From NCBI GenBank assembly GCA_011364925.1, contig RDOA01000025.1:1-49261 (forward strand): a stretch of 49,261 bases of DNA, given 5' to 3'. The stretch comes from Promethearchaeota archaeon (GTDB lineage: Archaea; Asgardarchaeota; Lokiarchaeia; Sigyniarchaeales; SOKP01). The stretch's first letter is position 1. The number at the start of each line of letters is the position of its first letter. Below, piece after piece: positions 1 through 49,261 of the stretch. Both the position numbers and the translations under genes were made by a program. The notes beneath the pieces were generated by a model that had not been told where the DNA came from, ran no database searches, and worked only from the letters and a program-made list of their open reading frames with translations.

Positions 1-211
1 ACGAAAATCCCATAGCAGCATCAGCCAAATCACAATAAACTCCTCCGTGTAGAGTTCGCATTGGATTCCAGTATTTTTCTGTTATATCCATTTCGATAGT
101 TGTGCACCCATCGCAAAAGTTGGTGACTCGAAATCCCAACAATTGAGCAATGGGAGGTGGCGAAACCTTGCCGTGAATCATATCTTCAAGATATCGTTGA
201 TATACATTCAT
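1..211 (-). CDS. PaaI-family (hotdog-fold) thioesterase, 5' part; runs off the window edge
   Basis: Manual translation from ATG at 211: MNVYQRYLEDMIHGKVSPPPIAQLLGF...NPMRTLHGGVYCDLADAAMGFS, with the NPxxxxHGG..D motif. SD AAGGAGGT upstream at about 221-228. Not in the ORF track. Confidence 0.88.
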   Translation of the reverse strand, partial: MNVYQRYLEDMIHGKVSPPPIAQLLGFRVTNFCDGCTTIEMDITEKYWNPMRTLHGGVYCDLADAAMGFS

Positions 212-379
212 TTGATCTAAACCTCCTTGAGGGATGTAATAATGTGTTGTTTTTTATAATTTCTATTTTTATTCATAATTTTTAAGAATTAACCCTTAGA
301 TAATTCAGTTTTATATCATAAGATATCTTAAAGTATAGTAAAACCGTTAGATGAGAATAACTAAACAGAGGGAGTCATT

Positions 380-565
380 TTGCCAGAATATGAAGTTAAA
401 GTAAAGTTTTTTATCTTTCCGTATCGAAAATTTAAAATAAATGCTTCTACTGAAGAGGAAGCAAGAAAAGTTGTCAATGATCAAGCTCAACACATAATTG
501 ATACCTTAGATTTCGAGATATCCAGTATTAAGGCAAAAAAGTACCTCATGGATGAGTTTCTGTGA
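380..565 (+). CDS. small hypothetical protein
   Basis: 61 aa, TTG start preceded by GAGGGAG; protein-like composition (KINASTEEEARKVV). Confidence 0.55.
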   Translation: MPEYEVKVKFFIFPYRKFKINASTEEEARKVVNDQAQHIIDTLDFEISSIKAKKYLMDEFL

Positions 566-613
566 ACATATTTTAACTGTATTTCAAACTATATGAGTAA
601 TACTTAAAAGAAA

Positions 614-1897
614 ATGGAAGAACAACCAACTTCGAAAACTTTAGGACATTTTTTTATCATTTTTGGAGGCCACGCATTCTCTTTTTTCGCTTCTTTAATA
701 GTACAATTTATTGTAATATGGTGGATTACAGTTGAGACTTCAAGCGTTTTTTATCTGACATTCGTCACATTCTGCACTTTTCTACCTCAAGTATTTATAG
801 TGCTATTTGCAGGTGTTTTCTCTGATATGTTAAATCGTAAACTAATTTTAATAACAACAAACATTTTACTGCTTATATCTACCATTGTTTTGATCTTTCT
901 TCTCTCTCTTGGCATATCTGTATTTGGTTTTATTTTAATTGTTTTAATTTTCAGAAGTATCATCCAAGCTTTTTACCAACCCACATTTTTTGCGATTTTT
1001 CCCTCAATGGTTCCACAAAAACATATAGGGAGAATTAATGGATTTATTTACTTTCTAGTTTATGTCATACAGATTTTTGCTCCCTCATATGCTTCTCGAA
1101 TGAGTTTATTTTTTCCATTTAACCAAATTCTTTGGATTGAAGTATTTGCTATAGGAAACGCATTAATTCCTTTATTCTTGCTAAAAATACCTAAGGTCAA
1201 AGAAAAGAAACAAATATCAGAGAATCGAAAGGAGGATCACTTTATAGTCTCTTTTTTTAAGCAATTTGTAGAAGGACTTAAAGGTTTAGTCGCAATTCCA
1301 GGTATTTTGTTACTCTTTATAACCATATTTGTTTTAGAATTTTTCGTTGGAATATTTTGGCCTTTTCGAATTTATTTAATTGAAATTACTCATGGTGGGT
1401 CAATCCCCGAATATTCATTACTTTTTACATTCGCATTTGTAGGCGTATTCATAGGAAGTAATATATTCGTTATCAAGAAATATTGGAACCCTGCGTTATT
1501 ATTTTTCTTTATATCTATCCTCTTGGTATTTCTTGGAGATTTAGTATTTATCCTCGCTCCTTATCAATCATTTGGACTCATTTTCTTTACCCAAATTGTT
1601 ATAGGTTTTTCATTAGTTTTCGTTTACTCAATGATCCCAACGTTTATTCAATCTACAGTACCAAAAAACAAAATAGGAAGGTTAGGTTCCATCTATTTGG
1701 CTATAACTTCCTCTGCTTCACTTTTAGGTACTTTTTTGGCGACAAAATTATTACTGATGATTCTTGATATTGAATTCCTCCTTTTAATTACATCGATCTT
1801 AGGAGTTGTATTCGCAATTACTTTATATATTGTAAGTCGAATTATAAAACTCAAAAATCTCAACTATACATTCCTTAATAAAAACGAGCATAACTAA
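614..1897 (+). CDS. MFS transporter (DHA3/macrolide-efflux-like)
   Basis: About 12 hydrophobic segments; motif A-like GVFSDMLNRK; PSMVPQKHIGRING and QSTVPKNKIGR. Confidence 0.88.
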   Translation: MEEQPTSKTLGHFFIIFGGHAFSFFASLIVQFIVIWWITVETSSVFYLTFVTFCTFLPQVFIVLFAGVFSDMLNRKLILITTNILLLISTIVLIFLLSLGISVFGFILIVLIFRSIIQAFYQPTFFAIFPSMVPQKHIGRINGFIYFLVYVIQIFAPSYASRMSLFFPFNQILWIEVFAIGNALIPLFLLKIPKVKEKKQISENRKEDHFIVSFFKQFVEGLKGLVAIPGILLLFITIFVLEFFVGIFWPFRIYLIEITHGGSIPEYSLLFTFAFVGVFIGSNIFVIKKYWNPALLFFFISILLVFLGDLVFILAPYQSFGLIFFTQIVIGFSLVFVYSMIPTFIQSTVPKNKIGRLGSIYLAITSSASLLGTFLATKLLLMILDIEFLLLITSILGVVFAITLYIVSRIIKLKNLNYTFLNKNEHN

Positions 1898-2304
1898 GCT
1901 TCTTCTGTATCCCGTATATTCCAAAATATAATTTCCTTAGAAATCCCACCATTTTTCTTAATTGATTCTGCAATCTGAGCTTCTGTCTCCCCGTAGTTTT
2001 GTGTATATGTAAAATTACAGCTTACATTTTTATCCTTTATTCCTATATTCTCAATAAGTTTTATTATGGCAGGTGCTGGTTTCCCAGCCCATATAGGTCC
2101 GCATACTATTAAATTATTATATTTTTCGATATTAATCTGCTTTGCTTTCTTAGCTAAGCGTTTTTTTCTTAAGAAAAACTGGAACACACGAAGCATTGTA
2201 CCCGGGTTAAATTCAATAAGATCATAATTCTTTGCTTGGGCTATATTGGTTGCAATCCCTTCATTATTTCCAAATATTGAATAATATATTACTAAGGTAT
2301 CCAC
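1894..2304 (-). CDS. flavodoxin-like protein
   Basis: VIYYSIFGNNE phosphate loop; GPIWAG. Confidence 0.8.
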   Translation of the reverse strand: MDTLVIYYSIFGNNEGIATNIAQAKNYDLIEFNPGTMLRVFQFFLRKKRLAKKAKQINIEKYNNLIVCGPIWAGKPAPAIIKLIENIGIKDKNVSCNFTYTQNYGETEAQIAESIKKNGGISKEIIFWNIRDTEEA

Positions 2305-2440
2305 TTTTACTCAAATCTTTTTATATATTTTGATTAGATTCAAAATAATATCAAATTAGACAAATTTATAAATTTTTTTTAGTCCAATATTTGATATTCA
2401 TCCCTAGGATGATTTAAAATAAAAAGTGAAAAATAAAAAA

Positions 2441-2899
2441 TCATTTAACGATTAAAACGTCTACATCCACATGATTCATTACATATTCTGGAACCGTACC
2501 AACAATAGTACGCCTTAATTTTGAGTGTTTCCCTCCGCAACCTAAAACAACGAGATCAAAATTTTCTTCTTTGACCTTTTCCTCAATGTAATACTCGGGA
2601 CCAAAATCGAAAATCCTTCGAATTTCGACTTTTAACCCTTTATCCTCGAATTTTGCTTGAACATCCTCCAATTGTTTCGTTCCTTCCTTAACTATATCGT
2701 TGTGAATCTCGTAGCTTAGATTTGCATCGATTTTTCCTACAAATGTGGGCGTTAATTCCGTGATGTGGTGTAAAAACGAATGAAACACTACTACTTCAGC
2801 GTTAGTTTCCTTTTGAATCTCTATTACTTTATCTACTGCTTTCATAGCGTTTTCAGATTTATCAATACCTAACAATATTTTCTTAAACATTTTTAGCAT
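2441..2899 (-). CDS. universal stress protein (UspA family)
   Basis: FKKILLGIDKSENA N-terminus; DLVVLG..G....GTVPEYV...DVLIVK. Confidence 0.92.
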   Translation of the reverse strand: MLKMFKKILLGIDKSENAMKAVDKVIEIQKETNAEVVVFHSFLHHITELTPTFVGKIDANLSYEIHNDIVKEGTKQLEDVQAKFEDKGLKVEIRRIFDFGPEYYIEEKVKEENFDLVVLGCGGKHSKLRRTIVGTVPEYVMNHVDVDVLIVK

Positions 2900-3233
2900 C
2901 TTATTTATAATTAGTTGTCTAATTACAAGATACGAAACTTCCCGTATAAAGCTCTTTATTATAGATTATTTAGTAGTATTACAATCAATTTTCAACTAAT
3001 AACAATGGATTTGTTAAAATTAATGATTTATAAAAATCAAAAATAAGACCATTTTAATACTTGTGTATTTAAAGAATTAGCTAAAAAATACCCCTAGGTA
3101 TTTTTACTTAATTTATTTTTAATTATTACTATTGGTGTTGGTAGAATTTTTATATTACGCACCAACTTAAAACATAATAATTCAGAAAAAAATAATGTCG
3201 TGTTCAGTAAAAGAAGGATAATAAGGGGTTGAA

Positions 3234-3770
3234 ATGGAAAGCGTAAATCAACTGTGGATAAAGAGAATTTATGAAAAGTGTAGCGGATGCAGAAGATGTG
3301 AGATTGCGTGCTCTCTGTATCACGAAGGGAAAATTTGGCCGGAAGCTTCAAGGGTAAGAGTATTTATGTTTGTTCCGGGAGTCGAAATACCTCATCTCTG
3401 CTTTCAATGCGACGATTATCCGTGTGTTCAAGCATGTCCCGAGGAAGCTCTGTCAGTAGACGATCGTACAGGAGCTGTAATCACTGACAAGTCAAAATGT
3501 ACCGCATGTGGAACGTGTATTGATGCCTGTCCTGGAAGAGTACCCCATCTCCATCCTCAACATGATTATATCGTAATTTGTGATTTATGTGGTGGAAATC
3601 CGAAATGTACAGTTAGTTGTCAAGAAGGTAAGTGGGATTCTTTGGTTCTCTTAGAAGGTCAAGATGTTGAATCGGAAAAAGCACCGGCAAACACACCTAA
3701 GAATCTCACCTACGAAACTGCAAAAGCAGTATTGGGTGAAAAAACGACGGAAGAGGTGTATGAATGGTGA
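3234..3770 (+). CDS. polyferredoxin small subunit of tungsten oxidoreductase (WOR5-S-like, DmsB-like)
   Basis: CSGCRRCEIAC, CFQCDDYPCVQACP, CTACGTCIDACP, CDLCGGNPKC; overlaps the AOR start by 7 nt. Confidence 0.92.
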   Translation: MESVNQLWIKRIYEKCSGCRRCEIACSLYHEGKIWPEASRVRVFMFVPGVEIPHLCFQCDDYPCVQACPEEALSVDDRTGAVITDKSKCTACGTCIDACPGRVPHLHPQHDYIVICDLCGGNPKCTVSCQEGKWDSLVLLEGQDVESEKAPANTPKNLTYETAKAVLGEKTTEEVYEW

Positions 3771-5641
3771 ATGGTTATGCAGGAAAATTTCTAGAAATTG
3801 ATCTAACAAATAAAAAAGTTAGTAAAATCACCATTCCAGATAGAATTCTCCAGGATTACATCGGAGGAAGAGGATTAGGAGTAAAAATTTTATGGGATAG
3901 ACTTGGAAATAGGTGGGAGTCAATTGATCCTTTAGGTCCTGAAAATATTTTACTTATGCTTACTGGTCCTTTAACGGGCTATTTCCTTGGTGCTAGAATT
4001 TGCGTAACTGGAAAATCCCCTCAGGGTAATGGAATTATAGGTTCAACAGTCGCTGGAGAATTTGGCGTGGAGTTGAAATGTGCCGGTTATGACGGAATTA
4101 TTTTTACGGGAAAAGCTGAAAAGCCGAGTTACGTATTCATTTGTGACGATAAAGTAGAAATTAAAGACGCTTCACACATATGGGGAAAAACTAGCAGAGA
4201 ATCTATGCGTTATCTTGTAAAAGATTCGATTAGCGACATCAAAAAGATCCATCCTAATTTTGGGGAGTTTAAGGAACCTTCCGTTCTCTATATAGGTCCT
4301 GCTGGAGAAAATAAGTCCCGGGTTGCTTCTGTAGAAGCAAAATATGCGCATGCAGCTGGTTACGGAGGATATGGTGGCGTAATGGGCTCGAAAAACTTGA
4401 AAGCTGTAGTAGTAAAAGGTTTTAGATACTTGCCCGATGTAGCTGATCAAGATAAAATGCTCGAACTATCGCAGGAATTTGCAGATAATTGCTTTAGGAT
4501 AGAGTTTTTTAGACGTTGGGGTACGGGATCGGGAGGCTATACATTTGGTCATGACTCAAGTTCAGAACCCGTTAGAAATTGGCAGGAAGAATGGCATAAT
4601 GAGAAAAGTTATAAAGGCGAAGAATTCGATAAATTTTGGGTAAAGAAGTACTGGGGAGATTACGGTTGTCCCGTTACGTGCCTAAAATTAGCGGTGTTAA
4701 GAGAGGGAAAGTACGCTGGAGCAGTCTGTGACAACCCCGATTACGAGCTTGAAGCGTTTCTGGGGGCTAATTTAGGCATTTTTTCACCAGAGCAGAACAT
4801 TTATCTCTCCTATATCATAGAAGAATTAGGATTTTGTGGTATTCAAGGTGGGGCAATTTTGGGATTTGCTGGAGAATTATTCCAAAGAGGTATCCTTTCA
4901 AAAGAAGATTTAGGAGGAATAAACCTTGAATGGGGAAATGTTGATGCGTTTGCCGAACTAGCTAGAAAAATTGCGTTTAGAGAAGGTATAGGAGATATAT
5001 TAGCAGAAGGAATATATCGAGCGGCTTTGAAATTGGAACAAATGAAAAAAACAGAAGTTCTCAAATACGCTATTCATCTTAAAGGCATGGCAATAGGAGC
5101 TCATGGCCTTAAAAGCGGCAAAGACATGGTTACGCAAACTCCGATTGGATATAGCGTGTCAGTTCAAGCAGGAGACCACACATCGTCAGCAGCTCTTCCT
5201 ATTGATGGAGATGGAAGCGAATTATACTCAATTCTCAGCGATTCTGGAGTGTATTGCTTTTTTACCACTTTTACCCTAGAATTTGATCAAATTGCAAGTT
5301 TCTATCGCGCCGTTACAGGTTGGGAATTACAAAATGAAAGCTGGTTCAACGAAAAAGGGTTAAGAATTCTACAATTACAGAGAACCGTGGCATTGCTTGG
5401 AGGTCCGGACGCGGAGTGGCGATCAAAGCAAGATGATACTTTACCTTCTAGGTTTTGGGAACCTCTCCCCTCGGGACCATATAAAGGAGAATCAATAGAC
5501 AAAATCGAATTCGAGCAATTAAAATCCGAATATTACTTAGCGGTTGGGTGGAACGAAGAAGGTGTACCCTCTTCTGAAATATTGCAAAAATTAGATTTAA
5601 GAGATGTTGAATTAAAACTTAAAAAAGAGGGCTTTTTATAA
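3764..5641 (+). CDS. aor: tungsten aldehyde:ferredoxin oxidoreductase family, WOR5-like large subunit
   Basis: GYAGKFLEIDL, GGRGLG, KSPQGNG, GGYGGVMGSKNLKAV, SSEPVRNWQEE, WGDYGCPVTC, LGGPD, EPLPSGP; SD GAGGTG. Confidence 0.93.
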   Translation: MVNGYAGKFLEIDLTNKKVSKITIPDRILQDYIGGRGLGVKILWDRLGNRWESIDPLGPENILLMLTGPLTGYFLGARICVTGKSPQGNGIIGSTVAGEFGVELKCAGYDGIIFTGKAEKPSYVFICDDKVEIKDASHIWGKTSRESMRYLVKDSISDIKKIHPNFGEFKEPSVLYIGPAGENKSRVASVEAKYAHAAGYGGYGGVMGSKNLKAVVVKGFRYLPDVADQDKMLELSQEFADNCFRIEFFRRWGTGSGGYTFGHDSSSEPVRNWQEEWHNEKSYKGEEFDKFWVKKYWGDYGCPVTCLKLAVLREGKYAGAVCDNPDYELEAFLGANLGIFSPEQNIYLSYIIEELGFCGIQGGAILGFAGELFQRGILSKEDLGGINLEWGNVDAFAELARKIAFREGIGDILAEGIYRAALKLEQMKKTEVLKYAIHLKGMAIGAHGLKSGKDMVTQTPIGYSVSVQAGDHTSSAALPIDGDGSELYSILSDSGVYCFFTTFTLEFDQIASFYRAVTGWELQNESWFNEKGLRILQLQRTVALLGGPDAEWRSKQDDTLPSRFWEPLPSGPYKGESIDKIEFEQLKSEYYLAVGWNEEGVPSSEILQKLDLRDVELKLKKEGFL

Positions 5642-5705
5642 AATTTATAAAAATGGACTCCTATAATCTTTTATTTTTTAGAATTAATCCTATCTCATAT
5701 AAAAT

Positions 5706-6329
5706 TTGTCAAAATGTTCTATGACGGTGTCTATTATCGTGAAGATTTTCTCGAGAGGAATGGCAGGTTTAATAATATTTGTTGGTACTGTTCAATGGTT
5801 AATGATGATCTTAATATCAGAAAGTTTTCAACCCAGCTATAACAGTTCTTTACATTATGTTAGCTCTTTGGGGGTTGGTACGACTGCTCTTGCTTATAAT
5901 CTTTCAATCATAATATTTGGTTTGAGCTTGATCCTATCGTCCATAATCCTCTACAAAGCATTGAGTATCAAATTATTCACTTCGTTATTACTTATTACTG
6001 GAATATTCATAATAGGAGTAGGAGTATTTCCCGAGGATTCAAGGCCTATGCATGGTTACGTCACTGCTTTTGCATTTATTTTTGCAGTTTCACTTCCTAT
6101 TATCTCTTTTAAAATGCTAAAACGCCCCTTTTCCTATATTTCAATTGTAATAGGTTTAATTACTCTCACATTGTTAATATTTTTCTTTCCATACTTGGGA
6201 TTACCCGCAGAATCAACTACCACCATATTAGGATTAGCAAAGGGAACTATGGAGCGGTTAGTTATTTATCCTCTTTTAATTTGGATGATAAGCTTCAGTG
6301 TTTCATTATTGCAACCTAACACGAAGTAA
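5706..6329 (+). CDS. DUF998-family membrane protein; true start probably further downstream (5721, 5739 or 5760)
   Basis: PSYN...HYVSSLG, GVGVFPED..MH, GTMERL; several TM segments. Confidence 0.75.
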   Translation: MSKCSMTVSIIVKIFSRGMAGLIIFVGTVQWLMMILISESFQPSYNSSLHYVSSLGVGTTALAYNLSIIIFGLSLILSSIILYKALSIKLFTSLLLITGIFIIGVGVFPEDSRPMHGYVTAFAFIFAVSLPIISFKMLKRPFSYISIVIGLITLTLLIFFFPYLGLPAESTTTILGLAKGTMERLVIYPLLIWMISFSVSLLQPNTK

Positions 6330-6435
6330 AATTCATTTTTTTTTATATTTTAATTTTTAATTATCCTTAGAGAATGCTCTCTAATTTGAAAAATTGAGTT
6401 TTAAAAAATATTTATCTAAAAAATGAATCATTGAT

Positions 6436-7137
6436 TCAATCAGAAGAAATTTTAGCTTTTAAAGTGGTTTCTTCGAGCAAGTTTTGGTATATTTCGTTAG
6501 CTCTACGTTTGATTAAATCTCTTTTTTGGGCCTTGCCTCTTTTAGAATTATAAAATCTATCCATGGCAAACCTTCGCCACTTTTTTTTCCAAGCCGGGAA
6601 ACCTGTTTTAACATAACGCTCCCGATTTGGAAAATCTTGACATACCCAGTTAAATAAAATAAAATATCTCTGAATACCGGAGTCTGTTGTAAGATTAGGA
6701 GAGCGTACTCCCAATTTTCGAAGGTGTTGAATAAACCTCCCTTCCACGGCTTCTTGTAGCTTTCCTTCAACAATTGCCGGCTCGTAATATATCTCATTCT
6801 CTTCGAAATATTCCCTAACTAAGTCAAAACAATTACCACGGCAGAGAAGTATCCTATCTCCTTTGCGGTGATTTAGTGTTTTAAGCCCGTCAATAATTAC
6901 CTTAAGAATTCGTTTCTTAGGCTGATCGTCGTCCTTGTTCTCTTCATTATAGAGCCCAACAGGAATCGATCGAAAAATAGTTTTTCCCGTGCTCGCGTCT
7001 CGTAAGCCAATAAAGGCATCCCCGACGAGATCACCCGTCCCAGCATCATCAATTTCTATTGTCCTTCCCTTCCACTCGCTGGGATTTATAGTGGACTGGC
7101 ACGATACTTGATCGTCTTTTTCTGTTTCTGTCTTCAT
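6436..7137 (-). CDS. conserved hypothetical protein with RNase HII-like N-terminal acidic motif
   Basis: IEIDDAGTGDLVGDAFIG resembles RNase HII GIDEAGRGP; basic C-terminus. Confidence 0.55.
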   Translation of the reverse strand: MKTETEKDDQVSCQSTINPSEWKGRTIEIDDAGTGDLVGDAFIGLRDASTGKTIFRSIPVGLYNEENKDDDQPKKRILKVIIDGLKTLNHRKGDRILLCRGNCFDLVREYFEENEIYYEPAIVEGKLQEAVEGRFIQHLRKLGVRSPNLTTDSGIQRYFILFNWVCQDFPNRERYVKTGFPAWKKKWRRFAMDRFYNSKRGKAQKRDLIKRRANEIYQNLLEETTLKAKISSD

Positions 7138-7276
7138 TAATAATGTGAAAGGTTGAGATCATAAATACATTTCGGTTTTATTTTGTAAAGTTCGTCTAAT
7201 TTTATGGGATTTCAATGGGTGAAAAAATTATTAAAAAAAATACAAATTATCTATGAGATGTAAGCAAGAGATAAGA

Positions 7277-8053
7277 TTAAATTTTCCGTGCGACGGTTAA
7301 AATCCGCCTTAAATTGTCGAGTATAGGGAGGTATCTTTTTGCCTCCATAATCCATGTAAATGCACCATCTCTTCCCATATCTTTGATTAACACTTTCTTT
7401 AATTCTATAGTTTTCTGATAAACTTTTCTTTGACGTTCCTTCCAACCTGACGTTTCGATATAGGATATTACATTAAATCCTGCATCTCGAAGATAAGAGC
7501 GGTAATCATTGATTTTTTGCGATGTCTTATTTTCCCAAGTTGTAAATACGAAATGTGCATCTGGACATAAGACTCTTGCGGCTTCTTTGAATACTACTAG
7601 GGGATCAGGGATAAAAGAAATAACATCAACACTCAAAGCACCATCAAAACTGTTTTCAGGAAAGTCTAAAGCATACATGTCCCCTACTCGAAAATCTACT
7701 GTTCCTTCAATATTGAAATTTGATAAACGCTGTTTAGCTTGATCAATCGCATTCTCAGAGAGATCGATTCCCACATAATTTGCTCCTGTTTCGCGTGCGA
7801 TCCACAATCCCGGTCCCCCTCTGCCACAACCCATATCAAGGATTTTTTTCCCCCGAGATACTTTAAGATCTTCAGCAATGGTTCGTAGATCAGTTAATGT
7901 AACAAAACTATCTGGATTTGCTTCTTCCGGATAGTCTTCTTTATATACTTCCCGGAATATGTTTCTATACGACTCACTTCTTTCTTTTCTAAAGACATTT
8001 TCAAATAGAATCTTTAAATTCTCTAAAGCCTTCTCCTCAATCTTTTCATTCAT
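7277..8053 (-). CDS. class I SAM-dependent methyltransferase
   Basis: ILDMGCGRGG, GIDLS, GDM, FDGALS. Confidence 0.9.
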   Translation of the reverse strand: MNEKIEEKALENLKILFENVFRKERSESYRNIFREVYKEDYPEEANPDSFVTLTDLRTIAEDLKVSRGKKILDMGCGRGGPGLWIARETGANYVGIDLSENAIDQAKQRLSNFNIEGTVDFRVGDMYALDFPENSFDGALSVDVISFIPDPLVVFKEAARVLCPDAHFVFTTWENKTSQKINDYRSYLRDAGFNVISYIETSGWKERQRKVYQKTIELKKVLIKDMGRDGAFTWIMEAKRYLPILDNLRRILTVARKI

Positions 8054-8072
8054 ATCTATTCAACTGTAATAT

Positions 8073-8828
8073 TTAAGGAATAAGATTCTTGTTAAATTCT
8101 GGTAATTCGTCTGGTGGCCATCCTCTAGGCGTTTTGTAGTTTATTACATATCTATGGTCGCACATAGGAGCTCCAAATCCTAAAGTTTGAGTACGAGAGA
8201 ATCCAAATCCCAAAATATTCGCTTCAGAAAAGTCTGCTAAACAAAAAAAAGGAACAAACCTTTCAGCACCTAGGCGTTTAAATACTTTATGAAATGAACA
8301 CTCGTGAAAATTAAATCCCCACTCAAAAGTTTTTCCATCGCCTTCGATATAATCTACAACCCAATCCTCTGGGTACTCCCTTAACTTTGATGTTTCACAT
8401 AGTTTTTTAGCATAATCAACATAAGCTTGTTCAAAGGTGTATTGAGCAGGATCTTTACCAATCTTCTCTAAATTATTTCTTCTGATTGTATTGCTTATAT
8501 CACGGTATTCATAATAGAATTCTCCAATATCTCTAAGACTAAAACCCTCTCTCTCTAAAACATAAAACATCGCTAGATTGGATATCCCTCCAATAAGGAG
8601 CGTAGTAAAAGAATTTTTTCTTCCACCAATATAGGGAATTTCTGGTATGAGCTTTTCATATTCTGCTTTCATTTCATTAAATAAATCGTCGATTTTATCA
8701 TTAGAAAACTTTCTTTTAAGGACATCTCTCACAATCTCTAAAGATTTAGAAAATTCCTCCATTAATTTTGGTTTTCTTTTAATATAATAATCGTTTATCT
8801 CTTTAACAGTCAATTCTACATATTTCAC
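8073..8828 (-). CDS. L-2-amino-thiazoline-4-carboxylic acid hydrolase-like (ATC hydrolase) family protein
   Basis: IPYIGG, FHECSF, FCLADF, RTQTLGFGAPMCDHRY. Confidence 0.8.
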   Translation of the reverse strand: MKYVELTVKEINDYYIKRKPKLMEEFSKSLEIVRDVLKRKFSNDKIDDLFNEMKAEYEKLIPEIPYIGGRKNSFTTLLIGGISNLAMFYVLEREGFSLRDIGEFYYEYRDISNTIRRNNLEKIGKDPAQYTFEQAYVDYAKKLCETSKLREYPEDWVVDYIEGDGKTFEWGFNFHECSFHKVFKRLGAERFVPFFCLADFSEANILGFGFSRTQTLGFGAPMCDHRYVINYKTPRGWPPDELPEFNKNLIP

Positions 8829-8932
8829 CTTTAAAAAATTAAAATATGGACTTAGATTAAATGAAAATTACGTTAAGTTCCTTTTTAATATTGACCATTA
8901 TGTCTTATTTATCTAAGATACTACATTTACAA

Positions 8933-9433
8933 CTAATTAATCTTAATTTTACTTAGAATATCCTCAAAATAATGGATATTTCCTTGCTTTAATTCATCTT
9001 TTAAAGCGTTTGCTAGCGAATATCTAAAAGCCCATACCTCTACATTTTTCCCTATTTCTTTTAATTTTTTGACTACAGGGACAAAATCGCCATCTCCAGA
9101 AACTAATACTGCTGTATCATACGCGTTTTCGTAGCCAAGAGAGATAATATCGACCGCGATACCTATGTCAACTTTTTTTTCATCTACTCCTTGTGAAGTA
9201 ATCTTATCAAAACTCGCTTTTATCTCATATCCACTTTTACTACTCAAATCATTATACCATCTCTGCTTCTCTGGGGTTATAGGATATACAATCCCCTCAT
9301 ACAAATAAATAGCTTGCAAATTCCTATTATTAACTAGTAAAATTTTCAATTTTTCATAATCAGCTTTAATATTGAATTTTCTAAAACCCTGGAAAATATT
9401 GCTATTATCAAGAAAAATTACAATTCGATTCAT
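8933..9433 (-). CDS. NYN domain (LabA/DUF88, PIN-like) protein
   Basis: FLDNSN, EKKVDIGIAVD, LVSGDGDFVP acidic motifs. Confidence 0.92.
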   Translation of the reverse strand: MNRIVIFLDNSNIFQGFRKFNIKADYEKLKILLVNNRNLQAIYLYEGIVYPITPEKQRWYNDLSSKSGYEIKASFDKITSQGVDEKKVDIGIAVDIISLGYENAYDTAVLVSGDGDFVPVVKKLKEIGKNVEVWAFRYSLANALKDELKQGNIHYFEDILSKIKIN

Positions 9434-9490
9434 TTGAAATCTCTACAAAACTTCAATTATTTTATAAAACTCTATGTAAATCAAAATTCA

Positions 9491-9967
9491 TCATCTCAAG
9501 GTAACGGGATATAGTTCATAACTATCCGTATACTCCATATGTTCGATTACCGGTCCTATGGAGAATATATTGGTTAAAGCATTAAATAAATCTATGGAGG
9601 GAGATTTTTCTAATGTGACACCAAAATAGAGTAAATACTCATCATCCCATTCTTCTATAAATTCATTCATGATATAGCCAATATAGGTCGTCTTCCGGTC
9701 ATCTTGTTTAAAAATGAATTTTATATCTTTTAAGGGTAAATAAAACGTACCATGCCTCATCGGAAAAAGTGTAATTAAATGTTCAAAGGGAACTATTTCA
9801 TCACTTAATAAGGATATATGCGTATTTTGAATCCATCTTAAGTTGGTTAGAATCCAAAACCCCCGCAACCTCTCTCTTTTCAGCTTGGTTGCGGTCCATA
9901 GTACATACTCATTCCTTTCCAAACAAACCTGCTCCTCAGCTTTCAAATACCGATTGATTTCTTCCAT
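9491..9967 (-). CDS. hypothetical protein (possible PH-like fold)
   Basis: 158-aa ORF filling the gap between co-oriented genes; GFWILTNLRW and YLPLKDI patterns. Confidence 0.55.
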   Translation of the reverse strand: MEEINRYLKAEEQVCLERNEYVLWTATKLKRERLRGFWILTNLRWIQNTHISLLSDEIVPFEHLITLFPMRHGTFYLPLKDIKFIFKQDDRKTTYIGYIMNEFIEEWDDEYLLYFGVTLEKSPSIDLFNALTNIFSIGPVIEHMEYTDSYELYPVTLR

Positions 9968-10064
9968 CTTGTATTTCGCTTGAAATTTGATTAGTTATTA
10001 TATCATCATATTTCTTTTTAAACTTAAAATTATTATTAGACTATAAGAAAGATTATCCAAAAAA

Positions 10065-10412
10065 ATGAAAATTGGTTCAATTGTAATCCGCTGTTACGAA
10101 TTTGATAAAATGATGGCTTTCTGGCAAGAAGCACTCCATTATACACCTCGAGAACCGGCAGAGGGTGGTTGGGTAGTGCTTCGTGATCCTAAAGGGAGAG
10201 GACCAAATATATCTTTGGATAAAGTTCCAGAAAAGCGTTCAGGGAAAAGGAGTAGATTACACCTTGACCTATACACAAATGATAGAGATGGTGAAGTAGA
10301 ACGACTGGTCAAGCTCGGAGCAACTCGATATCCTTGGAGATATCCTCCGGATCATGATTATATCGTTCTAGCAGATCCCGATGACAATCTCTTCTGCGTG
10401 GTTCAGATTTAA
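10065..10412 (+). CDS. VOC/glyoxalase-like protein
   Basis: AFWQEAL, RLHLDL, VERLVKLGA, LADPDDNLFCV. Confidence 0.9.
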   Translation: MKIGSIVIRCYEFDKMMAFWQEALHYTPREPAEGGWVVLRDPKGRGPNISLDKVPEKRSGKRSRLHLDLYTNDRDGEVERLVKLGATRYPWRYPPDHDYIVLADPDDNLFCVVQI

Positions 10413-10542
10413 GGCGTAGGAGCTCAATAATTTACAGGTATCTATCAAAACTAGGCGAATAAAGTACAGAAAAAGAGGAATTTGGATGAAAATCCTTAAA
10501 AGCTTTTGGTTCCTAATATTTCCTTTCTAATAATACTCAAAT

Positions 10543-11370
10543 TTAATGAACCTCTAAAGCTGATTTTAAGATTTCTTCAGTTCTTTTCCATAGAGTTTCC
10601 TGAACTTCTTTATTATAGGTGATTTTTGTTGAAGAAGATATCCGGTTGTTTACGAAATACTTTCCGGTAACATCCTTTAATTCAGGAGACGTACCAACGT
10701 AAACTAGCTTTCTTGCTCCTTTAATTACTGGTTCTCCCCCCGCTTGAAAAGCTGCATGTAACAATTTAGTGTTAATTCTACCGGGATGAAGACAGTTTAC
10801 AGTGATACCTTTAGATTGTAATTTTTCTGCAAGTAGATAAGTAAACAAAATTAAAGCCGTTTTTGACTTTGCGTAAGCTTTTACGGCAGTATATCCTTTT
10901 TTCCATTGCAAATTATCGAAATCAAAATGATTAGAATGAACTCGTGACACTACGTTCACAACTCGACTCGGTCTGCCATTTTCTAACAAATCAAGTAATA
11001 AATTAGTGAGATAGAAAGGAGCTAAATAGTTTATAGCAAAAGTTTCTTCTAATCCATACTGGTTAACCGTTCGTTTTTGGCGAATAACTCCGGCATTATT
11101 AATCAACAGATCCAATCTATCGTAATGCTCGTAAAATTTATTGACCATTTCTCTTATTTGAGCAAGCGATCCCAGATCAGCGTACACAAAATTTAACTGG
11201 TTACTCTTTGTTGTTTCCTGAACTTTATTCATAGTTGATACGGCTTTTTCCCGATTTCTTCCGTGGATAATTACTTGATGCCCTAATTTAGCAAGTTCAA
11301 TCGCTGCTTGATATCCTATTCCGTCTGTGGACCCCGTTATCAAAATTAGTTTTTTTTCTGTAATAACCAA
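10543..11370 (-). CDS. short-chain dehydrogenase/reductase, retinol dehydrogenase/WWOX/POR-like subfamily
   Basis: TGSTDGIG, NNAG, FAINYLAPF, YAKSK, LHPG, TGKYF. Confidence 0.9.
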   Translation of the reverse strand: MVITEKKLILITGSTDGIGYQAAIELAKLGHQVIIHGRNREKAVSTMNKVQETTKSNQLNFVYADLGSLAQIREMVNKFYEHYDRLDLLINNAGVIRQKRTVNQYGLEETFAINYLAPFYLTNLLLDLLENGRPSRVVNVVSRVHSNHFDFDNLQWKKGYTAVKAYAKSKTALILFTYLLAEKLQSKGITVNCLHPGRINTKLLHAAFQAGGEPVIKGARKLVYVGTSPELKDVTGKYFVNNRISSSTKITYNKEVQETLWKRTEEILKSALEVH

Positions 11371-11382
11371 TCAACTCTCAAT

Positions 11383-11853
11383 TCAAGTGTTAAGAAATGG
11401 AATAAAATTGTCTAGTGTAACTTTCGCACCTATTTTTGAAGGAATATTAACCGCTTTTTTTACTTCATCATAAGAATATCCCTTATCGTAGAGGTTTTTA
11501 ATGGCAGGAGAAAATATTTTACGATAGAACTCATTTCCTATTTTTTTTATAATCTTATCAAATTCTTTACTCGTTATCCATTTTTCTTCTCCACGCTGTT
11601 TAACAGTTTTACCTTTTTCTCCATTATGTTCTTCTACCTCGTAAATTTGAGGAGAATGTCCAGTTCGTTTTTGATAACCTAAGATCGCAATAAGTGTCCC
11701 GTGAATTTTAGATTCTTCTTCGTCGTGCCCCTTTTCCTCCCAATCAATACGGTGGTATTCCGAAATTATATCCCATTTTCCAACCTTTACACGCTTAATT
11801 TTTTCGAGTTCTGCGTCAGAAAATTCATTTTCACTCATTCTATTTAAAAACAA
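11383..11853 (-). CDS. hypothetical protein
   Basis: 156-aa ORF whose stop lies 12 nt upstream of the SDR start on the same strand. Confidence 0.7.
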   Translation of the reverse strand: MFLNRMSENEFSDAELEKIKRVKVGKWDIISEYHRIDWEEKGHDEEESKIHGTLIAILGYQKRTGHSPQIYEVEEHNGEKGKTVKQRGEEKWITSKEFDKIIKKIGNEFYRKIFSPAIKNLYDKGYSYDEVKKAVNIPSKIGAKVTLDNFIPFLNT

Positions 11854-11951
11854 TAATCTCTCTCAAAATAAGCATTTTGATTATAATTTAAAAAGTTAGA
11901 TGCGTGAAAACCTAAAAGTTAAAAAATTCACCTAAATTTAGAAAATCGATT

Positions 11952-12063
11952 ATGACACATCTCGTTAATAAAAAGTGTGTGCCATGTGAAGGAAGTATCC
12001 ACTTCTATCTGAAGAGAAATAAAAATTATGTCTCAATGAGATAAAAAGATGGAATCTTATAAC
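11952..12063 (+). pseudogene. remnant of pterin-4-alpha-carbinolamine dehydratase (PhhB/PCD) 5' end
   Basis: ATG at 11952 gives MTHLVNKKCVPCEGS; after a frameshift it reads PLLSEEK*KLCLNEIKRWNL. This matches the PCD N-terminal pattern L..KKCVPCEGG.PPL.EEE......W.L. The rest of the gene is absent. Confidence 0.65.
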
Positions 12064-12075
12064 TTATATTCATAT

Positions 12076-12723
12076 CTAATTGATAATTTTTAATTGGTTT
12101 ACCGTTTCAGATCCTTTTACATCGGGATTTTTTCCAAAAATCCAATATTGATATTCTCCTCCTCTTTCTAATATACCCTCGGATATGATGGAGAATCCTG
12201 ATTTTTTTATAAGATTAAGAGTGGTTTTTGGGTTAAAATTGCTCCAAAACATCGGGACTCCAAAAAAATTACTTGTGCCTTCTGATTCTGAAATTCCCGT
12301 ATTAATCATTAGGATGCCACCAGGCTTCAAAATTTTAATAAATTGTTTGAAGATGTCTAAATGTTTATTTTTAGGTACGTGAAAAAGCGCATATACGCTT
12401 ATAATTCCATCGAATGAGTTTTCACTGAATTGTAAATCATTCATATCCATTTTGATGAATTCAGCACTAGGAACATTATCTCGAGCTAAATTTAGCATTT
12501 TACCAGATAAATCGATGCCAGTTACTTTAATCCCTCGTTCTATAAGGAATTTTGCAGTAGGAATCCCAGCACCGCATCCTACATCTAAGATATGAGCGTT
12601 TTCTGGAAGATGAGAAGCAAATTCTTCTAATTCATTATTGAATTTACTTAGATTCCTGTGACTATAATAATCTTCAGCGATTCTATCGTATCCTTGTTCT
12701 ACTAGTCTACTTATAGCATTCAT
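12076..12723 (-). CDS. class I SAM-dependent methyltransferase
   Basis: GYDRIA, ILDVGCGAG, GIDLS, FDGIIS, LKPGG. Confidence 0.92.
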   Translation of the reverse strand: MNAISRLVEQGYDRIAEDYYSHRNLSKFNNELEEFASHLPENAHILDVGCGAGIPTAKFLIERGIKVTGIDLSGKMLNLARDNVPSAEFIKMDMNDLQFSENSFDGIISVYALFHVPKNKHLDIFKQFIKILKPGGILMINTGISESEGTSNFFGVPMFWSNFNPKTTLNLIKKSGFSIISEGILERGGEYQYWIFGKNPDVKGSETVNQLKIIN

Positions 12724-12834
12724 ATGATTAACTATACTAACTAAATCTTAAGAAGGCATGGGTAATTTTTTATTATTAGTCTCACTCTTATCGTTTATAA
12801 AATTAAATCCAATAGAAAGAAGAATTTATATTTT

Positions 12835-13299
12835 TTAACAATGAATATCTTTGATCTGTCCATGATTTTCGATTCTATTATATTTCTTGCTCTTGGATTG
12901 GAAATGTACTATAACCTGAGCGTTTTCAAGCTCTGGCATCGCTTTAATAAGATTCTTATCTCCACATTTAATTGTCTGGAGTACGAGTGGCAAATGATAA
13001 CAAAAGATTTTGTTTCGTAAACCGGTCCAACCAAAACAGAATCCTCCACTAACGTGCATATACAGATGTAGTTCGAATTCACCGTTTTTCTTTTGCCACT
13101 CAGCTAAAACTTCGTCTCTCATGAAACGGGTATATAGACCTGAGATTTGTTCGTAATCGTATTCTGAACCTATCGTAAGGAAAAGATCTCCAGTTGAATC
13201 AGAATGTGTTAATGTGTATTTTCGAGGTAAATCTAACGTGTTTTCAGCTACGGAATCTTTATAAACTACATGCAATTTTTCAGGATTTAGATCGGGCAT
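12835..13299 (-). CDS. STAY-GREEN (SGR) family protein, Mg-dechelatase homolog
   Basis: LNPEKLHV, LPRKYTLTHSDSTGDLFLTIG, MRDEVLAEW, HVSGG, LPLVL...GD, PEL..A.V.VHFQS...YN..E. Confidence 0.92.
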   Translation of the reverse strand: MPDLNPEKLHVVYKDSVAENTLDLPRKYTLTHSDSTGDLFLTIGSEYDYEQISGLYTRFMRDEVLAEWQKKNGEFELHLYMHVSGGFCFGWTGLRNKIFCYHLPLVLQTIKCGDKNLIKAMPELENAQVIVHFQSKSKKYNRIENHGQIKDIHC

Positions 13300-13364
13300 T
13301 TTTATAAATTATTTAGTCCAGAAGAAGTTTAAACCATTTAATTATGAATTATTAAATTATTGAT

Positions 13365-14699
13365 TTAAATTAAATCAATATATTGTTTTATGTTAAATTT
13401 TCGTTTCATTCCATCATAGCTCATATATCTTATTTTCCCAAAGACTTTTCTCTCGCCCCAAGCTCTATCATGAACACCTCCGATAGACCATGCTATTCCA
13501 GCATAGCCATTAGGGTCTCTTCCATCAAGTTCATATTTATCGTTGAGATAAATTGCGTATTCTACAGCCTTTTCAGGAGTCTCTGTCCATTCAAGAATTT
13601 TTTTTGCCCAATACATCCTAAGATAACCATGCATTTTCCCTCGTTTTATCATTTGACGTTGAGCAGTGTTCCATAGATCATCATGAGTTCTAGCTCTCTC
13701 TAATTCCTCCAAAGTATATTTATAGTCTCGTTTATCTTTTAAATGCTGATTCAAAGTCTCTATTGCCCAAGATTGAAAACTGGCAGTCGTATCATAATCA
13801 GGAGAATAAAAGCAGAAGTTATCTGATAATTCTTTACGTACAATTATTTCGTCATAAAACGAACCCTTGAGATTTATAATTCTTTTTGTCTTCGTCGCTT
13901 CTAGAACAACTCTTTGAGAAGAAATTTGTCCAAAATGTAAATATGGAGATAGATCGGAAACAGAATTTAAATTTGGATCGTTTCTTTCCCTAGTATAATT
14001 TCTAAGCTTTTTCTCAACGAATAATTTCAACACACCTCTTGCTTGATCCTCTCCTGGTCTTATCCAATCAAATGTGTATTTTGGATTATCTTCTGAAACG
14101 AAATTTCTTAGTTTTACCCAATTAACTTCGCTAAAGTTTTCTTTCCAAGAGTACGGGTGTTTCTTAATCTCTGGAAATTCAACTAAAAACTCCGCTAATA
14201 ACTTACTTATTTTTGAACGTATAGTATAGGCTGCATACTCTTTTTTATTAGATGCAATCCAACAAGGGACTATATTATGTGTATCTACTTCACTAAATGA
14301 TACGTTTAATTTACTTCTTAACGATTCAATCCAGTTCCTTTTTATTTTTAATGGAGAAAAGTCTGTTATTAACATACCTATTTTGTATTCCTCAATAAAA
14401 TTCGTTAAAACAGTTCTTGGATCTCCCTTTAGTGCCACAAATGTGATATTAAGTTCAATACAATCTTTTTCTATAATTTCTAATCCATCAAGCATAAAAT
14501 CAAAGATTCTTGGTTCCGCACCTAAAAATTCTTGCTGCAAACAAAAAACAACGATAATTGGTTGTTTATGATTTAATGCTAGTTCTTGAGCATAAATTAA
14601 AGCCCAATTATCTCTAATTCTTTGATCTCGACTCATCCAATATAAGATCGGACCACTGATCTTCTTCTCAAGTATTCTTTTGACTCTTCTATAGTCCAT
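13365..14699 (-). CDS. phrB: class II CPD DNA photolyase
   Basis: YWMSRDQRIRDNWAL, LSPYLHFGQIS, ELSDNFC, GKMHGYLRMYWAKKILEW, DGRDPNGYAG, HDRAW, GKIRYM; SD AGGGGA. Confidence 0.96.
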   Translation of the reverse strand: MDYRRVKRILEKKISGPILYWMSRDQRIRDNWALIYAQELALNHKQPIIVVFCLQQEFLGAEPRIFDFMLDGLEIIEKDCIELNITFVALKGDPRTVLTNFIEEYKIGMLITDFSPLKIKRNWIESLRSKLNVSFSEVDTHNIVPCWIASNKKEYAAYTIRSKISKLLAEFLVEFPEIKKHPYSWKENFSEVNWVKLRNFVSEDNPKYTFDWIRPGEDQARGVLKLFVEKKLRNYTRERNDPNLNSVSDLSPYLHFGQISSQRVVLEATKTKRIINLKGSFYDEIIVRKELSDNFCFYSPDYDTTASFQSWAIETLNQHLKDKRDYKYTLEELERARTHDDLWNTAQRQMIKRGKMHGYLRMYWAKKILEWTETPEKAVEYAIYLNDKYELDGRDPNGYAGIAWSIGGVHDRAWGERKVFGKIRYMSYDGMKRKFNIKQYIDLI

Positions 14700-14723
14700 A
14701 ATAAGAAATCCCCTTACACTTTT

Positions 14724-15425
14724 TTATGCTAATGAAAAATCTACGGCTGCTTGTAAATGAATTTTTAAGGTATCGAAAAGAGGAACACTTAAATCTTCGG
14801 ATTTAATTAATATAGGAAGTTCCGTACATCCTAGAATTATCCCTTCTGCTCCATTCTGTTTTAAATTTTCAATTATTTTTAATATTTCTTTCTTAGTCGC
14901 TTCAATGAATTTCCCTTTTGCAAACTCATTGTAAATTGCGTTATTAATGTAGTCTCTTTCATTTTTAGCGGGAGTTAAAGCGTTAATGTCATAAGTCTTC
15001 ATAAGTTTCTCAATATAAAAACTTCCTTCCATCGTGAATTTTGTCCCTAATAAGCCGACATCTTTAATATTCATAGATTTTATAACCTTTGCAGTCTCAT
15101 CAACTACATTAATGAGTGGGATTGTAATCTCCACCTCAATTTTGGGTGCAATTTTGTGCATAGTGTTAGAGCAGATTACGATCGCTTTACTTCCAGCTAA
15201 TTCAAGTTTTTTACATATTATAATCATTGTTTTCAATAGATCATCCCATCTATTTTGTTCCTGCAAGAGCAGAACTTCCGCAAAATTTACAGAATACAAT
15301 AAGATCTCTGCTGAATACCACTCACCGAGCCTATCTTTAACCATTTCGTTAATAATTCTATAATAATCGATTGTATTCTCCCAGCTCATGCCCCCAATTA
15401 AGCCTAACAACTTCAAAGTCATCAA
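14724..15425 (-). CDS. aspartate/glutamate racemase family (RacX/YgeA-like)
   Basis: GLIGGMSWE, ICSNTMH, GLLGTKFTM, ILGCTEL. Confidence 0.93.
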   Translation of the reverse strand: MMTLKLLGLIGGMSWENTIDYYRIINEMVKDRLGEWYSAEILLYSVNFAEVLLLQEQNRWDDLLKTMIIICKKLELAGSKAIVICSNTMHKIAPKIEVEITIPLINVVDETAKVIKSMNIKDVGLLGTKFTMEGSFYIEKLMKTYDINALTPAKNERDYINNAIYNEFAKGKFIEATKKEILKIIENLKQNGAEGIILGCTELPILIKSEDLSVPLFDTLKIHLQAAVDFSLA

Positions 15426-15440
15426 TCCTATATTTCAATC

Positions 15441-15457
15441 AAAATAAAAAAAAAAAA
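15441..15457 (-). terminator. poly-T tract, archaeal terminator-like, after heliorhodopsin
   Basis: T12-A-T4 on the minus strand immediately after the HeR stop. Confidence 0.45.
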
Positions 15458-15458
15458 T

Positions 15459-16271
15459 TTACGCTGGTTGTAATACTCCAGCGAAGACTAACCATGCTAA
15501 AAGAGTTTTAGACCACAAACTAAGTAGAATGTATCCACGCTCTCCGTACAAGTAATCCTTCCACTTTCCTATTTTTTTATACTGTAAAATCATGTTAATA
15601 GGAAACGTATTGAAGAAAAATATATACGATCCAAAGATAGCCCAAACAAACCATGGAATTTCAGAAACATCTCCATTCCCAAAGAGATATAAAAGAATGA
15701 TTACCCAAGGAATAACTCCAGCAAACACTCCAATGTAAAACGCTGTCCACTTCGTTTTCTCAGTTGTTTGGTTGTGAATTTCCATCATCAAACCTAGAAG
15801 ATTCATTACCGTATTGATACAAAATATCAAAATCATACTTGAAAGGTCATAGACTCCAAAAAACCACGCAATCAAAACTATCATTAAGGATGAACTTAAA
15901 GCGTATTCAAACCACCGAAAGTAATTGATCCTTTCTCCCAGTTTTCTATTATAGAAATTGTTCACTTTAGGTAATACGATTAAAAAATGAGCAATAGCTG
16001 AGAGTAATAAGAACATCGCAACTAAAGGACCTATAGGGACTGTTGTTAATTGTTGGTAATCTGGCATGAGACTTGGAGGTATTACCGCATCATTGTAATA
16101 GAGATAAGATGTAGTGATCGGTAACTTAAAATCTCTTATTTCAGGAATTGTATAAGATAAAATCACCATTATGCTCGCTTGTATCAAGTGTAGAAATCCC
16201 ATAATCAGGTTAAAACGTCTTAAATACGAAAAACTGATTTTTGAATCAATTTTTTCATTCATATTTTTCAC
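15459..16271 (-). CDS. heR: heliorhodopsin
   Basis: LRRFNLIMGFLHLIQ, AHF, INYFRWFEYALSSSLM, FPINMILQY...GKW.DYLYGE..YILLSLWSKTLLAW (SxxxK retinal lysine). Start is GTG 16271 or ATG 16262. Confidence 0.96.
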   Translation of the reverse strand: MKNMNEKIDSKISFSYLRRFNLIMGFLHLIQASIMVILSYTIPEIRDFKLPITTSYLYYNDAVIPPSLMPDYQQLTTVPIGPLVAMFLLLSAIAHFLIVLPKVNNFYNRKLGERINYFRWFEYALSSSLMIVLIAWFFGVYDLSSMILIFCINTVMNLLGLMMEIHNQTTEKTKWTAFYIGVFAGVIPWVIILLYLFGNGDVSEIPWFVWAIFGSYIFFFNTFPINMILQYKKIGKWKDYLYGERGYILLSLWSKTLLAWLVFAGVLQPA

Positions 16272-16448
16272 TTTTATGCAAAATTTTTTTTAGGTTTTGT
16301 AATGATTATTCAAAATAAAAATATTTTTAATATAATTTATAAAATACTTAAAGCAAAATTTAAAGATATAAAGTATTCTAGTGAGGATCGATGCGGATTT
16401 GAATTTTATCCCTCTCTTTGAGATTATAAAACTAATTCATATTCATAT

Positions 16449-17366
16449 CTAACTGTTAGTTTTAAATTGATTTATTATTTCAGATAGTTTTACATCGGGA
16501 TGGTGATATTTTTTATTATACGCTACGATCTCCCCATAAACTGCATCATTAGGACACCACACATAACACGCATAGCATGTTTCACAGCGATGCTGCCATA
16601 CAGGGCTATTATTTACCATTTTGATGTTTCCCACCGGGCATAATTTTGAGCAAATTCCACATCCATTGCATTTTTCGTTGACAGAAAAACTTTTATCTGC
16701 AAGATGGATAAGATCTTCAAAATCAAATAGGGTTTTGCCTTCAGAATTCTGCTTAGATACTTCAGCAAGGTTTTTATATCGAGAACGGAATGTGAACTTG
16801 GATAGACTAACAAGAGGCTTAAAAGGTGATCGTGTTGTCTCAAATATTCCTTCTTCGCGATTTTTTATACTTTTTATTATGATCTTAAGTTTTTTCTCCC
16901 ACGCATCGTAGAGTTCTTTTTGCTTATTGGAATCCTTTAGGACTTCTTCTCCAGAGTTAATCTCCCTACGAAAAAGCGCTCTCTTCATTTTTAATCCCGG
17001 GGAATATGGAACCGACAGTTGTATCGCAAACCCTGATGCTAATTTTATACCCTTTTGCTCTAGTAAAAGCTGTAATTGTTCAATTGTTTTCCTTGGACCA
17101 CCTGCGTGAGTACACACTGCAAACAAGTATGTAGAATAAGGGATTTTTAGCTTCTTCACAAACCTTTTAAGTATAAGTGGAATACCTCCAAAATCTGCGT
17201 AAAAAACGGGGAATATAATTCCGACAATATCTGCTGTAGTCGTTATGGTCTCTTTTTCGATAGTTGAAGATATCGAAATTAGTTCCCCATCCAAAATCCT
17301 TGCGATATCTTTTGCAACAACTAACGAATTTCCTGTTCCAGTGAAATAATAAATTTCTGAATTCAT
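16449..17366 (-). CDS. EFR1-type flavodoxin/4Fe-4S ferredoxin fusion
   Basis: YYFTGTGNS N-terminus; CNGCGICSKLCP and CETCYACYVWCP; YHHP. Confidence 0.9.
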   Translation of the reverse strand: MNSEIYYFTGTGNSLVVAKDIARILDGELISISSTIEKETITTTADIVGIIFPVFYADFGGIPLILKRFVKKLKIPYSTYLFAVCTHAGGPRKTIEQLQLLLEQKGIKLASGFAIQLSVPYSPGLKMKRALFRREINSGEEVLKDSNKQKELYDAWEKKLKIIIKSIKNREEGIFETTRSPFKPLVSLSKFTFRSRYKNLAEVSKQNSEGKTLFDFEDLIHLADKSFSVNEKCNGCGICSKLCPVGNIKMVNNSPVWQHRCETCYACYVWCPNDAVYGEIVAYNKKYHHPDVKLSEIINQFKTNS

Positions 17367-17531
17367 TCACTCATTTTCTAAATTTTTAAGTACAAAAGTC
17401 TTCGGTTACTTTTTAATTATTTTAAATAAAGTAATAACATTAGCGGATTATATTATCTTTCGTAAATATTCAATTTTTGCTCGATTATTGGTTTACGAAT
17501 TCTTTAAAATCCAATAAACTATTATTTTACT

Positions 17532-18155
17532 ATGCTATCAAAGGAAGATATAATAATTTTAGACAAAACTCAAATTAAAGCTGCAGGGGAAGTTTTGGGT
17601 CGTGCTTTAAAAGATGATCCTGTTACTATTTGGGATATTCCCGATAAAGAGAAAAGACATGCAGTGATAAAACATGTGTTCCAATTAACAAGTTGTTGGG
17701 GTGTGAAATTCGGCGAAACAGATGCGACATCTGAAAATTTAGAAGGTATTGCTGTATGGCTTCCTTACATCAACAAAGAATTTAAGGCAATAAATAACTT
17801 TGGATGCGTAATTAAATCTAAAATGTATAAATTGGGAAGACAAGCTTCCAAGAGGATAATACCTATCGAAGACCATAACGCAAAAATACATCGGAAATTT
17901 GCTCCTGCTGATCACTGGTACCTTCAAACGCTTGGCGTGGATCCCATTTATCAAGGAAAGGGATACGGAAGTTTGTTGATGGAATACATGCTTGAGAAAA
18001 TTGATACTTCTAAACCTCTACCTATCTTTCTCGAGACTTCTACCGAGATAAATGTGAAATTCTATAAAAGGTTCGGATTTGAGGTAGTTAGTGAAGGAAT
18101 TATCCCAGATACGGATGTTGAGCAGTGGCATCTCCTCCGAGGTGCTAAACATTAG
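17532..18155 (+). CDS. GNAT N-acetyltransferase
   Basis: HWYLQTLGVDPIYQGKGYGS, FLETS...NVKFYKRFGF. Confidence 0.92.
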   Translation: MLSKEDIIILDKTQIKAAGEVLGRALKDDPVTIWDIPDKEKRHAVIKHVFQLTSCWGVKFGETDATSENLEGIAVWLPYINKEFKAINNFGCVIKSKMYKLGRQASKRIIPIEDHNAKIHRKFAPADHWYLQTLGVDPIYQGKGYGSLLMEYMLEKIDTSKPLPIFLETSTEINVKFYKRFGFEVVSEGIIPDTDVEQWHLLRGAKH

Positions 18156-18259
18156 GAGTGAATTTTTATAAGCTTTAAGGATTGAAACATAACAAAATAT
18201 AATCCTTAATTTTATTACTCTATTTTTTTCTCTACCTAAATAGTAAGAGGTGGAATTAT

Positions 18260-18874
18260 TTGGCTAGAATTAATGATGCTAATCAAGCAGAACCCAACTA
18301 TTTTTCGAGACTTTATAAATCCAACCCACCCTGGGATATTGGACACCCACAAAAAGCGTTTCAGCGATTATCTGAAGAGCTTAAAGTAAATGGAAGGATG
18401 CTGGATGTGGGTTGCGGTACGGGAGAAAATGCCTTGATGTTTGCCAAACTTGGATTTGATGTAGTCGGTATTGATTACGTTAAGTACGCCATCAATGATG
18501 CTATAGATAAAGCTAAGAAACAAGGGATTAATGCAGAATTTTATGTAATGAACGCTTTAGAACTCACAAACTTAGAACAAAAGTTTGATATTGTTATTGA
18601 TTCGGGATTATTTCATACATTTAGCAATTCTGAGAGGATCTTATTCAGAACAAGTCTTTCTAATGTTTTATCTATCAAGGGAACATACTATATGCTTTGC
18701 TTTAGCAATATTGAACCCCCTGGGTTTGGTCCAAGAAGAATTCGCAAGGAGGAAATATATGAGACTTTCACCGATAATTGGAATGTAATTTCAATTAAAC
18801 CTGAAATTTTCGAATCAACTTTTGGAGATGCACATTCTTGGTTGGCTAAAATACAATACCTTGGTAAAAGTTAA
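18260..18874 (+). CDS. class I SAM-dependent methyltransferase (TPMT/TehB-like)
   Basis: PPWDIGHPQ, LDVGCGTG, DSGLFH; SD GAGGTG. Confidence 0.9.
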   Translation: MARINDANQAEPNYFSRLYKSNPPWDIGHPQKAFQRLSEELKVNGRMLDVGCGTGENALMFAKLGFDVVGIDYVKYAINDAIDKAKKQGINAEFYVMNALELTNLEQKFDIVIDSGLFHTFSNSERILFRTSLSNVLSIKGTYYMLCFSNIEPPGFGPRRIRKEEIYETFTDNWNVISIKPEIFESTFGDAHSWLAKIQYLGKS

Positions 18875-18898
18875 ATTAAAACTAAAATTCGAAGGTTT

Positions 18899-19738
18899 AT
18901 GGCAATGGAAAATTTAGATCTTGACACGAAGATAGAATTAAATAATGGAGTAAAAATGCCCGTATTTGGTTTTGGGACTTTTCGTGCAAAATCTGGAAAA
19001 GAAACTTATAACTCTGTCTCTCACGCTTTAAATGTTGGTTATAGATTGATTGATACAGCTACCCGGTATAAGAATGAAAGTGATGTTGGGAAAGCAATAA
19101 ACGATTCTGGTATCTCTAGAGATGAGATTTTTGTAACTACTAAATTGTGGAATTCTGACCATGGGTATAGCTCTGCGTTAAAAGCGTTTGACACGAGTCT
19201 TAAAAAACTTGGTCTTAGTTACATCGATTTATATTTAATTCACTGGCCAGTAAAAGGGTTGAGAATGGATTCTTGGAGGGCTTTAAAAGAATTATTACAA
19301 AAGGAGCGATGTAGGGCTATAGGTGTGAGTAACTATACAATCAATCATATTAAAGAAATTACTGACGACGATGGAGTGATTCCAGCTGTCAACCAGGTAG
19401 AATTTAGTCCATATACATATCAGAAAGAGTTGTTAGATTTTTTAAATTCCAAAAACATTAAACTGGAAGCTTATAGTCCCTTAACTAAGGGTTTCAAATT
19501 GAAGGATCCGAAGCTTATCGAAATAGCTGAAAAATATTCTAAGTCTTCGGCTCAGATATTATTACGATGGGCTTTACAAAAAAGCATCATAGTGATTGTG
19601 AAATCCTCACACCCCCAGAGAATTGAGGAAAATGCAAATGTTTTTAATTTCCAAATTTCTTCTGATGATATGTTAATTTTAGATAGTTTTGACGAAAATC
19701 TTCGTACTGGTTGGGATCCCACTACTATGACATCTTAG
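18899..19738 (+). CDS. aldo/keto reductase (AKR5-like)
   Basis: LNNGVKMPVFGFGT, IDTA.RY.NE, TTKLW, DLYLIHWP, IGVSN, NQVE, AYSPL. Confidence 0.95.
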   Translation: MAMENLDLDTKIELNNGVKMPVFGFGTFRAKSGKETYNSVSHALNVGYRLIDTATRYKNESDVGKAINDSGISRDEIFVTTKLWNSDHGYSSALKAFDTSLKKLGLSYIDLYLIHWPVKGLRMDSWRALKELLQKERCRAIGVSNYTINHIKEITDDDGVIPAVNQVEFSPYTYQKELLDFLNSKNIKLEAYSPLTKGFKLKDPKLIEIAEKYSKSSAQILLRWALQKSIIVIVKSSHPQRIEENANVFNFQISSDDMLILDSFDENLRTGWDPTTMTS

Positions 19739-19918
19739 CTAGAAAAAGGCATAATTTACTTTTTAATTATTTAACATAAGGCGATAGCAGTCACAAATTA
19801 TAACTTCTTTAGTGCCCACTCAATTTTTGCATAGATTATTATGATAATGTTTAAATTACTTATTTGAACTTATTTTACACGAGATTTGTATAAATATTGT
19901 AAGGGAGATTAATTAAAA

Positions 19919-20080
19919 ATGAATGAAAAGAATGAAAAAATTATTGAAGTGGGATTTAAAAACGAATCTATTGAATCGTGTATAGATGTAAATGAAATCT
20001 TTAAATCTCTTGAAAATCCCGATATCAAAGAGAACCTTGATAAATGTTTAAATTCAAGCTCAAAACTCTTTACACATTAA
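19919..20080 (+). CDS. putative 53-aa small protein
   Basis: ATG 19919 to TAA 20080: MNEKNEKIIEVGFKNESIESCIDVNEIFKSLENPDIKENLDKCLNSSSKLFTH; AAGGGAG upstream; shorter than any ORF in the track. Confidence 0.4.
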   Translation: MNEKNEKIIEVGFKNESIESCIDVNEIFKSLENPDIKENLDKCLNSSSKLFTH

Positions 20081-20130
20081 TATGATTATATTGGTTTGAA
20101 AGCATAAAATAACAAATTTGTTGAATTCAA

Positions 20131-20352
20131 ATGACTGATATAAAAAAATGGGAAGGAGAAGATCACTGGGTCGAGGTTGACTTAGATCGATGCATAGGGG
20201 CAGCAGAGTGCATAGATGTATGTCCTGCAGAAGTGTATGAATTAGTAGATGGAAAAGTTATTGCCGAGAATATTGGTGAGTGCACTGATTGCATGGCGTG
20301 TTTAGATGTGTGTCCCACGAATGCGATTTTAAATCATTCAGCTTGGGAATAG
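20131..20352 (+). CDS. dicluster ferredoxin (probably 3Fe-4S/4Fe-4S)
   Basis: CIGAAECIDVCP (second Cys replaced by Ala) and CTDCMACLDVCP. Confidence 0.92.
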   Translation: MTDIKKWEGEDHWVEVDLDRCIGAAECIDVCPAEVYELVDGKVIAENIGECTDCMACLDVCPTNAILNHSAWE

Positions 20353-20540
20353 AGAATTTCGGCGTAATTCGTTCTTACTCTTCTCGTTGATTAAATTCTC
20401 TTAGGTCCATTTCAGTTTTAAAAATAACCAGTACCGTAACAGTTTTATACAAAATTGTCTTAGACCACTTAACGAAATCTATATAGAAAGATCTATCATG
20501 TAATTTAATTTGTCAAAAAAAATGAAAGGAGGAATATTCA

Positions 20541-20840
20541 ATGGCATATATTGTTGTCACAGGAAGCTTTCCAGCTCATGTTGGAAAGGAAGTTGGACAA
20601 ACCTTTCTAAAACTAGAGAAATTGCCTGATTTTGTAAAAACTGAACATGTATTTAACACTGCACGGGATGACTACGCTTTTTTTACGATTTACGAGATTG
20701 AAGATGAAAGTAGATACTTCGAGGGTTTAAAGGCAATTACTAAAAGATTCTCGGGATATATGAACATAAAGGGTTATAAATATACGCTCCATCCAGTTTT
20801 AGAAGCAAAAGACGCCCTAAGTATGATCGGACTAGGGTAA
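20541..20840 (+). CDS. small hypothetical protein
   Basis: 99 aa; strong SD AAGGAGG; T10 tract downstream. Confidence 0.75.
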   Translation: MAYIVVTGSFPAHVGKEVGQTFLKLEKLPDFVKTEHVFNTARDDYAFFTIYEIEDESRYFEGLKAITKRFSGYMNIKGYKYTLHPVLEAKDALSMIGLG

Positions 20841-20906
20841 AACAAAAATTTAATTCTTTTTTTTTTAGTTTAAAATAAACTTGGTTCTTCAAGATTTTCC
20901 ATATAT

Positions 20907-21848
20907 TTAGAATTTTAACTGAAACCAATTTAATAAACTCTGATTAAATTCGTACGTATTTTCCATATTTGATAAATGTCCCGCAGAAGGGATTATTGTC
21001 AAAGTTGCGTTTGATATAGCATTTTCCATCGTTTTTGCGATTTGTGGGGGAGTTATAGTATCATTCTCCCCAACCAATATTAGAACATTTACTTTTAAAC
21101 TTTCTAATACTTTAGAGGTATCGTTTCGACCTGCCATTCCACTTAATGCGTGTATAACTCCTAAAACTTTCTGATTTTTCATTATCTCTAGAATTTGGTT
21201 AGCGATTTTTACATTCTTCCTCTGCATGTTTTCAGAAATAACGCGTGAATGAAGAGTATCTAAAAAAGATTTTATTTGAGCATCTCGTTTGTATAACATT
21301 TTCAAAGTTATGTTAACTGATTTTTCGTTTGAATAAAAGTTCTGAGATGATTTCTCTAACATCGTTATAGTATTAAGCCTATTCTGTTTCTGATCTTCAT
21401 CGTCAGCATCGGGTTTTGTATCAATCAAAACTAAACCTTCAATGAGTTCGGGGTAATTTCTAATATACTCTAATGCGATATAGCCTCCCATAGAGCACCC
21501 TCCAAGGATGAGTCTTTGGATTTGAAAATAAGTCACAATGTCTTTTACAATTTCCACATAAGGCAAGAGATTTAATGGCTTTGAACTAAACGATTCGCTT
21601 TTTCCAAACCCAGGTAAATCAAGTAAGATTATCCTTATTATTCCTTTCTCTAAAGAAATCTCATTTAAAGTGTTAATAAAATTGTTGTCTTCAAAATTAT
21701 GAACATACATATCTGAATCAAAAGGAAATGCGTGGATAAAAATGAAATCACGAATATTTTCAAGAGAATTTTCAGATTTTTGAGGGAGAATAAGATACTT
21801 ACCTGATATTTTTAGTCCAGACTTTGTTGTATATTTAAAATTTTTCAT
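20907..21848 (-). CDS. alpha/beta hydrolase
   Basis: FIHAFP, DLPGFG, GCSMGG nucleophile elbow, GEND, AGHLSNME. Confidence 0.92.
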   Translation of the reverse strand: MKNFKYTTKSGLKISGKYLILPQKSENSLENIRDFIFIHAFPFDSDMYVHNFEDNNFINTLNEISLEKGIIRIILLDLPGFGKSESFSSKPLNLLPYVEIVKDIVTYFQIQRLILGGCSMGGYIALEYIRNYPELIEGLVLIDTKPDADDEDQKQNRLNTITMLEKSSQNFYSNEKSVNITLKMLYKRDAQIKSFLDTLHSRVISENMQRKNVKIANQILEIMKNQKVLGVIHALSGMAGRNDTSKVLESLKVNVLILVGENDTITPPQIAKTMENAISNATLTIIPSAGHLSNMENTYEFNQSLLNWFQLKF

Positions 21849-22046
21849 TCTTTATTCTTTTAATACTCCTATTAATGCTGATGTAAATAAATAGTATAGG
21901 TCTCTATTTATTCAATTTGGCTATAAAATCTAGAAATTTTAGTAATTAAATCTATAATCTAATCAATTGCTTTTTTTATTTATCGTACCTTGTAATTTTC
22001 TAAATTGAACCGAATTGTTTTATTTGAATAAGATATTTGATATACC

Positions 22047-23426
22047 ATGGAACTCTCGGAAGATGATCTCAAAAATAGAACTATGAAAGTCTCAATCGCA
22101 GAGGGCTCTTTCGGAGTTTTAAGTAGCATGTTATCAGATAATTATATTATTCCCTTTGCGCTTAGCCTTAATTCAAGTCCTTTTCAGATTGGTATTTTGT
22201 CATCGCTCGGAAATTTAGTATCTCCTATAGGTCAAATTGTTGGATCTTATAGGATCGAATCATCTTCGAGAAAATCAATTTTATTAAGTGGAGTTACTGG
22301 AATGGCTGCTATTTGGCCACTCTATATTATTTTAGCCTTACTCTTTCAAGCTCAAATGATTCATCTGCTTATTCCTTGGTTGCTAATGAGTGTATACTTA
22401 ATTTACATGTTTTTTTCGGGAATTATGAGCCCCGCTTGGTTTTCTGTAATGGGTGATACTGTTCCTGAAAATTATAGAGGTAGATATTTTGCGAAACGTA
22501 ATCTTATAACAATCACAATTGCGCTCGCAGGAATTTTAATTTTATCTTATACATTGGACTGGTTTGATCTCCAAGGAACGATTTTCTTTGGATTTATTCT
22601 TATTTTTCTCGTAGGATTTTCAACACGCATAATATCTGTGTTCCTTTTTACAAAACATTATAATCCTCCATTCTACCTTGAAGCTGGGGACCATGTCAAG
22701 TTTGTTCAAATTATCAAAGAAATCCCTAAAACCAATTTTGGGAAATTCACACTCTTCGTCTCGTTAATAATGCTTGGACAATGGATTGCCCAACCTTTTT
22801 ATGCAATCTATTTGATTAACGATTTGCAACTAAATTATTCCATCTTCATTCTCATTAACATCTTTCCCTCCGTAATCTCACTATTTTTTTTTCCATTACT
22901 AGGAAAGCTTTGCGATAAATTTGGAAACGTGAAAATGCTCCAACTAGGGAGCGTCATCATCCCCATCTTACCAATTTTATGGATCATGTTTAATGCTCCA
23001 ATCGGAATCCTTCTTGTTCCTCAACTTCTAAATGGTATTGGATGGACAGCCTTTAATTTAGCTTGCTCGAATTTTATTTATGATAACATTCCTACAAAAA
23101 AAATTGGCATGTATATTGCATTTTATAACTCCTTATTAGGTATCTCTATTATAGTAGGTGGCTTGATAGGAAGCATGCTTGTGACATATATTCCTGTCAC
23201 CTTTATGAACACCTTCCATTTTATCTTTTTAATATCTGGGATCACGAGAATTGGGATAGTGATCTTTTTATTACCCAAGATAAAAGAAGTTCGCGTTACT
23301 ACCAAACCGATAATTAATTTGAAAAACATGACTGTCTATCGCTGGCTTTACGATTTAACTCTTCGAAATCATTCAAAAAGAAGGAAAAGAGTAATATCTG
23401 AAATAGAAAAAAAGGAAACAAAGTAA
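22047..23426 (+). CDS. MFS transporter
   Basis: About 12 TM segments; VPENYRGRYFAKRN, GKLCDKFGN. Confidence 0.88.
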   Translation: MELSEDDLKNRTMKVSIAEGSFGVLSSMLSDNYIIPFALSLNSSPFQIGILSSLGNLVSPIGQIVGSYRIESSSRKSILLSGVTGMAAIWPLYIILALLFQAQMIHLLIPWLLMSVYLIYMFFSGIMSPAWFSVMGDTVPENYRGRYFAKRNLITITIALAGILILSYTLDWFDLQGTIFFGFILIFLVGFSTRIISVFLFTKHYNPPFYLEAGDHVKFVQIIKEIPKTNFGKFTLFVSLIMLGQWIAQPFYAIYLINDLQLNYSIFILINIFPSVISLFFFPLLGKLCDKFGNVKMLQLGSVIIPILPILWIMFNAPIGILLVPQLLNGIGWTAFNLACSNFIYDNIPTKKIGMYIAFYNSLLGISIIVGGLIGSMLVTYIPVTFMNTFHFIFLISGITRIGIVIFLLPKIKEVRVTTKPIINLKNMTVYRWLYDLTLRNHSKRRKRVISEIEKKETK

Positions 23427-23479
23427 TTATAGATTAAAACAAATAGGCGATAAAATTACTTATTAACTATGGTATTAAG

Positions 23480-24412
23480 CTATACTTTTTTTAGCACAAA
23501 GTATAAAACTCCCAGTTCACCAGTTATAGATTCTTGCTCAGGGATTATTTCGTAATCTTGGTTAAAAATCCCTACAATTTCAAATCCACCTAATCGGGCG
23601 AATTCCTTGAATTCTGTATAAATCCATAATCTGAGTTCGTGTTTTTCTTCGACAACAATTTGGTTTCCGTTGTCGTTAACGACCATTCTAAAATCGATAT
23701 TTCGTAATTTTTTATTCACATCGTAATTTCTAACAACCCAACTTAAATTTATCTCAATGTGATCTGCCTTTACGCACCAAGTTTCATCGACTCTCTTCTC
23801 ATTTTTTATGTCATTACATTTGCAGCTAATTTCAACTATATATATACCCCCCTTGCTTAATGCTTCACTCATCGATTTGAAATGTGAGATTATCTCTTGA
23901 TCAGTTTTTAAATATCCTAAACTATTGATGCAAACATAAGCCGCATCAAATTTCTGATCAAATTTGAAAGATTTCATGTTAGCAATTACAGCATAAGCTT
24001 TAGTTAGCGAGATTCCATGTTCTTTCAGTCTTTTGTTAGAATATTTAACCATCGCTGGATTTAAGTCAAATCCCAGCACTTTATATCCTCCTGTAGCCAT
24101 TTTTTCTAAAAATAATCCCGGACCACATGCGGCTTCTAACACTTGAGTTACCGCGCGATCACCATAATTCTGAAAACATCTAATAAAGAAATCTATATCT
24201 CCTTTTGTTTCCCGCATGAACGCTAAATCATAGTATTTTGCTAAATTATAAAAATTGTGTTGAGGTTCCGCAATTATATCAGAATTTTCGCTTGAATTAT
24301 GGAAATAGAGATTTTCAACTAGTGTTCCACACTTTGAAGTAATATTTTCTTCCCGTTTATGTAAAGAATTTATTGATACTTGATTTTTTCCAAGATTTAA
24401 ATCATTAATCAT
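23480..24412 (-). CDS. class I SAM-dependent methyltransferase
   Basis: LAKYYD, VLEAACGPG, GFDLN, FDAAY. Start moved to ATG 24412 because SD GGAGGT lies at 24420-24425. Confidence 0.88.
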   Translation of the reverse strand: MINDLNLGKNQVSINSLHKREENITSKCGTLVENLYFHNSSENSDIIAEPQHNFYNLAKYYDLAFMRETKGDIDFFIRCFQNYGDRAVTQVLEAACGPGLFLEKMATGGYKVLGFDLNPAMVKYSNKRLKEHGISLTKAYAVIANMKSFKFDQKFDAAYVCINSLGYLKTDQEIISHFKSMSEALSKGGIYIVEISCKCNDIKNEKRVDETWCVKADHIEINLSWVVRNYDVNKKLRNIDFRMVVNDNGNQIVVEEKHELRLWIYTEFKEFARLGGFEIVGIFNQDYEIIPEQESITGELGVLYFVLKKV

Positions 24413-24667
24413 TTTAATTACCTCCAATATAAACATTTTTGACTACTTATCTTTCCTTATCTATAAAATAAGCAAATTAGATTTAAAAATACAAATCTGT
24501 TTCTAAGGAAATTTTCATTTCCAACTTAACCCTTTAATTAAAACAAGTTTTATTAAGATTATGTTAGTTAACTCTGATATTAAAGCTTTTCTAAATTGTT
24601 AAGATTATTAATTATAGAACATATTCATTAAAATTTAAAAGAAAAATCAATTAATCTAAGATAGATT

Positions 24668-26434
24668 ATGTCGGATATGTCGAGAGAACTAGAAAATGTA
24701 AAAAAAAGGGTAAGTTCGGGCTATGGAATAGCAAGGTTTTTGCACGAACACGGTATAAAACACGTATTTGGCGTTCCAGATGGTCGAACTTTGGGATTTT
24801 ACGACGGATTATTAGCAGTAGAGGGCATTGATCACGTACTCTTGAATGACGAGCGTAGTGCTGCGTTTGCTGCTGACGCGTATTCAAGAATAACGGGATT
24901 AGTTGGCGTATGCGACGCTGGAGCAGCAGGCGCGATGAATTTTCCAATCGCTCTCGCAGAGGCTAAAGGTTCTGCATCGTCAGTTTTAGCGATTGTAGGA
25001 GTAGTTAAGGCAGATGACATGTTAAAAAATATCCCACACGACATTAAAGTTGCTGAAACTTTAGAGCCAGTAACTAAGTGGACTGGAAAAGTTCTGACTT
25101 CTAATCATTTACCAAGATTTTTAAATTATGCGATTAAAATGGCTGTGAACGGAAAGCCAGGACCAGTAGCTTTAGTTATAGCTGAAGACGCTATAACTTC
25201 TTCAGACATTAAGTTAAAAGAATTCATCCCGAGAACAAGTGGATCCTGCTCGATTAATAGTTGTAGAACAGCTCCGGCTACAAACGAGATCGAGGACGCT
25301 GTAAGGCTTATCCAGCGTTCGAAGCAACCAGCAATTTATTGTGGAGGGGGCGCTATACTTTCTGGAGCCTCTCAAGAAGTGAAACAGTTAAGCGAGATGT
25401 TAATAACACCTGTGTTTTCAACGATATCAGGGAAGGGAATTATGCCCTCTAATGGTGATACTGCCAATAATTTATATTTCGGGACAATTGGACTTTTTGG
25501 AGAAAGTCCAAATCATAAATTCGTTCGAAGAAGAGCTGATTTGCTTATTGTAGTTGGTAATCGATTAACCGAGGATGATACAGCAAATTTTAAAGTACCA
25601 ACTCAAAAGACTGAAATGATTCAAATAGACGTTGATTCTGCTGAGATCGGCTTATCGTACCATCCGTTTGGAGTTGTAGGAGATCCAAAAGTAGCTCTAT
25701 ACGAATTTATTAAAAATCTCTCTAAGTATGGAATTACCAGTTTTGAAAATGAGGATGAAATATTAAGAACAAGGAAACAGAATATTGAAGAATTACGAGA
25801 GAACCATAAAACTTATAGAGCTGAGGACCTAACTTTATGGATGGATAAAGAACCAATCAAACCGCAAAGAGTTTTGAAAGCAATTTCAGATAATTTTACT
25901 AAAAACGATTACTTGGTAACGGATGCGAGTGCGAGCGCAAGATGGATCGGAGCTTATTTTCCGGTAAAAGGTGTAGGGAGGAAAATTATTACTCCAAGAG
26001 GAGTTGGACCCACCGGATTTGGAGTTGGTGCGCTCATAGGAACCTGTATTGCAGCAGATTTATTTACAAATAGTTCTAATAAACCTAAGAAAGTGCTTTT
26101 TACTGGAGATGGAGGTTTAATGAATGGAGGTATTAGCGAATTTGAAACAATAAAAAAATTAGATTTGGACTGCACTATTGTCGTAATTAATAATTCTTCA
26201 CTTGGATTTGTGAAATTTGGTCAAGCAATGCTTTACGATAAAAGGTATTACGATACTGATCGCCCTCAGACTAATTTTGCTCGTTTAACGGAAGCTTTTG
26301 GTGGCACAGGATTTCGCGTAGAGAAGTTAGGTCAATTGGATTCTACTATAAAACAAGCCATAAAATCTGAAGGTTTTAACCTTGTAGATGTTGTTGTTGA
26401 TCCTTTAGAGTTATTACCTCCTAATTTCTACTAA
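24668..26434 (+). CDS. thiamine-diphosphate-dependent enzyme, acetolactate synthase large-subunit-like
   Basis: VFGVP, DERSAAFAADAYSR, GKPGPV, GDGG...NNSSLG ThDP motif. Confidence 0.9.
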   Translation: MSDMSRELENVKKRVSSGYGIARFLHEHGIKHVFGVPDGRTLGFYDGLLAVEGIDHVLLNDERSAAFAADAYSRITGLVGVCDAGAAGAMNFPIALAEAKGSASSVLAIVGVVKADDMLKNIPHDIKVAETLEPVTKWTGKVLTSNHLPRFLNYAIKMAVNGKPGPVALVIAEDAITSSDIKLKEFIPRTSGSCSINSCRTAPATNEIEDAVRLIQRSKQPAIYCGGGAILSGASQEVKQLSEMLITPVFSTISGKGIMPSNGDTANNLYFGTIGLFGESPNHKFVRRRADLLIVVGNRLTEDDTANFKVPTQKTEMIQIDVDSAEIGLSYHPFGVVGDPKVALYEFIKNLSKYGITSFENEDEILRTRKQNIEELRENHKTYRAEDLTLWMDKEPIKPQRVLKAISDNFTKNDYLVTDASASARWIGAYFPVKGVGRKIITPRGVGPTGFGVGALIGTCIAADLFTNSSNKPKKVLFTGDGGLMNGGISEFETIKKLDLDCTIVVINNSSLGFVKFGQAMLYDKRYYDTDRPQTNFARLTEAFGGTGFRVEKLGQLDSTIKQAIKSEGFNLVDVVVDPLELLPPNFY

Positions 26435-26514
26435 ATCTATAATTCAAAAAAAGTTAATCCCACTATCATTTTATAAGACTTATCTTTTTATATTACTTAA
26501 TCTCAATAATAGCT

Positions 26515-27330
26515 ATGTCTTCAAGTGTATCAGTTCCTCAATCAGACTATAATTGGAAAATCTCAGTGCTATATGTCGCAATTTCATATGCTGTTACTTG
26601 GAGCATTCTCTTTCCTCTTAGTATGGTATTTAATGAATTAAATACAATAGACCGTGAAATCTGGCATTCTCTCGGCTCAATAGGTCCCTCGGTAGGGGGA
26701 ATTATCTCTCTTTATGTCGTAAAGAAAAAAGAAGGATTAAAAATCTTAAAAGAGAGATTGAGTAAATTTTCAGGGACGAGTTTAATGATTATTCCATTCG
26801 CACCCTTAATTATTCTGCTAATTGCGCTAATCTTTGAATATGTATTCGGATTTTTTAATCTTTTCACATTTTTCCAACAAAATTCTATATTTGATTTACT
26901 CTCATTAATAGTATTCATTTTACCAAGTCTCTGCTATGGATTTTTTGAAGAAATCGGTTGGCGGGGATTTTTTTTACCCCAATTGCAGGGAAAATTTAGC
27001 GCATTTAAATCAACCCTAATCCTAACAATAATCTGGTGGTTTTGGCATTTTCCTGCGTTCTTTTATCGATTTGATTTGATTTTCGCTTTCGTGTTCATGT
27101 TGCCGTTGATGTTGACAGGGTCAATCGTATTCACCTACCTATTTAATCAATCTCGAGGGAGCCTTCTAATGGTAATTCTTTTACACATTTTTTACGATAT
27201 TGTGAGTTCACACGATATTTCATTAGTAGCAACGATCCTAGTGAGCGTATTTTTTATTTGCATGGACGTAAGAATCTTCAAGAAATATGGTATAACACAC
27301 TTTTCCACATTTGAACGAGTAATTTTATAG
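26515..27330 (+). CDS. CPBP (Abi/CAAX protease-like) intramembrane glutamic endopeptidase
   Basis: EEIGWRG, WHFP, HIFYD motifs; multiple TM segments. Confidence 0.92.
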   Translation: MSSSVSVPQSDYNWKISVLYVAISYAVTWSILFPLSMVFNELNTIDREIWHSLGSIGPSVGGIISLYVVKKKEGLKILKERLSKFSGTSLMIIPFAPLIILLIALIFEYVFGFFNLFTFFQQNSIFDLLSLIVFILPSLCYGFFEEIGWRGFFLPQLQGKFSAFKSTLILTIIWWFWHFPAFFYRFDLIFAFVFMLPLMLTGSIVFTYLFNQSRGSLLMVILLHIFYDIVSSHDISLVATILVSVFFICMDVRIFKKYGITHFSTFERVIL

Positions 27331-27416
27331 GAATTTGGAAAAGTATAAAGATTAATGAATTTTTTATATAGAAGTATAATCATTTAATTTTAATAATACT
27401 TATACTAATTTCTATC

Positions 27417-28787
27417 ATGGAGAAAAAAACAAAAGAACAGCTTCTAAACAAAACAAAAATCCCAGGAATAAATGCCATTCGAATGCATAAATTTTACAGA
27501 GGAAAAATTCAAGTTATCCCTCGATGTCAAATTCGGGATTTCAACGATTTTGGAATCTGGTATTCTCCCGGTGTAGCCGCAGCTTCGTCTGAAATCTTTC
27601 ACGATGCTTCAAAAGTATACGATTACACAAGCAAATGGAATTTAGTTGCTGTTGTCAGCGACGGAAGTAGAGTTTTAGGATTAGGTAACATTGGTCCTGA
27701 AGCAGCAATGCCAGTAATGGAAGGTAAAGCGCTGCTTTTTAAATATTTAGGCGGAGTTGACGCATTTCCACTATGCATCGGTCAAAAAGGATGTTGTGAA
27801 GCTGAAGACATTATAAATTTTGTAAAAATGGTTCAACCTACATTTGGAGGTATAAACTTAGAAGATATTAGTAACCCGAAATGCTTTACTGTTTTGGATA
27901 AATTACGTAGCGATCCAGAGGTGAATATACCTGTTTGGCACGACGACCAACAGGGAACAGCTAGTGTAACTTTAGCGGGTTTAATTAATTCCCTCCGAAT
28001 TGTTGGAAAGAAAAAAGATCAAATTAAAATCGTGTTTAACGGAATAGGAGCTGCTAATTTTAGGACTTATCGTTTATTAAAAGCAGATGGTTTTAACATT
28101 TCGAACTCAATATTTGTGGATAGTAAAGGAATCTTGTACAAGGAGCGATCAGATCTACAAAGTCCCCAAAATTATAAATATGAAGTCGCTGAAATAAGCA
28201 ATCCTGAACATGTGAGGGGAGACTGCGGTATAGCATTAGAGGGTGCAGATGTTCTCATCTCTTCAAGCATTCCTGGACCAAATATTATGAAGAAGGAATG
28301 GATTTCAAAAATGGCGGACGATGCAATCGTATTTGCTTTAGCTAATCCCATACCAGAAATTTTTCCATGGGATGCTAAAGAAGCTGGAGCTAGGATCGTT
28401 GCAACAGGTCGCTCTGACTTTCCTAATCAAGTAAATAATTCACTATGTTTTCCAGGGGTGTTTAGAGGAACATTAGATGTACGTGCTACTACCATCACTG
28501 ATGAGATGTGTATTGCTGCATCGTATTCTCTCGCAGACTTAGTAGGTGAAATCCAAGGTTGCTTTGTAGATGAATGTATTCTCCCCACTATGCAATACGA
28601 AAATGCGTTTATTAAGCAAGCTGTTGCTGTAGGATTAAAAGCAATTGAACAAGGAATCGCTAGAACAAAACTCTCTGAAGACGAATTGCGTTCCAAATCT
28701 GAAGAAGTGATAAATACTTCTCAAGAACAATTTAAATTGTTAATGAGAAAAGGATATATACCTAAATTCACTGATTACGAGAAATAG
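27417..28787 (+). CDS. NAD(P)-dependent malic enzyme
   Basis: YSPGVA, DGSRVLGLGNIG, VMEGKALLFK, INLEDI, HDDQQGT, ANPIPE, ATGRSDFPNQVNN. Confidence 0.96.
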   Translation: MEKKTKEQLLNKTKIPGINAIRMHKFYRGKIQVIPRCQIRDFNDFGIWYSPGVAAASSEIFHDASKVYDYTSKWNLVAVVSDGSRVLGLGNIGPEAAMPVMEGKALLFKYLGGVDAFPLCIGQKGCCEAEDIINFVKMVQPTFGGINLEDISNPKCFTVLDKLRSDPEVNIPVWHDDQQGTASVTLAGLINSLRIVGKKKDQIKIVFNGIGAANFRTYRLLKADGFNISNSIFVDSKGILYKERSDLQSPQNYKYEVAEISNPEHVRGDCGIALEGADVLISSSIPGPNIMKKEWISKMADDAIVFALANPIPEIFPWDAKEAGARIVATGRSDFPNQVNNSLCFPGVFRGTLDVRATTITDEMCIAASYSLADLVGEIQGCFVDECILPTMQYENAFIKQAVAVGLKAIEQGIARTKLSEDELRSKSEEVINTSQEQFKLLMRKGYIPKFTDYEK

Positions 28788-28826
28788 GTTGGTAATTTTA
28801 TTTATTGAATTTAGATATAGTAAGTA

Positions 28827-30248
28827 TTACTTCTTTTGCTTAACATTATAATTCCGCGTCAACATTCTAAGAGCTGAAACTGCTTGAACTGCCTCTTCGA
28901 TACTATGAAAAGCAGGAACATTTGAAAGCTCTAAAGATTCTATTATCAATCCATATTTTTGAATATAGGGGATAAAACACACTAACGGTTTTTTATCTGC
29001 TGTTACTCTATTTGCAATTTTCCTCCCAATCTGAAACGAGATTGAAGGAGTATATGGTAATATTAGAAGGATTATGCATTCAATGCGGTCAATACTTGAT
29101 AAATATTGAATTAAATTTTCTATATCTTCGTCCTTAGCAGAACCTGTAAGGTCGATAGGGTCGTTAAAGGATGCAATTTTACGCGCAACTGGATTTACTA
29201 ACTTCTTCATCTCTCTTTTTTCATCTTCTGTATATTCCACGCTTAATAGATTATATTTCTTAAGAAGATCAGCACATATGACGCCATGTCCTCCAGAAAT
29301 TGATAAAATTGCAACTTTTCCCTCTTTAATTGTATAATAATTAAAAGGTTTCTTTTTGTGAGAAAGAATCTCAAACAATTTTAAATCCGTTAGCATCTCC
29401 AACTCTGTTCTTGGTTGAATGATTAAGTTTTGTTTTAACGCGGCAGAGAGAATTCTATCATTTCCAGATAAACTCGCAGTATGGGACTTAGTTGCGCTCT
29501 TACCATGCTCGGATAATCCCCCAAAATAAGCTACAACGGTATCTTCTGACTCTCTTGCCAACTCGAGAAACCTTCTACTCGACTTAAAACCCTCCAAATA
29601 AAACGCAATGTTTAAAGTTTCTTTATCAACCTTACTAAAATATTCCAATAACATAGTCTCGTCAACTACCGCACGATTTCCGATCGAAACAGCAGTTGAG
29701 ACTCCTATATTAATTTCTTTGAATTTATGGAAGAATTGATCGACTAAAACACCTCCAGATTGACTGATTAGCGCAACGGTTCCTTTAGGAGGACGCGTAA
29801 TCCGCTCTGTAGGCATGAAAATCGTGTCTATTAGTGGAGGGGAATAAACCCCTATACAATTTGGTCCTAATACTGCAATTGCGTTATCATTTGCTATCTT
29901 CACTAATTTTTCTTGCCTTTTCATTCCTTCAGCCCCTATCTCAGCAAATCCACCCCCAATAATTATACAAGCAGGGATTCCTAAATCTGCGCAACTTTGT
30001 ACATATTCTAAAGTCGCGTCAGCAGAAATTGCAATTACTAAAACGTTAGGAATTTCGGGTAACTCATCCAATCTAGTGTATAAATTAACTCCATCAACTT
30101 CCCCTCCCTCTGGATGGATTCCATAAACTGTCACTTCCATTTCAAAAGCATTTTTTACAAAAATTATCCTTCCAGGACTTAGTGGATTCTTTTTACTAAT
30201 GCCCACTACTGCCATCGATTTTGGTTTAAATAAATTCTCTAAATTCAT
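28827..30248 (-). CDS. ADP-forming acyl-CoA synthetase alpha subunit (CoA-binding)
   Basis: LFKPKSMAVVG, GFAE, GPNCIG, ISQSGG, SIGN, SHTASLSG (phospho-His), DPIDLTG. Confidence 0.9.
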   Translation of the reverse strand: MNLENLFKPKSMAVVGISKKNPLSPGRIIFVKNAFEMEVTVYGIHPEGGEVDGVNLYTRLDELPEIPNVLVIAISADATLEYVQSCADLGIPACIIIGGGFAEIGAEGMKRQEKLVKIANDNAIAVLGPNCIGVYSPPLIDTIFMPTERITRPPKGTVALISQSGGVLVDQFFHKFKEINIGVSTAVSIGNRAVVDETMLLEYFSKVDKETLNIAFYLEGFKSSRRFLELARESEDTVVAYFGGLSEHGKSATKSHTASLSGNDRILSAALKQNLIIQPRTELEMLTDLKLFEILSHKKKPFNYYTIKEGKVAILSISGGHGVICADLLKKYNLLSVEYTEDEKREMKKLVNPVARKIASFNDPIDLTGSAKDEDIENLIQYLSSIDRIECIILLILPYTPSISFQIGRKIANRVTADKKPLVCFIPYIQKYGLIIESLELSNVPAFHSIEEAVQAVSALRMLTRNYNVKQKK

Positions 30249-30519
30249 AACGATCTACATTTTAAATTCAGTGATAAGTGAATTAAGTTTGACCTTTTTT
30301 AATATTTATCTTTTTAATTATTTAACTCTTTATTATTTCCTTCAAGGGTATTACCAATTAGGGTAGGAAATAAGAATTCTCTGTAATTTACTTTAAGAAC
30401 AATAGAATAAAATAACAGATTGATTAAAAACACAATAAAACATGTTCGCGTTTAACCTTATATACCTATTGGAATTATTAACTCATAATAGAATAAAATT
30501 TAGTTGAGATTAAATAAAT

Positions 30520-31056
30520 ATGTTACCAATCGGACCTTTAATGGCAGAACATCGTATCATTGAAAAAATGATCGCTTTAATGGAGCGTGAAATTGAAAAA
30601 ATGAAGGAGTATAATAAAGCCAACCCCCTTTTTATTGACACTGCGGTTGATTTTATTAGAATGTATGCCGATAGGACCCATCACGGAAAAGAAGAAGATA
30701 TTCTGTTTCGAGAACTTAAAAAAAAGAATTTATCCCCGAATCACTCCAAAATTATGGAAGAACTCATCGAAGAACATATCTGGGCAAGACAGAAGGTTAG
30801 CAAACTGATTGATGCCAAAAAATCCTATAGTAAAGGAAATGCTGGTGCTGTAAATGAAATTGTTAATCTGATGTCTGATTTAACTAATTTCTATCCACAA
30901 CATATAAAAAAAGAGGATAAAAACTTTTTTATACCCATCTTGAAATACTTCTCTGACGAAGAACAGGAAAGTATGCTCCAAGAGTTCTGGGATTTCGATA
31001 AAACTCTAATCCACGAAAAATATAAAAAAGTAGTCGAGGATCTTTCAAACAATTAG
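30520..31056 (+). CDS. hemerythrin (HHE) domain protein
   Basis: EHRII, HHGKEEDILF, EEH, HIKKED..F. Confidence 0.92.
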   Translation: MLPIGPLMAEHRIIEKMIALMEREIEKMKEYNKANPLFIDTAVDFIRMYADRTHHGKEEDILFRELKKKNLSPNHSKIMEELIEEHIWARQKVSKLIDAKKSYSKGNAGAVNEIVNLMSDLTNFYPQHIKKEDKNFFIPILKYFSDEEQESMLQEFWDFDKTLIHEKYKKVVEDLSNN

Positions 31057-31121
31057 AAGATTACTTAATCTACTCAAATTGAACAAATTAAAAAAAATTG
31101 ATATCTAAGAGTATTTATTGA

Positions 31122-31646
31122 TTACCACTTTTCCGTTAATTCATCGCGCATCATAGTTCTTACGTGATCAACTGCCCATAAAACAAATTTATTGCAGGTG
31201 GTTTCCCAAGTATTATTCTTTTGATATTCTTCTAAACCATCCGGATCGCTAAAATCGTAACCACACAACCCCGAGCAAACAACCGTTCCAAACTCCGCCT
31301 CGAAATCTGCTGCAAATTTTGCCGCGTTCATATAAGCGTTAAGAATCAATTCATTCGGCATCCGTTCTCTTCCACCTAAAATTACTCCCGTCGCAGCACA
31401 ACCTCCACACACAGCTCCACAAGCGCCTTGCCAGCCTTTCTTGGATTTATAACCTCCAAACCCACCCGCTAAGGGAATTATAAGGTTGTTAATAACTCCA
31501 TTTTTAATTCCTAATACTTCCAGCACGCTTGTCAATGTCAATTCAGCACAATTTGCACCATTCGTCATTTTAGGTAGCGTCTTTTCTAAGTCTTTAATTT
31601 TTTCATCAAACTTCCTATTTATATCCTGTTCCATAATCTCACTCAT
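31122..31646 (-). CDS. C-GCAxxG-C-C family putative redox protein
   Basis: NCAE, GFGG, CGAVCG, FGTVVCSGL, C-terminal Cys. Confidence 0.88.
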   Translation of the reverse strand: MSEIMEQDINRKFDEKIKDLEKTLPKMTNGANCAELTLTSVLEVLGIKNGVINNLIIPLAGGFGGYKSKKGWQGACGAVCGGCAATGVILGGRERMPNELILNAYMNAAKFAADFEAEFGTVVCSGLCGYDFSDPDGLEEYQKNNTWETTCNKFVLWAVDHVRTMMRDELTEKW

Positions 31647-31764
31647 TTTCTGTTAATTAAATTATAAATATTGGAAGTCTCATCAAGACTTATATCTTTA
31701 CATTTTTACAAGGGTTAATTCAATTCTAGAATTATAAAAAAAAGAGGAGCTAAATTTACTCCAA

Positions 31765-32856
31765 TTAAAAGTTTGATTTTTTCTTATTGATAATGAAAAT
31801 TATTCCGATGATGAAGCCCATGCTACCGAATAAAACGAGAAACACATCATATCCGGGTATTCCTGAAGGCGTTGGTAGACAACTCATAAGAGGGAATCGG
31901 TCTTGACTTCCGGCAATTCCCGTTATATTATATGGAACATCTCCTATTCCATCACCGTTCGCATCAGTCCCATTATAAGCGTCCCAATAATTTCCTCTCG
32001 CTCCATTGTCCCAAGTATTATCAAATCCATTATCGTTAGCATCCTCAGTGTTAGTGAAAAAACAATTCTCATAGAACCTGTTATCTCCACACAATGTACT
32101 AATGAATACTCCAAGAATAGAGCTGTTGGTAATGCGATTACCTCTCACTGTATTATTGTCTGAGAACGCGTCTATATTAATCCCTATGGTATTGTTATAA
32201 AAGTTGTTATCGGAGATGGTGTTAAATATAGTCGCTCCACCTAAGAAATATATCCCCGAGTCAAGATTATACGCAATTACATTATTCGATATCAAATTAT
32301 TCTTCGTAATTCCCATTGTCGATTCGACGATGATTCCGTAAAAACTACCTCTGGAAGCGTTATTATTTTGAACGACATTATAACTCGAATTAAACAGCCA
32401 TACTAAAGCTCCAGTAAACGCATGCATCCAATTTTTAGAAATGACTCCGTTCGTAGTGTTATATAGCCAGATCCCTGCCCAAGAAGAATGACCCTTAAAC
32501 TCACAATCTTTGATAACAAAATGCTTCCTTGAATTCATAATTGCCAGTTGATTCGTAGAGATAGTAGGTGCATTAAAGTAAATCTCTGAGATCACATAAG
32601 GATTTAATAGAGTGCCTGAGCCAGTACAATACCCTTGAGCTTTCGCCCAAGTCCAATTTATTGGGCTACCGGGTAAATCATTGATTACTAATGTCGTATT
32701 TATCTCAGTGAGAGCAGAGGTGTTCAATTTACTTGCTGGACTCTGTTTTCTATCGGAGCCAATAGGTGTTGAGATAAGGCTTAGAAACAGAGGCATACTA
32801 ACGCTTGAAACAATTAAAATAAAAATTATAGAAAATGTACTTTTTCGCATCTTCAT
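31765..32856 (-). CDS. secreted NosD/CASH right-handed beta-helix protein with Loki-CTERM-like anchor
   Basis: N-terminal signal/TM; G.GT..NPYVI; Asn-rich beta-helix repeats; GNYWD.Y.G.DANGDGIG..PY; IPGY-TM-KKK tail. Confidence 0.88.
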   Translation of the reverse strand: MKMRKSTFSIIFILIVSSVSMPLFLSLISTPIGSDRKQSPASKLNTSALTEINTTLVINDLPGSPINWTWAKAQGYCTGSGTLLNPYVISEIYFNAPTISTNQLAIMNSRKHFVIKDCEFKGHSSWAGIWLYNTTNGVISKNWMHAFTGALVWLFNSSYNVVQNNNASRGSFYGIIVESTMGITKNNLISNNVIAYNLDSGIYFLGGATIFNTISDNNFYNNTIGINIDAFSDNNTVRGNRITNSSILGVFISTLCGDNRFYENCFFTNTEDANDNGFDNTWDNGARGNYWDAYNGTDANGDGIGDVPYNITGIAGSQDRFPLMSCLPTPSGIPGYDVFLVLFGSMGFIIGIIFIINKKKSNF

Positions 32857-32970
32857 CTTCTTCGAAGTTAATGCTTGATTATAAAGTTATTAAAAATTTT
32901 TTTATTTATTATTATGTATCACTCGAAGAGTTTTACTAATTAAAAAAAAGGGGAGAATTATTTACTCCAT

Positions 32971-34068
32971 TTAAGCTTTTAAAATTTTCTTCTTTCTTAT
33001 CACAATAATTCCAATAATAGAGGCAATTCCTGCAATGAAAACGATAATTAGACTATATCCCGGGATTCCACTCGGAGTTGGTGGAGCAGGACACTTCATG
33101 AGGGGAAAGAGATCTTGACTCCCGGCACTTCCCGTGATATTATAAGGAATTTCACCTATACCATCGCTGTTTGCATCAGATCCTGTGTAATTATCCCAGT
33201 AATTTCCTTTCGCACCGTTATCCCAAAAGTTACCTAATCCATTGTCAATCGCATGAAGTGTATTTGTAATGAAACAATTTTCAAAGACTAAATTGTATTC
33301 ACTAAGAGTATTTAAAATTACACCTGTTACATAGCTATTCCTAATTACATTCCCTTTAATGGTGTTATTAGTTACAAATGAGTTAACATCAATCCCTAAT
33401 GTATTGTTACTAAAATCGTTATCAGATATAGTATTAAAAATGGAACCGATTCTAATCTGTACACCAGCGTCATTATTATTAGCGATTACATTGTCCGTAA
33501 CCACATTATCTCTAGAGATACCCCCCGCAGAATCAATTAATACACCATAATAAGAACCATAGGAAGCGTTATTGTTTCTAATAACATTGTCGCTCGAATT
33601 AAATACCCAAACAAGAGCTCCAGTATTTGGATGCATCATATTACCCGTAATAACTCCGTTCGTAGTGTTGGCTAATTCAATGCCGGCAAATTGACTGTGT
33701 CCCTTAAACTCACAATTTCTTACAATAAAATGCTTTCTTGAGTCAATAATCGTTAAACTATTATAACCAGCTAAGGATGTGTTGAAAAATTTTCCCGAAA
33801 TGATGTAGGGGTTAACTACTGTACCTAAACCCGTACAATACCCTTGATCCTTTGCCCATGTCCAATTTAAAGGACTACCGGGAAGATCATCGATGATAAT
33901 TGTCGTGTTTATCTCCGTGAGAGCAGAGGTGTTCAAATTACTTACCTCACTTTGCGCTCTATCGAAATTCCTAGCAGTTGAGATAAGCATAGGAAATATT
34001 GGCGTGATAAGACTCGAAATAAATAATATTAATAGTATTGAAAATGTTGTCTTTCGCATCTTAATCAT
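32971..34068 (-). CDS. secreted NosD/CASH beta-helix protein with Loki-CTERM-like anchor (tandem paralog)
   Basis: Collinear with 31765..32856 (LNTSALTEINTT, DLPGSP.NWTWAK.QGYCTG, GNYWD); IPGY-TM-RKKK tail. Confidence 0.88.
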   Translation of the reverse strand: MIKMRKTTFSILLILFISSLITPIFPMLISTARNFDRAQSEVSNLNTSALTEINTTIIIDDLPGSPLNWTWAKDQGYCTGLGTVVNPYIISGKFFNTSLAGYNSLTIIDSRKHFIVRNCEFKGHSQFAGIELANTTNGVITGNMMHPNTGALVWVFNSSDNVIRNNNASYGSYYGVLIDSAGGISRDNVVTDNVIANNNDAGVQIRIGSIFNTISDNDFSNNTLGIDVNSFVTNNTIKGNVIRNSYVTGVILNTLSEYNLVFENCFITNTLHAIDNGLGNFWDNGAKGNYWDNYTGSDANSDGIGEIPYNITGSAGSQDLFPLMKCPAPPTPSGIPGYSLIIVFIAGIASIIGIIVIRKKKILKA

Positions 34069-34283
34069 TTTTTAAGTTTAAGTGTGAATGTAAAGTACTT
34101 AAAAATCTACTTATTTATTATTATGTTTCTCTTTACTTGCATTTTTAACAAAAATGAGGAAACTATTAATGATATTATAAGGAAGATTAAAATCCAAAGA
34201 CTATAATAATAGAGTTATTATTATACTTAGGATAATATAACTATAAAAAGAATTAAGAAAGAAATCACACTAAAGGTGTTTTT

Positions 34284-36410
34284 ATGGAGTACGATGAAAA
34301 AGATGAAGAACTCTCTGATGAAGAACTGCTAGAAAAAGAAGTTCGTGAATTAGAAAGATTGGATAAGGAAATACGAGAAAGAGAAAGATTACAACGGGAA
34401 ACACTTAAACAAAAACCATTGGAACAAGAACCATTGGAACAAGAAATTTTGGAACAAGAGAGATTGGAACAAGAAAGACTGGAACAAGAGAGACTGGAAC
34501 AAGAGAGACTGGAACAAGAGAGACTGGAACAAGAAAGATTGGAACAAGAAAGACTGGAGAGAGAGAGACTAGAAAGGGAAAGGATTGAACGAGAGAGACT
34601 AGAGAAACTAATATTGGAGAGTAAGTTATATCCAAATAATTCGCTTTTCATTATTCCAAGTTGGGGAGCTTTACTAGGGTATCCCACTTTAGGGACTTAT
34701 GTTCACCATCCCGTCTCGAAAATCGAAACCGATATTGTTATCTTTTTTAGTGGCTATGATTATTCAATTGAAACGACAAAGGGAAGGCTTTATTACTTAT
34801 TCGGTTTGGGATATCACTACCTCAAGTTTGAATTAGAATCTGGGAAATACGTGACCGATAATAGAATCCTAACGGGATTAATTTTACCAGATTTTGTATA
34901 CGATCATATGGCTACTTCGTCAAACATCACTTTAGAAGAAGACCCGGATGTAATTATCGCAGAGAAAGTGATTAAAGTACCAATCAATTTATCTAATAAA
35001 CCCGAGAATCACTTAACTTTTATAAAAGGCGCTTTAATGAGGAATGTGTTCATTCCAAATAAAGATATTATTTTAGAGATGATGGATACGATTCGTCAAA
35101 CCGATTCTTATTTGGTCTCAAGCTATGGGCATCAGCTATTAAGTTCACATTGGGACGAGTATAACCAGATTTTGGTTTCTGAAAAAATGAGACCCAAAGC
35201 TGAGTCTTCTTACTTCCATCCAACCGCTGGGCTAGAAGGAATTAATTTTAAAGCTGACGAAATATTAGACGAAACGATTTCAACCATTAATCTGAGCATT
35301 ATTGAAGACAATATCAAAACTTTAAAAGATGTTTATGCTAACCTCGAGTTTGACCCGATGTATCTCTTTTCAATATTAGAAAAAGCGTCGTCTAAACTTG
35401 GTTCAGATACTCCAATATATTCGAGACAGAGAGATAGCTTAGGTAAAACAAAATCAAAAGAATCTATTTTTGTTTCAGCAGAAGAACACCTGTTTGAATT
35501 CAAAAGTTGGCCAAGTGAATTCCCGAGAAAGGCAAAGAAAGAGCCAATTCCTTTACCTAAAATAGTAGAACAACCTTCGTACCAAGAAATCAAAGAAAGA
35601 CCAAGCTATAATATCGAAACCAAAGGCGCCAGAGACCTTGAACATGAAAGCTTCGAACTAGATAGTTTAAAATCCAAAAAAGTTGAATTTAAACCTTTAC
35701 CGTCTCCACCAACAGCAGAAATTAAGACTATTTTATATTACTTAAAAAATGTAATCGAAGGCGATTACGAAATGAAATCTCTTGGACAAGCGTTTGAAAT
35801 TGCAAGAGAAAGCGTACGACAAATCGGCGTAAGCGCTACCACTTTACATCAGAAAAAAGTTTGGGAGATGAGTAAATACGCAAATATTTACGAAAAGAAA
35901 GATCCTGGTTTTGCTTTACCATTAAAAGAAAAATCGGAATTAATTCAAAAAGTTGACGAGTGGATTTTTGAAATTGAAGAAGCTGAGAGACTGGAAAGAG
36001 AAAGACTAGAAAAAGCTCGTTTAGAGAAAGAACGATTGGAACGACTAGAACGAGAGAGAATAGAGAGAGAAAAACGAGAACAAGAAAGACTAGAAGCAGA
36101 ACGGTTAGAGAAGATTCGTATCGAAAAGGAACGAGAAGAACAAGAACGATTGAAACGAGAAGAGCTTGACAGAATTGAAAGAGAGAAACAAGAGGAACTA
36201 AGACTAGAGAAGGAACGATTAGATAAAGAACGAGAAGAACAAGAAGCCCTTGAAAAAGAAAAGTTAGAACTTGAAAGATTGAAACAAGAAAGAAAGGAAA
36301 AAGCAAAAGCAGCGAAAAAGGAAGCTAAAAAGCGAAAGAAATTAGAGAAACAGAAGAAAAAGATCGAGAAAAAGAAGTTAAAAGAACAAAAAAAGTTAAA
36401 GAACCTCTGA
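34284..36410 (+). CDS. 708-aa hypothetical protein with N-terminal EQERL repeats, globular core and C-terminal ER/K-rich helix
   Basis: Long ORF; charged repeats at both ends flank about 450 aa of normal-complexity sequence. Confidence 0.85.
34421..34600 (+). repeat. 15-bp coding tandem repeat (GGAACAAGARAGAYT), about 12 units
   Basis: GGAACAAG recurs every 15 nt from 34421 to 34541 (9 units), followed by three ERERL/I variants. Confidence 0.92.
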
Positions 36411-36448
36411 AAATCATACTAGTTACACTAAAAATAATCAGCAACTTA

Positions 36449-36469
36449 ATAGCTCTAAATAAGAGCTAT
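36449..36469. terminator. 8-bp hairpin between convergent genes
   Basis: ATAGCTCT-AAATA-AGAGCTAT between the stops at 36410 (+) and 36481 (-). Confidence 0.4.
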
Positions 36470-36480
36470 AGCATATATTT

Positions 36481-37506
36481 TTATTCTTCTACTTCTACTT
36501 TTTGCCTTCTTCGAAAATAGACGAGATAAATTGTCAGAAATACCACAAATCCAACCGCTATTGATGTATAAATAATTATCCCACTAAATGGAGTCAATTC
36601 AGTTGGGGAGCCAGGATATATGTCAACCGAATTCGCAGGACCATCAATTTCATATGGACCAATCCCAAAATAATCAGACCACGCATTTCCATAATAACTT
36701 CTACTATCGTACCACCTATTGTTGGATCCTTCGTCGTATCCCTGACTAGAAGGACTCCCCTTAGGAATGCCGTCAATTTCATATGTGTCAGACCAGGCGT
36801 TTTCTTCAAAGATGTTGTGGTGGATTTCATTGTTACTCGATGTACCTACTAACGCAACACCGTGCTCCTTCGAGTTCCTGATCCGGTTATGCGTAATGAG
36901 ATTCGAATCCGAATAGCGAATGTTAATCCCTTGGTAATTACTATCGTAGATGTAATTATAATAGATTATACAGTTATTTACATTATTCAGATGAATTCCT
37001 TGCATGAAGTTTGTACAAACATTTTTGATCACAGTACAGTTTCGCATGTCCCCCAAACCAATACCGCCGCCGTCTCCAGTTAGTGAAACTATTATGTTAC
37101 TTATAATTTTCGAGGTTCCGCCTGTTACATTATTTAATAGAATCCCTACCCAATCCGAATATATTACAGACCCATTAATGACAAAAAACAAGTTGGTATT
37201 CCTTATTTCAATCCCCACTGCATTTACACCCTGCGATGTGATATTGTATCCTTCAATAATAAACGGGTCCCCTCTCGTTCCCGTCCCGCTAAAATTGTAG
37301 CTTCCAAAAGCTCCATTATTAGTGATAACAATCGGAGGGTGGACAAGAAAACTCTGAGAAGTTGAAGGAACTTTTAATATATTCTTATCTGTAGAAGTGG
37401 AATCCAGCTTTAGTTCAGTCAGACTGCCCTTAAAAGCGCTTCCAATAATCATTAATAATATTATCAAAATAACGCATTTACCTAAATTTCTTACTCGCAC
37501 TTTCAT
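36481..37506 (-). CDS. secreted, C-terminally membrane-anchored NosD/CASH beta-helix protein
   Basis: Signal peptide; HPPIVIT, GTGTRGDPFIIEGYNI; beta-helix repeats; GNAWSDY; TM followed by RRRQK. Confidence 0.85.
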   Translation of the reverse strand: MKVRVRNLGKCVILIILLMIIGSAFKGSLTELKLDSTSTDKNILKVPSTSQSFLVHPPIVITNNGAFGSYNFSGTGTRGDPFIIEGYNITSQGVNAVGIEIRNTNLFFVINGSVIYSDWVGILLNNVTGGTSKIISNIIVSLTGDGGGIGLGDMRNCTVIKNVCTNFMQGIHLNNVNNCIIYYNYIYDSNYQGINIRYSDSNLITHNRIRNSKEHGVALVGTSSNNEIHHNIFEENAWSDTYEIDGIPKGSPSSQGYDEGSNNRWYDSRSYYGNAWSDYFGIGPYEIDGPANSVDIYPGSPTELTPFSGIIIYTSIAVGFVVFLTIYLVYFRRRQKVEVEE

Positions 37507-37630
37507 TCTCCCTTTACCAATAGCTTAATATTCTATTATTTATGTCACTTTAAAAATTGTCTTATTTGAAAACTTAATGAGAGAGGACAGATGCCGCAAA
37601 CTTAAATTATTAACAACACATCTATCTAAT

Positions 37631-38071
37631 ATGAATCGAAGTCCAGTCAATAAGAAAGTGAAACTAAAAATTTACACCGATGGGGCTGCACGCGGTAATC
37701 CCGGACCCGCAGCTAGTGCATTTATATTTGTTCGTGATGGAACCGTTGCCCATGAGGAATGTGAGTTCATTGGGACTACAACAAACAACACTGCCGAATA
37801 TAGAGCAATAATTAACGCATTGAAAGCTGCTGAGAGCTTTTCGCGGGGGCACCTTCAAGTGTACTCCGATAGCAACTTAGCAATACAGCAAATCAATAAG
37901 AAGTGGAAAATAAATTATCCACACTTATCGAAACTATGTGCAGAAGTGGATAAATTAAGCGAAAAATACGAAAGGGTTGAGTTTTTTCATGTCGGACGGA
38001 ATAATCCTTACATCCAAAAATGCGATAAACTGTGTAATGAACGGTTAGATGCTGAAGGATTTAAAAATTAA
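37631..38071 (+). CDS. rnhA: ribonuclease HI
   Basis: YTDGAARGNPG, TNNTAEY, YSDS.L, HVGR.N....D. The start may be 37577, 37631 or GTG 37658. Confidence 0.93.
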   Translation: MNRSPVNKKVKLKIYTDGAARGNPGPAASAFIFVRDGTVAHEECEFIGTTTNNTAEYRAIINALKAAESFSRGHLQVYSDSNLAIQQINKKWKINYPHLSKLCAEVDKLSEKYERVEFFHVGRNNPYIQKCDKLCNERLDAEGFKN

Positions 38072-38137
38072 CTTTTTTAATGCATAGACTTTAAATAAAC
38101 ACCTTTTTTTCAGTTACCCAACTTACAAATCAAATTA

Positions 38138-39112
38138 TTGGTAATGAATTTGGCTGAATCCGTTGTTGAATTTAAAGACGTAAAAAAATCATATAAGGAC
38201 GTACAGGCTCTGAAAGGCATTTCATTTAGTATTCGAAAAGGCGAAATATTTGGATATCTTGGACCAAATGGAGCGGGGAAGACAACTACAATAAAAATAT
38301 TAGTCGGTTTAATTCGTAAATATAGTGGCTCAATCTTTATAGATGGTGAACCAATTGACTACGGAGAACACGGATTTCACCGTATTCTTGGTTACTTACC
38401 CCAAGATGTAGGTTTTCAAGAATGGAGGACCGTAGAACACGCACTTAAAACATTTGGTAAACTATCGGGGTTAGATTCGAAGTTTATTAGGGAACACATC
38501 CCTAATGTATTAGAACTTGTCACCCTTGAAGACGTGCGTAAAAAGAAAATTAGCAAGCTTTCAGGAGGAATGAAGCAAAAACTCTTGCTCGCTCAAGCCA
38601 TGCTTCACGATCCGGAAATTCTCGTTCTTGACGAGCCAATGACGGGATTAGATCCTCTCTCAAGGTTCCAATTAAAAAAAGTATTTAAACGGTTATCTAA
38701 GGATGAAGGAAAGACTTTATTTTTTTCAAGTCATGTGCTAAGCGATGTTGAAGGCATCTGTAACACATTAGGGGTTTTGGATTATGGAAAAATTATTAAA
38801 ATAAGCAACCCAAAAGATTTAGAGGAAGAATACAGGCTTTTAATGGGAGATATTGTCGAGGTCAAGTATTTCAATGACGCCCCAATAGTGAAGGATGTCG
38901 AAGATTTAGACGTCGTAGAAAAAGTAGAAGTCACAGATGACAAACGACATTTAATTTATTTTAAATCTGGGGGAAATTTAGACGAAAAAATCTCGAAAGC
39001 GCTTTCCATTTTGGTAGAACATGGATCAAAGATTCGAAATTTCAACTTAGTATCGCCGAGTCTTGATGATGTCTACGTTCAATTAATTGGAGGTGAACAG
39101 CGATTAGCTTAG
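38138..39112 (+). CDS. ABC-2 type transporter ATP-binding protein
   Basis: GPNGAGKTT, LSGGMKQK, LVLDEP, SSH, PSLDDVY. Confidence 0.95.
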   Translation: MVMNLAESVVEFKDVKKSYKDVQALKGISFSIRKGEIFGYLGPNGAGKTTTIKILVGLIRKYSGSIFIDGEPIDYGEHGFHRILGYLPQDVGFQEWRTVEHALKTFGKLSGLDSKFIREHIPNVLELVTLEDVRKKKISKLSGGMKQKLLLAQAMLHDPEILVLDEPMTGLDPLSRFQLKKVFKRLSKDEGKTLFFSSHVLSDVEGICNTLGVLDYGKIIKISNPKDLEEEYRLLMGDIVEVKYFNDAPIVKDVEDLDVVEKVEVTDDKRHLIYFKSGGNLDEKISKALSILVEHGSKIRNFNLVSPSLDDVYVQLIGGEQRLA

Positions 39113-39798
39113 GTATCCTTTTCTTGGATGAACTTATGGGATATATGAAATCAAAAATTACGATTATCCTCTTTATCGTGCTACCTGTGATAGCTGTAAT
39201 AATGACCTTTATTACAGGTCAATTGGAGGATTTTCCTGCAACGTACCTTACTACCGTATTAGCTACGAGCCTTGCAGGTGCCCTTGGGGGAATAATGCTT
39301 GCCACAAGCATTACGAGCGAAATGAATAAAAACGTCTACGATCTCTTTCTCATTCGACCTGTAAAGCGTCGCAACATAATTATCGCGAAGTTTGTTGCGG
39401 TATATTTATGCACCATTGCTGCTGTGTGGTTATCTATTCTTACAGGAATAATTATTGATGCAGTCAGACAGGTCACAGTACCACAATTCTTCGCCGATCA
39501 ACTTCACGACTCCTTTATTACCGTTTTCTTTGCGCTGGCGATCACATGCTCCTTCGGGGCATTATTCGGAGTTGTAATGAAATCGGTGGCAGGTTCCGCC
39601 TTACTTTCGCTCTATGTAGGAAATCAAACAAGTAGTATCCTAACTCTGGTCATCCCTCTAATATCTCAAATGTTGGAATTACAATTAGGAATTACGTTTC
39701 CGTTTGATCCGCTTATCTTATCCATAATCATCGGCACTATAGCAAGCGTCGTAATCCTGTTACTCACTCTCGTAATTTTTAACAAAAAGCAATTTTAA
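39103..39798 (+). CDS. ABC-2 type permease; probable start at ATT 39103 (the track calls TTG 39124)
   Basis: About six TM segments; E......DLFLIRPVKR..I..AKF motif; SD GGAGGTG at 39089-39095. Confidence 0.85.
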   Translation: MSLGILFLDELMGYMKSKITIILFIVLPVIAVIMTFITGQLEDFPATYLTTVLATSLAGALGGIMLATSITSEMNKNVYDLFLIRPVKRRNIIIAKFVAVYLCTIAAVWLSILTGIIIDAVRQVTVPQFFADQLHDSFITVFFALAITCSFGALFGVVMKSVAGSALLSLYVGNQTSSILTLVIPLISQMLELQLGITFPFDPLILSIIIGTIASVVILLLTLVIFNKKQF

Positions 39799-39862
39799 TT
39801 CTCTTTTTCTAGTACTAACTGTAAAGATATTGATAAAAATAATAGAAGAAAAAAAATTCTAA

Positions 39863-41941
39863 TTAGATACTCGTTAAATCAATCGTAGTATATACCGCTG
39901 GGTGGTCTGATTGGTAATCACCAGTATAATGGATAAATGTAACGGATGCATTCAATTGTGACGATACAAATATGTGGTCTATTCTTTCATCTGGGATTAT
40001 ACGGTCGCCGGGTAGATTTGGATCAACAACTGCATATGCTGGATTAGAATTGTATACTAATTCCCAACAATCGTAGAGTTGAGCAACCGTTATATTATAT
40101 TGCTCAGTATTTGGCTCAAAATTAAAGTCACCCATTAAAATGACGTTTGATCTTCCCGCGGTGACGGTTAAAAGATTCTCTTGTTGGACGATCTGAGTTC
40201 TATCACCTAACGTTGTGTTTCTATAATTACCGAGGTGGGTGACGAAAATGTTGAATGTATTGGTACCAACAATAATCTGAGCCCAAATTGCTGCAGTTTG
40301 TTCTCCTACGCTTTCCATATAAAAGGTGCGAGGATTCAGAATTGGATATTTTGATAATAAGGCGATTCCAAACGTACCAGTAACAGTCTTAGGTCCGAAA
40401 TACGAATAATACCCCAATGATTCGCTAATATACCGGACAATATCGTTATTACCGTTTGCTATTCGATCTGTGTCTGACTCTACTAAGCCAACAATATCTG
40501 GGTTTAAGATATCAATAACGGCACGCTGTCCCTCAAAATTCAAATTTCCAGGTTCATCAGCTCCTTGTTGGATATTGTAGGATAGTATTGAAAGAGTATC
40601 ATCATTAGCAGTAGGGCGAATATGGGGTATTCCAAGAACTCCGCAACTTATTATCGTTCCTAAGGCGATAATTACGATTACGCCAATAGTTTTAAATATT
40701 TTCCCTGTGTTAATCCTAGAAATCTTGTTAAAGATGAAAGCTTCTCTCTTAACTAACAATAACGGCCAAACTATGAACGCACCTATAACTAAATATACAA
40801 GCCAAATCATATCTCTAAAGAGTGGCCCAACTAATGGGATGTAATCCCACACAGTAGTAAAAACGGCTGAGAATATGATAAGAACCGAAAATAAACTCGA
40901 CGCAAAAAAACCTGCTCCCATTTTCCGAGTTGAGGGTCTGCTTCTGAACAATTCCCTTAGTAAAATTACGAAATCAAACAAGACAATTGGCGATAAAACA
41001 AGCATTATGTAAAGAACTATATGGTGTAAAATCGTGGTTTCAGGAGCGAGTATTGGATAACTGGTTATAAAGACAAAGGGAATTTGATTAAGACCAATCG
41101 TGAGCACAAGCAATGTCACAAATATGATATTCCATAGCAATATACCTTTACTTGGGATTTTCGTGATTAAATTCGGCTTTACCGCTGCAACGATAATAAA
41201 CCCCGTGATCGCCAATATTACTATCGTGATAATAGCCAAGTAATCCCCCTCTGTCCATCGCGCAATGACGACAGGACTACTAAAAGCGAAATAACACAGA
41301 ATTAGTATGCTGAATAAGCCCATACACAGAGCTAAAATTTTCCATTTACTACCGTATTTTCCTTTATCGCTTGTCTTTTCCGTATCAGCTTCAGTTTTAG
41401 GAGGCCGCAATAAATTTATGGTTAAAATCGCCGCAATAATCGCAAGAATCCATCCAATCCATTGAAACCCAAATGTTAAGGTCAAATCAACCGAATAGTT
41501 AAGCGTTCTAAACAATATTGACAACGCTAGTCCAAAACCTAAACTAATTCCGAGCGATAATCCGCCTTCTTCACTACTCTTATGAGACCTTTTTTGAAGA
41601 TACACCGCCAAAAATAGTAAAAAGGTGCCAAGACCAATTCCGGTAAGAATCATCTTTATTTGGGTACCAAAAAACGGTTGTAAAACTCGGCAAACGATCG
41701 TAATCTCAGCAAGCACCACCATCGCTTTTTTAGAAAGTCCCTTTTTAAAAAACAGCAGCACGATTGGAGAAAGTAGAAATAATACCGCTGCGATATTTTC
41801 GTTTATTCCCGTGATAATAAGGTTTAAAAGATAAATCGACTCGATAAACTTGGTTATCTGTTCGAAAAAGAAGAAAAACAGAATGCCAAAAAGGACTATT
41901 TCAGAATAATATTTGCCTAAATATTTTTTATAGATTTCCAT
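39863..41941 (-). CDS. polytopic membrane protein with C-terminal EEP domain, CWH43/PGAP2IP-like
   Basis: About 430 aa of TM segments, then SYNIQQG, DIVGLVESDTDRIANGNND, YFGP, GIALLSKYPI, THLG, GDFN, IDHI, SDH. Confidence 0.85.
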   Translation of the reverse strand: MEIYKKYLGKYYSEIVLFGILFFFFFEQITKFIESIYLLNLIITGINENIAAVLFLLSPIVLLFFKKGLSKKAMVVLAEITIVCRVLQPFFGTQIKMILTGIGLGTFLLFLAVYLQKRSHKSSEEGGLSLGISLGFGLALSILFRTLNYSVDLTLTFGFQWIGWILAIIAAILTINLLRPPKTEADTEKTSDKGKYGSKWKILALCMGLFSILILCYFAFSSPVVIARWTEGDYLAIITIVILAITGFIIVAAVKPNLITKIPSKGILLWNIIFVTLLVLTIGLNQIPFVFITSYPILAPETTILHHIVLYIMLVLSPIVLFDFVILLRELFRSRPSTRKMGAGFFASSLFSVLIIFSAVFTTVWDYIPLVGPLFRDMIWLVYLVIGAFIVWPLLLVKREAFIFNKISRINTGKIFKTIGVIVIIALGTIISCGVLGIPHIRPTANDDTLSILSYNIQQGADEPGNLNFEGQRAVIDILNPDIVGLVESDTDRIANGNNDIVRYISESLGYYSYFGPKTVTGTFGIALLSKYPILNPRTFYMESVGEQTAAIWAQIIVGTNTFNIFVTHLGNYRNTTLGDRTQIVQQENLLTVTAGRSNVILMGDFNFEPNTEQYNITVAQLYDCWELVYNSNPAYAVVDPNLPGDRIIPDERIDHIFVSSQLNASVTFIHYTGDYQSDHPAVYTTIDLTSI

Positions 41942-42069
41942 AATTCACAATTTACCACCATTGTATTTAAGCTTTGAAAAAAAATAATATCTCATGGAGT
42001 TTATACGTCTCAAAAAGAATTAGCCATATGCTCAAAAATGTGACGATTTACGTAATACGCGTTTAATCC

Positions 42070-43872
42070 TTAGATATGTTGAGGAAATTTATATCCGCAG
42101 TTTACGCAAAACTGTGAATTTGGTAAACGCATGTATCCGCAATTAGAGCAGAATTTAAATCCCGTTGGCTCATAAGATGTTGTGACTTGATAGTTCGATG
42201 ATATATATGGTTGAGTCTCATACAAACTAAATGCTTTGGCTTCTTTTCGTCTGTTCCTTCTCACTACAGCAATTATTATCGCAGTAAGCGATACTAATGA
42301 GGCAACTGCTACGATTATAATTGCTGGAATTAAAAATCCATCTTGGTTTGGAGGTGCTGGACTCTCGATTTCAACCAGAGGATAACTTATCAAACCATCA
42401 TTGTTACTCTCGTCAAATTCTTGGACATCATCTCCAGAATCGATAAGCCAACCAACATAATAAGAACCATCAGGAACTTCGGTAGGAACGACCCCAGTCC
42501 AGTTTAAAGCAGTGTAAGTGAAAGGGTCTAAGTGGCTCACCGTAATATTTCCAAGTAAGTAATCGTATTGAGATATCACAGTATTCGTAGAGACATAGAA
42601 ACTCACCTTAAAAGAAGATGCAGCGAGCGTTCCCTCGTTCGCAACCTCACAATAAATTTCGAAAACAGTCTTGCCTGTTATCAGTTTTGTCTTACTAACC
42701 CCTGAATAATACCCTCTATCAAGTAAATCCGGCTTATCGTCAAGTAATGTACCATTATCCTCCGCTAACCAAGTGATTATCTGATTATATTTATCGGTGT
42801 TCAATCTCGTGCCAAAATTCGCATCGATACCTCCTAAATACTCGTAAGCAAGAATGGATAAAATGTATCGATTACTCCCGTCGTATCTCCATATGGGACT
42901 ACCACTCTGACCTCCAGCAGTGTCCATCCAAAACCAGTGGTTATACTCGTCTGCACGATCTCCGTTGTCTGTACAAAAATACATAACCTCTCCGAAATCT
43001 AAATCACCGGGGTATCCTGCCGTATTAAGTGTTCCGGTGTACACAGAGCTGGTATATGGTTCTGTTTCTCTCCCCATCCATCCAGTGAGTTGTCCAATGC
43101 TTCGATCAAGCGTTACAACTGCCCAGTCATGCTCAACCATTTCGCTTTGAATCCAACCTTGATAAGTTCTCATAGTTGTAGCATACGCAACTCCAAAAGG
43201 TTCATACGAACCGTCCATTCCAGGAACTATCGTAATCCCATCTACCCATCCTCCTGCATCGTGGATATAAACGCAATGCCCGACTGTTAAAACGTGATAT
43301 TCATCAATTATCGCACCAGATCCAATATAATGGCTACCGTCATGAGCATCTATGTACAATTTGCATATAGAACTCCATGGAAATGAAGTTGTGTTCGTTA
43401 TTTCTTGCCTATCGTCCGGAGGAAAAACAAATGAGCTCTGCAATCCTCCCTCTTGATTCTCGTTTACATCATCAAACCAATAATTAGCATTCACTATTCC
43501 CTCAAACGGTTCTACAATCGAGGGATATGTGATAGATAACGTATCATCTTTACTCGATACTTTTTCTGCGCCCGTTCTTAAATCGTATTCAACTGTATCT
43601 GTTGCGTTCTCTAACGGATCAAGAGCCTTATTAGCTGTTTTACTCCAATTCAGAGTGCTCTCAATAGGTTTGTAATCAATAATATTCCTATTTATATCCG
43701 TTTGAGGTGAATTAGACGAGAATTCAGGTTCATTAAACTCTTCTTGATTTTGGTTGTAGTTGTCAACCTCTAGCTTAGCAATATTACTACAAAAAAATAA
43801 AGCATATCCCCCTATAAAAGTAGGAAATACGATAAACAGCACAATAAAGTGCCTTATGCTCGACCTTTTCAA
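42070..43872 (-). CDS. membrane-anchored trypsin-like (glutamyl endopeptidase-type) serine protease with CARDB-like domain and C-terminal zinc ribbon
   Basis: VFPPDDR, LTVGHC, HDWAVV, AGYPGD, DTAGGQSGSP; EFDESNN (CARDB-like); TM followed by RRNRRK; CSNCG..CVNCG. Confidence 0.88.
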   Translation of the reverse strand: MKRSSIRHFIVLFIVFPTFIGGYALFFCSNIAKLEVDNYNQNQEEFNEPEFSSNSPQTDINRNIIDYKPIESTLNWSKTANKALDPLENATDTVEYDLRTGAEKVSSKDDTLSITYPSIVEPFEGIVNANYWFDDVNENQEGGLQSSFVFPPDDRQEITNTTSFPWSSICKLYIDAHDGSHYIGSGAIIDEYHVLTVGHCVYIHDAGGWVDGITIVPGMDGSYEPFGVAYATTMRTYQGWIQSEMVEHDWAVVTLDRSIGQLTGWMGRETEPYTSSVYTGTLNTAGYPGDLDFGEVMYFCTDNGDRADEYNHWFWMDTAGGQSGSPIWRYDGSNRYILSILAYEYLGGIDANFGTRLNTDKYNQIITWLAEDNGTLLDDKPDLLDRGYYSGVSKTKLITGKTVFEIYCEVANEGTLAASSFKVSFYVSTNTVISQYDYLLGNITVSHLDPFTYTALNWTGVVPTEVPDGSYYVGWLIDSGDDVQEFDESNNDGLISYPLVEIESPAPPNQDGFLIPAIIIVAVASLVSLTAIIIAVVRRNRRKEAKAFSLYETQPYISSNYQVTTSYEPTGFKFCSNCGYMRLPNSQFCVNCGYKFPQHI

Positions 43873-44064
43873 ACTTTTTCACCGAGGAATTTTGCTTAAT
43901 TATTCGTTTTTAAGCTTTAATGGCTATTTTTACTCGATTATATCTTCTTCTACCTATAAATAATTATCCACGATTTTTATTAACTCGTTTAAATTTCGAA
44001 TCTTCTTAAAAATTAGCTAAAAATAGATTTAACATCAGGCTAATGCAATTACTATCTAAAAAAG

Positions 44065-44086
44065 TGTTCAAAATTTCTTTTGAACA
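44065..44086. other. perfect 9-bp inverted repeat (terminator or operator candidate)
   Basis: TGTTCAAAA-TTTC-TTTTGAACA, about 50 nt past the 44136 stop and about 190 nt upstream of the protease. Confidence 0.4.
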
Positions 44087-44135
44087 AGCTTTTCCAATGA
44101 AATTTTATCTTTTAATTTACTTAATGTAAACTTAA

Positions 44136-44537
44136 TTAGGATTTAGGAAAGATAGTAGCAACCGCACTTAGTATCAACCCTATAATTACGCCTAAAAAAG
44201 TTACAAGAAGCGATATATCAGTATCTGTAAAAATATATCCTCCGACTACCACTAAACTATAGCAGACCGCTTGAAATGATACTATCAGCGTAAATATTAA
44301 GCCTATCGTCGTTCCATTATTTAGTTTAAAGCCATCAAATTTCACGATACCTGTTGCAAAGTATTTCAGAATAAATGTTGTAATAAATACCGCAATCAAT
44401 ACTATAATCCCATAAACCGGTAGAAAACTCATTGAAATATTTGCGACATTCTCCTTGATAAATGCCTCACTAAACGCTACTATAATCAGAGCCTCTCCCG
44501 GAAGCCCTCTAATCAAATTCTCTACATAATTTGGCAT
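44136..44537 (-). CDS. small hypothetical membrane protein
   Basis: About 3-4 TM segments. Likely start ATG 44537 (MPNYVENLIRGLPGE) with GAGGA upstream; the track start is 44564. Confidence 0.65.
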   Translation of the reverse strand: MPNYVENLIRGLPGEALIIVAFSEAFIKENVANISMSFLPVYGIIVLIAVFITTFILKYFATGIVKFDGFKLNNGTTIGLIFTLIVSFQAVCYSLVVVGGYIFTDTDISLLVTFLGVIIGLILSAVATIFPKS

Positions 44538-44707
44538 GATTCTTCCTCTTTTTTTATTGTTCAAATGTGAATTTCAATAATTAATTGAGGTTGCTTTTAT
44601 TTAAGAATTTACTCTTTTGTCAATAGAGTTTTAATAAAGATTACTAGGAATTAAATAGTTATATAGGATTTAATAAATATAAAATAAAGAAAAAACCAAT
44701 TTACAAC

Positions 44708-45703
44708 ATGCTAAATACGGAGAAAATAAAAGGGTGTTTTTGGGGTTTGGTTTTAGGTGATGCTTTAGGACAACCTGTAGAATTTTTCTCAATAGAAAAG
44801 ATTCGAGAGATGTATGGGGAAAATGGAATTCAAGCCCCGAAGGAAAATGCTATTTGGACCGATGATACCGAGATGACGATGGCAGTTACTAAAGCTCTCA
44901 TAACTATGGGTGGAGTGGAAAGATTTGTTGAATTGGATGATAATGATATCGGTGAAATATTTGCTAAGGAATTTATTACTTGGCTTGATAATCCAGGATA
45001 CGCTCCGGGAATAACAACTACTGGAGCTGTTGGCATTCTAAAAGCTCAAGGCCCCAAAGAATGGAGGATATCGGGTAAAAATGACTCAAAAGGTTGTGGA
45101 ACAGTAATGCGTGCAGCACCACTAGGACTTTGGTTTTCAAATGCTTTAAAACCAGAGTTACCCGCAGTTGATGGTCTATACCATAAAACTTTAGCTAAAG
45201 TATCCACTATACAGTCTGAAATTACACATGGTCATAAAGCTGCCACTGCCGCAGCTCTTGCAGGTTCTTATGCTGTAGTTCTCGCCATAAATGGTACGTC
45301 TCCCGATAAGATGATCCAGCCAATTCAAACCTATTGTAATCATATTCACCCTGATTTTAACAATGCGATGGAAAGACTAAAAACAAGCCTACTTAATCGG
45401 AGCGATGAAACATTTAAGACCGATCTAGAAGCACTTACTTATATAGGACAGGGTTGGGTTGGAGATGAAGCATTTGCTATGGCTCTCTATTGCGCAATCC
45501 AATATCCAAACGATTTAAAATCATGCCTTCGCGTGGCTGTTAACCACGATGGGGACAGCGATAGTGTTGCGTGCATTGCTGGCGGTATCCTTGGTGCCTT
45601 CAATGGTGTGTCCATCATTCCAAAAGATTGGGTAGATAAATTAGCTGAAAAGGAAAGAATGATGAGTTTTTTGCATCAAATAATAGGATTTTTCAAAGTC
45701 TAA
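44708..45703 (+). CDS. ADP-ribosylglycohydrolase (DraG/ARH family)
   Basis: GDALG.PVEF, WTDDT, GCGTVMR..P, ITHGH, GDSDS..IAG. Confidence 0.95.
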   Translation: MLNTEKIKGCFWGLVLGDALGQPVEFFSIEKIREMYGENGIQAPKENAIWTDDTEMTMAVTKALITMGGVERFVELDDNDIGEIFAKEFITWLDNPGYAPGITTTGAVGILKAQGPKEWRISGKNDSKGCGTVMRAAPLGLWFSNALKPELPAVDGLYHKTLAKVSTIQSEITHGHKAATAAALAGSYAVVLAINGTSPDKMIQPIQTYCNHIHPDFNNAMERLKTSLLNRSDETFKTDLEALTYIGQGWVGDEAFAMALYCAIQYPNDLKSCLRVAVNHDGDSDSVACIAGGILGAFNGVSIIPKDWVDKLAEKERMMSFLHQIIGFFKV

Positions 45704-45730
45704 AATAGAGAACAAAAAAAATTATTTCAA

Positions 45731-46561
45731 CTAGGAATTATCTTTTCCATATAATCCAAAAACAAAACAATGACTTAACCATACTTTAGAGATTAACGGA
45801 TATTTATCACGGGGGATAACGATTTTCCCCTTCTCATTCGGAGCCAACTCTCCATAAAATACCCGTTTTATGATGTTAGGAGTACGATCTTCTGATAGAT
45901 CCCGGGCTAAATCTTCAAAGTATGGTATAAGCGGGTTAATCGAACATGACCCCAGATATTTTCCAGCCTTATCTTGATCGCGAAAGGATTGGAGTATTTG
46001 GTCTTCTTGAGATTCTCCATCGCAACCGGGTGCCAAGATGAAGATTAAAAGGGGAATGTTCGAGTGCTGGAGGATTTCCACCATTTCCTTATCTCTTCCT
46101 TGAGGTCCACTTTCAGCTCCCTCGATTAAGGCATCCCCTCCAGTATCAATACCGATTACTAAATCGAAACCGAGAGAATCTATTTCACGAGATAAAACTT
46201 TTGAGCTATCACTCGTGCAATGAACAATATACGGACACCCATCGTATCCACGGGGGATACTTCTATCGATCCAGGTTCTGGTCCCATTATTGATCGATTG
46301 ATCATCGGTGCCTGTTTGCTTTGGAGGTAATCGGTATATGTTGGGAGTTATATGCTCTAAATCATTATCAATTCTCCTCTTTGTGTTTCCGTAAATAATT
46401 TTAGAATGTTCGGAAAAATCAAATAAAAATTGAACAGCATACGCGGAAATGATGTCAGATCCCCCTCCTAACCCTAAAATGAAAATCTTTTTATACTCAT
46501 AAAAATTAAACCGAAAGGGCAATTTTAAAAATCGTTCCATAAGACAGAAAAGGATACTCAA
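45731..46561 (-). CDS. DUF1152-like protein
   Basis: GLGGGSDI, GIDTGGDAL, D.EM, PGCDGE. The start may be ATG 46540. Confidence 0.7.
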   Translation of the reverse strand: MSILFCLMERFLKLPFRFNFYEYKKIFILGLGGGSDIISAYAVQFLFDFSEHSKIIYGNTKRRIDNDLEHITPNIYRLPPKQTGTDDQSINNGTRTWIDRSIPRGYDGCPYIVHCTSDSSKVLSREIDSLGFDLVIGIDTGGDALIEGAESGPQGRDKEMVEILQHSNIPLLIFILAPGCDGESQEDQILQSFRDQDKAGKYLGSCSINPLIPYFEDLARDLSEDRTPNIIKRVFYGELAPNEKGKIVIPRDKYPLISKVWLSHCFVFGLYGKDNS

Positions 46562-46592
46562 TTATAAATTTTTATCAATTATTTTGTTTAAA

Positions 46593-46614
46593 TGTAGAAT
46601 ATTGTAATTCTACA
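46593..46614. promoter_or_regulatory. 8-6-8 palindrome in a divergent intergenic region, operator candidate
   Basis: TGTAGAAT-ATTGTA-ATTCTACA between the 46561 (-) and 46714 (+) starts. Confidence 0.4.
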
Positions 46615-46713
46615 AGTATTTATTAGAACTCTAGAAAAATTAACTAACCCTGCTATAAAGATTTTTAAACAATCTTTTTTTAACACACTTATTACGATTA
46701 GAAGTTTTAGAAA

Positions 46714-47364
46714 ATGAATTTCATTCCAATCATCACATCCGTTATTTCTTTTCTGTTTTTTGCCCTAATATTGATTCAATTTATTAAACGACGCAAAATC
46801 CATCAAGCAGTATGGACAATCGCAATACTATTTTTTGGAATTTCTACCCTTATGGAATTCTTAATGAATCCTGATGTCCTCGGATTTAACATTGTTCTTT
46901 TTAGCCTATTCTATGTAACAGCGTCATCGTTAGTTGGATTTTTAGGTGCAGGTCAGCTTTATTTAGTATTTAAGAATAAACTATCTCATATTTTTTTGGT
47001 ATTTGTAATAGTATTTACAATAGGACTTATTTTTACCTTGGTCTTTACGCCTTTTCCTTCATCAATAACCTTTGTTGGTGAACTTGGAACTGATATTCGC
47101 GCTATTTCAGAGGGATACCCGATATCCGTAAGAATTTGGGCGATCATTTTAGCTTCTGTAGGAGGAGTTGTTCTGATTATAGGCTCCTTATATAGTTTTA
47201 TTCGAGACAGGACGCGGTATTACGCTCTCTTTTTCACACTCGGAGCTGTTTTTCCTATGCTTCGCAATATTCCCTTTGGATACCTAGGAAATGAATTAGC
47301 CAGTGTAATTTCGTTTTTTATCGGATTTCTATTGAGTCTTTATCATCTAAAAAAAAATCCGTAA
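46714..47364 (+). CDS. hypothetical polytopic membrane protein
   Basis: About 6-7 TM segments; LGAGQLYL; GG..LI.GSLYS. Confidence 0.75.
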   Translation: MNFIPIITSVISFLFFALILIQFIKRRKIHQAVWTIAILFFGISTLMEFLMNPDVLGFNIVLFSLFYVTASSLVGFLGAGQLYLVFKNKLSHIFLVFVIVFTIGLIFTLVFTPFPSSITFVGELGTDIRAISEGYPISVRIWAIILASVGGVVLIIGSLYSFIRDRTRYYALFFTLGAVFPMLRNIPFGYLGNELASVISFFIGFLLSLYHLKKNP

Positions 47365-47436
47365 TAAGAAGGGTAGGCTCGATTTCTTCCTATACTCTGA
47401 CTCTTTCTTTCTGCTTTTTGAAGTATTTAATGAATT

Positions 47437-48405
47437 CTAATCCAATTCAACTTGCTCAATTACATTCCTAAGTTTTGACGCCGATTTTTTAAATAGCTCT
47501 TCTTCTTGCGAGTTGAGGGCAATTTTCAAAACGCGAGACACTCCTAATTTATTTATAACTGCAGGTAAACCTAAATAGACATCGTTTATGCCTAAGTAAT
47601 TATTGACTAAAGATGAAACAGGTAAAATGGTGTTCTCATCGTGCAAAACTGCTTGGACGATTCGAGCTAGAGCTAAACCAATTCCATATGAAGTCTCACC
47701 TTTCCGTTCAATAATTTTATAGGCCGAATTTCTTACTTCTTCAAAGATTTTAGTTAATTCTTCATTTTCGCATAGTTCTTTCTTATTACAAATTAAGCAG
47801 TAATCTTTAATTAGCATCCCTCCAATCATAGCACTACTCCAAACTGCAAATTCACTATCTCCATGCTCACCTAAAATATATCCATGGACATTTCGAGGAT
47901 TAATATCATATCTTTTGCCTAATATATATCTAAACCTCGCTGTGTCTAATACCGTACCTGAGCCAAAAACCTCGTTTTCAGGTTTCCCTGATAGTTTAAA
48001 TGCTGCATACGATAAAATATCGACGGGGTTTGATACCACTAAAAATTTTGCGGAAGGAGCAAAATTCGTTATTTCAGGTATAATTTTTTTATACAATTGT
48101 ATATTATCCTTGATTAAATCTATTCTCGTCTCGTTAGGGCGCTGATTTCTTCCAGCCGTGATAACAACGATATCTGAATCTTTAATGTCAGGATAATCCC
48201 CCGCATCAATTTGTACTGGTGATATATACGGAGCACCATCCCTTAAATCCATAACTTCACCCTCTACTCGTTTTTTATCGATATCAACCATCACTATTTG
48301 ACGAGCTAATCCTTTTATTGTCAAAACATACGCAAAACGCACACCAACGTTCCCACATCCAATAATCGATATTTTTGGTCTTAAACTTACCATTTTTTTC
48401 ACCAT
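47437..48405 (-). CDS. ldh: L-lactate dehydrogenase
   Basis: IIGCGNVG, TAGRNQRPNETRIDL (Gln specificity position), SNPVD, GTVLDTARFR, GEHGDS, KGETSYGIG. Likely start ATG 48393 with SD GGTGA. Confidence 0.9.
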   Translation of the reverse strand: MVKKMVSLRPKISIIGCGNVGVRFAYVLTIKGLARQIVMVDIDKKRVEGEVMDLRDGAPYISPVQIDAGDYPDIKDSDIVVITAGRNQRPNETRIDLIKDNIQLYKKIIPEITNFAPSAKFLVVSNPVDILSYAAFKLSGKPENEVFGSGTVLDTARFRYILGKRYDINPRNVHGYILGEHGDSEFAVWSSAMIGGMLIKDYCLICNKKELCENEELTKIFEEVRNSAYKIIERKGETSYGIGLALARIVQAVLHDENTILPVSSLVNNYLGINDVYLGLPAVINKLGVSRVLKIALNSQEEELFKKSASKLRNVIEQVELD

Positions 48406-48647
48406 AGATTTATCCTTATCTTCTTTATCACAGTTTTATATAAAATCTTTTTTACTAATATCTAAAAGCAATTTTTAATTGTTCCTAAGGCTTTAGACTT
48501 TTAGGAAAATAAATTGTTTTTTTTATAAATTCTTAAGAAATTAACGCAATATGCTTCTTTTTGCAAGAGACAGATTTAAGTATATACAATTATGTATTTA
48601 CTACGGGATACATACAAAGAAATAATAAAAATTGCTCTAAAATTTAG

Positions 48648-48890
48648 GTGATTAAAAAAATGTCTATTGTTAAAAAGGAAATAAGTTCTGATTTTAACGA
48701 ATTTCCTAATCAAGAATTCTTAGAAGAGTCAAAAGATAATCTAAAAAAAGAAATGAGCTTAGTTACACCTTTAGAGCCTACCTTAGACCCAGTTCAGAAA
48801 AAAAGAAATGAAAAAACTTGGAAGCAGTCATTGGGTTATTATCTATTAAATCCTGAAAAATTTAGTTTTGGATTAAAGGATTTTCGTTAA
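48648..48890 (+). CDS. small hypothetical protein (likely start ATG 48660)
   Basis: AGGTGA SD before ATG 48660; 76-80 aa. Confidence 0.55.
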   Translation: MIKKMSIVKKEISSDFNEFPNQEFLEESKDNLKKEMSLVTPLEPTLDPVQKKRNEKTWKQSLGYYLLNPEKFSFGLKDFR

Positions 48891-49051
48891 ACCAAAATCG
48901 TGAGAGTTCTGAACATCTCTCCTCCAATTTGGGACTACTAATTTTTTATTTGCTTTCTTTTTCAGCTAATTTTAGAATTATAAGTAACAACTTTTTATAA
49001 TTGATCTCAATACTTAACTAAACAATATTAAAATTAGGCGGTTTAAGAAAA

Positions 49052-49261
49052 ATGGCTCAACCAAGATTTGATGTCTACGGATCTGTTCATAAAGGCATAC
49101 GCTTTTTAATGTCCGAACTGATGTTTGAGTTAGGAAAAGCGAACGTAAATAACGCATCAGAACTAAATGCTTTAGGAGAAAAGTTGAGATACCTCTGGGA
49201 TATATTAAAAGCTCATGCTCAAGGAGAGGAGGAATTCATTTTTCCTTATCTATTGAAAGAA
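49052..49261 (+). CDS. hemerythrin (HHE) domain protein, 5' part; runs off the window edge
   Basis: Manual translation: MAQPRFDVYGSVHKGIR...LKAHAQGEEEFIFPYL (H...HxxxEE.IFP). Confidence 0.85.
   Translation, partial: MAQPRFDVYGSVHKGIRFLMSELMFELGKANVNNASELNALGEKLRYLWDILKAHAQGEEEFIFPYLLKE

Follow-up and report, generated by a model that had tools for sequence, protein, structure and literature searches.

A probable light-stress gene island joining heliorhodopsin, a racemase, class II photolyase, and a Stay-Green homologue in a Lokiarchaeon

Why would a nonphotosynthetic sediment archaeon of the Asgard group (Promethearchaeia [Lokiarchaeia]) carry a heliorhodopsin (HeR), an amino acid racemase, a photolyase, and a homologue of the chlorophyll Mg-dechelatase Stay-Green (SGR) side by side? 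We addressed this question in a window of 49,261 nucleotides, meaning the whole stretch of DNA that was analyzed. Open reading frame (ORF) calls gave four intact minus-strand genes, encoding HeR, a YgeA-type racemase, a class II CPD photolyase, and the SGR homologue, separated by 33, 24, and 65 nt, respectively, in agreement with an earlier note made from the sequence alone (Table 1). The Shine-Dalgarno-like motifs described in that note were seen again (AGGA before the racemase and AAGGGGA before the photolyase), its T12 tract and TTTAAA box were both placed, and its gene identities stand, with the family profiles all scoring above curated cut-offs. The presumed Asgard host was also confirmed, and a same-genus record, JAHQWJ010000139.1 (genome G002), is a Promethearchaeia archaeon. 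As judged by alignment, all four genes retain the known catalytic residues.

Table 1. Features of the island and its surroundings in the window
Feature	Position	Strand	Remarks
SAM-dependent methyltransferase	12076..12723	-	downstream of SGR throughout the clade; 111-nt gap
Stay-Green (Mg-dechelatase) homologue	12835-13299	-	154 aa; profile and residues
TATA box TTTAAA, SGR promoter	13328..13333	-	probably leaderless; conserved in 10 relatives
Semi-palindrome, second copy	13342..13354	-	21 nt before SGR TATA; putative function
Class II CPD photolyase	13365-14699	-	444 aa; profile, residue alignment
YgeA/EcL-DER-type PLP-independent amino acid racemase	14724-15425	-	233 aa; S86/C200 catalytic pair
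T12 tract 3' of HeR	15446..15457	-	probable partial (leaky) archaeal terminator; putative function
Heliorhodopsin	15459-16271	-	270 aa; profile, structure-relative, and residue matches
TATA-like box, HeR promoter	16316..16321	-	conserved alignment columns; putative function
Semi-palindrome (consensus TTATAAWTTATAA)	16330..16342	-	candidate operator, 21 nt before HeR TATA; putative function

Retinal binding, inverted topology, a slow photocycle, and the absence of pumping are the hallmarks of heliorhodopsins. The HeR in this island scored 307 bits against NF038020 (cut-off 100) and 320 bits against PF18761 (cut-off 26.7), and its solved relative is TaHeR (6is6; E 2e-68), with which the retinal lysine K255 in TM7, the counterion E122, the motif R119-x-x-E122-Y123, and residues H28, H95, and S91 all align. 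Its true start may be the ATG at 16262. Searches of the host genome found no carotenoid oxygenase, no phytoene synthase (PF00494; control positive in eight genomes), and no blh, for which the positive control was silent, and retinal would thus have to be scavenged. The positive control was likewise silent in a search for type-1 rhodopsins. The photolyase scored 611.9 bits against phr2 TIGR00591 (cut-off 550) compared to 45 against the class I model PRK10674 (cut-off 506), and W343, W364, W371, N386, D392, E284, and W414 align to its solved relative, the Methanosarcina mazei enzyme MmCPDII (2xry; E 9e-156). We take the first three of these residues to be the Trp triad and the others to belong to the FAD and CPD sites. 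The cofG gene was found in the host genome, making an 8-HDF antenna possible for this enzyme.

The racemase scored 238 bits against asp_race TIGR00035, above the curated cut-off, and 230 against the equivalog PRK10200, under its cut-off of 417; the solved relative is EcL-DER/YgeA (5ell; E 2e-59). Its first site reads C-S86-N-T, parallel to C-T83-N-T in YgeA, and the combination of a non-Cys residue at position 83 with Cys197 places it in the YgeA type; a classical two-cysteine aspartate racemase (CNT plus GCTE) was rejected on the same site. Ser86 is invariant in nine island copies. The SGR homologue matched the Staygreen profile PF12638 with 166 bits, above the curated cut-off, and its solved relative is the Anaerolineae SGR 7y5y (E 3e-46). 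It contains the THSD motif with H32 and D34, the catalytic D62, and the structural residues R26, Y28, T29, and D114, including the R26-D114 pair.

An assembly artifact was ruled out, given that the SGR-photolyase and racemase-HeR junctions are spanned by independent contigs from an unrelated 2015 marine-sediment study and a sister species keeps the same gene order. DNA matching the locus in a sequencing-run search came from sediment and marsh metagenomes, and no RNA run was among the matches listed. The SAM-dependent methyltransferase 3' of SGR is a possible fifth member of the island.

The earlier note proposed a light-associated module and a neighborhood survey, with a lack of recurrence counting against the proposal. 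We ran this survey, and that objection fails because links of HeR with SGR and of the racemase with photolyase were found repeatedly in different genera, in different Asgard classes, and in Chloroflexota, in relatives and in distant lineages alike. Of the 19 same-genus genomes that carry both HeR and SGR, 14 have the two no more than 10 kb apart, and two more pairs are split at contig ends; across Asgard (phylum draw) the count was 25/65, and within this draw 7 of 12 were linked in a family belonging to a different class, where the island instead contains class I photolyase, UvdE, and DUF1295. With one HeR in a genome of ~3.5 Mb, the probability that it falls within 10 kb of SGR is about 0.6%, and the 14/19 seen in the genus is more than chance would give; the genomes of kin are not independent, but the linked pairs are spread over several separate clades of both trees. 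A random draw of Anaerolineae gave SGR in 14/300 genomes, HeR in 45/300, both in 9, and linkage in 7, with five of the seven being HeR-SGR tandems within 200 nt, and 11 of 41 non-Asgard SGR loci had HeR, photolyase, or UvdE within 8 kb. The UV-repair genes near HeR-SGR are swapped for nonhomologous ones (class I photolyase and UvdE), and other recurrent SGR neighbors are a CrtI-like oxidoreductase, a CarH-like MerR-B12 regulator, AhpC, DUF523/1722, and adjoining alpha/beta hydrolases; elsewhere, the most frequent SGR neighbor is an MFS exporter. HeR and SGR are unlinked in 17/22 cases in the sister genus, linked in none of seven in family f12, and separated by 1.3 Mb in G349 and G282, both of them single-contig genomes, while family f17 has SGR without HeR and the Bacillota-type SGRs sampled (n = 3) stand alone. 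Gene order and orientation vary, and the flanks differ between clades, which led us to reject a single fixed integration hot spot. The racemase lies near class II photolyase in 12 of 14 family loci and is thus no one-off intruder; our literature searches found no description of a racemase tied to photolyase, no paper on staygreen in a gene cluster with photolyase and carotenoid genes, and, for heliorhodopsin with stay-green, plant papers only and none pairing the two. New findings here are the linkage of the racemase, together with the history of compaction and the promoter element common to HeR and SGR, both described below.

The earlier note cautioned that the T tract and the SGR TATA box may split the transcript, and this caution proved justified. 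The T-rich tract is kept in 7/7 relatives and the sister species, and runs of T7 or longer occur in only 20 of the 340 short codirectional gaps of this genome; SGR keeps a BRE/TATA promoter conserved in 10 relatives, including those in which SGR heads a divergent unit. Given this tract and this promoter, we rejected an uninterrupted four-gene transcript in this genome as unlikely. No promoter element was found upstream of the photolyase, which is probably transcribed by read-through from the racemase. A scan for sigma-70 promoters and terminators stayed at chance level, the sigma-70 model being unsuited to an archaeon. The HeR and SGR promoters share TTATAAWTTATAA as a candidate common operator. 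Its footprint at the HeR promoter is kept in eight relatives with diverged flanks, and with at most one mismatch it occurs in the upstream regions of 9 of 3261 ORFs in the genome, that of HeR among them. Among held-out promoters, the motif was present in 5/11 of those of AKR genes and in that of a second-type HeR compared to 12/377 of other genes. We prefer these counts to a weight-matrix ranking (the two placed 5th and 7th, or 18th and 1st, among 2753), which is partly circular because the training sites were chosen with the same consensus. The semi-palindrome is AT-rich, was derived partly from the same promoters, and has matches at genes of unrelated function as well, including a proteasome beta-like ORF.

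Collectively, our findings favor, with a probability of about 0.6, a compacted light-stress island of a surface-sediment Lokiarchaeon that acts as a small regulon rather than as one obligatory complex. One transcription factor would turn on the HeR and SGR promoters in lit, photo-oxidative sediment; the HeR promoter would yield mostly HeR mRNA and, via the leaky T tract, the racemase and photolyase. Light would be sensed by HeR, which would use scavenged retinal, the photolyase (with FAD and possibly the 8-HDF antenna) would repair CPD lesions, and SGR would demetallate chlorophyll-type Mg-tetrapyrroles from algal detritus as a first disposal step. The weakest step is the racemase, which may clear or make D-amino acids under stress or may be a passenger of the photolyase cassette. 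We considered it unlikely that the island is instead habitat-filtered cargo, in which genes that are each suited to lit surface sediment are cotransferred as one island and stay linked for the sake of that transfer; their regulation would not be shared, and SGR would be outside light control. Cotransfer would give the congruent HeR and SGR trees of this clade, in which the genus copies nest among another genus, and it fits the strongly variable island content and the many genomes that keep the genes apart. Against it stand a promoter element shared at a fixed spacing by nonhomologous genes, the repeated origin of HeR-SGR tandems of <200 nt in unrelated lineages, and the operon consolidation in the sister species.

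In that species (85 to 88% nucleotide identity), the same four-gene order persists with the photolyase-SGR gap down to 8 nt, and in a marsh relative the racemase is deleted, so that HeR abuts the photolyase. On comparison, the locus looks like a deletion-compacted version of a longer island. It counts against the light-stress reading that this genome lacks close copies of the MFS, AKR, ATP10-like, fasciclin, and DUF523/1722 genes of such islands. The photolyase is the least stable member of the locus: among 135 genomes of the family, just 14 have an intact class II gene, with a remnant in G014, and the triple of HeR, photolyase, and SGR that the earlier note singled out is thus not a stable unit. 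This bears on a further alternative, in which HeR binds the photolyase, and possibly SGR, and raises activity in light. TfHeR of Trichococcus flocculiformis binds a class II CPD photolyase, the same class as here, and raises repair about 3-fold (PMC9769723), and HeR directly precedes the photolyase in the marsh relative and forms a divergent pair with it in G336. However, HeR is present in 20/33 genus genomes compared to 4/41 for phr2, most family photolyase loci have no HeR nearby, and HeR is kept without this partner, given that most HeR-bearing relatives are without class II photolyase. We regard such a complex as quite unlikely.

The suggestion in the earlier note that the island handles photosensitizing tetrapyrroles held only in part. 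Chlorophyll is not detoxified by Mg removal alone: pheophorbide is still a strong, phototoxic photosensitizer (10.64898/2026.03.19.712979), and PAO (PF08417) was not found in the host genome with a working positive control, so the reading is incomplete. A plant PAO/phyllobilin pathway downstream of SGR was rejected on this result; RCCR was not found in the genome either, with its positive control silent. Dechelation activity differs widely between SGR homologues (PMC8531759). A feeding module, in which HeR signals the fresh-detritus layer, SGR, hydrolases, and the methyltransferase mine chlorophyll for Mg, phytol, or tetrapyrrole carbon, and only the photolyase is photoprotective, would suit the Anaerolineae homologue that dechelates many chlorophyll derivatives (PMC11006732), the hydrolases beside SGR, and the sediment and marsh origin of matching DNA, but it is very unlikely given that the recurrent SGR neighbors are defense genes (photolyases, UvdE, CrtI-like, CarH-like, and AhpC) rather than uptake or catabolic genes and that PAO was not found.

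The role of prokaryotic SGR has been called unknown (PMC8531759), and most HeRs are without a known output; the light-stress island links both to UV repair, and the recurrence of this tie in several unrelated lineages is a testable clue to a light-defense function. A bolder version is rather unlikely as a whole: a light regulon of anaerobic Asgard archaea with TTATAAWTTATAA as the operator, HeR as the sensor, SGR as a light-activated output whose native function is light defense, and an undescribed role of the racemase in photodamage. If this version is true, light defense is the native function of the prokaryotic SGR family, the source from which plants took their chlorophyll Mg-dechelatase. 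The island bears on the ancestral function of the plant enzyme and would also constitute direct genetic evidence for light sensing and light defense at the sediment surface in Lokiarchaeia, which are presumed to be anaerobes. Specific tests can start from the operator sequence named here, from the two transcripts predicted, and from four proteins that are soluble or can be expressed.

Bacterial light-stress clusters of the CarH/LitR type combine a MerR-B12 photoreceptor regulator with carotenoid synthesis genes. Our island differs in having no CarH-type gene (B12-binding_2 has no match in the island and five elsewhere, in frames of 211 to 242 aa) and in its different, archaeal-type promoter element; a cluster of this type with carotenoid synthesis was rejected, with no PF00494 match in the genome. 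The photolyase shares the Trp triad region and the FAD-proximal Asn with MmCPDII (2xry), from which it differs in sitting with HeR, a racemase, and SGR. The racemase is in the same subfamily as YgeA/EcL-DER (5ell) and RacX, a broad-specificity racemase (PMC12838360), with a single catalytic Cys (C200 = C197), but it has Ser86 where YgeA has Thr83 and is photolyase linked. SGR matches AbSGR-h of Anaerolineae bacterium SM23_63 (7y5y) over its full length, with H32, D34, D62, R26, Y28, T29, and D114 at identical positions; ours is a putative dechelatase, and the AbSGR-h papers do not describe its gene neighborhood and regard its physiological role as unknown (PMC8531759, PMC11006732). As in the TfHeR operon (PMC9769723), where the pair binds via loop residues E97, R162, and K227, HeR is co-oriented with and near a class II CPD photolyase, here with no promoter element before the photolyase and a conserved T tract between them. 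Unlike that operon, the host is archaeal, a racemase lies between, SGR follows, and the photolyase is the dispensable member. A survey of ten HeR-neighbor groups includes a photolyase group, with SGR and racemase absent (PMC11109279). The Znf-HeR neighborhoods, which hold carotenoid, photolyase, and UvdE genes (10.1101/2021.02.01.429150, in which "staygreen" does not occur), differ in that no carotenoid genes were found in our host genome and our HeR has no zinc-finger extension. Even so, they likewise place HeR among UV-repair and photoprotection genes, and they share a gene pool (DUF523/1722, fasciclin, DUF1295, and DPRP) with the relatives of this island.

A co-regulated light-stress island is the most likely reading of the four-gene set (probability of about 0.6). 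The earlier note's call of four co-oriented genes, HeR (heliorhodopsin), racemase, class II photolyase and SGR (Stay-Green homologue), with gaps of 33, 24 and 65 nt, was borne out; they lie in that order on the minus strand of a Promethearchaeia (Lokiarchaeia) genome. The gene identities held, given that all four ORFs exceeded curated family cut-offs. Every island gene belongs to a known family, with full-length matches to solved relatives (TaHeR, EcL-DER/YgeA, the M. mazei class II photolyase and the Anaerolineae SGR homologue AbSGR-h). HeR contains K255, E122, R119, H28 and H95, and the photolyase contains W343, W364, W371, N386 and E284. SGR contains H32, D34, D62, R26, Y28, T29 and D114, numbered identically to those that proved essential in AbSGR-h (PMC8531759). 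The racemase has S86 and C200 at its catalytic positions, a pattern shared with YgeA rather than the two-cysteine pattern. HeR, SGR and photolyase are single copy in the genome, and a different contig carries a second, distantly related racemase (33%). Sequencing runs containing window DNA were metagenomes of sediment and marsh, and two of the three island junctions were bridged by contigs from a separate 2015 study.

The neighborhood survey that the earlier note had called for showed that the linkage recurs, as two overlapping pairs, HeR-SGR and racemase-class II photolyase. Of 19 same-genus genomes carrying both HeR and SGR, 14 had them on a single contig no more than 10 kb apart; in 2 of the other 5, the breaks fall at contig ends, inside island genes. 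Across 351 Asgard genomes drawn evenly, 65 had both genes and 25 had them linked (this genus, 12/17; genus g18, 5/22; family f27 of another class, 7/12; f32, 1/3; f12, 0/7; f10, 0/3). In the f27 island, a class I photolyase, UvdE and DUF1295 stand where the class II photolyase would be, and so nonhomologous UV-repair genes associate with the same HeR-SGR pair. In Anaerolineae (random draw, n = 300), SGR was present in 14 genomes, HeR in 45 and both in 9, with linkage in 7 of these 9, including five tandems of HeR then SGR at no more than 200 nt. HeR, class I photolyase or UvdE occurred within 8 kb of SGR at 11/41 non-Asgard loci, Dehalococcoidales and Bathyarchaeia among them, and the Bacillota-type SGRs sampled (n = 3) were solitary, without such neighbors. 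Related genomes are not independent, but linked pairs are spread over several well-separated clades of both the HeR and SGR trees, which are congruent inside the clade of the genome under study. Further common SGR neighbors were an MFS transporter, DUF2867, AhpC, a CrtI-like oxidoreductase and a MerR-B12 regulator. Other islands repeatedly place a 255-amino-acid membrane protein without a Pfam family next to SGR and HeR; its homologue here (50%, G000:C107:4667-5359) is unlinked. Two closed genomes (loci L089 in G055 and L090 in G050) have HeR and lack SGR, and five proteins of 250 to 300 amino acids (P0129, P0139, P0141, P0142 and P0148) have an N-terminal SGR domain and a C-terminal extension.

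The linkage of the racemase to photolyase was not foreseen in the earlier note, nor do published HeR-neighbor lists anticipate this gene (PMC11109279). Intact phr2, the class II photolyase gene, occurred in 14/135 family genomes, and in 12 of the 14 a racemase orthologue was no more than about 6 kb away, on the upstream side in some genomes and the downstream side in others, and DUF523/DUF1722 frequently lay in between. Two of three more distant homologues lie beside photolyase or UvdE with DUF523/1722, and no photolyase was found near the third. Given this proximity, the racemase is a genuine island member. In three family genomes (L078:6411-9277, L226 and L235), DPRP, an FeS-type 6-4 photolyase relative, immediately precedes the class II photolyase.

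SGR probably has a promoter of its own in the 65 nt upstream: 10 relatives retain the BRE-like purines and the TTTAAA located 28 nt from the ATG, including the ones in which SGR leads a divergent unit. The T tract 3' of HeR is kept in 7/7 relatives, and comparable tracts are uncommon (20/340 short gaps of the genome), which fits a terminator. This terminator is probably leaky, since no promoter elements were found upstream of the racemase or photolyase. The semi-palindrome TTATAAWTTATAA, beginning 21 nt before the TATA element, is conserved in both HeR and SGR promoters. In this genome just 9/3,261 upstream regions contain it with at most one mismatch (HeR included) and 72/3,261 with at most two (SGR included). 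In promoters outside its derivation set, the motif stood at the same spacing before 5/11 aldo-keto reductases and a second HeR type, compared with 12/377 other genes. Given that TTATAAWTTATAA is AT-rich, that the promoters carrying it represent just two or three independent lineages and that it was not seen in f27, we regard this putative shared operator as a lead of moderate strength. An ORF judged by eye to resemble an Lrp/AsnC regulator (G000:C19:6921-7472) has TTATAAWTTATAA with one mismatch before its TATA element and is a candidate island regulator. Beside these shared elements, habitat-filtered cargo with no regulation in common seems unlikely.

A longer island in two relatives, G031 and G682, reads HeR, racemase, ATP10-like, aldo-keto reductase, SDR, fasciclin, PNPOx-like, photolyase, DUF523/1722, MFS, SGR, methyltransferase. 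Because the window aligns to this longer form as three collinear blocks, interrupted directly before and after the photolyase, and no close copies of the skipped genes were found in the genome, two deletions appear to have spared nothing but co-oriented genes. Near relatives show further compaction. The sister species (85 to 88% nucleotide identity, identical four-gene order) has a photolyase-SGR gap of 8 nt and a degenerate SGR promoter; at L241:2560-2600 its photolyase ORF extends into the former promoter, the remnant adjoins the ATG and SGR lacks its first few residues. On a marsh contig without the racemase (run X10, ~95% like the window), HeR adjoins photolyase, the joint corresponds to window 14749-15446 and the loss starts exactly at the T-tract end. 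Photolyase was lost with HeR and SGR retained in G002, G013, G024 and G034, and in G014 its last 36 codons persist in the island (L063:2722-2829). Alongside such losses, a physical helper complex, modeled on the photolyase-binding TfHeR (PMC9769723), appears improbable.

The EFR1-family ferredoxin gene, absent in the sister species, looks like an insertion that spared the HeR promoter, and the GNAT gene flanks HeR in relatives. Spacer 11772-12010 is 74 to 80% like the HeR-GNAT spacer of G002 and G034 and could be either a moved fragment or a gene remnant. The downstream genes in the table are ordinary so far as checked.

Island genes and flanking features in the window
Feature	Coordinates	Position
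Aldehyde ferredoxin oxidoreductase	3764-5641	Downstream of island
DUF998 gene	5706-6329	Downstream of island
ATC-hydrolase-like gene	8073-8828	Downstream of island
NYN-domain gene	8933-9433	Downstream of island
SGR	12835-13299	Island
Class II photolyase	13365-14699	Island
Racemase	14724-15425	Island
HeR	15459-16271	Island
EFR1-family ferredoxin	16449-17366	Between HeR and GNAT gene

In the co-regulated island that we favor, one factor would open the HeR and SGR promoters together in lit surface sediment. HeR would sense light using retinal that we propose is scavenged, given that blh, carotenoid oxygenase and phytoene synthase were not found in the genome; the retinal pathway is absent from most HeR-only genomes (10.1101/2021.02.01.429150). 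The photolyase would repair CPDs, possibly aided by an 8-HDF antenna, since cofG is present. SGR would demetallate chlorophyll-type pigments arriving with detritus, and the Anaerolineae homologue dechelates such pigments with broad specificity (PMC11006732). A feeding module is the most doubtful reading of these genes. The weak steps of the island mechanism are the residual photosensitizer, given that dechelation by itself leaves a product that still photosensitizes (10.64898/2026.03.19.712979), PAO, which was not found in the genome, and a racemase without an evident light role.

HeR adjoining photolyase or UvdE has already been published. Our literature search, which covered few subscription papers, found no paper linking HeR with SGR or racemase with photolyase. 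The four-gene set is a real, new form of light-stress gene cluster.

Follow-up and report, generated by a model that had tools for sequence, protein, structure and literature searches.

A Staygreen family protein encoded beside heliorhodopsin and a class II photolyase in an Asgard archaeon

The locus and its host genome

The window analyzed here, 49,261 nucleotides in length, is the whole of one contig (C33) of a 3.9 Mb genome assembled in 112 contigs. On its reverse strand, at positions 12835–13299, the ORF listing contains an intact frame that starts with ATG and encodes a protein of 154 amino acids (P0001), identified as Staygreen (SGR), a Mg-dechelatase homolog, by Pfam family PF12638, the crystal structure PDB 7Y5Y and an AlphaFold2 model. 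This gene is the fourth in a co-oriented run of heliorhodopsin, racemase, class II photolyase and SGR genes that are separated by gaps of 33, 24 and 65 nt, with a methyltransferase gene next. The heliorhodopsin gene (HeR; 15459–16271, reverse strand) lies 2.2 kb upstream of SGR and is supported by PF18761 (E = 1e-95) and the NCBIfam HeR equivalog model (307 bits). It is followed on the same strand by an Asp/Glu-type amino-acid racemase (14724–15425; PF01177, E = 7e-38; TIGR00035, 238 bits) and by a class II CPD photolyase (13365–14699) located 65 nt upstream of SGR, which matches PF00875 (E = 8e-32) and the NCBIfam model TIGR00591 phr2 (612 bits against a cut-off of 550). On the downstream side, and again on the reverse strand, a class I SAM-dependent methyltransferase (12076–12723; Methyltransf_25 and Methyltransf_11, E = 1e-22) lies 111 nt from SGR and a short-chain dehydrogenase/reductase (SDR; 10543–11370; PF00106, E = 5e-38) lies 1.5 kb from it. 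Two further reverse-strand frames downstream of the cluster, at 11383–11853 (156 amino acids) and 9491–9967 (158 amino acids), matched no Pfam or NCBIfam family.

The methyltransferase is found ~111–119 nt directly downstream of SGR in most loci of the host's own GTDB family. An NCBIfam scan of this protein gave no model that reached its cut-off; the 50 bits obtained with BchM/ChlM fall short of its cut-off of 159 and lend no support to a link with tetrapyrrole methylation. When 16 such spacers from two genera are aligned, the intervening DNA (12724–12834, reverse strand) is seen to carry conserved AT-rich motifs, and both the spacer length (~111–119 nt) and the blocks TATAAA, ATTAAnTTnTATAA and TAATAAAnTATTA are kept across all 16 loci. 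These blocks probably serve the methyltransferase as an archaeal promoter or operator. When the longest block was sought elsewhere in the window as a shared operator, its own site was the only one found. A scan of the window for sigma-70 promoters and terminators, which is unsuited to an archaeon, gave chance-level matches only, and tRNA and Rfam scans of the window gave no matches.

Marker genes estimate the host genome to be 100% complete and 4.2% contaminated. The earlier note on this DNA had taken the host to be archaeal, and the genome bears this out: its partial SSU rRNA is matched best by the archaeal model (714 bits), and the nearest SGR homologs, which are 61–95% identical, come, where they are named, from Lokiarchaeota, Promethearchaeota, and Hermod-, Hod- or Odinarchaeota. 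Given the archaeal SSU rRNA and the Asgard names of these homologs, the host is an Asgard archaeon, and its class is most likely Lokiarchaeia, an assignment taken from homolog names only.

Family membership, fold and catalytic residues

Recognition of P0001 as a STAY-GREEN homolog had been made by eye from short motifs, and the Staygreen profile agrees with it. PF12638 matches P0001 with E = 5.1e-49 and 166.3 bits against a cut-off of 27, over positions 2–146 of a 147-position profile, which is far beyond chance. A six-frame Staygreen search of the whole genome found a single copy, which is this SGR (165.7 bits). The motifs that had been quoted, THSD (31–34), RDEV (61–64), QISGLYTRFMRDEVLAEW and LHLYMHVSGG, are all present in P0001, and the plant motifs given as their counterparts have a real equivalent in Asparagus SGR (P0173), which carries QLQGWYNRLQRDEVVAEW and LHVHCHISGG in identical alignment columns. 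The Staygreen family is small, comprising 664 clusters at 50% identity among 1.8 billion representatives, and P0001 is a bare domain that has neither a transit peptide nor a C-terminal extension. A search for longer homologs of P0001 returned 6 matches only, so the fused form is not common in the Asgard-type clade.

Several unusual architectures and copies were observed among the homologs. Some Firmicute-type Staygreen proteins (P0125, P0126, P0148 and P0155) are fused to a C-terminal DUF3888 (three proteins, one of them from a named Clostridium) or to FG-GAP repeats, and none of these fusions were seen among the Asgard/Chloroflexota-type proteins. In a closed Thorarchaeia-like genome the SGR match (G368:C1:611491-611931, L083) lies within an open frame of ~305–318 amino acids, twice the usual length, possibly through extension at the N-terminus or through fusion. 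A genome of family f13 contains four SGR matches (G019:C19:16319-24115 and C2:169628-169780) that resolve into one intact gene, a second copy close by that is interrupted by two stops, and a pair of N-terminal fragments, which suggests local duplication followed by decay.

A phmmer search of P0001 against the PDB returned a sole match, 7Y5Y (E = 3.4e-46), the structure of AbSGR-h from Anaerolineae bacterium SM23_63, and the two proteins align gap-free over residues 2–152 with 74 identities in 151 positions (49%, counted by hand). An AlphaFold2 model of P0001 built from a 38-sequence alignment (mean pLDDT 86.6, pTM 0.82) was compared to the PDB with Foldseek and matched 7y5y_A with E = 4e-22, a TM-score of 0.94 and an rmsd of 1.4 Å over 151 columns. 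On the basis of this comparison P0001 has the SGR fold of the crystal structure. The runners-up were ADF-H/cofilin domains (TM 0.3–0.46; E from 2e-3 to 6e-2, with none below 2e-3), and their resemblance to the model is probably a mere generic likeness between alpha/beta sandwiches.

Mutagenesis of AbSGR-h revealed that the D34N and D62N variants are soluble and dead and that H32A is weakly active, that solubility needs R26, Y28, T29 and D114, and that the protein is a hexamer for which T31, R61, E63 and R95 are required (PMC8531759). Every one of these residues is present in P0001: the catalytic H32, D34 and D62 (AbSGR-h numbering) align gap-free with 7Y5Y, the segments T31-H32-S33-D34 and R61-D62-E63 are positionally identical, and the four structural residues and the four hexamer residues are all kept. 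P0001 is a full member of the Staygreen family that retains the residues found essential in AbSGR-h (PMC8531759). The 68 Asgard SGRs compared all retain H32, D34 and D62 together with R26 and Y28; T29 is retained in 66 of the 68 and D114 in 59. The invariance of the catalytic residues in these copies indicates strong purifying selection on the catalytic site, and P0001 itself is probably catalytically competent.

ALAD catalyzes a core step of tetrapyrrole synthesis. Searches of the host genome found no ALAD, no porphobilinogen deaminase and no CobN/BchH-type chelatase, and likewise no homolog of PaO or of chlorophyllase; there is no plant-like downstream catabolic pathway in the host. Across the phylum, 20 of 400 genomes have ALAD, and a comparison by hand shows that not one of them is among the 108 with SGR; a tetrapyrrole substrate, if any, would therefore have to come from outside. 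The sequences point to clear purifying selection on SGR in archaea whose lack of ALAD would keep them from making any tetrapyrrole.

Phylogeny and recurrent neighbors of SGR

SGR is patchily distributed, being present in 108 of the 400 species genomes of the host phylum, in 21 of 41 genomes of the host's own genus and in 38 of 54 genomes of the sister genus. An insert of five residues (YTRxM) before RDEV is found in P0001 and in all Asgard, Chloroflexota and eukaryote rows of the alignment, and is absent from 7 of 7 Firmicute-type rows. The insert-bearing type occurs in at least 578 prokaryote species genomes, and the best 80 of these are mostly Anaerolineales, with some Dehalococcoidia, Actinomycetes, Alicyclobacillus, Bathyarchaeia, Nitrososphaeria and Asgard lineages.

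A tree of 154 rows and 155 columns was computed with IQ-TREE under LG+C20 PMSF with a careful search. Firmicute-type Staygreen splits off as a separate clade (support 96/86), and the backbone of the insert-bearing clade is a Chloroflexota polytomy from which the eukaryotes emerge. Eukaryote SGRs form one clade (99/98) with P0001 outside it, and the Asgard SGRs fall into two clades, A with 36 rows including the window (100/100) and B with 32 rows (98/93). In agreement with the plant/Chloroflexota affinity proposed in the earlier note, P0001 groups with the Chloroflexota and plant SGRs and not with the Firmicute type; the outcome that would have spoken against the note, a position among remote homologs outside the plant/Chloroflexota clade, is not what the tree shows. 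An AU test does not reject a single Asgard clade (p = 0.52, the constrained tree being 2.3 lnL units better), nor does it reject a clade of Asgard and eukaryote SGRs (p = 0.38, 7.9 lnL units worse), so that a direct ancestor shared by plant SGR and the Asgard copies is not rejected. The claim that this protein is relevant to the origin of plant SGR is weaker than the earlier note implied: P0001 belongs to the same clade as the plant and Chloroflexota proteins, but a donor for plant SGR is not nameable from 155 columns given the polytomy and the AU values of 0.52 and 0.38. The enzyme that begins chlorophyll breakdown in plants could now as plausibly have come from Asgard archaea as from Chloroflexota. 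A separate observation concerns a Chloroflexota-like SGR within the Chloroflexota polytomy that was recovered on a 2.6-kb contig binned as an alphaproteobacterium (L116, a Pseudolabrys sp. MAG); the contig was probably misbinned, and the SGR is then not a proteobacterial one.

The sister group of Asgard clade A consists of 8 Chloroflexota rows (97/89), and SGR was clearly exchanged between Chloroflexota and Asgard archaea. The same placement lends some weight to the hypothesis that the SGR of the window is a Chloroflexota contaminant in an archaeal bin, or else a decaying relic of a recent transfer. That hypothesis is largely refuted, and we consider it highly improbable: the closest SGRs (75–79% identity) are in congeneric genomes that show the same methyltransferase synteny, SGR is carried by 21 of the 41 genomes of the genus, the reading frame is intact with all key residues kept, and the flanking heliorhodopsin is 84–90% identical to the copies of congeners. 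We rejected contamination on the strength of the synteny and of the placement in the tree with congeners.

The surroundings of SGR were compared in a sample of 61 Asgard loci, consisting of the window and SGR ± 9.5 kb from 60 other Asgard genomes; these loci were searched with the window proteins, and neighbors at up to 6 kb were clustered without prior choice and the largest clusters annotated. The most frequent neighbors within 6 kb were SDR (24 of 61 loci), SAM methyltransferase (23), heliorhodopsin (18), an ABC exporter (16) and an MFS transporter (11). The SDR neighbor is weak evidence because SDR is a large generic family. Class II photolyase lies within 6 kb of SGR at 5 of the 61 loci, a racemase is near it at 6, a class I type photolyase/cryptochrome at 10 (families f16 and f19), and an AhpC/TSA peroxiredoxin within 6 kb at 11, all in families f19 and f31. 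It was also observed that the peroxiredoxin adjoins SGR in f19 (L078-L082, L094) and f31 (L084-L091), and that f19, together with f16, additionally has the class I type photolyase/cryptochrome, in place of heliorhodopsin.

Counted by hand across the 400 genomes of the phylum, SGR and HeR are both present in 81, SGR alone in 27, HeR alone in 51 and neither in 241; the corresponding counts are 19, 3, 4 and 16 in the host's own genus and 35, 3, 4 and 12 in the sister genus, with the qualification for all of them that related genomes are non-independent samples and that truncated contigs hide some linkage. In 30 genomes SGR and HeR share a contig and are no more than 10 kb apart (14 of the own genus, 8 of the sister genus, 7 of f16 and 1 of f18), as compared to ~0.4 expected if there is one HeR gene per ~3.7 Mb genome. 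By locus, HeR is within 10 kb of SGR at 21 of 68 in Asgard archaea, 6 of 58 in Chloroflexota and 2 of 3 in Actinomycetota. A photolyase of either class is near SGR at 16 of 68 Asgard and 10 of 58 Chloroflexota loci, and HeR or photolyase at 28 of 68 and 15 of 58, respectively; when the Asgard loci are limited to those flanked by 5 kb or more on each side, the latter figure is 23 of 50. Among the best 80 of at least 578 loci, which are mostly bacterial, HeR is within 10 kb of SGR in 13. Several Anaerolineales loci have HeR immediately adjacent to SGR on the same strand, ~10 have a photolyase 1–3 kb upstream of SGR, and one Dehalococcoidia locus has SGR with both HeR and a class II photolyase. 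On the SGR tree the HeR-linked state changes at least 18 times, and the arrangements vary in order, strand and distance. Linkage to HeR, as would be expected of a heliorhodopsin–partner pair, recurs in Asgard archaea, Chloroflexota and Actinomycetota.

Exceptions to this pattern are family f19, where SGR is present in 10 of 19 genomes and HeR in none, and families f13 and f31, where the two genes co-occur without linkage. Three of the genomes counted as having SGR alone contain only a broken SGR, with fragments or in-frame stops (G059:C1:90359-90781, L075; G188:C1:1569031-1569264; and G031:C43:7021-7176), which is consistent with decay of SGR after loss of its partner. Co-occurrence of SGR and HeR could also arise from a shared sunlit habitat and not from a shared pathway. 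One hypothesis of this kind is that SGR processes scavenged pigment for nutrition or salvage of Mg, phytol or the macrocycle, unrelated to light, and that light genes are nearby only because all of these genes sit on accessory DNA whose gain and loss go hand in hand in sunlit habitats. A salvage function would suit the patchiness of SGR within genera (21 of 41 in its own), the transporters common near it (ABC at 16 and MFS at 11 of 61 loci) and the unlinked co-occurrence in f13 and f31. However, tight same-strand adjacency recurs in several arrangements and in two domains of life, other light or ROS genes (class I type photolyase, peroxiredoxin) substitute for HeR beside SGR in f19 and f31, and searches of the host genome for the downstream catabolic genes PaO and chlorophyllase found neither. 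For these reasons, we regard salvage unrelated to light as decidedly unlikely.

A proposed role and its relation to known systems

P0001 is shown to belong to the family, to have its fold and its conserved residues and to be linked to heliorhodopsin and photolyase, in a genome where the core tetrapyrrole genes searched for are absent; from this we infer, as the reading that we favor with a modest degree of confidence, that P0001 is an active dechelatase like AbSGR-h that would act on exogenous Mg-tetrapyrroles within an accessory light-stress module. AbSGR-h is highly active and has broad substrates (Chl a, b and c, chlorophyllide and protochlorophyllide), and its proposed mechanism has Mg coordinated by D34 with deprotonation via H32 and D62 (PMC11006732). 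By homology with AbSGR-h, D34 of P0001 would be the ligand for the Mg at the center of a chlorin or porphyrin, proton handling would fall to the H32–D62 pair, and release of the metal would leave a free-base pigment of the pheophytin/pheophorbide type. The substrate would most likely be a Mg-tetrapyrrole of outside origin, for example derivatives of chlorophyll or bacteriochlorophyll supplied by neighboring phototrophs or detritus. SGR would belong to the module alongside heliorhodopsin and photolyase, where it may process photosensitizing pigment when the cell is illuminated, possibly with heliorhodopsin in control. Pheophytin and pheophorbide, the expected free-base products, also act as photosensitizers, and dechelation alone would be no detoxification; this is the weak point of the light-stress reading. 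That reading does fit the published view of heliorhodopsins as sensory switches for photo-oxidative stress defense, in which porphyrins are the photosensitizers involved (PMC8612252), and the regulation of photolyase by heliorhodopsin (PMC9769723).

An alternative hypothesis is that SGR serves heliorhodopsin chiefly as a binding partner or effector, or has a non-tetrapyrrole or non-Mg substrate, with chlorophyll dechelation being a promiscuous side activity in vitro. Heliorhodopsins do bind and regulate soluble enzymes, as described for a photolyase (PMC9769723) and an ABC transporter (PMC11109279), and Obata 2019, in the accounts given of it in PMC9306834 and a bioRxiv preprint, found activity to be very variable among homologs, the chlorophyll activity of bacterial SGR being called promiscuous in those accounts. 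The host, moreover, has no tetrapyrrole synthesis (no ALAD and no porphobilinogen deaminase), and HeR and SGR are spaced by 28–300 nt on the same strand in Asgard and Chloroflexota loci. Set against this hypothesis is the fact that all 68 Asgard copies strictly conserve both the catalytic triad and the residues that line the proposed chlorophyll pocket, which argues for catalysis of the AbSGR-h type, and an alternative substrate is suggested by no domain and no neighbor. We consider a primarily non-dechelating SGR unlikely. The favored interpretation of P0001 as a dechelatase may also be carried a step further, in that heliorhodopsin would be the light switch for SGR, through binding or co-expression, in a conserved system of Asgard archaea, Chloroflexota and Actinomycetota that demetallates environmental chlorophyll-type photosensitizers under light. 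We put this forward tentatively, as a possibility that we would not presently expect to hold.

Archaeal SGR itself is not new. The alignment of Dey et al. 2021 already has archaeal SGRs, two from MCG/Bathyarchaeota and one from Thorarchaeota SMTZ-45 (PMC8531759 supplement), a 2026 bioRxiv preprint reports SGR homologs in Archaea and names a Sigynarchaeales genome, and many Asgard copies are already named 'staygreen family protein' by NCBI. The SGR gene is an ordinary family member, and its value is in the conserved context and in a host that has no tetrapyrrole synthesis. Among the papers searched, none links heliorhodopsin to Staygreen or names Staygreen as a heliorhodopsin neighbor. Two questions are tied together at this locus: what is the role of SGR homologs in chlorophyll-free organisms, and what are the regulatory targets of heliorhodopsins? 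SGR shares its gains, losses and genomic placement with a light sensor, photolyases and a peroxiredoxin, and its position beside a light sensor and light-repair genes suggests a natural role that can be tested. If heliorhodopsin were indeed a switch for SGR, a natural function would be provided for both of these orphan proteins.

Of the systems already described, Firmicute-type Staygreen (Clostridium, Tepidibacter, Lachnospiraceae) shares with P0001 the Pfam family and the conserved R26, Y28, T29 and H32, but it differs in having no five-residue insert, in sometimes having N at position 34 or E at 62, in being fused in some cases to DUF3888 or FG-GAP, and in forming a separate clade (96/86). 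The STAY-GREEN proteins of plants and green algae (SGR1/NYE1, SGR2, SGRL) have the same Pfam family, catalytic residues and insert (GWYxRLxRDEV) as P0001, with 40–47% identity across the domain. Unlike P0001, they have a transit peptide and a C-terminal extension, are ~250–500 amino acids long as compared to 154, and form their own eukaryote clade (99/98); plant STAY-GREEN acts on the cell's own chlorophyll in chloroplasts, whereas the host of P0001 has none.

AbSGR-h (PDB 7Y5Y; PMC8531759 and PMC11006732; Obata 2019 and Dey 2022 as cited there) is another close counterpart. Both it and P0001 are single domains of ~155 amino acids with 49% identity and the same fold, both have the THSDST motif, H32/D34/D62, the structural residues and the five-residue insert before RDEV, and both come from non-photosynthetic hosts. 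They differ in that the host of P0001 is an Asgard archaeon without core tetrapyrrole synthesis genes and in that dechelatase activity is a prediction for P0001. The papers on AbSGR-h are without gene context, whereas the gene for P0001 sits with heliorhodopsin and a class II photolyase. In this respect the locus is comparable to the heliorhodopsin–partner pairs TfHeR–photolyase (PMC9769723) and OcHeR–OmrDE ABC transporter (PMC11109279). HeR and SGR are a candidate partnership indicated by gene linkage; as in those pairs, the window has heliorhodopsin beside a soluble enzyme and a photolyase, and its neighborhood is rich in light-damage and redox genes, as at the HeR loci of monoderm bacteria (PMC8612252).

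Follow-up and report, generated by a model that had tools for sequence, protein, structure and literature searches.

What does a relative of a eukaryotic GPI-anchor remodelling factor do in an archaeon? This question is raised by a gene in the window analysed here, i.e. a contig of 49,261 nucleotides (RDOA01000025.1) from a Promethearchaeota archaeon, whose product the earlier note had described as a membrane-bound EEP enzyme of the CWH43/PGAP2IP type and as a possible prokaryotic precursor of GPI lipid remodelling. Cwh43 exchanges diacylglycerol for ceramide on GPI anchors, and CWH43 is also the mammalian gene for PGAP2IP. Cwh43/PGAP2IP counts among the least understood GPI-anchor maturation factors, the chemistry of its EEP domain being still undefined. 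In the literature, the biochemical role of this domain has been termed vague (PMC10704324).

According to the ORF list and its translation, the gene is a single ATG-started ORF on the minus strand (39863..41941) that encodes 692 aa followed by a stop codon (Table 1). Since homologues align across 100% of the protein from residue 1, the predicted start is sound. All EEP strings quoted in the earlier note are present in this ORF, i.e. DIVGLVESDTDRIANGNNDI at aa 481-500, YFGP at aa 514-517, GIALLSKYPI at aa 525-534 and GE at aa 546-547, and the long polytopic N-terminal region described there is borne out by an AlphaFold2 model (pLDDT 84.4, pTM 0.88), which places 13 helices in the N-terminal 440 aa. 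The source genome has a GC content of about 34% and the homologues belong to Promethearchaeota, i.e. Loki-type Asgard archaea. The host is a low-GC Loki-type Asgard archaeon, and the haloarchaeal frame with its PGF-CTERM proteins, in which the gene had been viewed before, is not supported.

Table 1. Coordinates, in window positions, of the PGAP2IP-like gene, its parts and the anchored proteins nearby.
Feature	Coordinates	Strand	Basis
PGAP2IP-like membrane EEP protein (P0001), whole gene	39863..41941	-	ORF, translation, full-length homologues
Residues 1-178, first six TM helices, MFS-like N-lobe	41408..41941	-	AlphaFold2 helices; weak PF23022 match
Residues 179-198, lysine-rich low-confidence inter-bundle loop, predicted cytoplasmic	41348..41407	-	K/R count, pLDDT
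Residues 199-396, second six TM helices, C-lobe, PF23021 homologue	40754..41347	-	Invariant columns, relatives, hhalign
Residues 397-445, basic cytoplasmic loop and helix 13 (aa 409-437)	40607..40753	-	AlphaFold2 helices, positive-inside loop count
Residues 446-692, PGAP2IP-type EEP domain	39866..40606	-	PF23226, PF03372, invariant residues, structural matches
NosD-like protein, C-terminal membrane anchor	31765-32856
NosD-like protein, C-terminal membrane anchor	32971-34068
NosD-like protein, C-terminal membrane anchor	36481-37506
Trypsin/CARDB protein, C-terminal membrane anchor	42070-43872

In the EEP domain, the PGAP2IP-type model PF23226 scores 93.9 bits (cut-off 27) compared with 61.6 bits for the generic EEP family PF03372, the match to which spans the whole model; PF23226 is also matched by 34/34 homologues and, in a set of full-length homologues, by all 71. 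The metal-binding and catalytic residues N456, E488, H569, D605, N607, D655, D679 and H680 are invariant among 34 homologues of 40-74% identity, in agreement with the earlier description of the EEP catalytic motifs as intact. Six of these residues (N456, E488, D605, N607, D679 and H680) correspond to the six metal-binding positions that mutagenesis of GlcNAc-PDase showed to matter (PMC10704324). Judged by this complete residue set, the domain is apparently active. In structural comparisons, it superposes on sphingomyelinases and sugar-phosphate EEPs, the best match being the solved EEP 4ruw (Z 24.8), and human neutral sphingomyelinase 8j2f reaches Z 23.2.

Many members of the EEP superfamily are nucleases, Tdp2 tops the Foldseek matches of the domain and NCBIfam models of exodeoxyribonuclease III match it weakly at about 24 bits, all of which might point to a membrane-anchored extracellular nuclease or, more loosely, to a generic phosphatase. 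However, the exodeoxyribonuclease scores lie far under the respective cut-offs of 99-280 bits, the top-scoring model is of the PGAP2IP type, and a nuclease would need no conserved 12-helix membrane domain that is co-inherited with it and also occurs as a coupled separate gene. We regard a nuclease or generic phosphatase as most improbable.

The membrane part adopts an MFS fold in the model. Structural alignment of residues 1-405 by VIA-align, with matches that span residues 3-401, to more than 20 MFS entries gives Z-scores of 16-19.2 over 315-358 aligned residues at an rmsd of 4.1-5.3 Å, led by VAChT (Z 19.2 over 343 aa) and NorA (Z 18.9) and including OCTN2, FucP and XylE. Foldseek finds no match to the membrane part in the PDB, Pfam MFS_1 (PF07690) has no match in the 692-aa protein and is matched by 2/34 homologues (best E 1.7e-4), hhalign detects no duplication between the two six-helix bundles, and the membrane part alone yields only a weak lead in the ESM Atlas (score 0.82). 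The loop between the two bundles carries 7 K/R in 26 residues, with pLDDT below 50 at residues 182-193, and the C-lobe holds two conserved motifs, F-S-S-P-x-V-I-A-R-W at aa 220-229 and F-T-T-V-x-D-Y-I-P-x-V-G-P-x-F-R-D at aa 361-377. The alternation of K/R-rich loops (positive-inside count) predicts an inner N-terminus and an outer EEP domain, helix 13 recrossing the membrane and thereby bringing the catalytic domain to its predicted position on the non-cytoplasmic side. When the alignment is combined with the AlphaFold2 model and the loop charges, most of the polar residues that are invariant in the membrane part map to the predicted outer ends of helices or to predicted outer loops (R145, S149, D152, S222, R228, W229, T230, Q286, T362, D366, Y367, R376 and D377).

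Such an architecture could serve scavenging: the outer EEP domain would attack glycoconjugates in the environment or on the surface, and the sugar phosphate or phosphorylated head group that it frees would be imported by the MFS domain. Consistent with this are the high Z-scores against true transporters, the characterised relatives, which are secreted sugar-specific phosphodiesterases (PMC10704324), a mannose-6-phosphatase among the nearest solved sequence relatives, and an additional GH16-like tail domain in a 982-aa metagenomic relative (P0121). Moreover, one Loki subclade has the gene immediately downstream of one for an MFS_2 sugar transporter, with genes of the enolase superfamily and of beta-keto-acid cleavage (BKACE) close by. 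This neighbourhood, however, is confined to that single subclade, and the near-absence of MFS_1 matches as well as the clustering of conserved polar residues towards the outer face instead of the middle of the membrane speak against import, as does the role of the eukaryotic homologues, which remodel lipids in the ER and are not importers. Scavenging appears rather unlikely.

How close, then, is the protein to PGAP2IP/Cwh43? The specific affinity over generic EEPs that the earlier note had proposed holds along the whole length, resting on the higher score of PF23226, the register of the PF23022 match, the presence of PF23021 in relatives, and hhalign. PF23022 aligns aa 23-151 to model positions 1-128 with 14.5 bits (E 0.075), which is below its cut-off of 27 bits, and this ORF, in the correct register, is its sole match genome-wide. 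PF23021 (cut-off 27 bits) finds no match in the 692-aa protein at E<=1 and none in the genome at E<=10; it is the only non-EEP family recurring among 72 family representatives, 15 of which match it in the same register (best E 4.4e-7), and a split relative reaches 27.1 bits. Rare Asgard proteins exceed the Pfam cut-off for each of the three PGAP2IP domains, and hhalign connects the family to these proteins with Prob 100 (E 6.5e-62, 609 columns), the transmembrane part alone giving E 2.2e-17 over 333 columns against the core Asgard proteins. The ESM Atlas search lists at rank 8, with a score of 0.96, a cluster of eukaryotic proteins containing PF23021, PF23022 and PF23226.

In a tree of prokaryotic sequences, the clade of the 692-aa protein is separate from those core-like Asgard proteins. 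As this separate position goes together with two missed transmembrane cut-offs, the protein appears to be a whole-length but side-branch relative of PGAP2IP/Cwh43. Nor does this appear to be the one among the Asgard branches that best fits the eukaryotic models, closeness to eukaryotes being judged by proxy, i.e. by matches to eukaryote-derived Pfam models.

This clade covers Loki, Heimdall, Hod, Thor and Hel lineages, and in the sampled tree one bacterial clade, mostly of Chloroflexota, is nested among the Asgard clades. The opposite arrangement, with the archaeal protein nested within bacterial homologues, is not found in this sample. The subfamily, which is widespread among Asgard archaea, was transferred once, it seems, to Chloroflexota and a few other bacteria. 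Among the 150 matches listed from an exhaustive profile search, all have E<1e-97 and all belong to the prokaryotic family. In Thor-like genomes, the transmembrane and EEP parts are encoded by two adjacent or overlapping genes, an arrangement that argues for their working together, and the transmembrane protein of the split form shows homology to the transmembrane region of the 692-aa protein (E 8e-22). By our count, the Asgard superfamily that combines an MFS-like part with an outward EEP domain comprises at least five subfamilies, including fused and split forms, tandem paralogues and the rare core group. It is conceivable, though quite unlikely, that within this expanded superfamily the widespread subfamily acts at the outer face on a glycoconjugate anchored in the membrane, remodelling either its lipid or its phospho-head group. 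Eukaryotic GPI lipid remodelling would, if this were true, go back to an older lipid-editing machinery of Asgard archaea, one that operated free of a GPI pathway.

A more specific reading takes its cue from the surroundings of the gene, namely that the protein is a prokaryotic GPI-like remodelase exchanging or trimming the lipid of C-terminally lipid-anchored surface proteins, e.g. the nearby NosD-like ones. The four anchored proteins to which the earlier note had drawn attention, three NosD-like proteins and a trypsin/CARDB protein, do carry C-terminal membrane anchors (Table 1), and three nearby surface proteins possess a signal peptide as well as an SGIPGY-like motif, behind which come a helix and then a basic tail. 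The genome also contains an archaeosortase-family gene, TIGR04178 having been used for this family because PF09721 missed archaeosortase even in Haloferax. Together with the whole-length homology to PGAP2IP/Cwh43, the predicted outward orientation of the catalytic domain and the report of a 2026 Nature paper that GPI synthesis components are Asgard-derived (PMC12872458), these features would suit a remodelase.

However, the proposed link to the neighbouring anchored proteins is not supported by comparison: their proximity is not kept in 80 related loci, no gene neighbour is conserved across the family in these loci, and the surroundings of the gene give no substrate clue. Nor does the distribution of archaeosortase track the PGAP2IP-like gene. 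In one family of genomes (f7), archaeosortase occurs in 0/26, five of which have the PGAP2IP-like gene, and in another (f12) it occurs in 19/19, none of which has a full-length copy. Searches of the 100%-complete genome with PF05007 (PIG-M), PF04987 (PigN), PF06728 (PIG-U) and PF06423 (GWT1, PIG-W) gave no match, a null result shared by the control genomes, and the subfamily occurs in Chloroflexota, too. With these families absent from the matches and the gene outside the clade that best matches the eukaryote-derived models, calling it 'the' precursor of GPI lipid remodelling is not supported, and we consider GPI-like remodelling by the 692-aa protein very unlikely.

Apart from this, C13 peptidase matches occur in the source genome. 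A PGAP2/Frag1 partner was considered and rejected: two PF10277 matches in the genome lie above the cut-off, but both are more readily accounted for as DUF998, the prokaryotic member of the same clan, and they are unlinked to the gene. Across 151 genomes, co-occurrence with the Frag1 clan amounts to 22 of about 38 versus 18 of about 113, a difference confounded by relatedness.

Overall, the 692-aa protein is probably an MFS-coupled, extracytoplasmic, metal-dependent phosphodiesterase acting on the head group of a membrane lipid or glycolipid, i.e. a whole-length PGAP2IP homologue of a separate subfamily. What the analysis shows is the homology and distribution, the fold with its predicted topology and the complete active site, while the substrate class and the coupling of its two domains are what we infer. 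Twelve helices would form the MFS-like fold, and the thirteenth would hang the EEP phosphodiesterase from the cytoplasmic membrane on its outer side. The MFS-like domain might then admit a membrane lipid or lipid-linked glycan into an outward-facing cavity, whose walls would carry the conserved polar residues of the outer helix ends, and bring the phosphodiester head group within reach of the EEP site. There, by analogy with sphingomyelinases and GlcNAc-6-phosphocholine/ethanolamine phosphodiesterases, the head group would be cleaved off or transferred to another acceptor. Because the bacterial members of the subfamily carry ester lipids, the substrate cannot be specific to archaeal ether lipid tails. 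Counting against this proposal, no neighbour conserved across the 80 loci names a pathway, and the MFS-like domain, instead of serving as a platform that presents lipids, could be a true transporter.

Taken alone, the gene adds little, being a further member of a subfamily that the literature had already flagged: an 'Asgard/Chloroflexus group' was noted, though left unexplored, by Fossa et al. (J Biol Chem 2023, PMC10704324). The value of the full-length prokaryotic relatives lies in their being simpler proteins for biochemistry and structure, available in several natural forms, fused or split, of which some closely resemble the eukaryotic protein and others do not. In addition, these relatives are relevant to the recent claim of an Asgard origin for the eukaryotic GPI machinery.

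Among known systems, mammalian PGAP2IP and the C-terminal two-thirds of fungal Cwh43 share the order of parts, i.e. 6+6 helices followed by a non-cytoplasmic EEP domain, and the protein falls into the size class of eukaryotic PGAP2IP-type clusters in the ESM Atlas (608-983 aa), whereas fungal Cwh43 has a Frag1/PGAP2-like N-terminal domain that the 692-aa protein lacks. The GlcNAc-PDase group, which shares an EEP subcluster with Cwh43p and PGAP2IP (PMC10704324), resembles the subfamily in the six conserved metal-binding residues, and the make-up of the 'Asgard/Chloroflexus group' within it matches that of the subfamily, i.e. Asgard archaea and Chloroflexota. The characterised enzymes of the GlcNAc-PDase group, however, are secreted in soluble form, measure 219-357 aa and have GlcNAc-6-PC/PE as substrates, while the 692-aa protein has a 13-helix membrane domain. 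Neutral sphingomyelinases and bacterial sphingomyelinase C (e.g. 8j2f and 7cne, the latter with Z 19.6) have the same EEP fold and work at the membrane surface on a lipid phosphodiester, as we propose for the 692-aa protein, but they are devoid of an MFS-like membrane domain and share only about 18% identity with it. Finally, LtaA, LplT and MFSD2A, which are absent from the matches of the searches, are lipid transporters of the MFS fold, suggesting that twelve helices of this type could handle amphipathic lipids—a functional analogy that extends to the fold class only.

The window gene is a single ATG-started open reading frame of 692 codons (39863-41941, reverse strand), and both the observation and the motifs reported in an earlier note are present in its translation. 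The genome to which the window belongs, as contig 33, comprises 3.9 Mb in 112 contigs and has an estimated completeness of 100%. Throughout the window, G+C content is about 34%, which excludes a haloarchaeon; the haloarchaeal framing of the earlier note is not supported. The nearest relatives of the encoded protein share 85-92% identity, followed by a long series down to 40%, with alignments spanning the whole length; the named ones belong to Promethearchaeota/Lokiarchaeota, to Hod-, Heimdall-, Thor- and Helarchaeota or to Anaerolineales. Aligning 34 homologues shows no variation at N456, E488, H569, D605, N607, D655, D679 or H680 of the EEP domain, nor at many positions in the membrane part.

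Among Pfam models, PF23226, the C-terminal nuclease-like domain of PGAP2IP, fits the window protein better than the generic EEP model PF03372 (93.9 vs 61.6 bits). PF23226 also finds matches in the control genome of Caulobacter and is hence not restricted to eukaryotes. Pfam returned no significant match over the first 445 residues, and NCBIfam yielded only exonuclease III matches, all far sub-threshold; that the protein is a nuclease is a reading we rate lower than the mechanism proposed below.

Evidence on the membrane part comes from several directions. For PF23022, the first six-helix domain of PGAP2IP, the window ORF is the sole match in its genome at E<=10 (residues 23-151 vs model positions 1-128, 14.5 bits). 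PF23021, the second six-helix domain, does not match the window protein itself; it matches 3/34 and 15/72 family members in two Pfam samples, where any unrelated membrane family turned up in two members at most. In 33 Asgard genomes, four of the ten weak genome-wide PF23021 matches fall inside the homologous gene, all in one common register. One membrane protein of a split form, in which membrane and EEP parts are separate genes, reaches the PF23021 cut-off (27.1 bits), and the split membrane proteins align with the membrane region of the window family at an hhalign probability of 99.4% (E 8e-22).

Screening 400 Asgard genomes with PF23021 gave matches over the cut-off in eight, the strong ones in a few proteins of 599-663 aa. 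Five of these core-like proteins exceed all three PGAP2IP cut-offs (PF23022 29-43, PF23021 64-107 and PF23226 76-111 bits). The window-family profile aligns with them at a probability of 100% (E 6.5e-62, 609 columns) and its membrane part alone at 98.9% (E 2.2e-17, 333 columns), revealing the common motifs LNL in the first outer loop, F-S-S-P-x-V-I-x-R-W and F-T-x-V-x-D-Y-x-P-x-G-x-x-F-R. In the ESM Atlas, a eukaryotic three-domain PGAP2IP cluster scores 0.96 against the window protein. Several independent lines of evidence thus argue that the membrane part is homologous to that of PGAP2IP, and we conclude that homology between the window protein and PGAP2IP extends over the whole length. The likeness to Cwh43/PGAP2IP proposed in the earlier note was right, given the preference for PF23226 over PF03372 and a membrane part that aligns via the core-like proteins.

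An AlphaFold2 model built from the 34-sequence alignment is confident (pLDDT 84.4, pTM 0.88) and places an alpha/beta domain, starting at residue 449, after 13 membrane helices. The alternation of Lys/Arg-rich loops predicts a cytoplasmic N-terminus and an EEP domain outside the cell. Foldseek against the PDB returned EEP enzymes only. In an exhaustive VIA-align structure search, many MFS transporters match residues 1-405 in fold, including VAChT (Z 19.2 over 343 residues), NorA (Z 18.9), OCTN2, FucP, SotB, ferroportin and XylE; sequence duplication between the two six-helix halves of the family is not detectable. Structural matches to the EEP domain are 4ruw (Z 24.8), human neutral sphingomyelinase (Z 23.2) and Bacteroides sugar-phosphate EEPs. 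We again give a lower rating to the reading as a scavenging enzyme with a fused importer.

The family comprises 506 representatives at E<=1e-30, and 318 related loci were found among ~185,000 species genomes. Of 151 sampled Asgard genomes, 57 hold some match and about 30 a full-length copy. In a 48-protein tree (LG+C20, quick search; rooted for display on the core-like group), the window family is one clade (SH-aLRT 100), distinct from the core-like group, the split forms and two groups of full-length paralogues (26-29% identical). The split forms, with adjacent or overlapping genes for a ~400-aa 12-helix protein and then a ~281-aa membrane-anchored EEP protein, occur in genome family f7, which maps to Thorarchaeota-like records. 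As a proxy test, the fit of the Pfam models derived from eukaryotes was compared: it is far better for the core-like group than for the window family. The window gene is therefore best seen as a side branch, and the foremost candidates for the nearest Asgard relatives of eukaryotic PGAP2IP are the core-like proteins. A Hodarchaeota-labelled genome carries, ~1 kb apart, full-length members of two different subfamilies with 26% identity to each other. A 982-aa protein from an ENA metagenome (P0121) carries an extra C-terminal region with a weak glycoside hydrolase family 16 match (E 0.0024), a hint that the substrate in this lineage may be a glycan.

An 84-protein tree, whose sample is the 80 loci of highest similarity to the query and whose root rests on long branches, unites 17 bacterial sequences (14 from Chloroflexota and one bin each of Nitrospirota, Bacteroidota and Bacillota) in a single clade with support 100. 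This clade is embedded among those of Asgard archaea, a placement that fits one transfer out of Asgard archaea. Outside it, a sequence from a Candidatus Deferrimicrobium bin is sister to one from Helarchaeota (support 100), which means that there was a second transfer or else an error in binning.

Features of the window and related loci
Feature	Location	Remarks
Trypsin-like protease + CARDB protein, 600 aa	42070-43872 (-)	One transmembrane helix, cytoplasmic zinc ribbon; 128 bp upstream of window gene, same strand
Three NosD/beta-helix surface proteins	31765-32856 (-), 32971-34068 (-), 36481-37506 (-)	Signal peptide each
Extremely Lys/Glu-rich protein, 708 aa	34284-36410 (+)	Between NosD-like genes; no Pfam match
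Stand-alone RNase H / RVT_3-like gene	37577-38071 (+)	Flanks region
ADP-ribosylglycohydrolase gene	44708-45703 (+)	Flanks region
Six-helix ~210-aa proteins L124, L125	G000:C36:38995-39630; G000:C30:38354-38977 (window's genome)	Match DUF998; match Frag1 (clan of PGAP2) above its cut-off
Core-like proteins L127-L131, 599-663 aa	G194:C683, G169:C224, G111:C285, G172:C448, G170:C375	Pass three PGAP2IP Pfam cut-offs
Split forms L041, L043/L133, L134, L042/L135	G005, G131, G393, G027	Thor-like family f7
Full-length members L034, L012	G136:C13:14163-16052 and 17028-19046	Different subfamilies, same contig

Neighbouring genes point to no pathway, no neighbour family occurring in more than 12 of 80 related loci. 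Linkage is best for an MFS_2 sugar transporter directly upstream, for an enolase-superfamily enzyme and for a beta-keto-acid cleavage enzyme, but only within a single Loki subclade. The window gene itself lies downstream of the trypsin-like/CARDB gene and points towards an ABC-2 exporter pair in convergent orientation. The NosD-like proteins, 2-8 kb away, end in tails of the sorting-signal type: P-S-G-I-P-G-Y (or S-G-I-I-I-Y), a hydrophobic helix and a KKK/RRR basic cluster. As the genome holds an archaeosortase-family gene (contig C91, L126), they may be processed by archaeosortase at a motif other than PGF. The archaeosortase distribution does not follow the window gene: archaeosortase was detected in 0/26 f7 genomes, although five of these have the gene, and in 19/19 genomes of family f12, all without a full-length copy. 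The Chloroflexota members likewise argue against such a link. With linkage unconserved in the 80 loci, the connection to nearby anchored proteins drawn in the earlier note finds no support.

Pfam models of PIG-W, PIG-N, PIG-U and PIG-M have no match in the window's genome, nor in any control genome. Two Frag1 matches, unlinked to the window gene, were rejected as Frag1 because DUF998, the prokaryotic member of the same clan, fits better; DUF998/Frag1-type matches occur in 40 of the 151 sampled genomes. A true anchor-lipid remodelase is likewise rated lower. GPI-anchor synthesis was reported as Asgard-derived in a 2026 Nature paper (PMC12872458), in which neither the text nor the supplements covered here name CWH43 or PGAP2IP. 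Clustering of EEP sequences grouped Cwh43p and PGAP2IP with a new GlcNAc-6-phosphocholine/ethanolamine phosphodiesterase family and flagged an 'Asgard/Chloroflexus group', differing in size and domain organisation, as unexplored (Fossa et al., J Biol Chem 2023; PMC10704324). The window gene is one more member of a family already noted in the literature, though uncharacterised. The six metal-binding residues probed by mutagenesis in that study map onto invariant residues of the window family.

The two-metal EEP site is intact, predicted to lie on the outer face, and both attached to an MFS-fold domain and inherited together with it; the invariant polar residues of the MFS-fold domain sit mostly at outer helix ends and loops, judging by alignment, model and loop charge. 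In the mechanism we propose, this domain would bind a lipid or lipid-linked glycan and present its phosphodiester to the EEP site, which would hydrolyse or transfer it. The existence of bacterial members implies that the recognised part is the head group or glycan rather than the ether-lipid tail. Sphingomyelinases provide an analogue for such EEP action on a lipid phosphodiester, and the overall architecture is analogous to that of other enzymes joining a membrane domain to an outer phospho-transfer domain.
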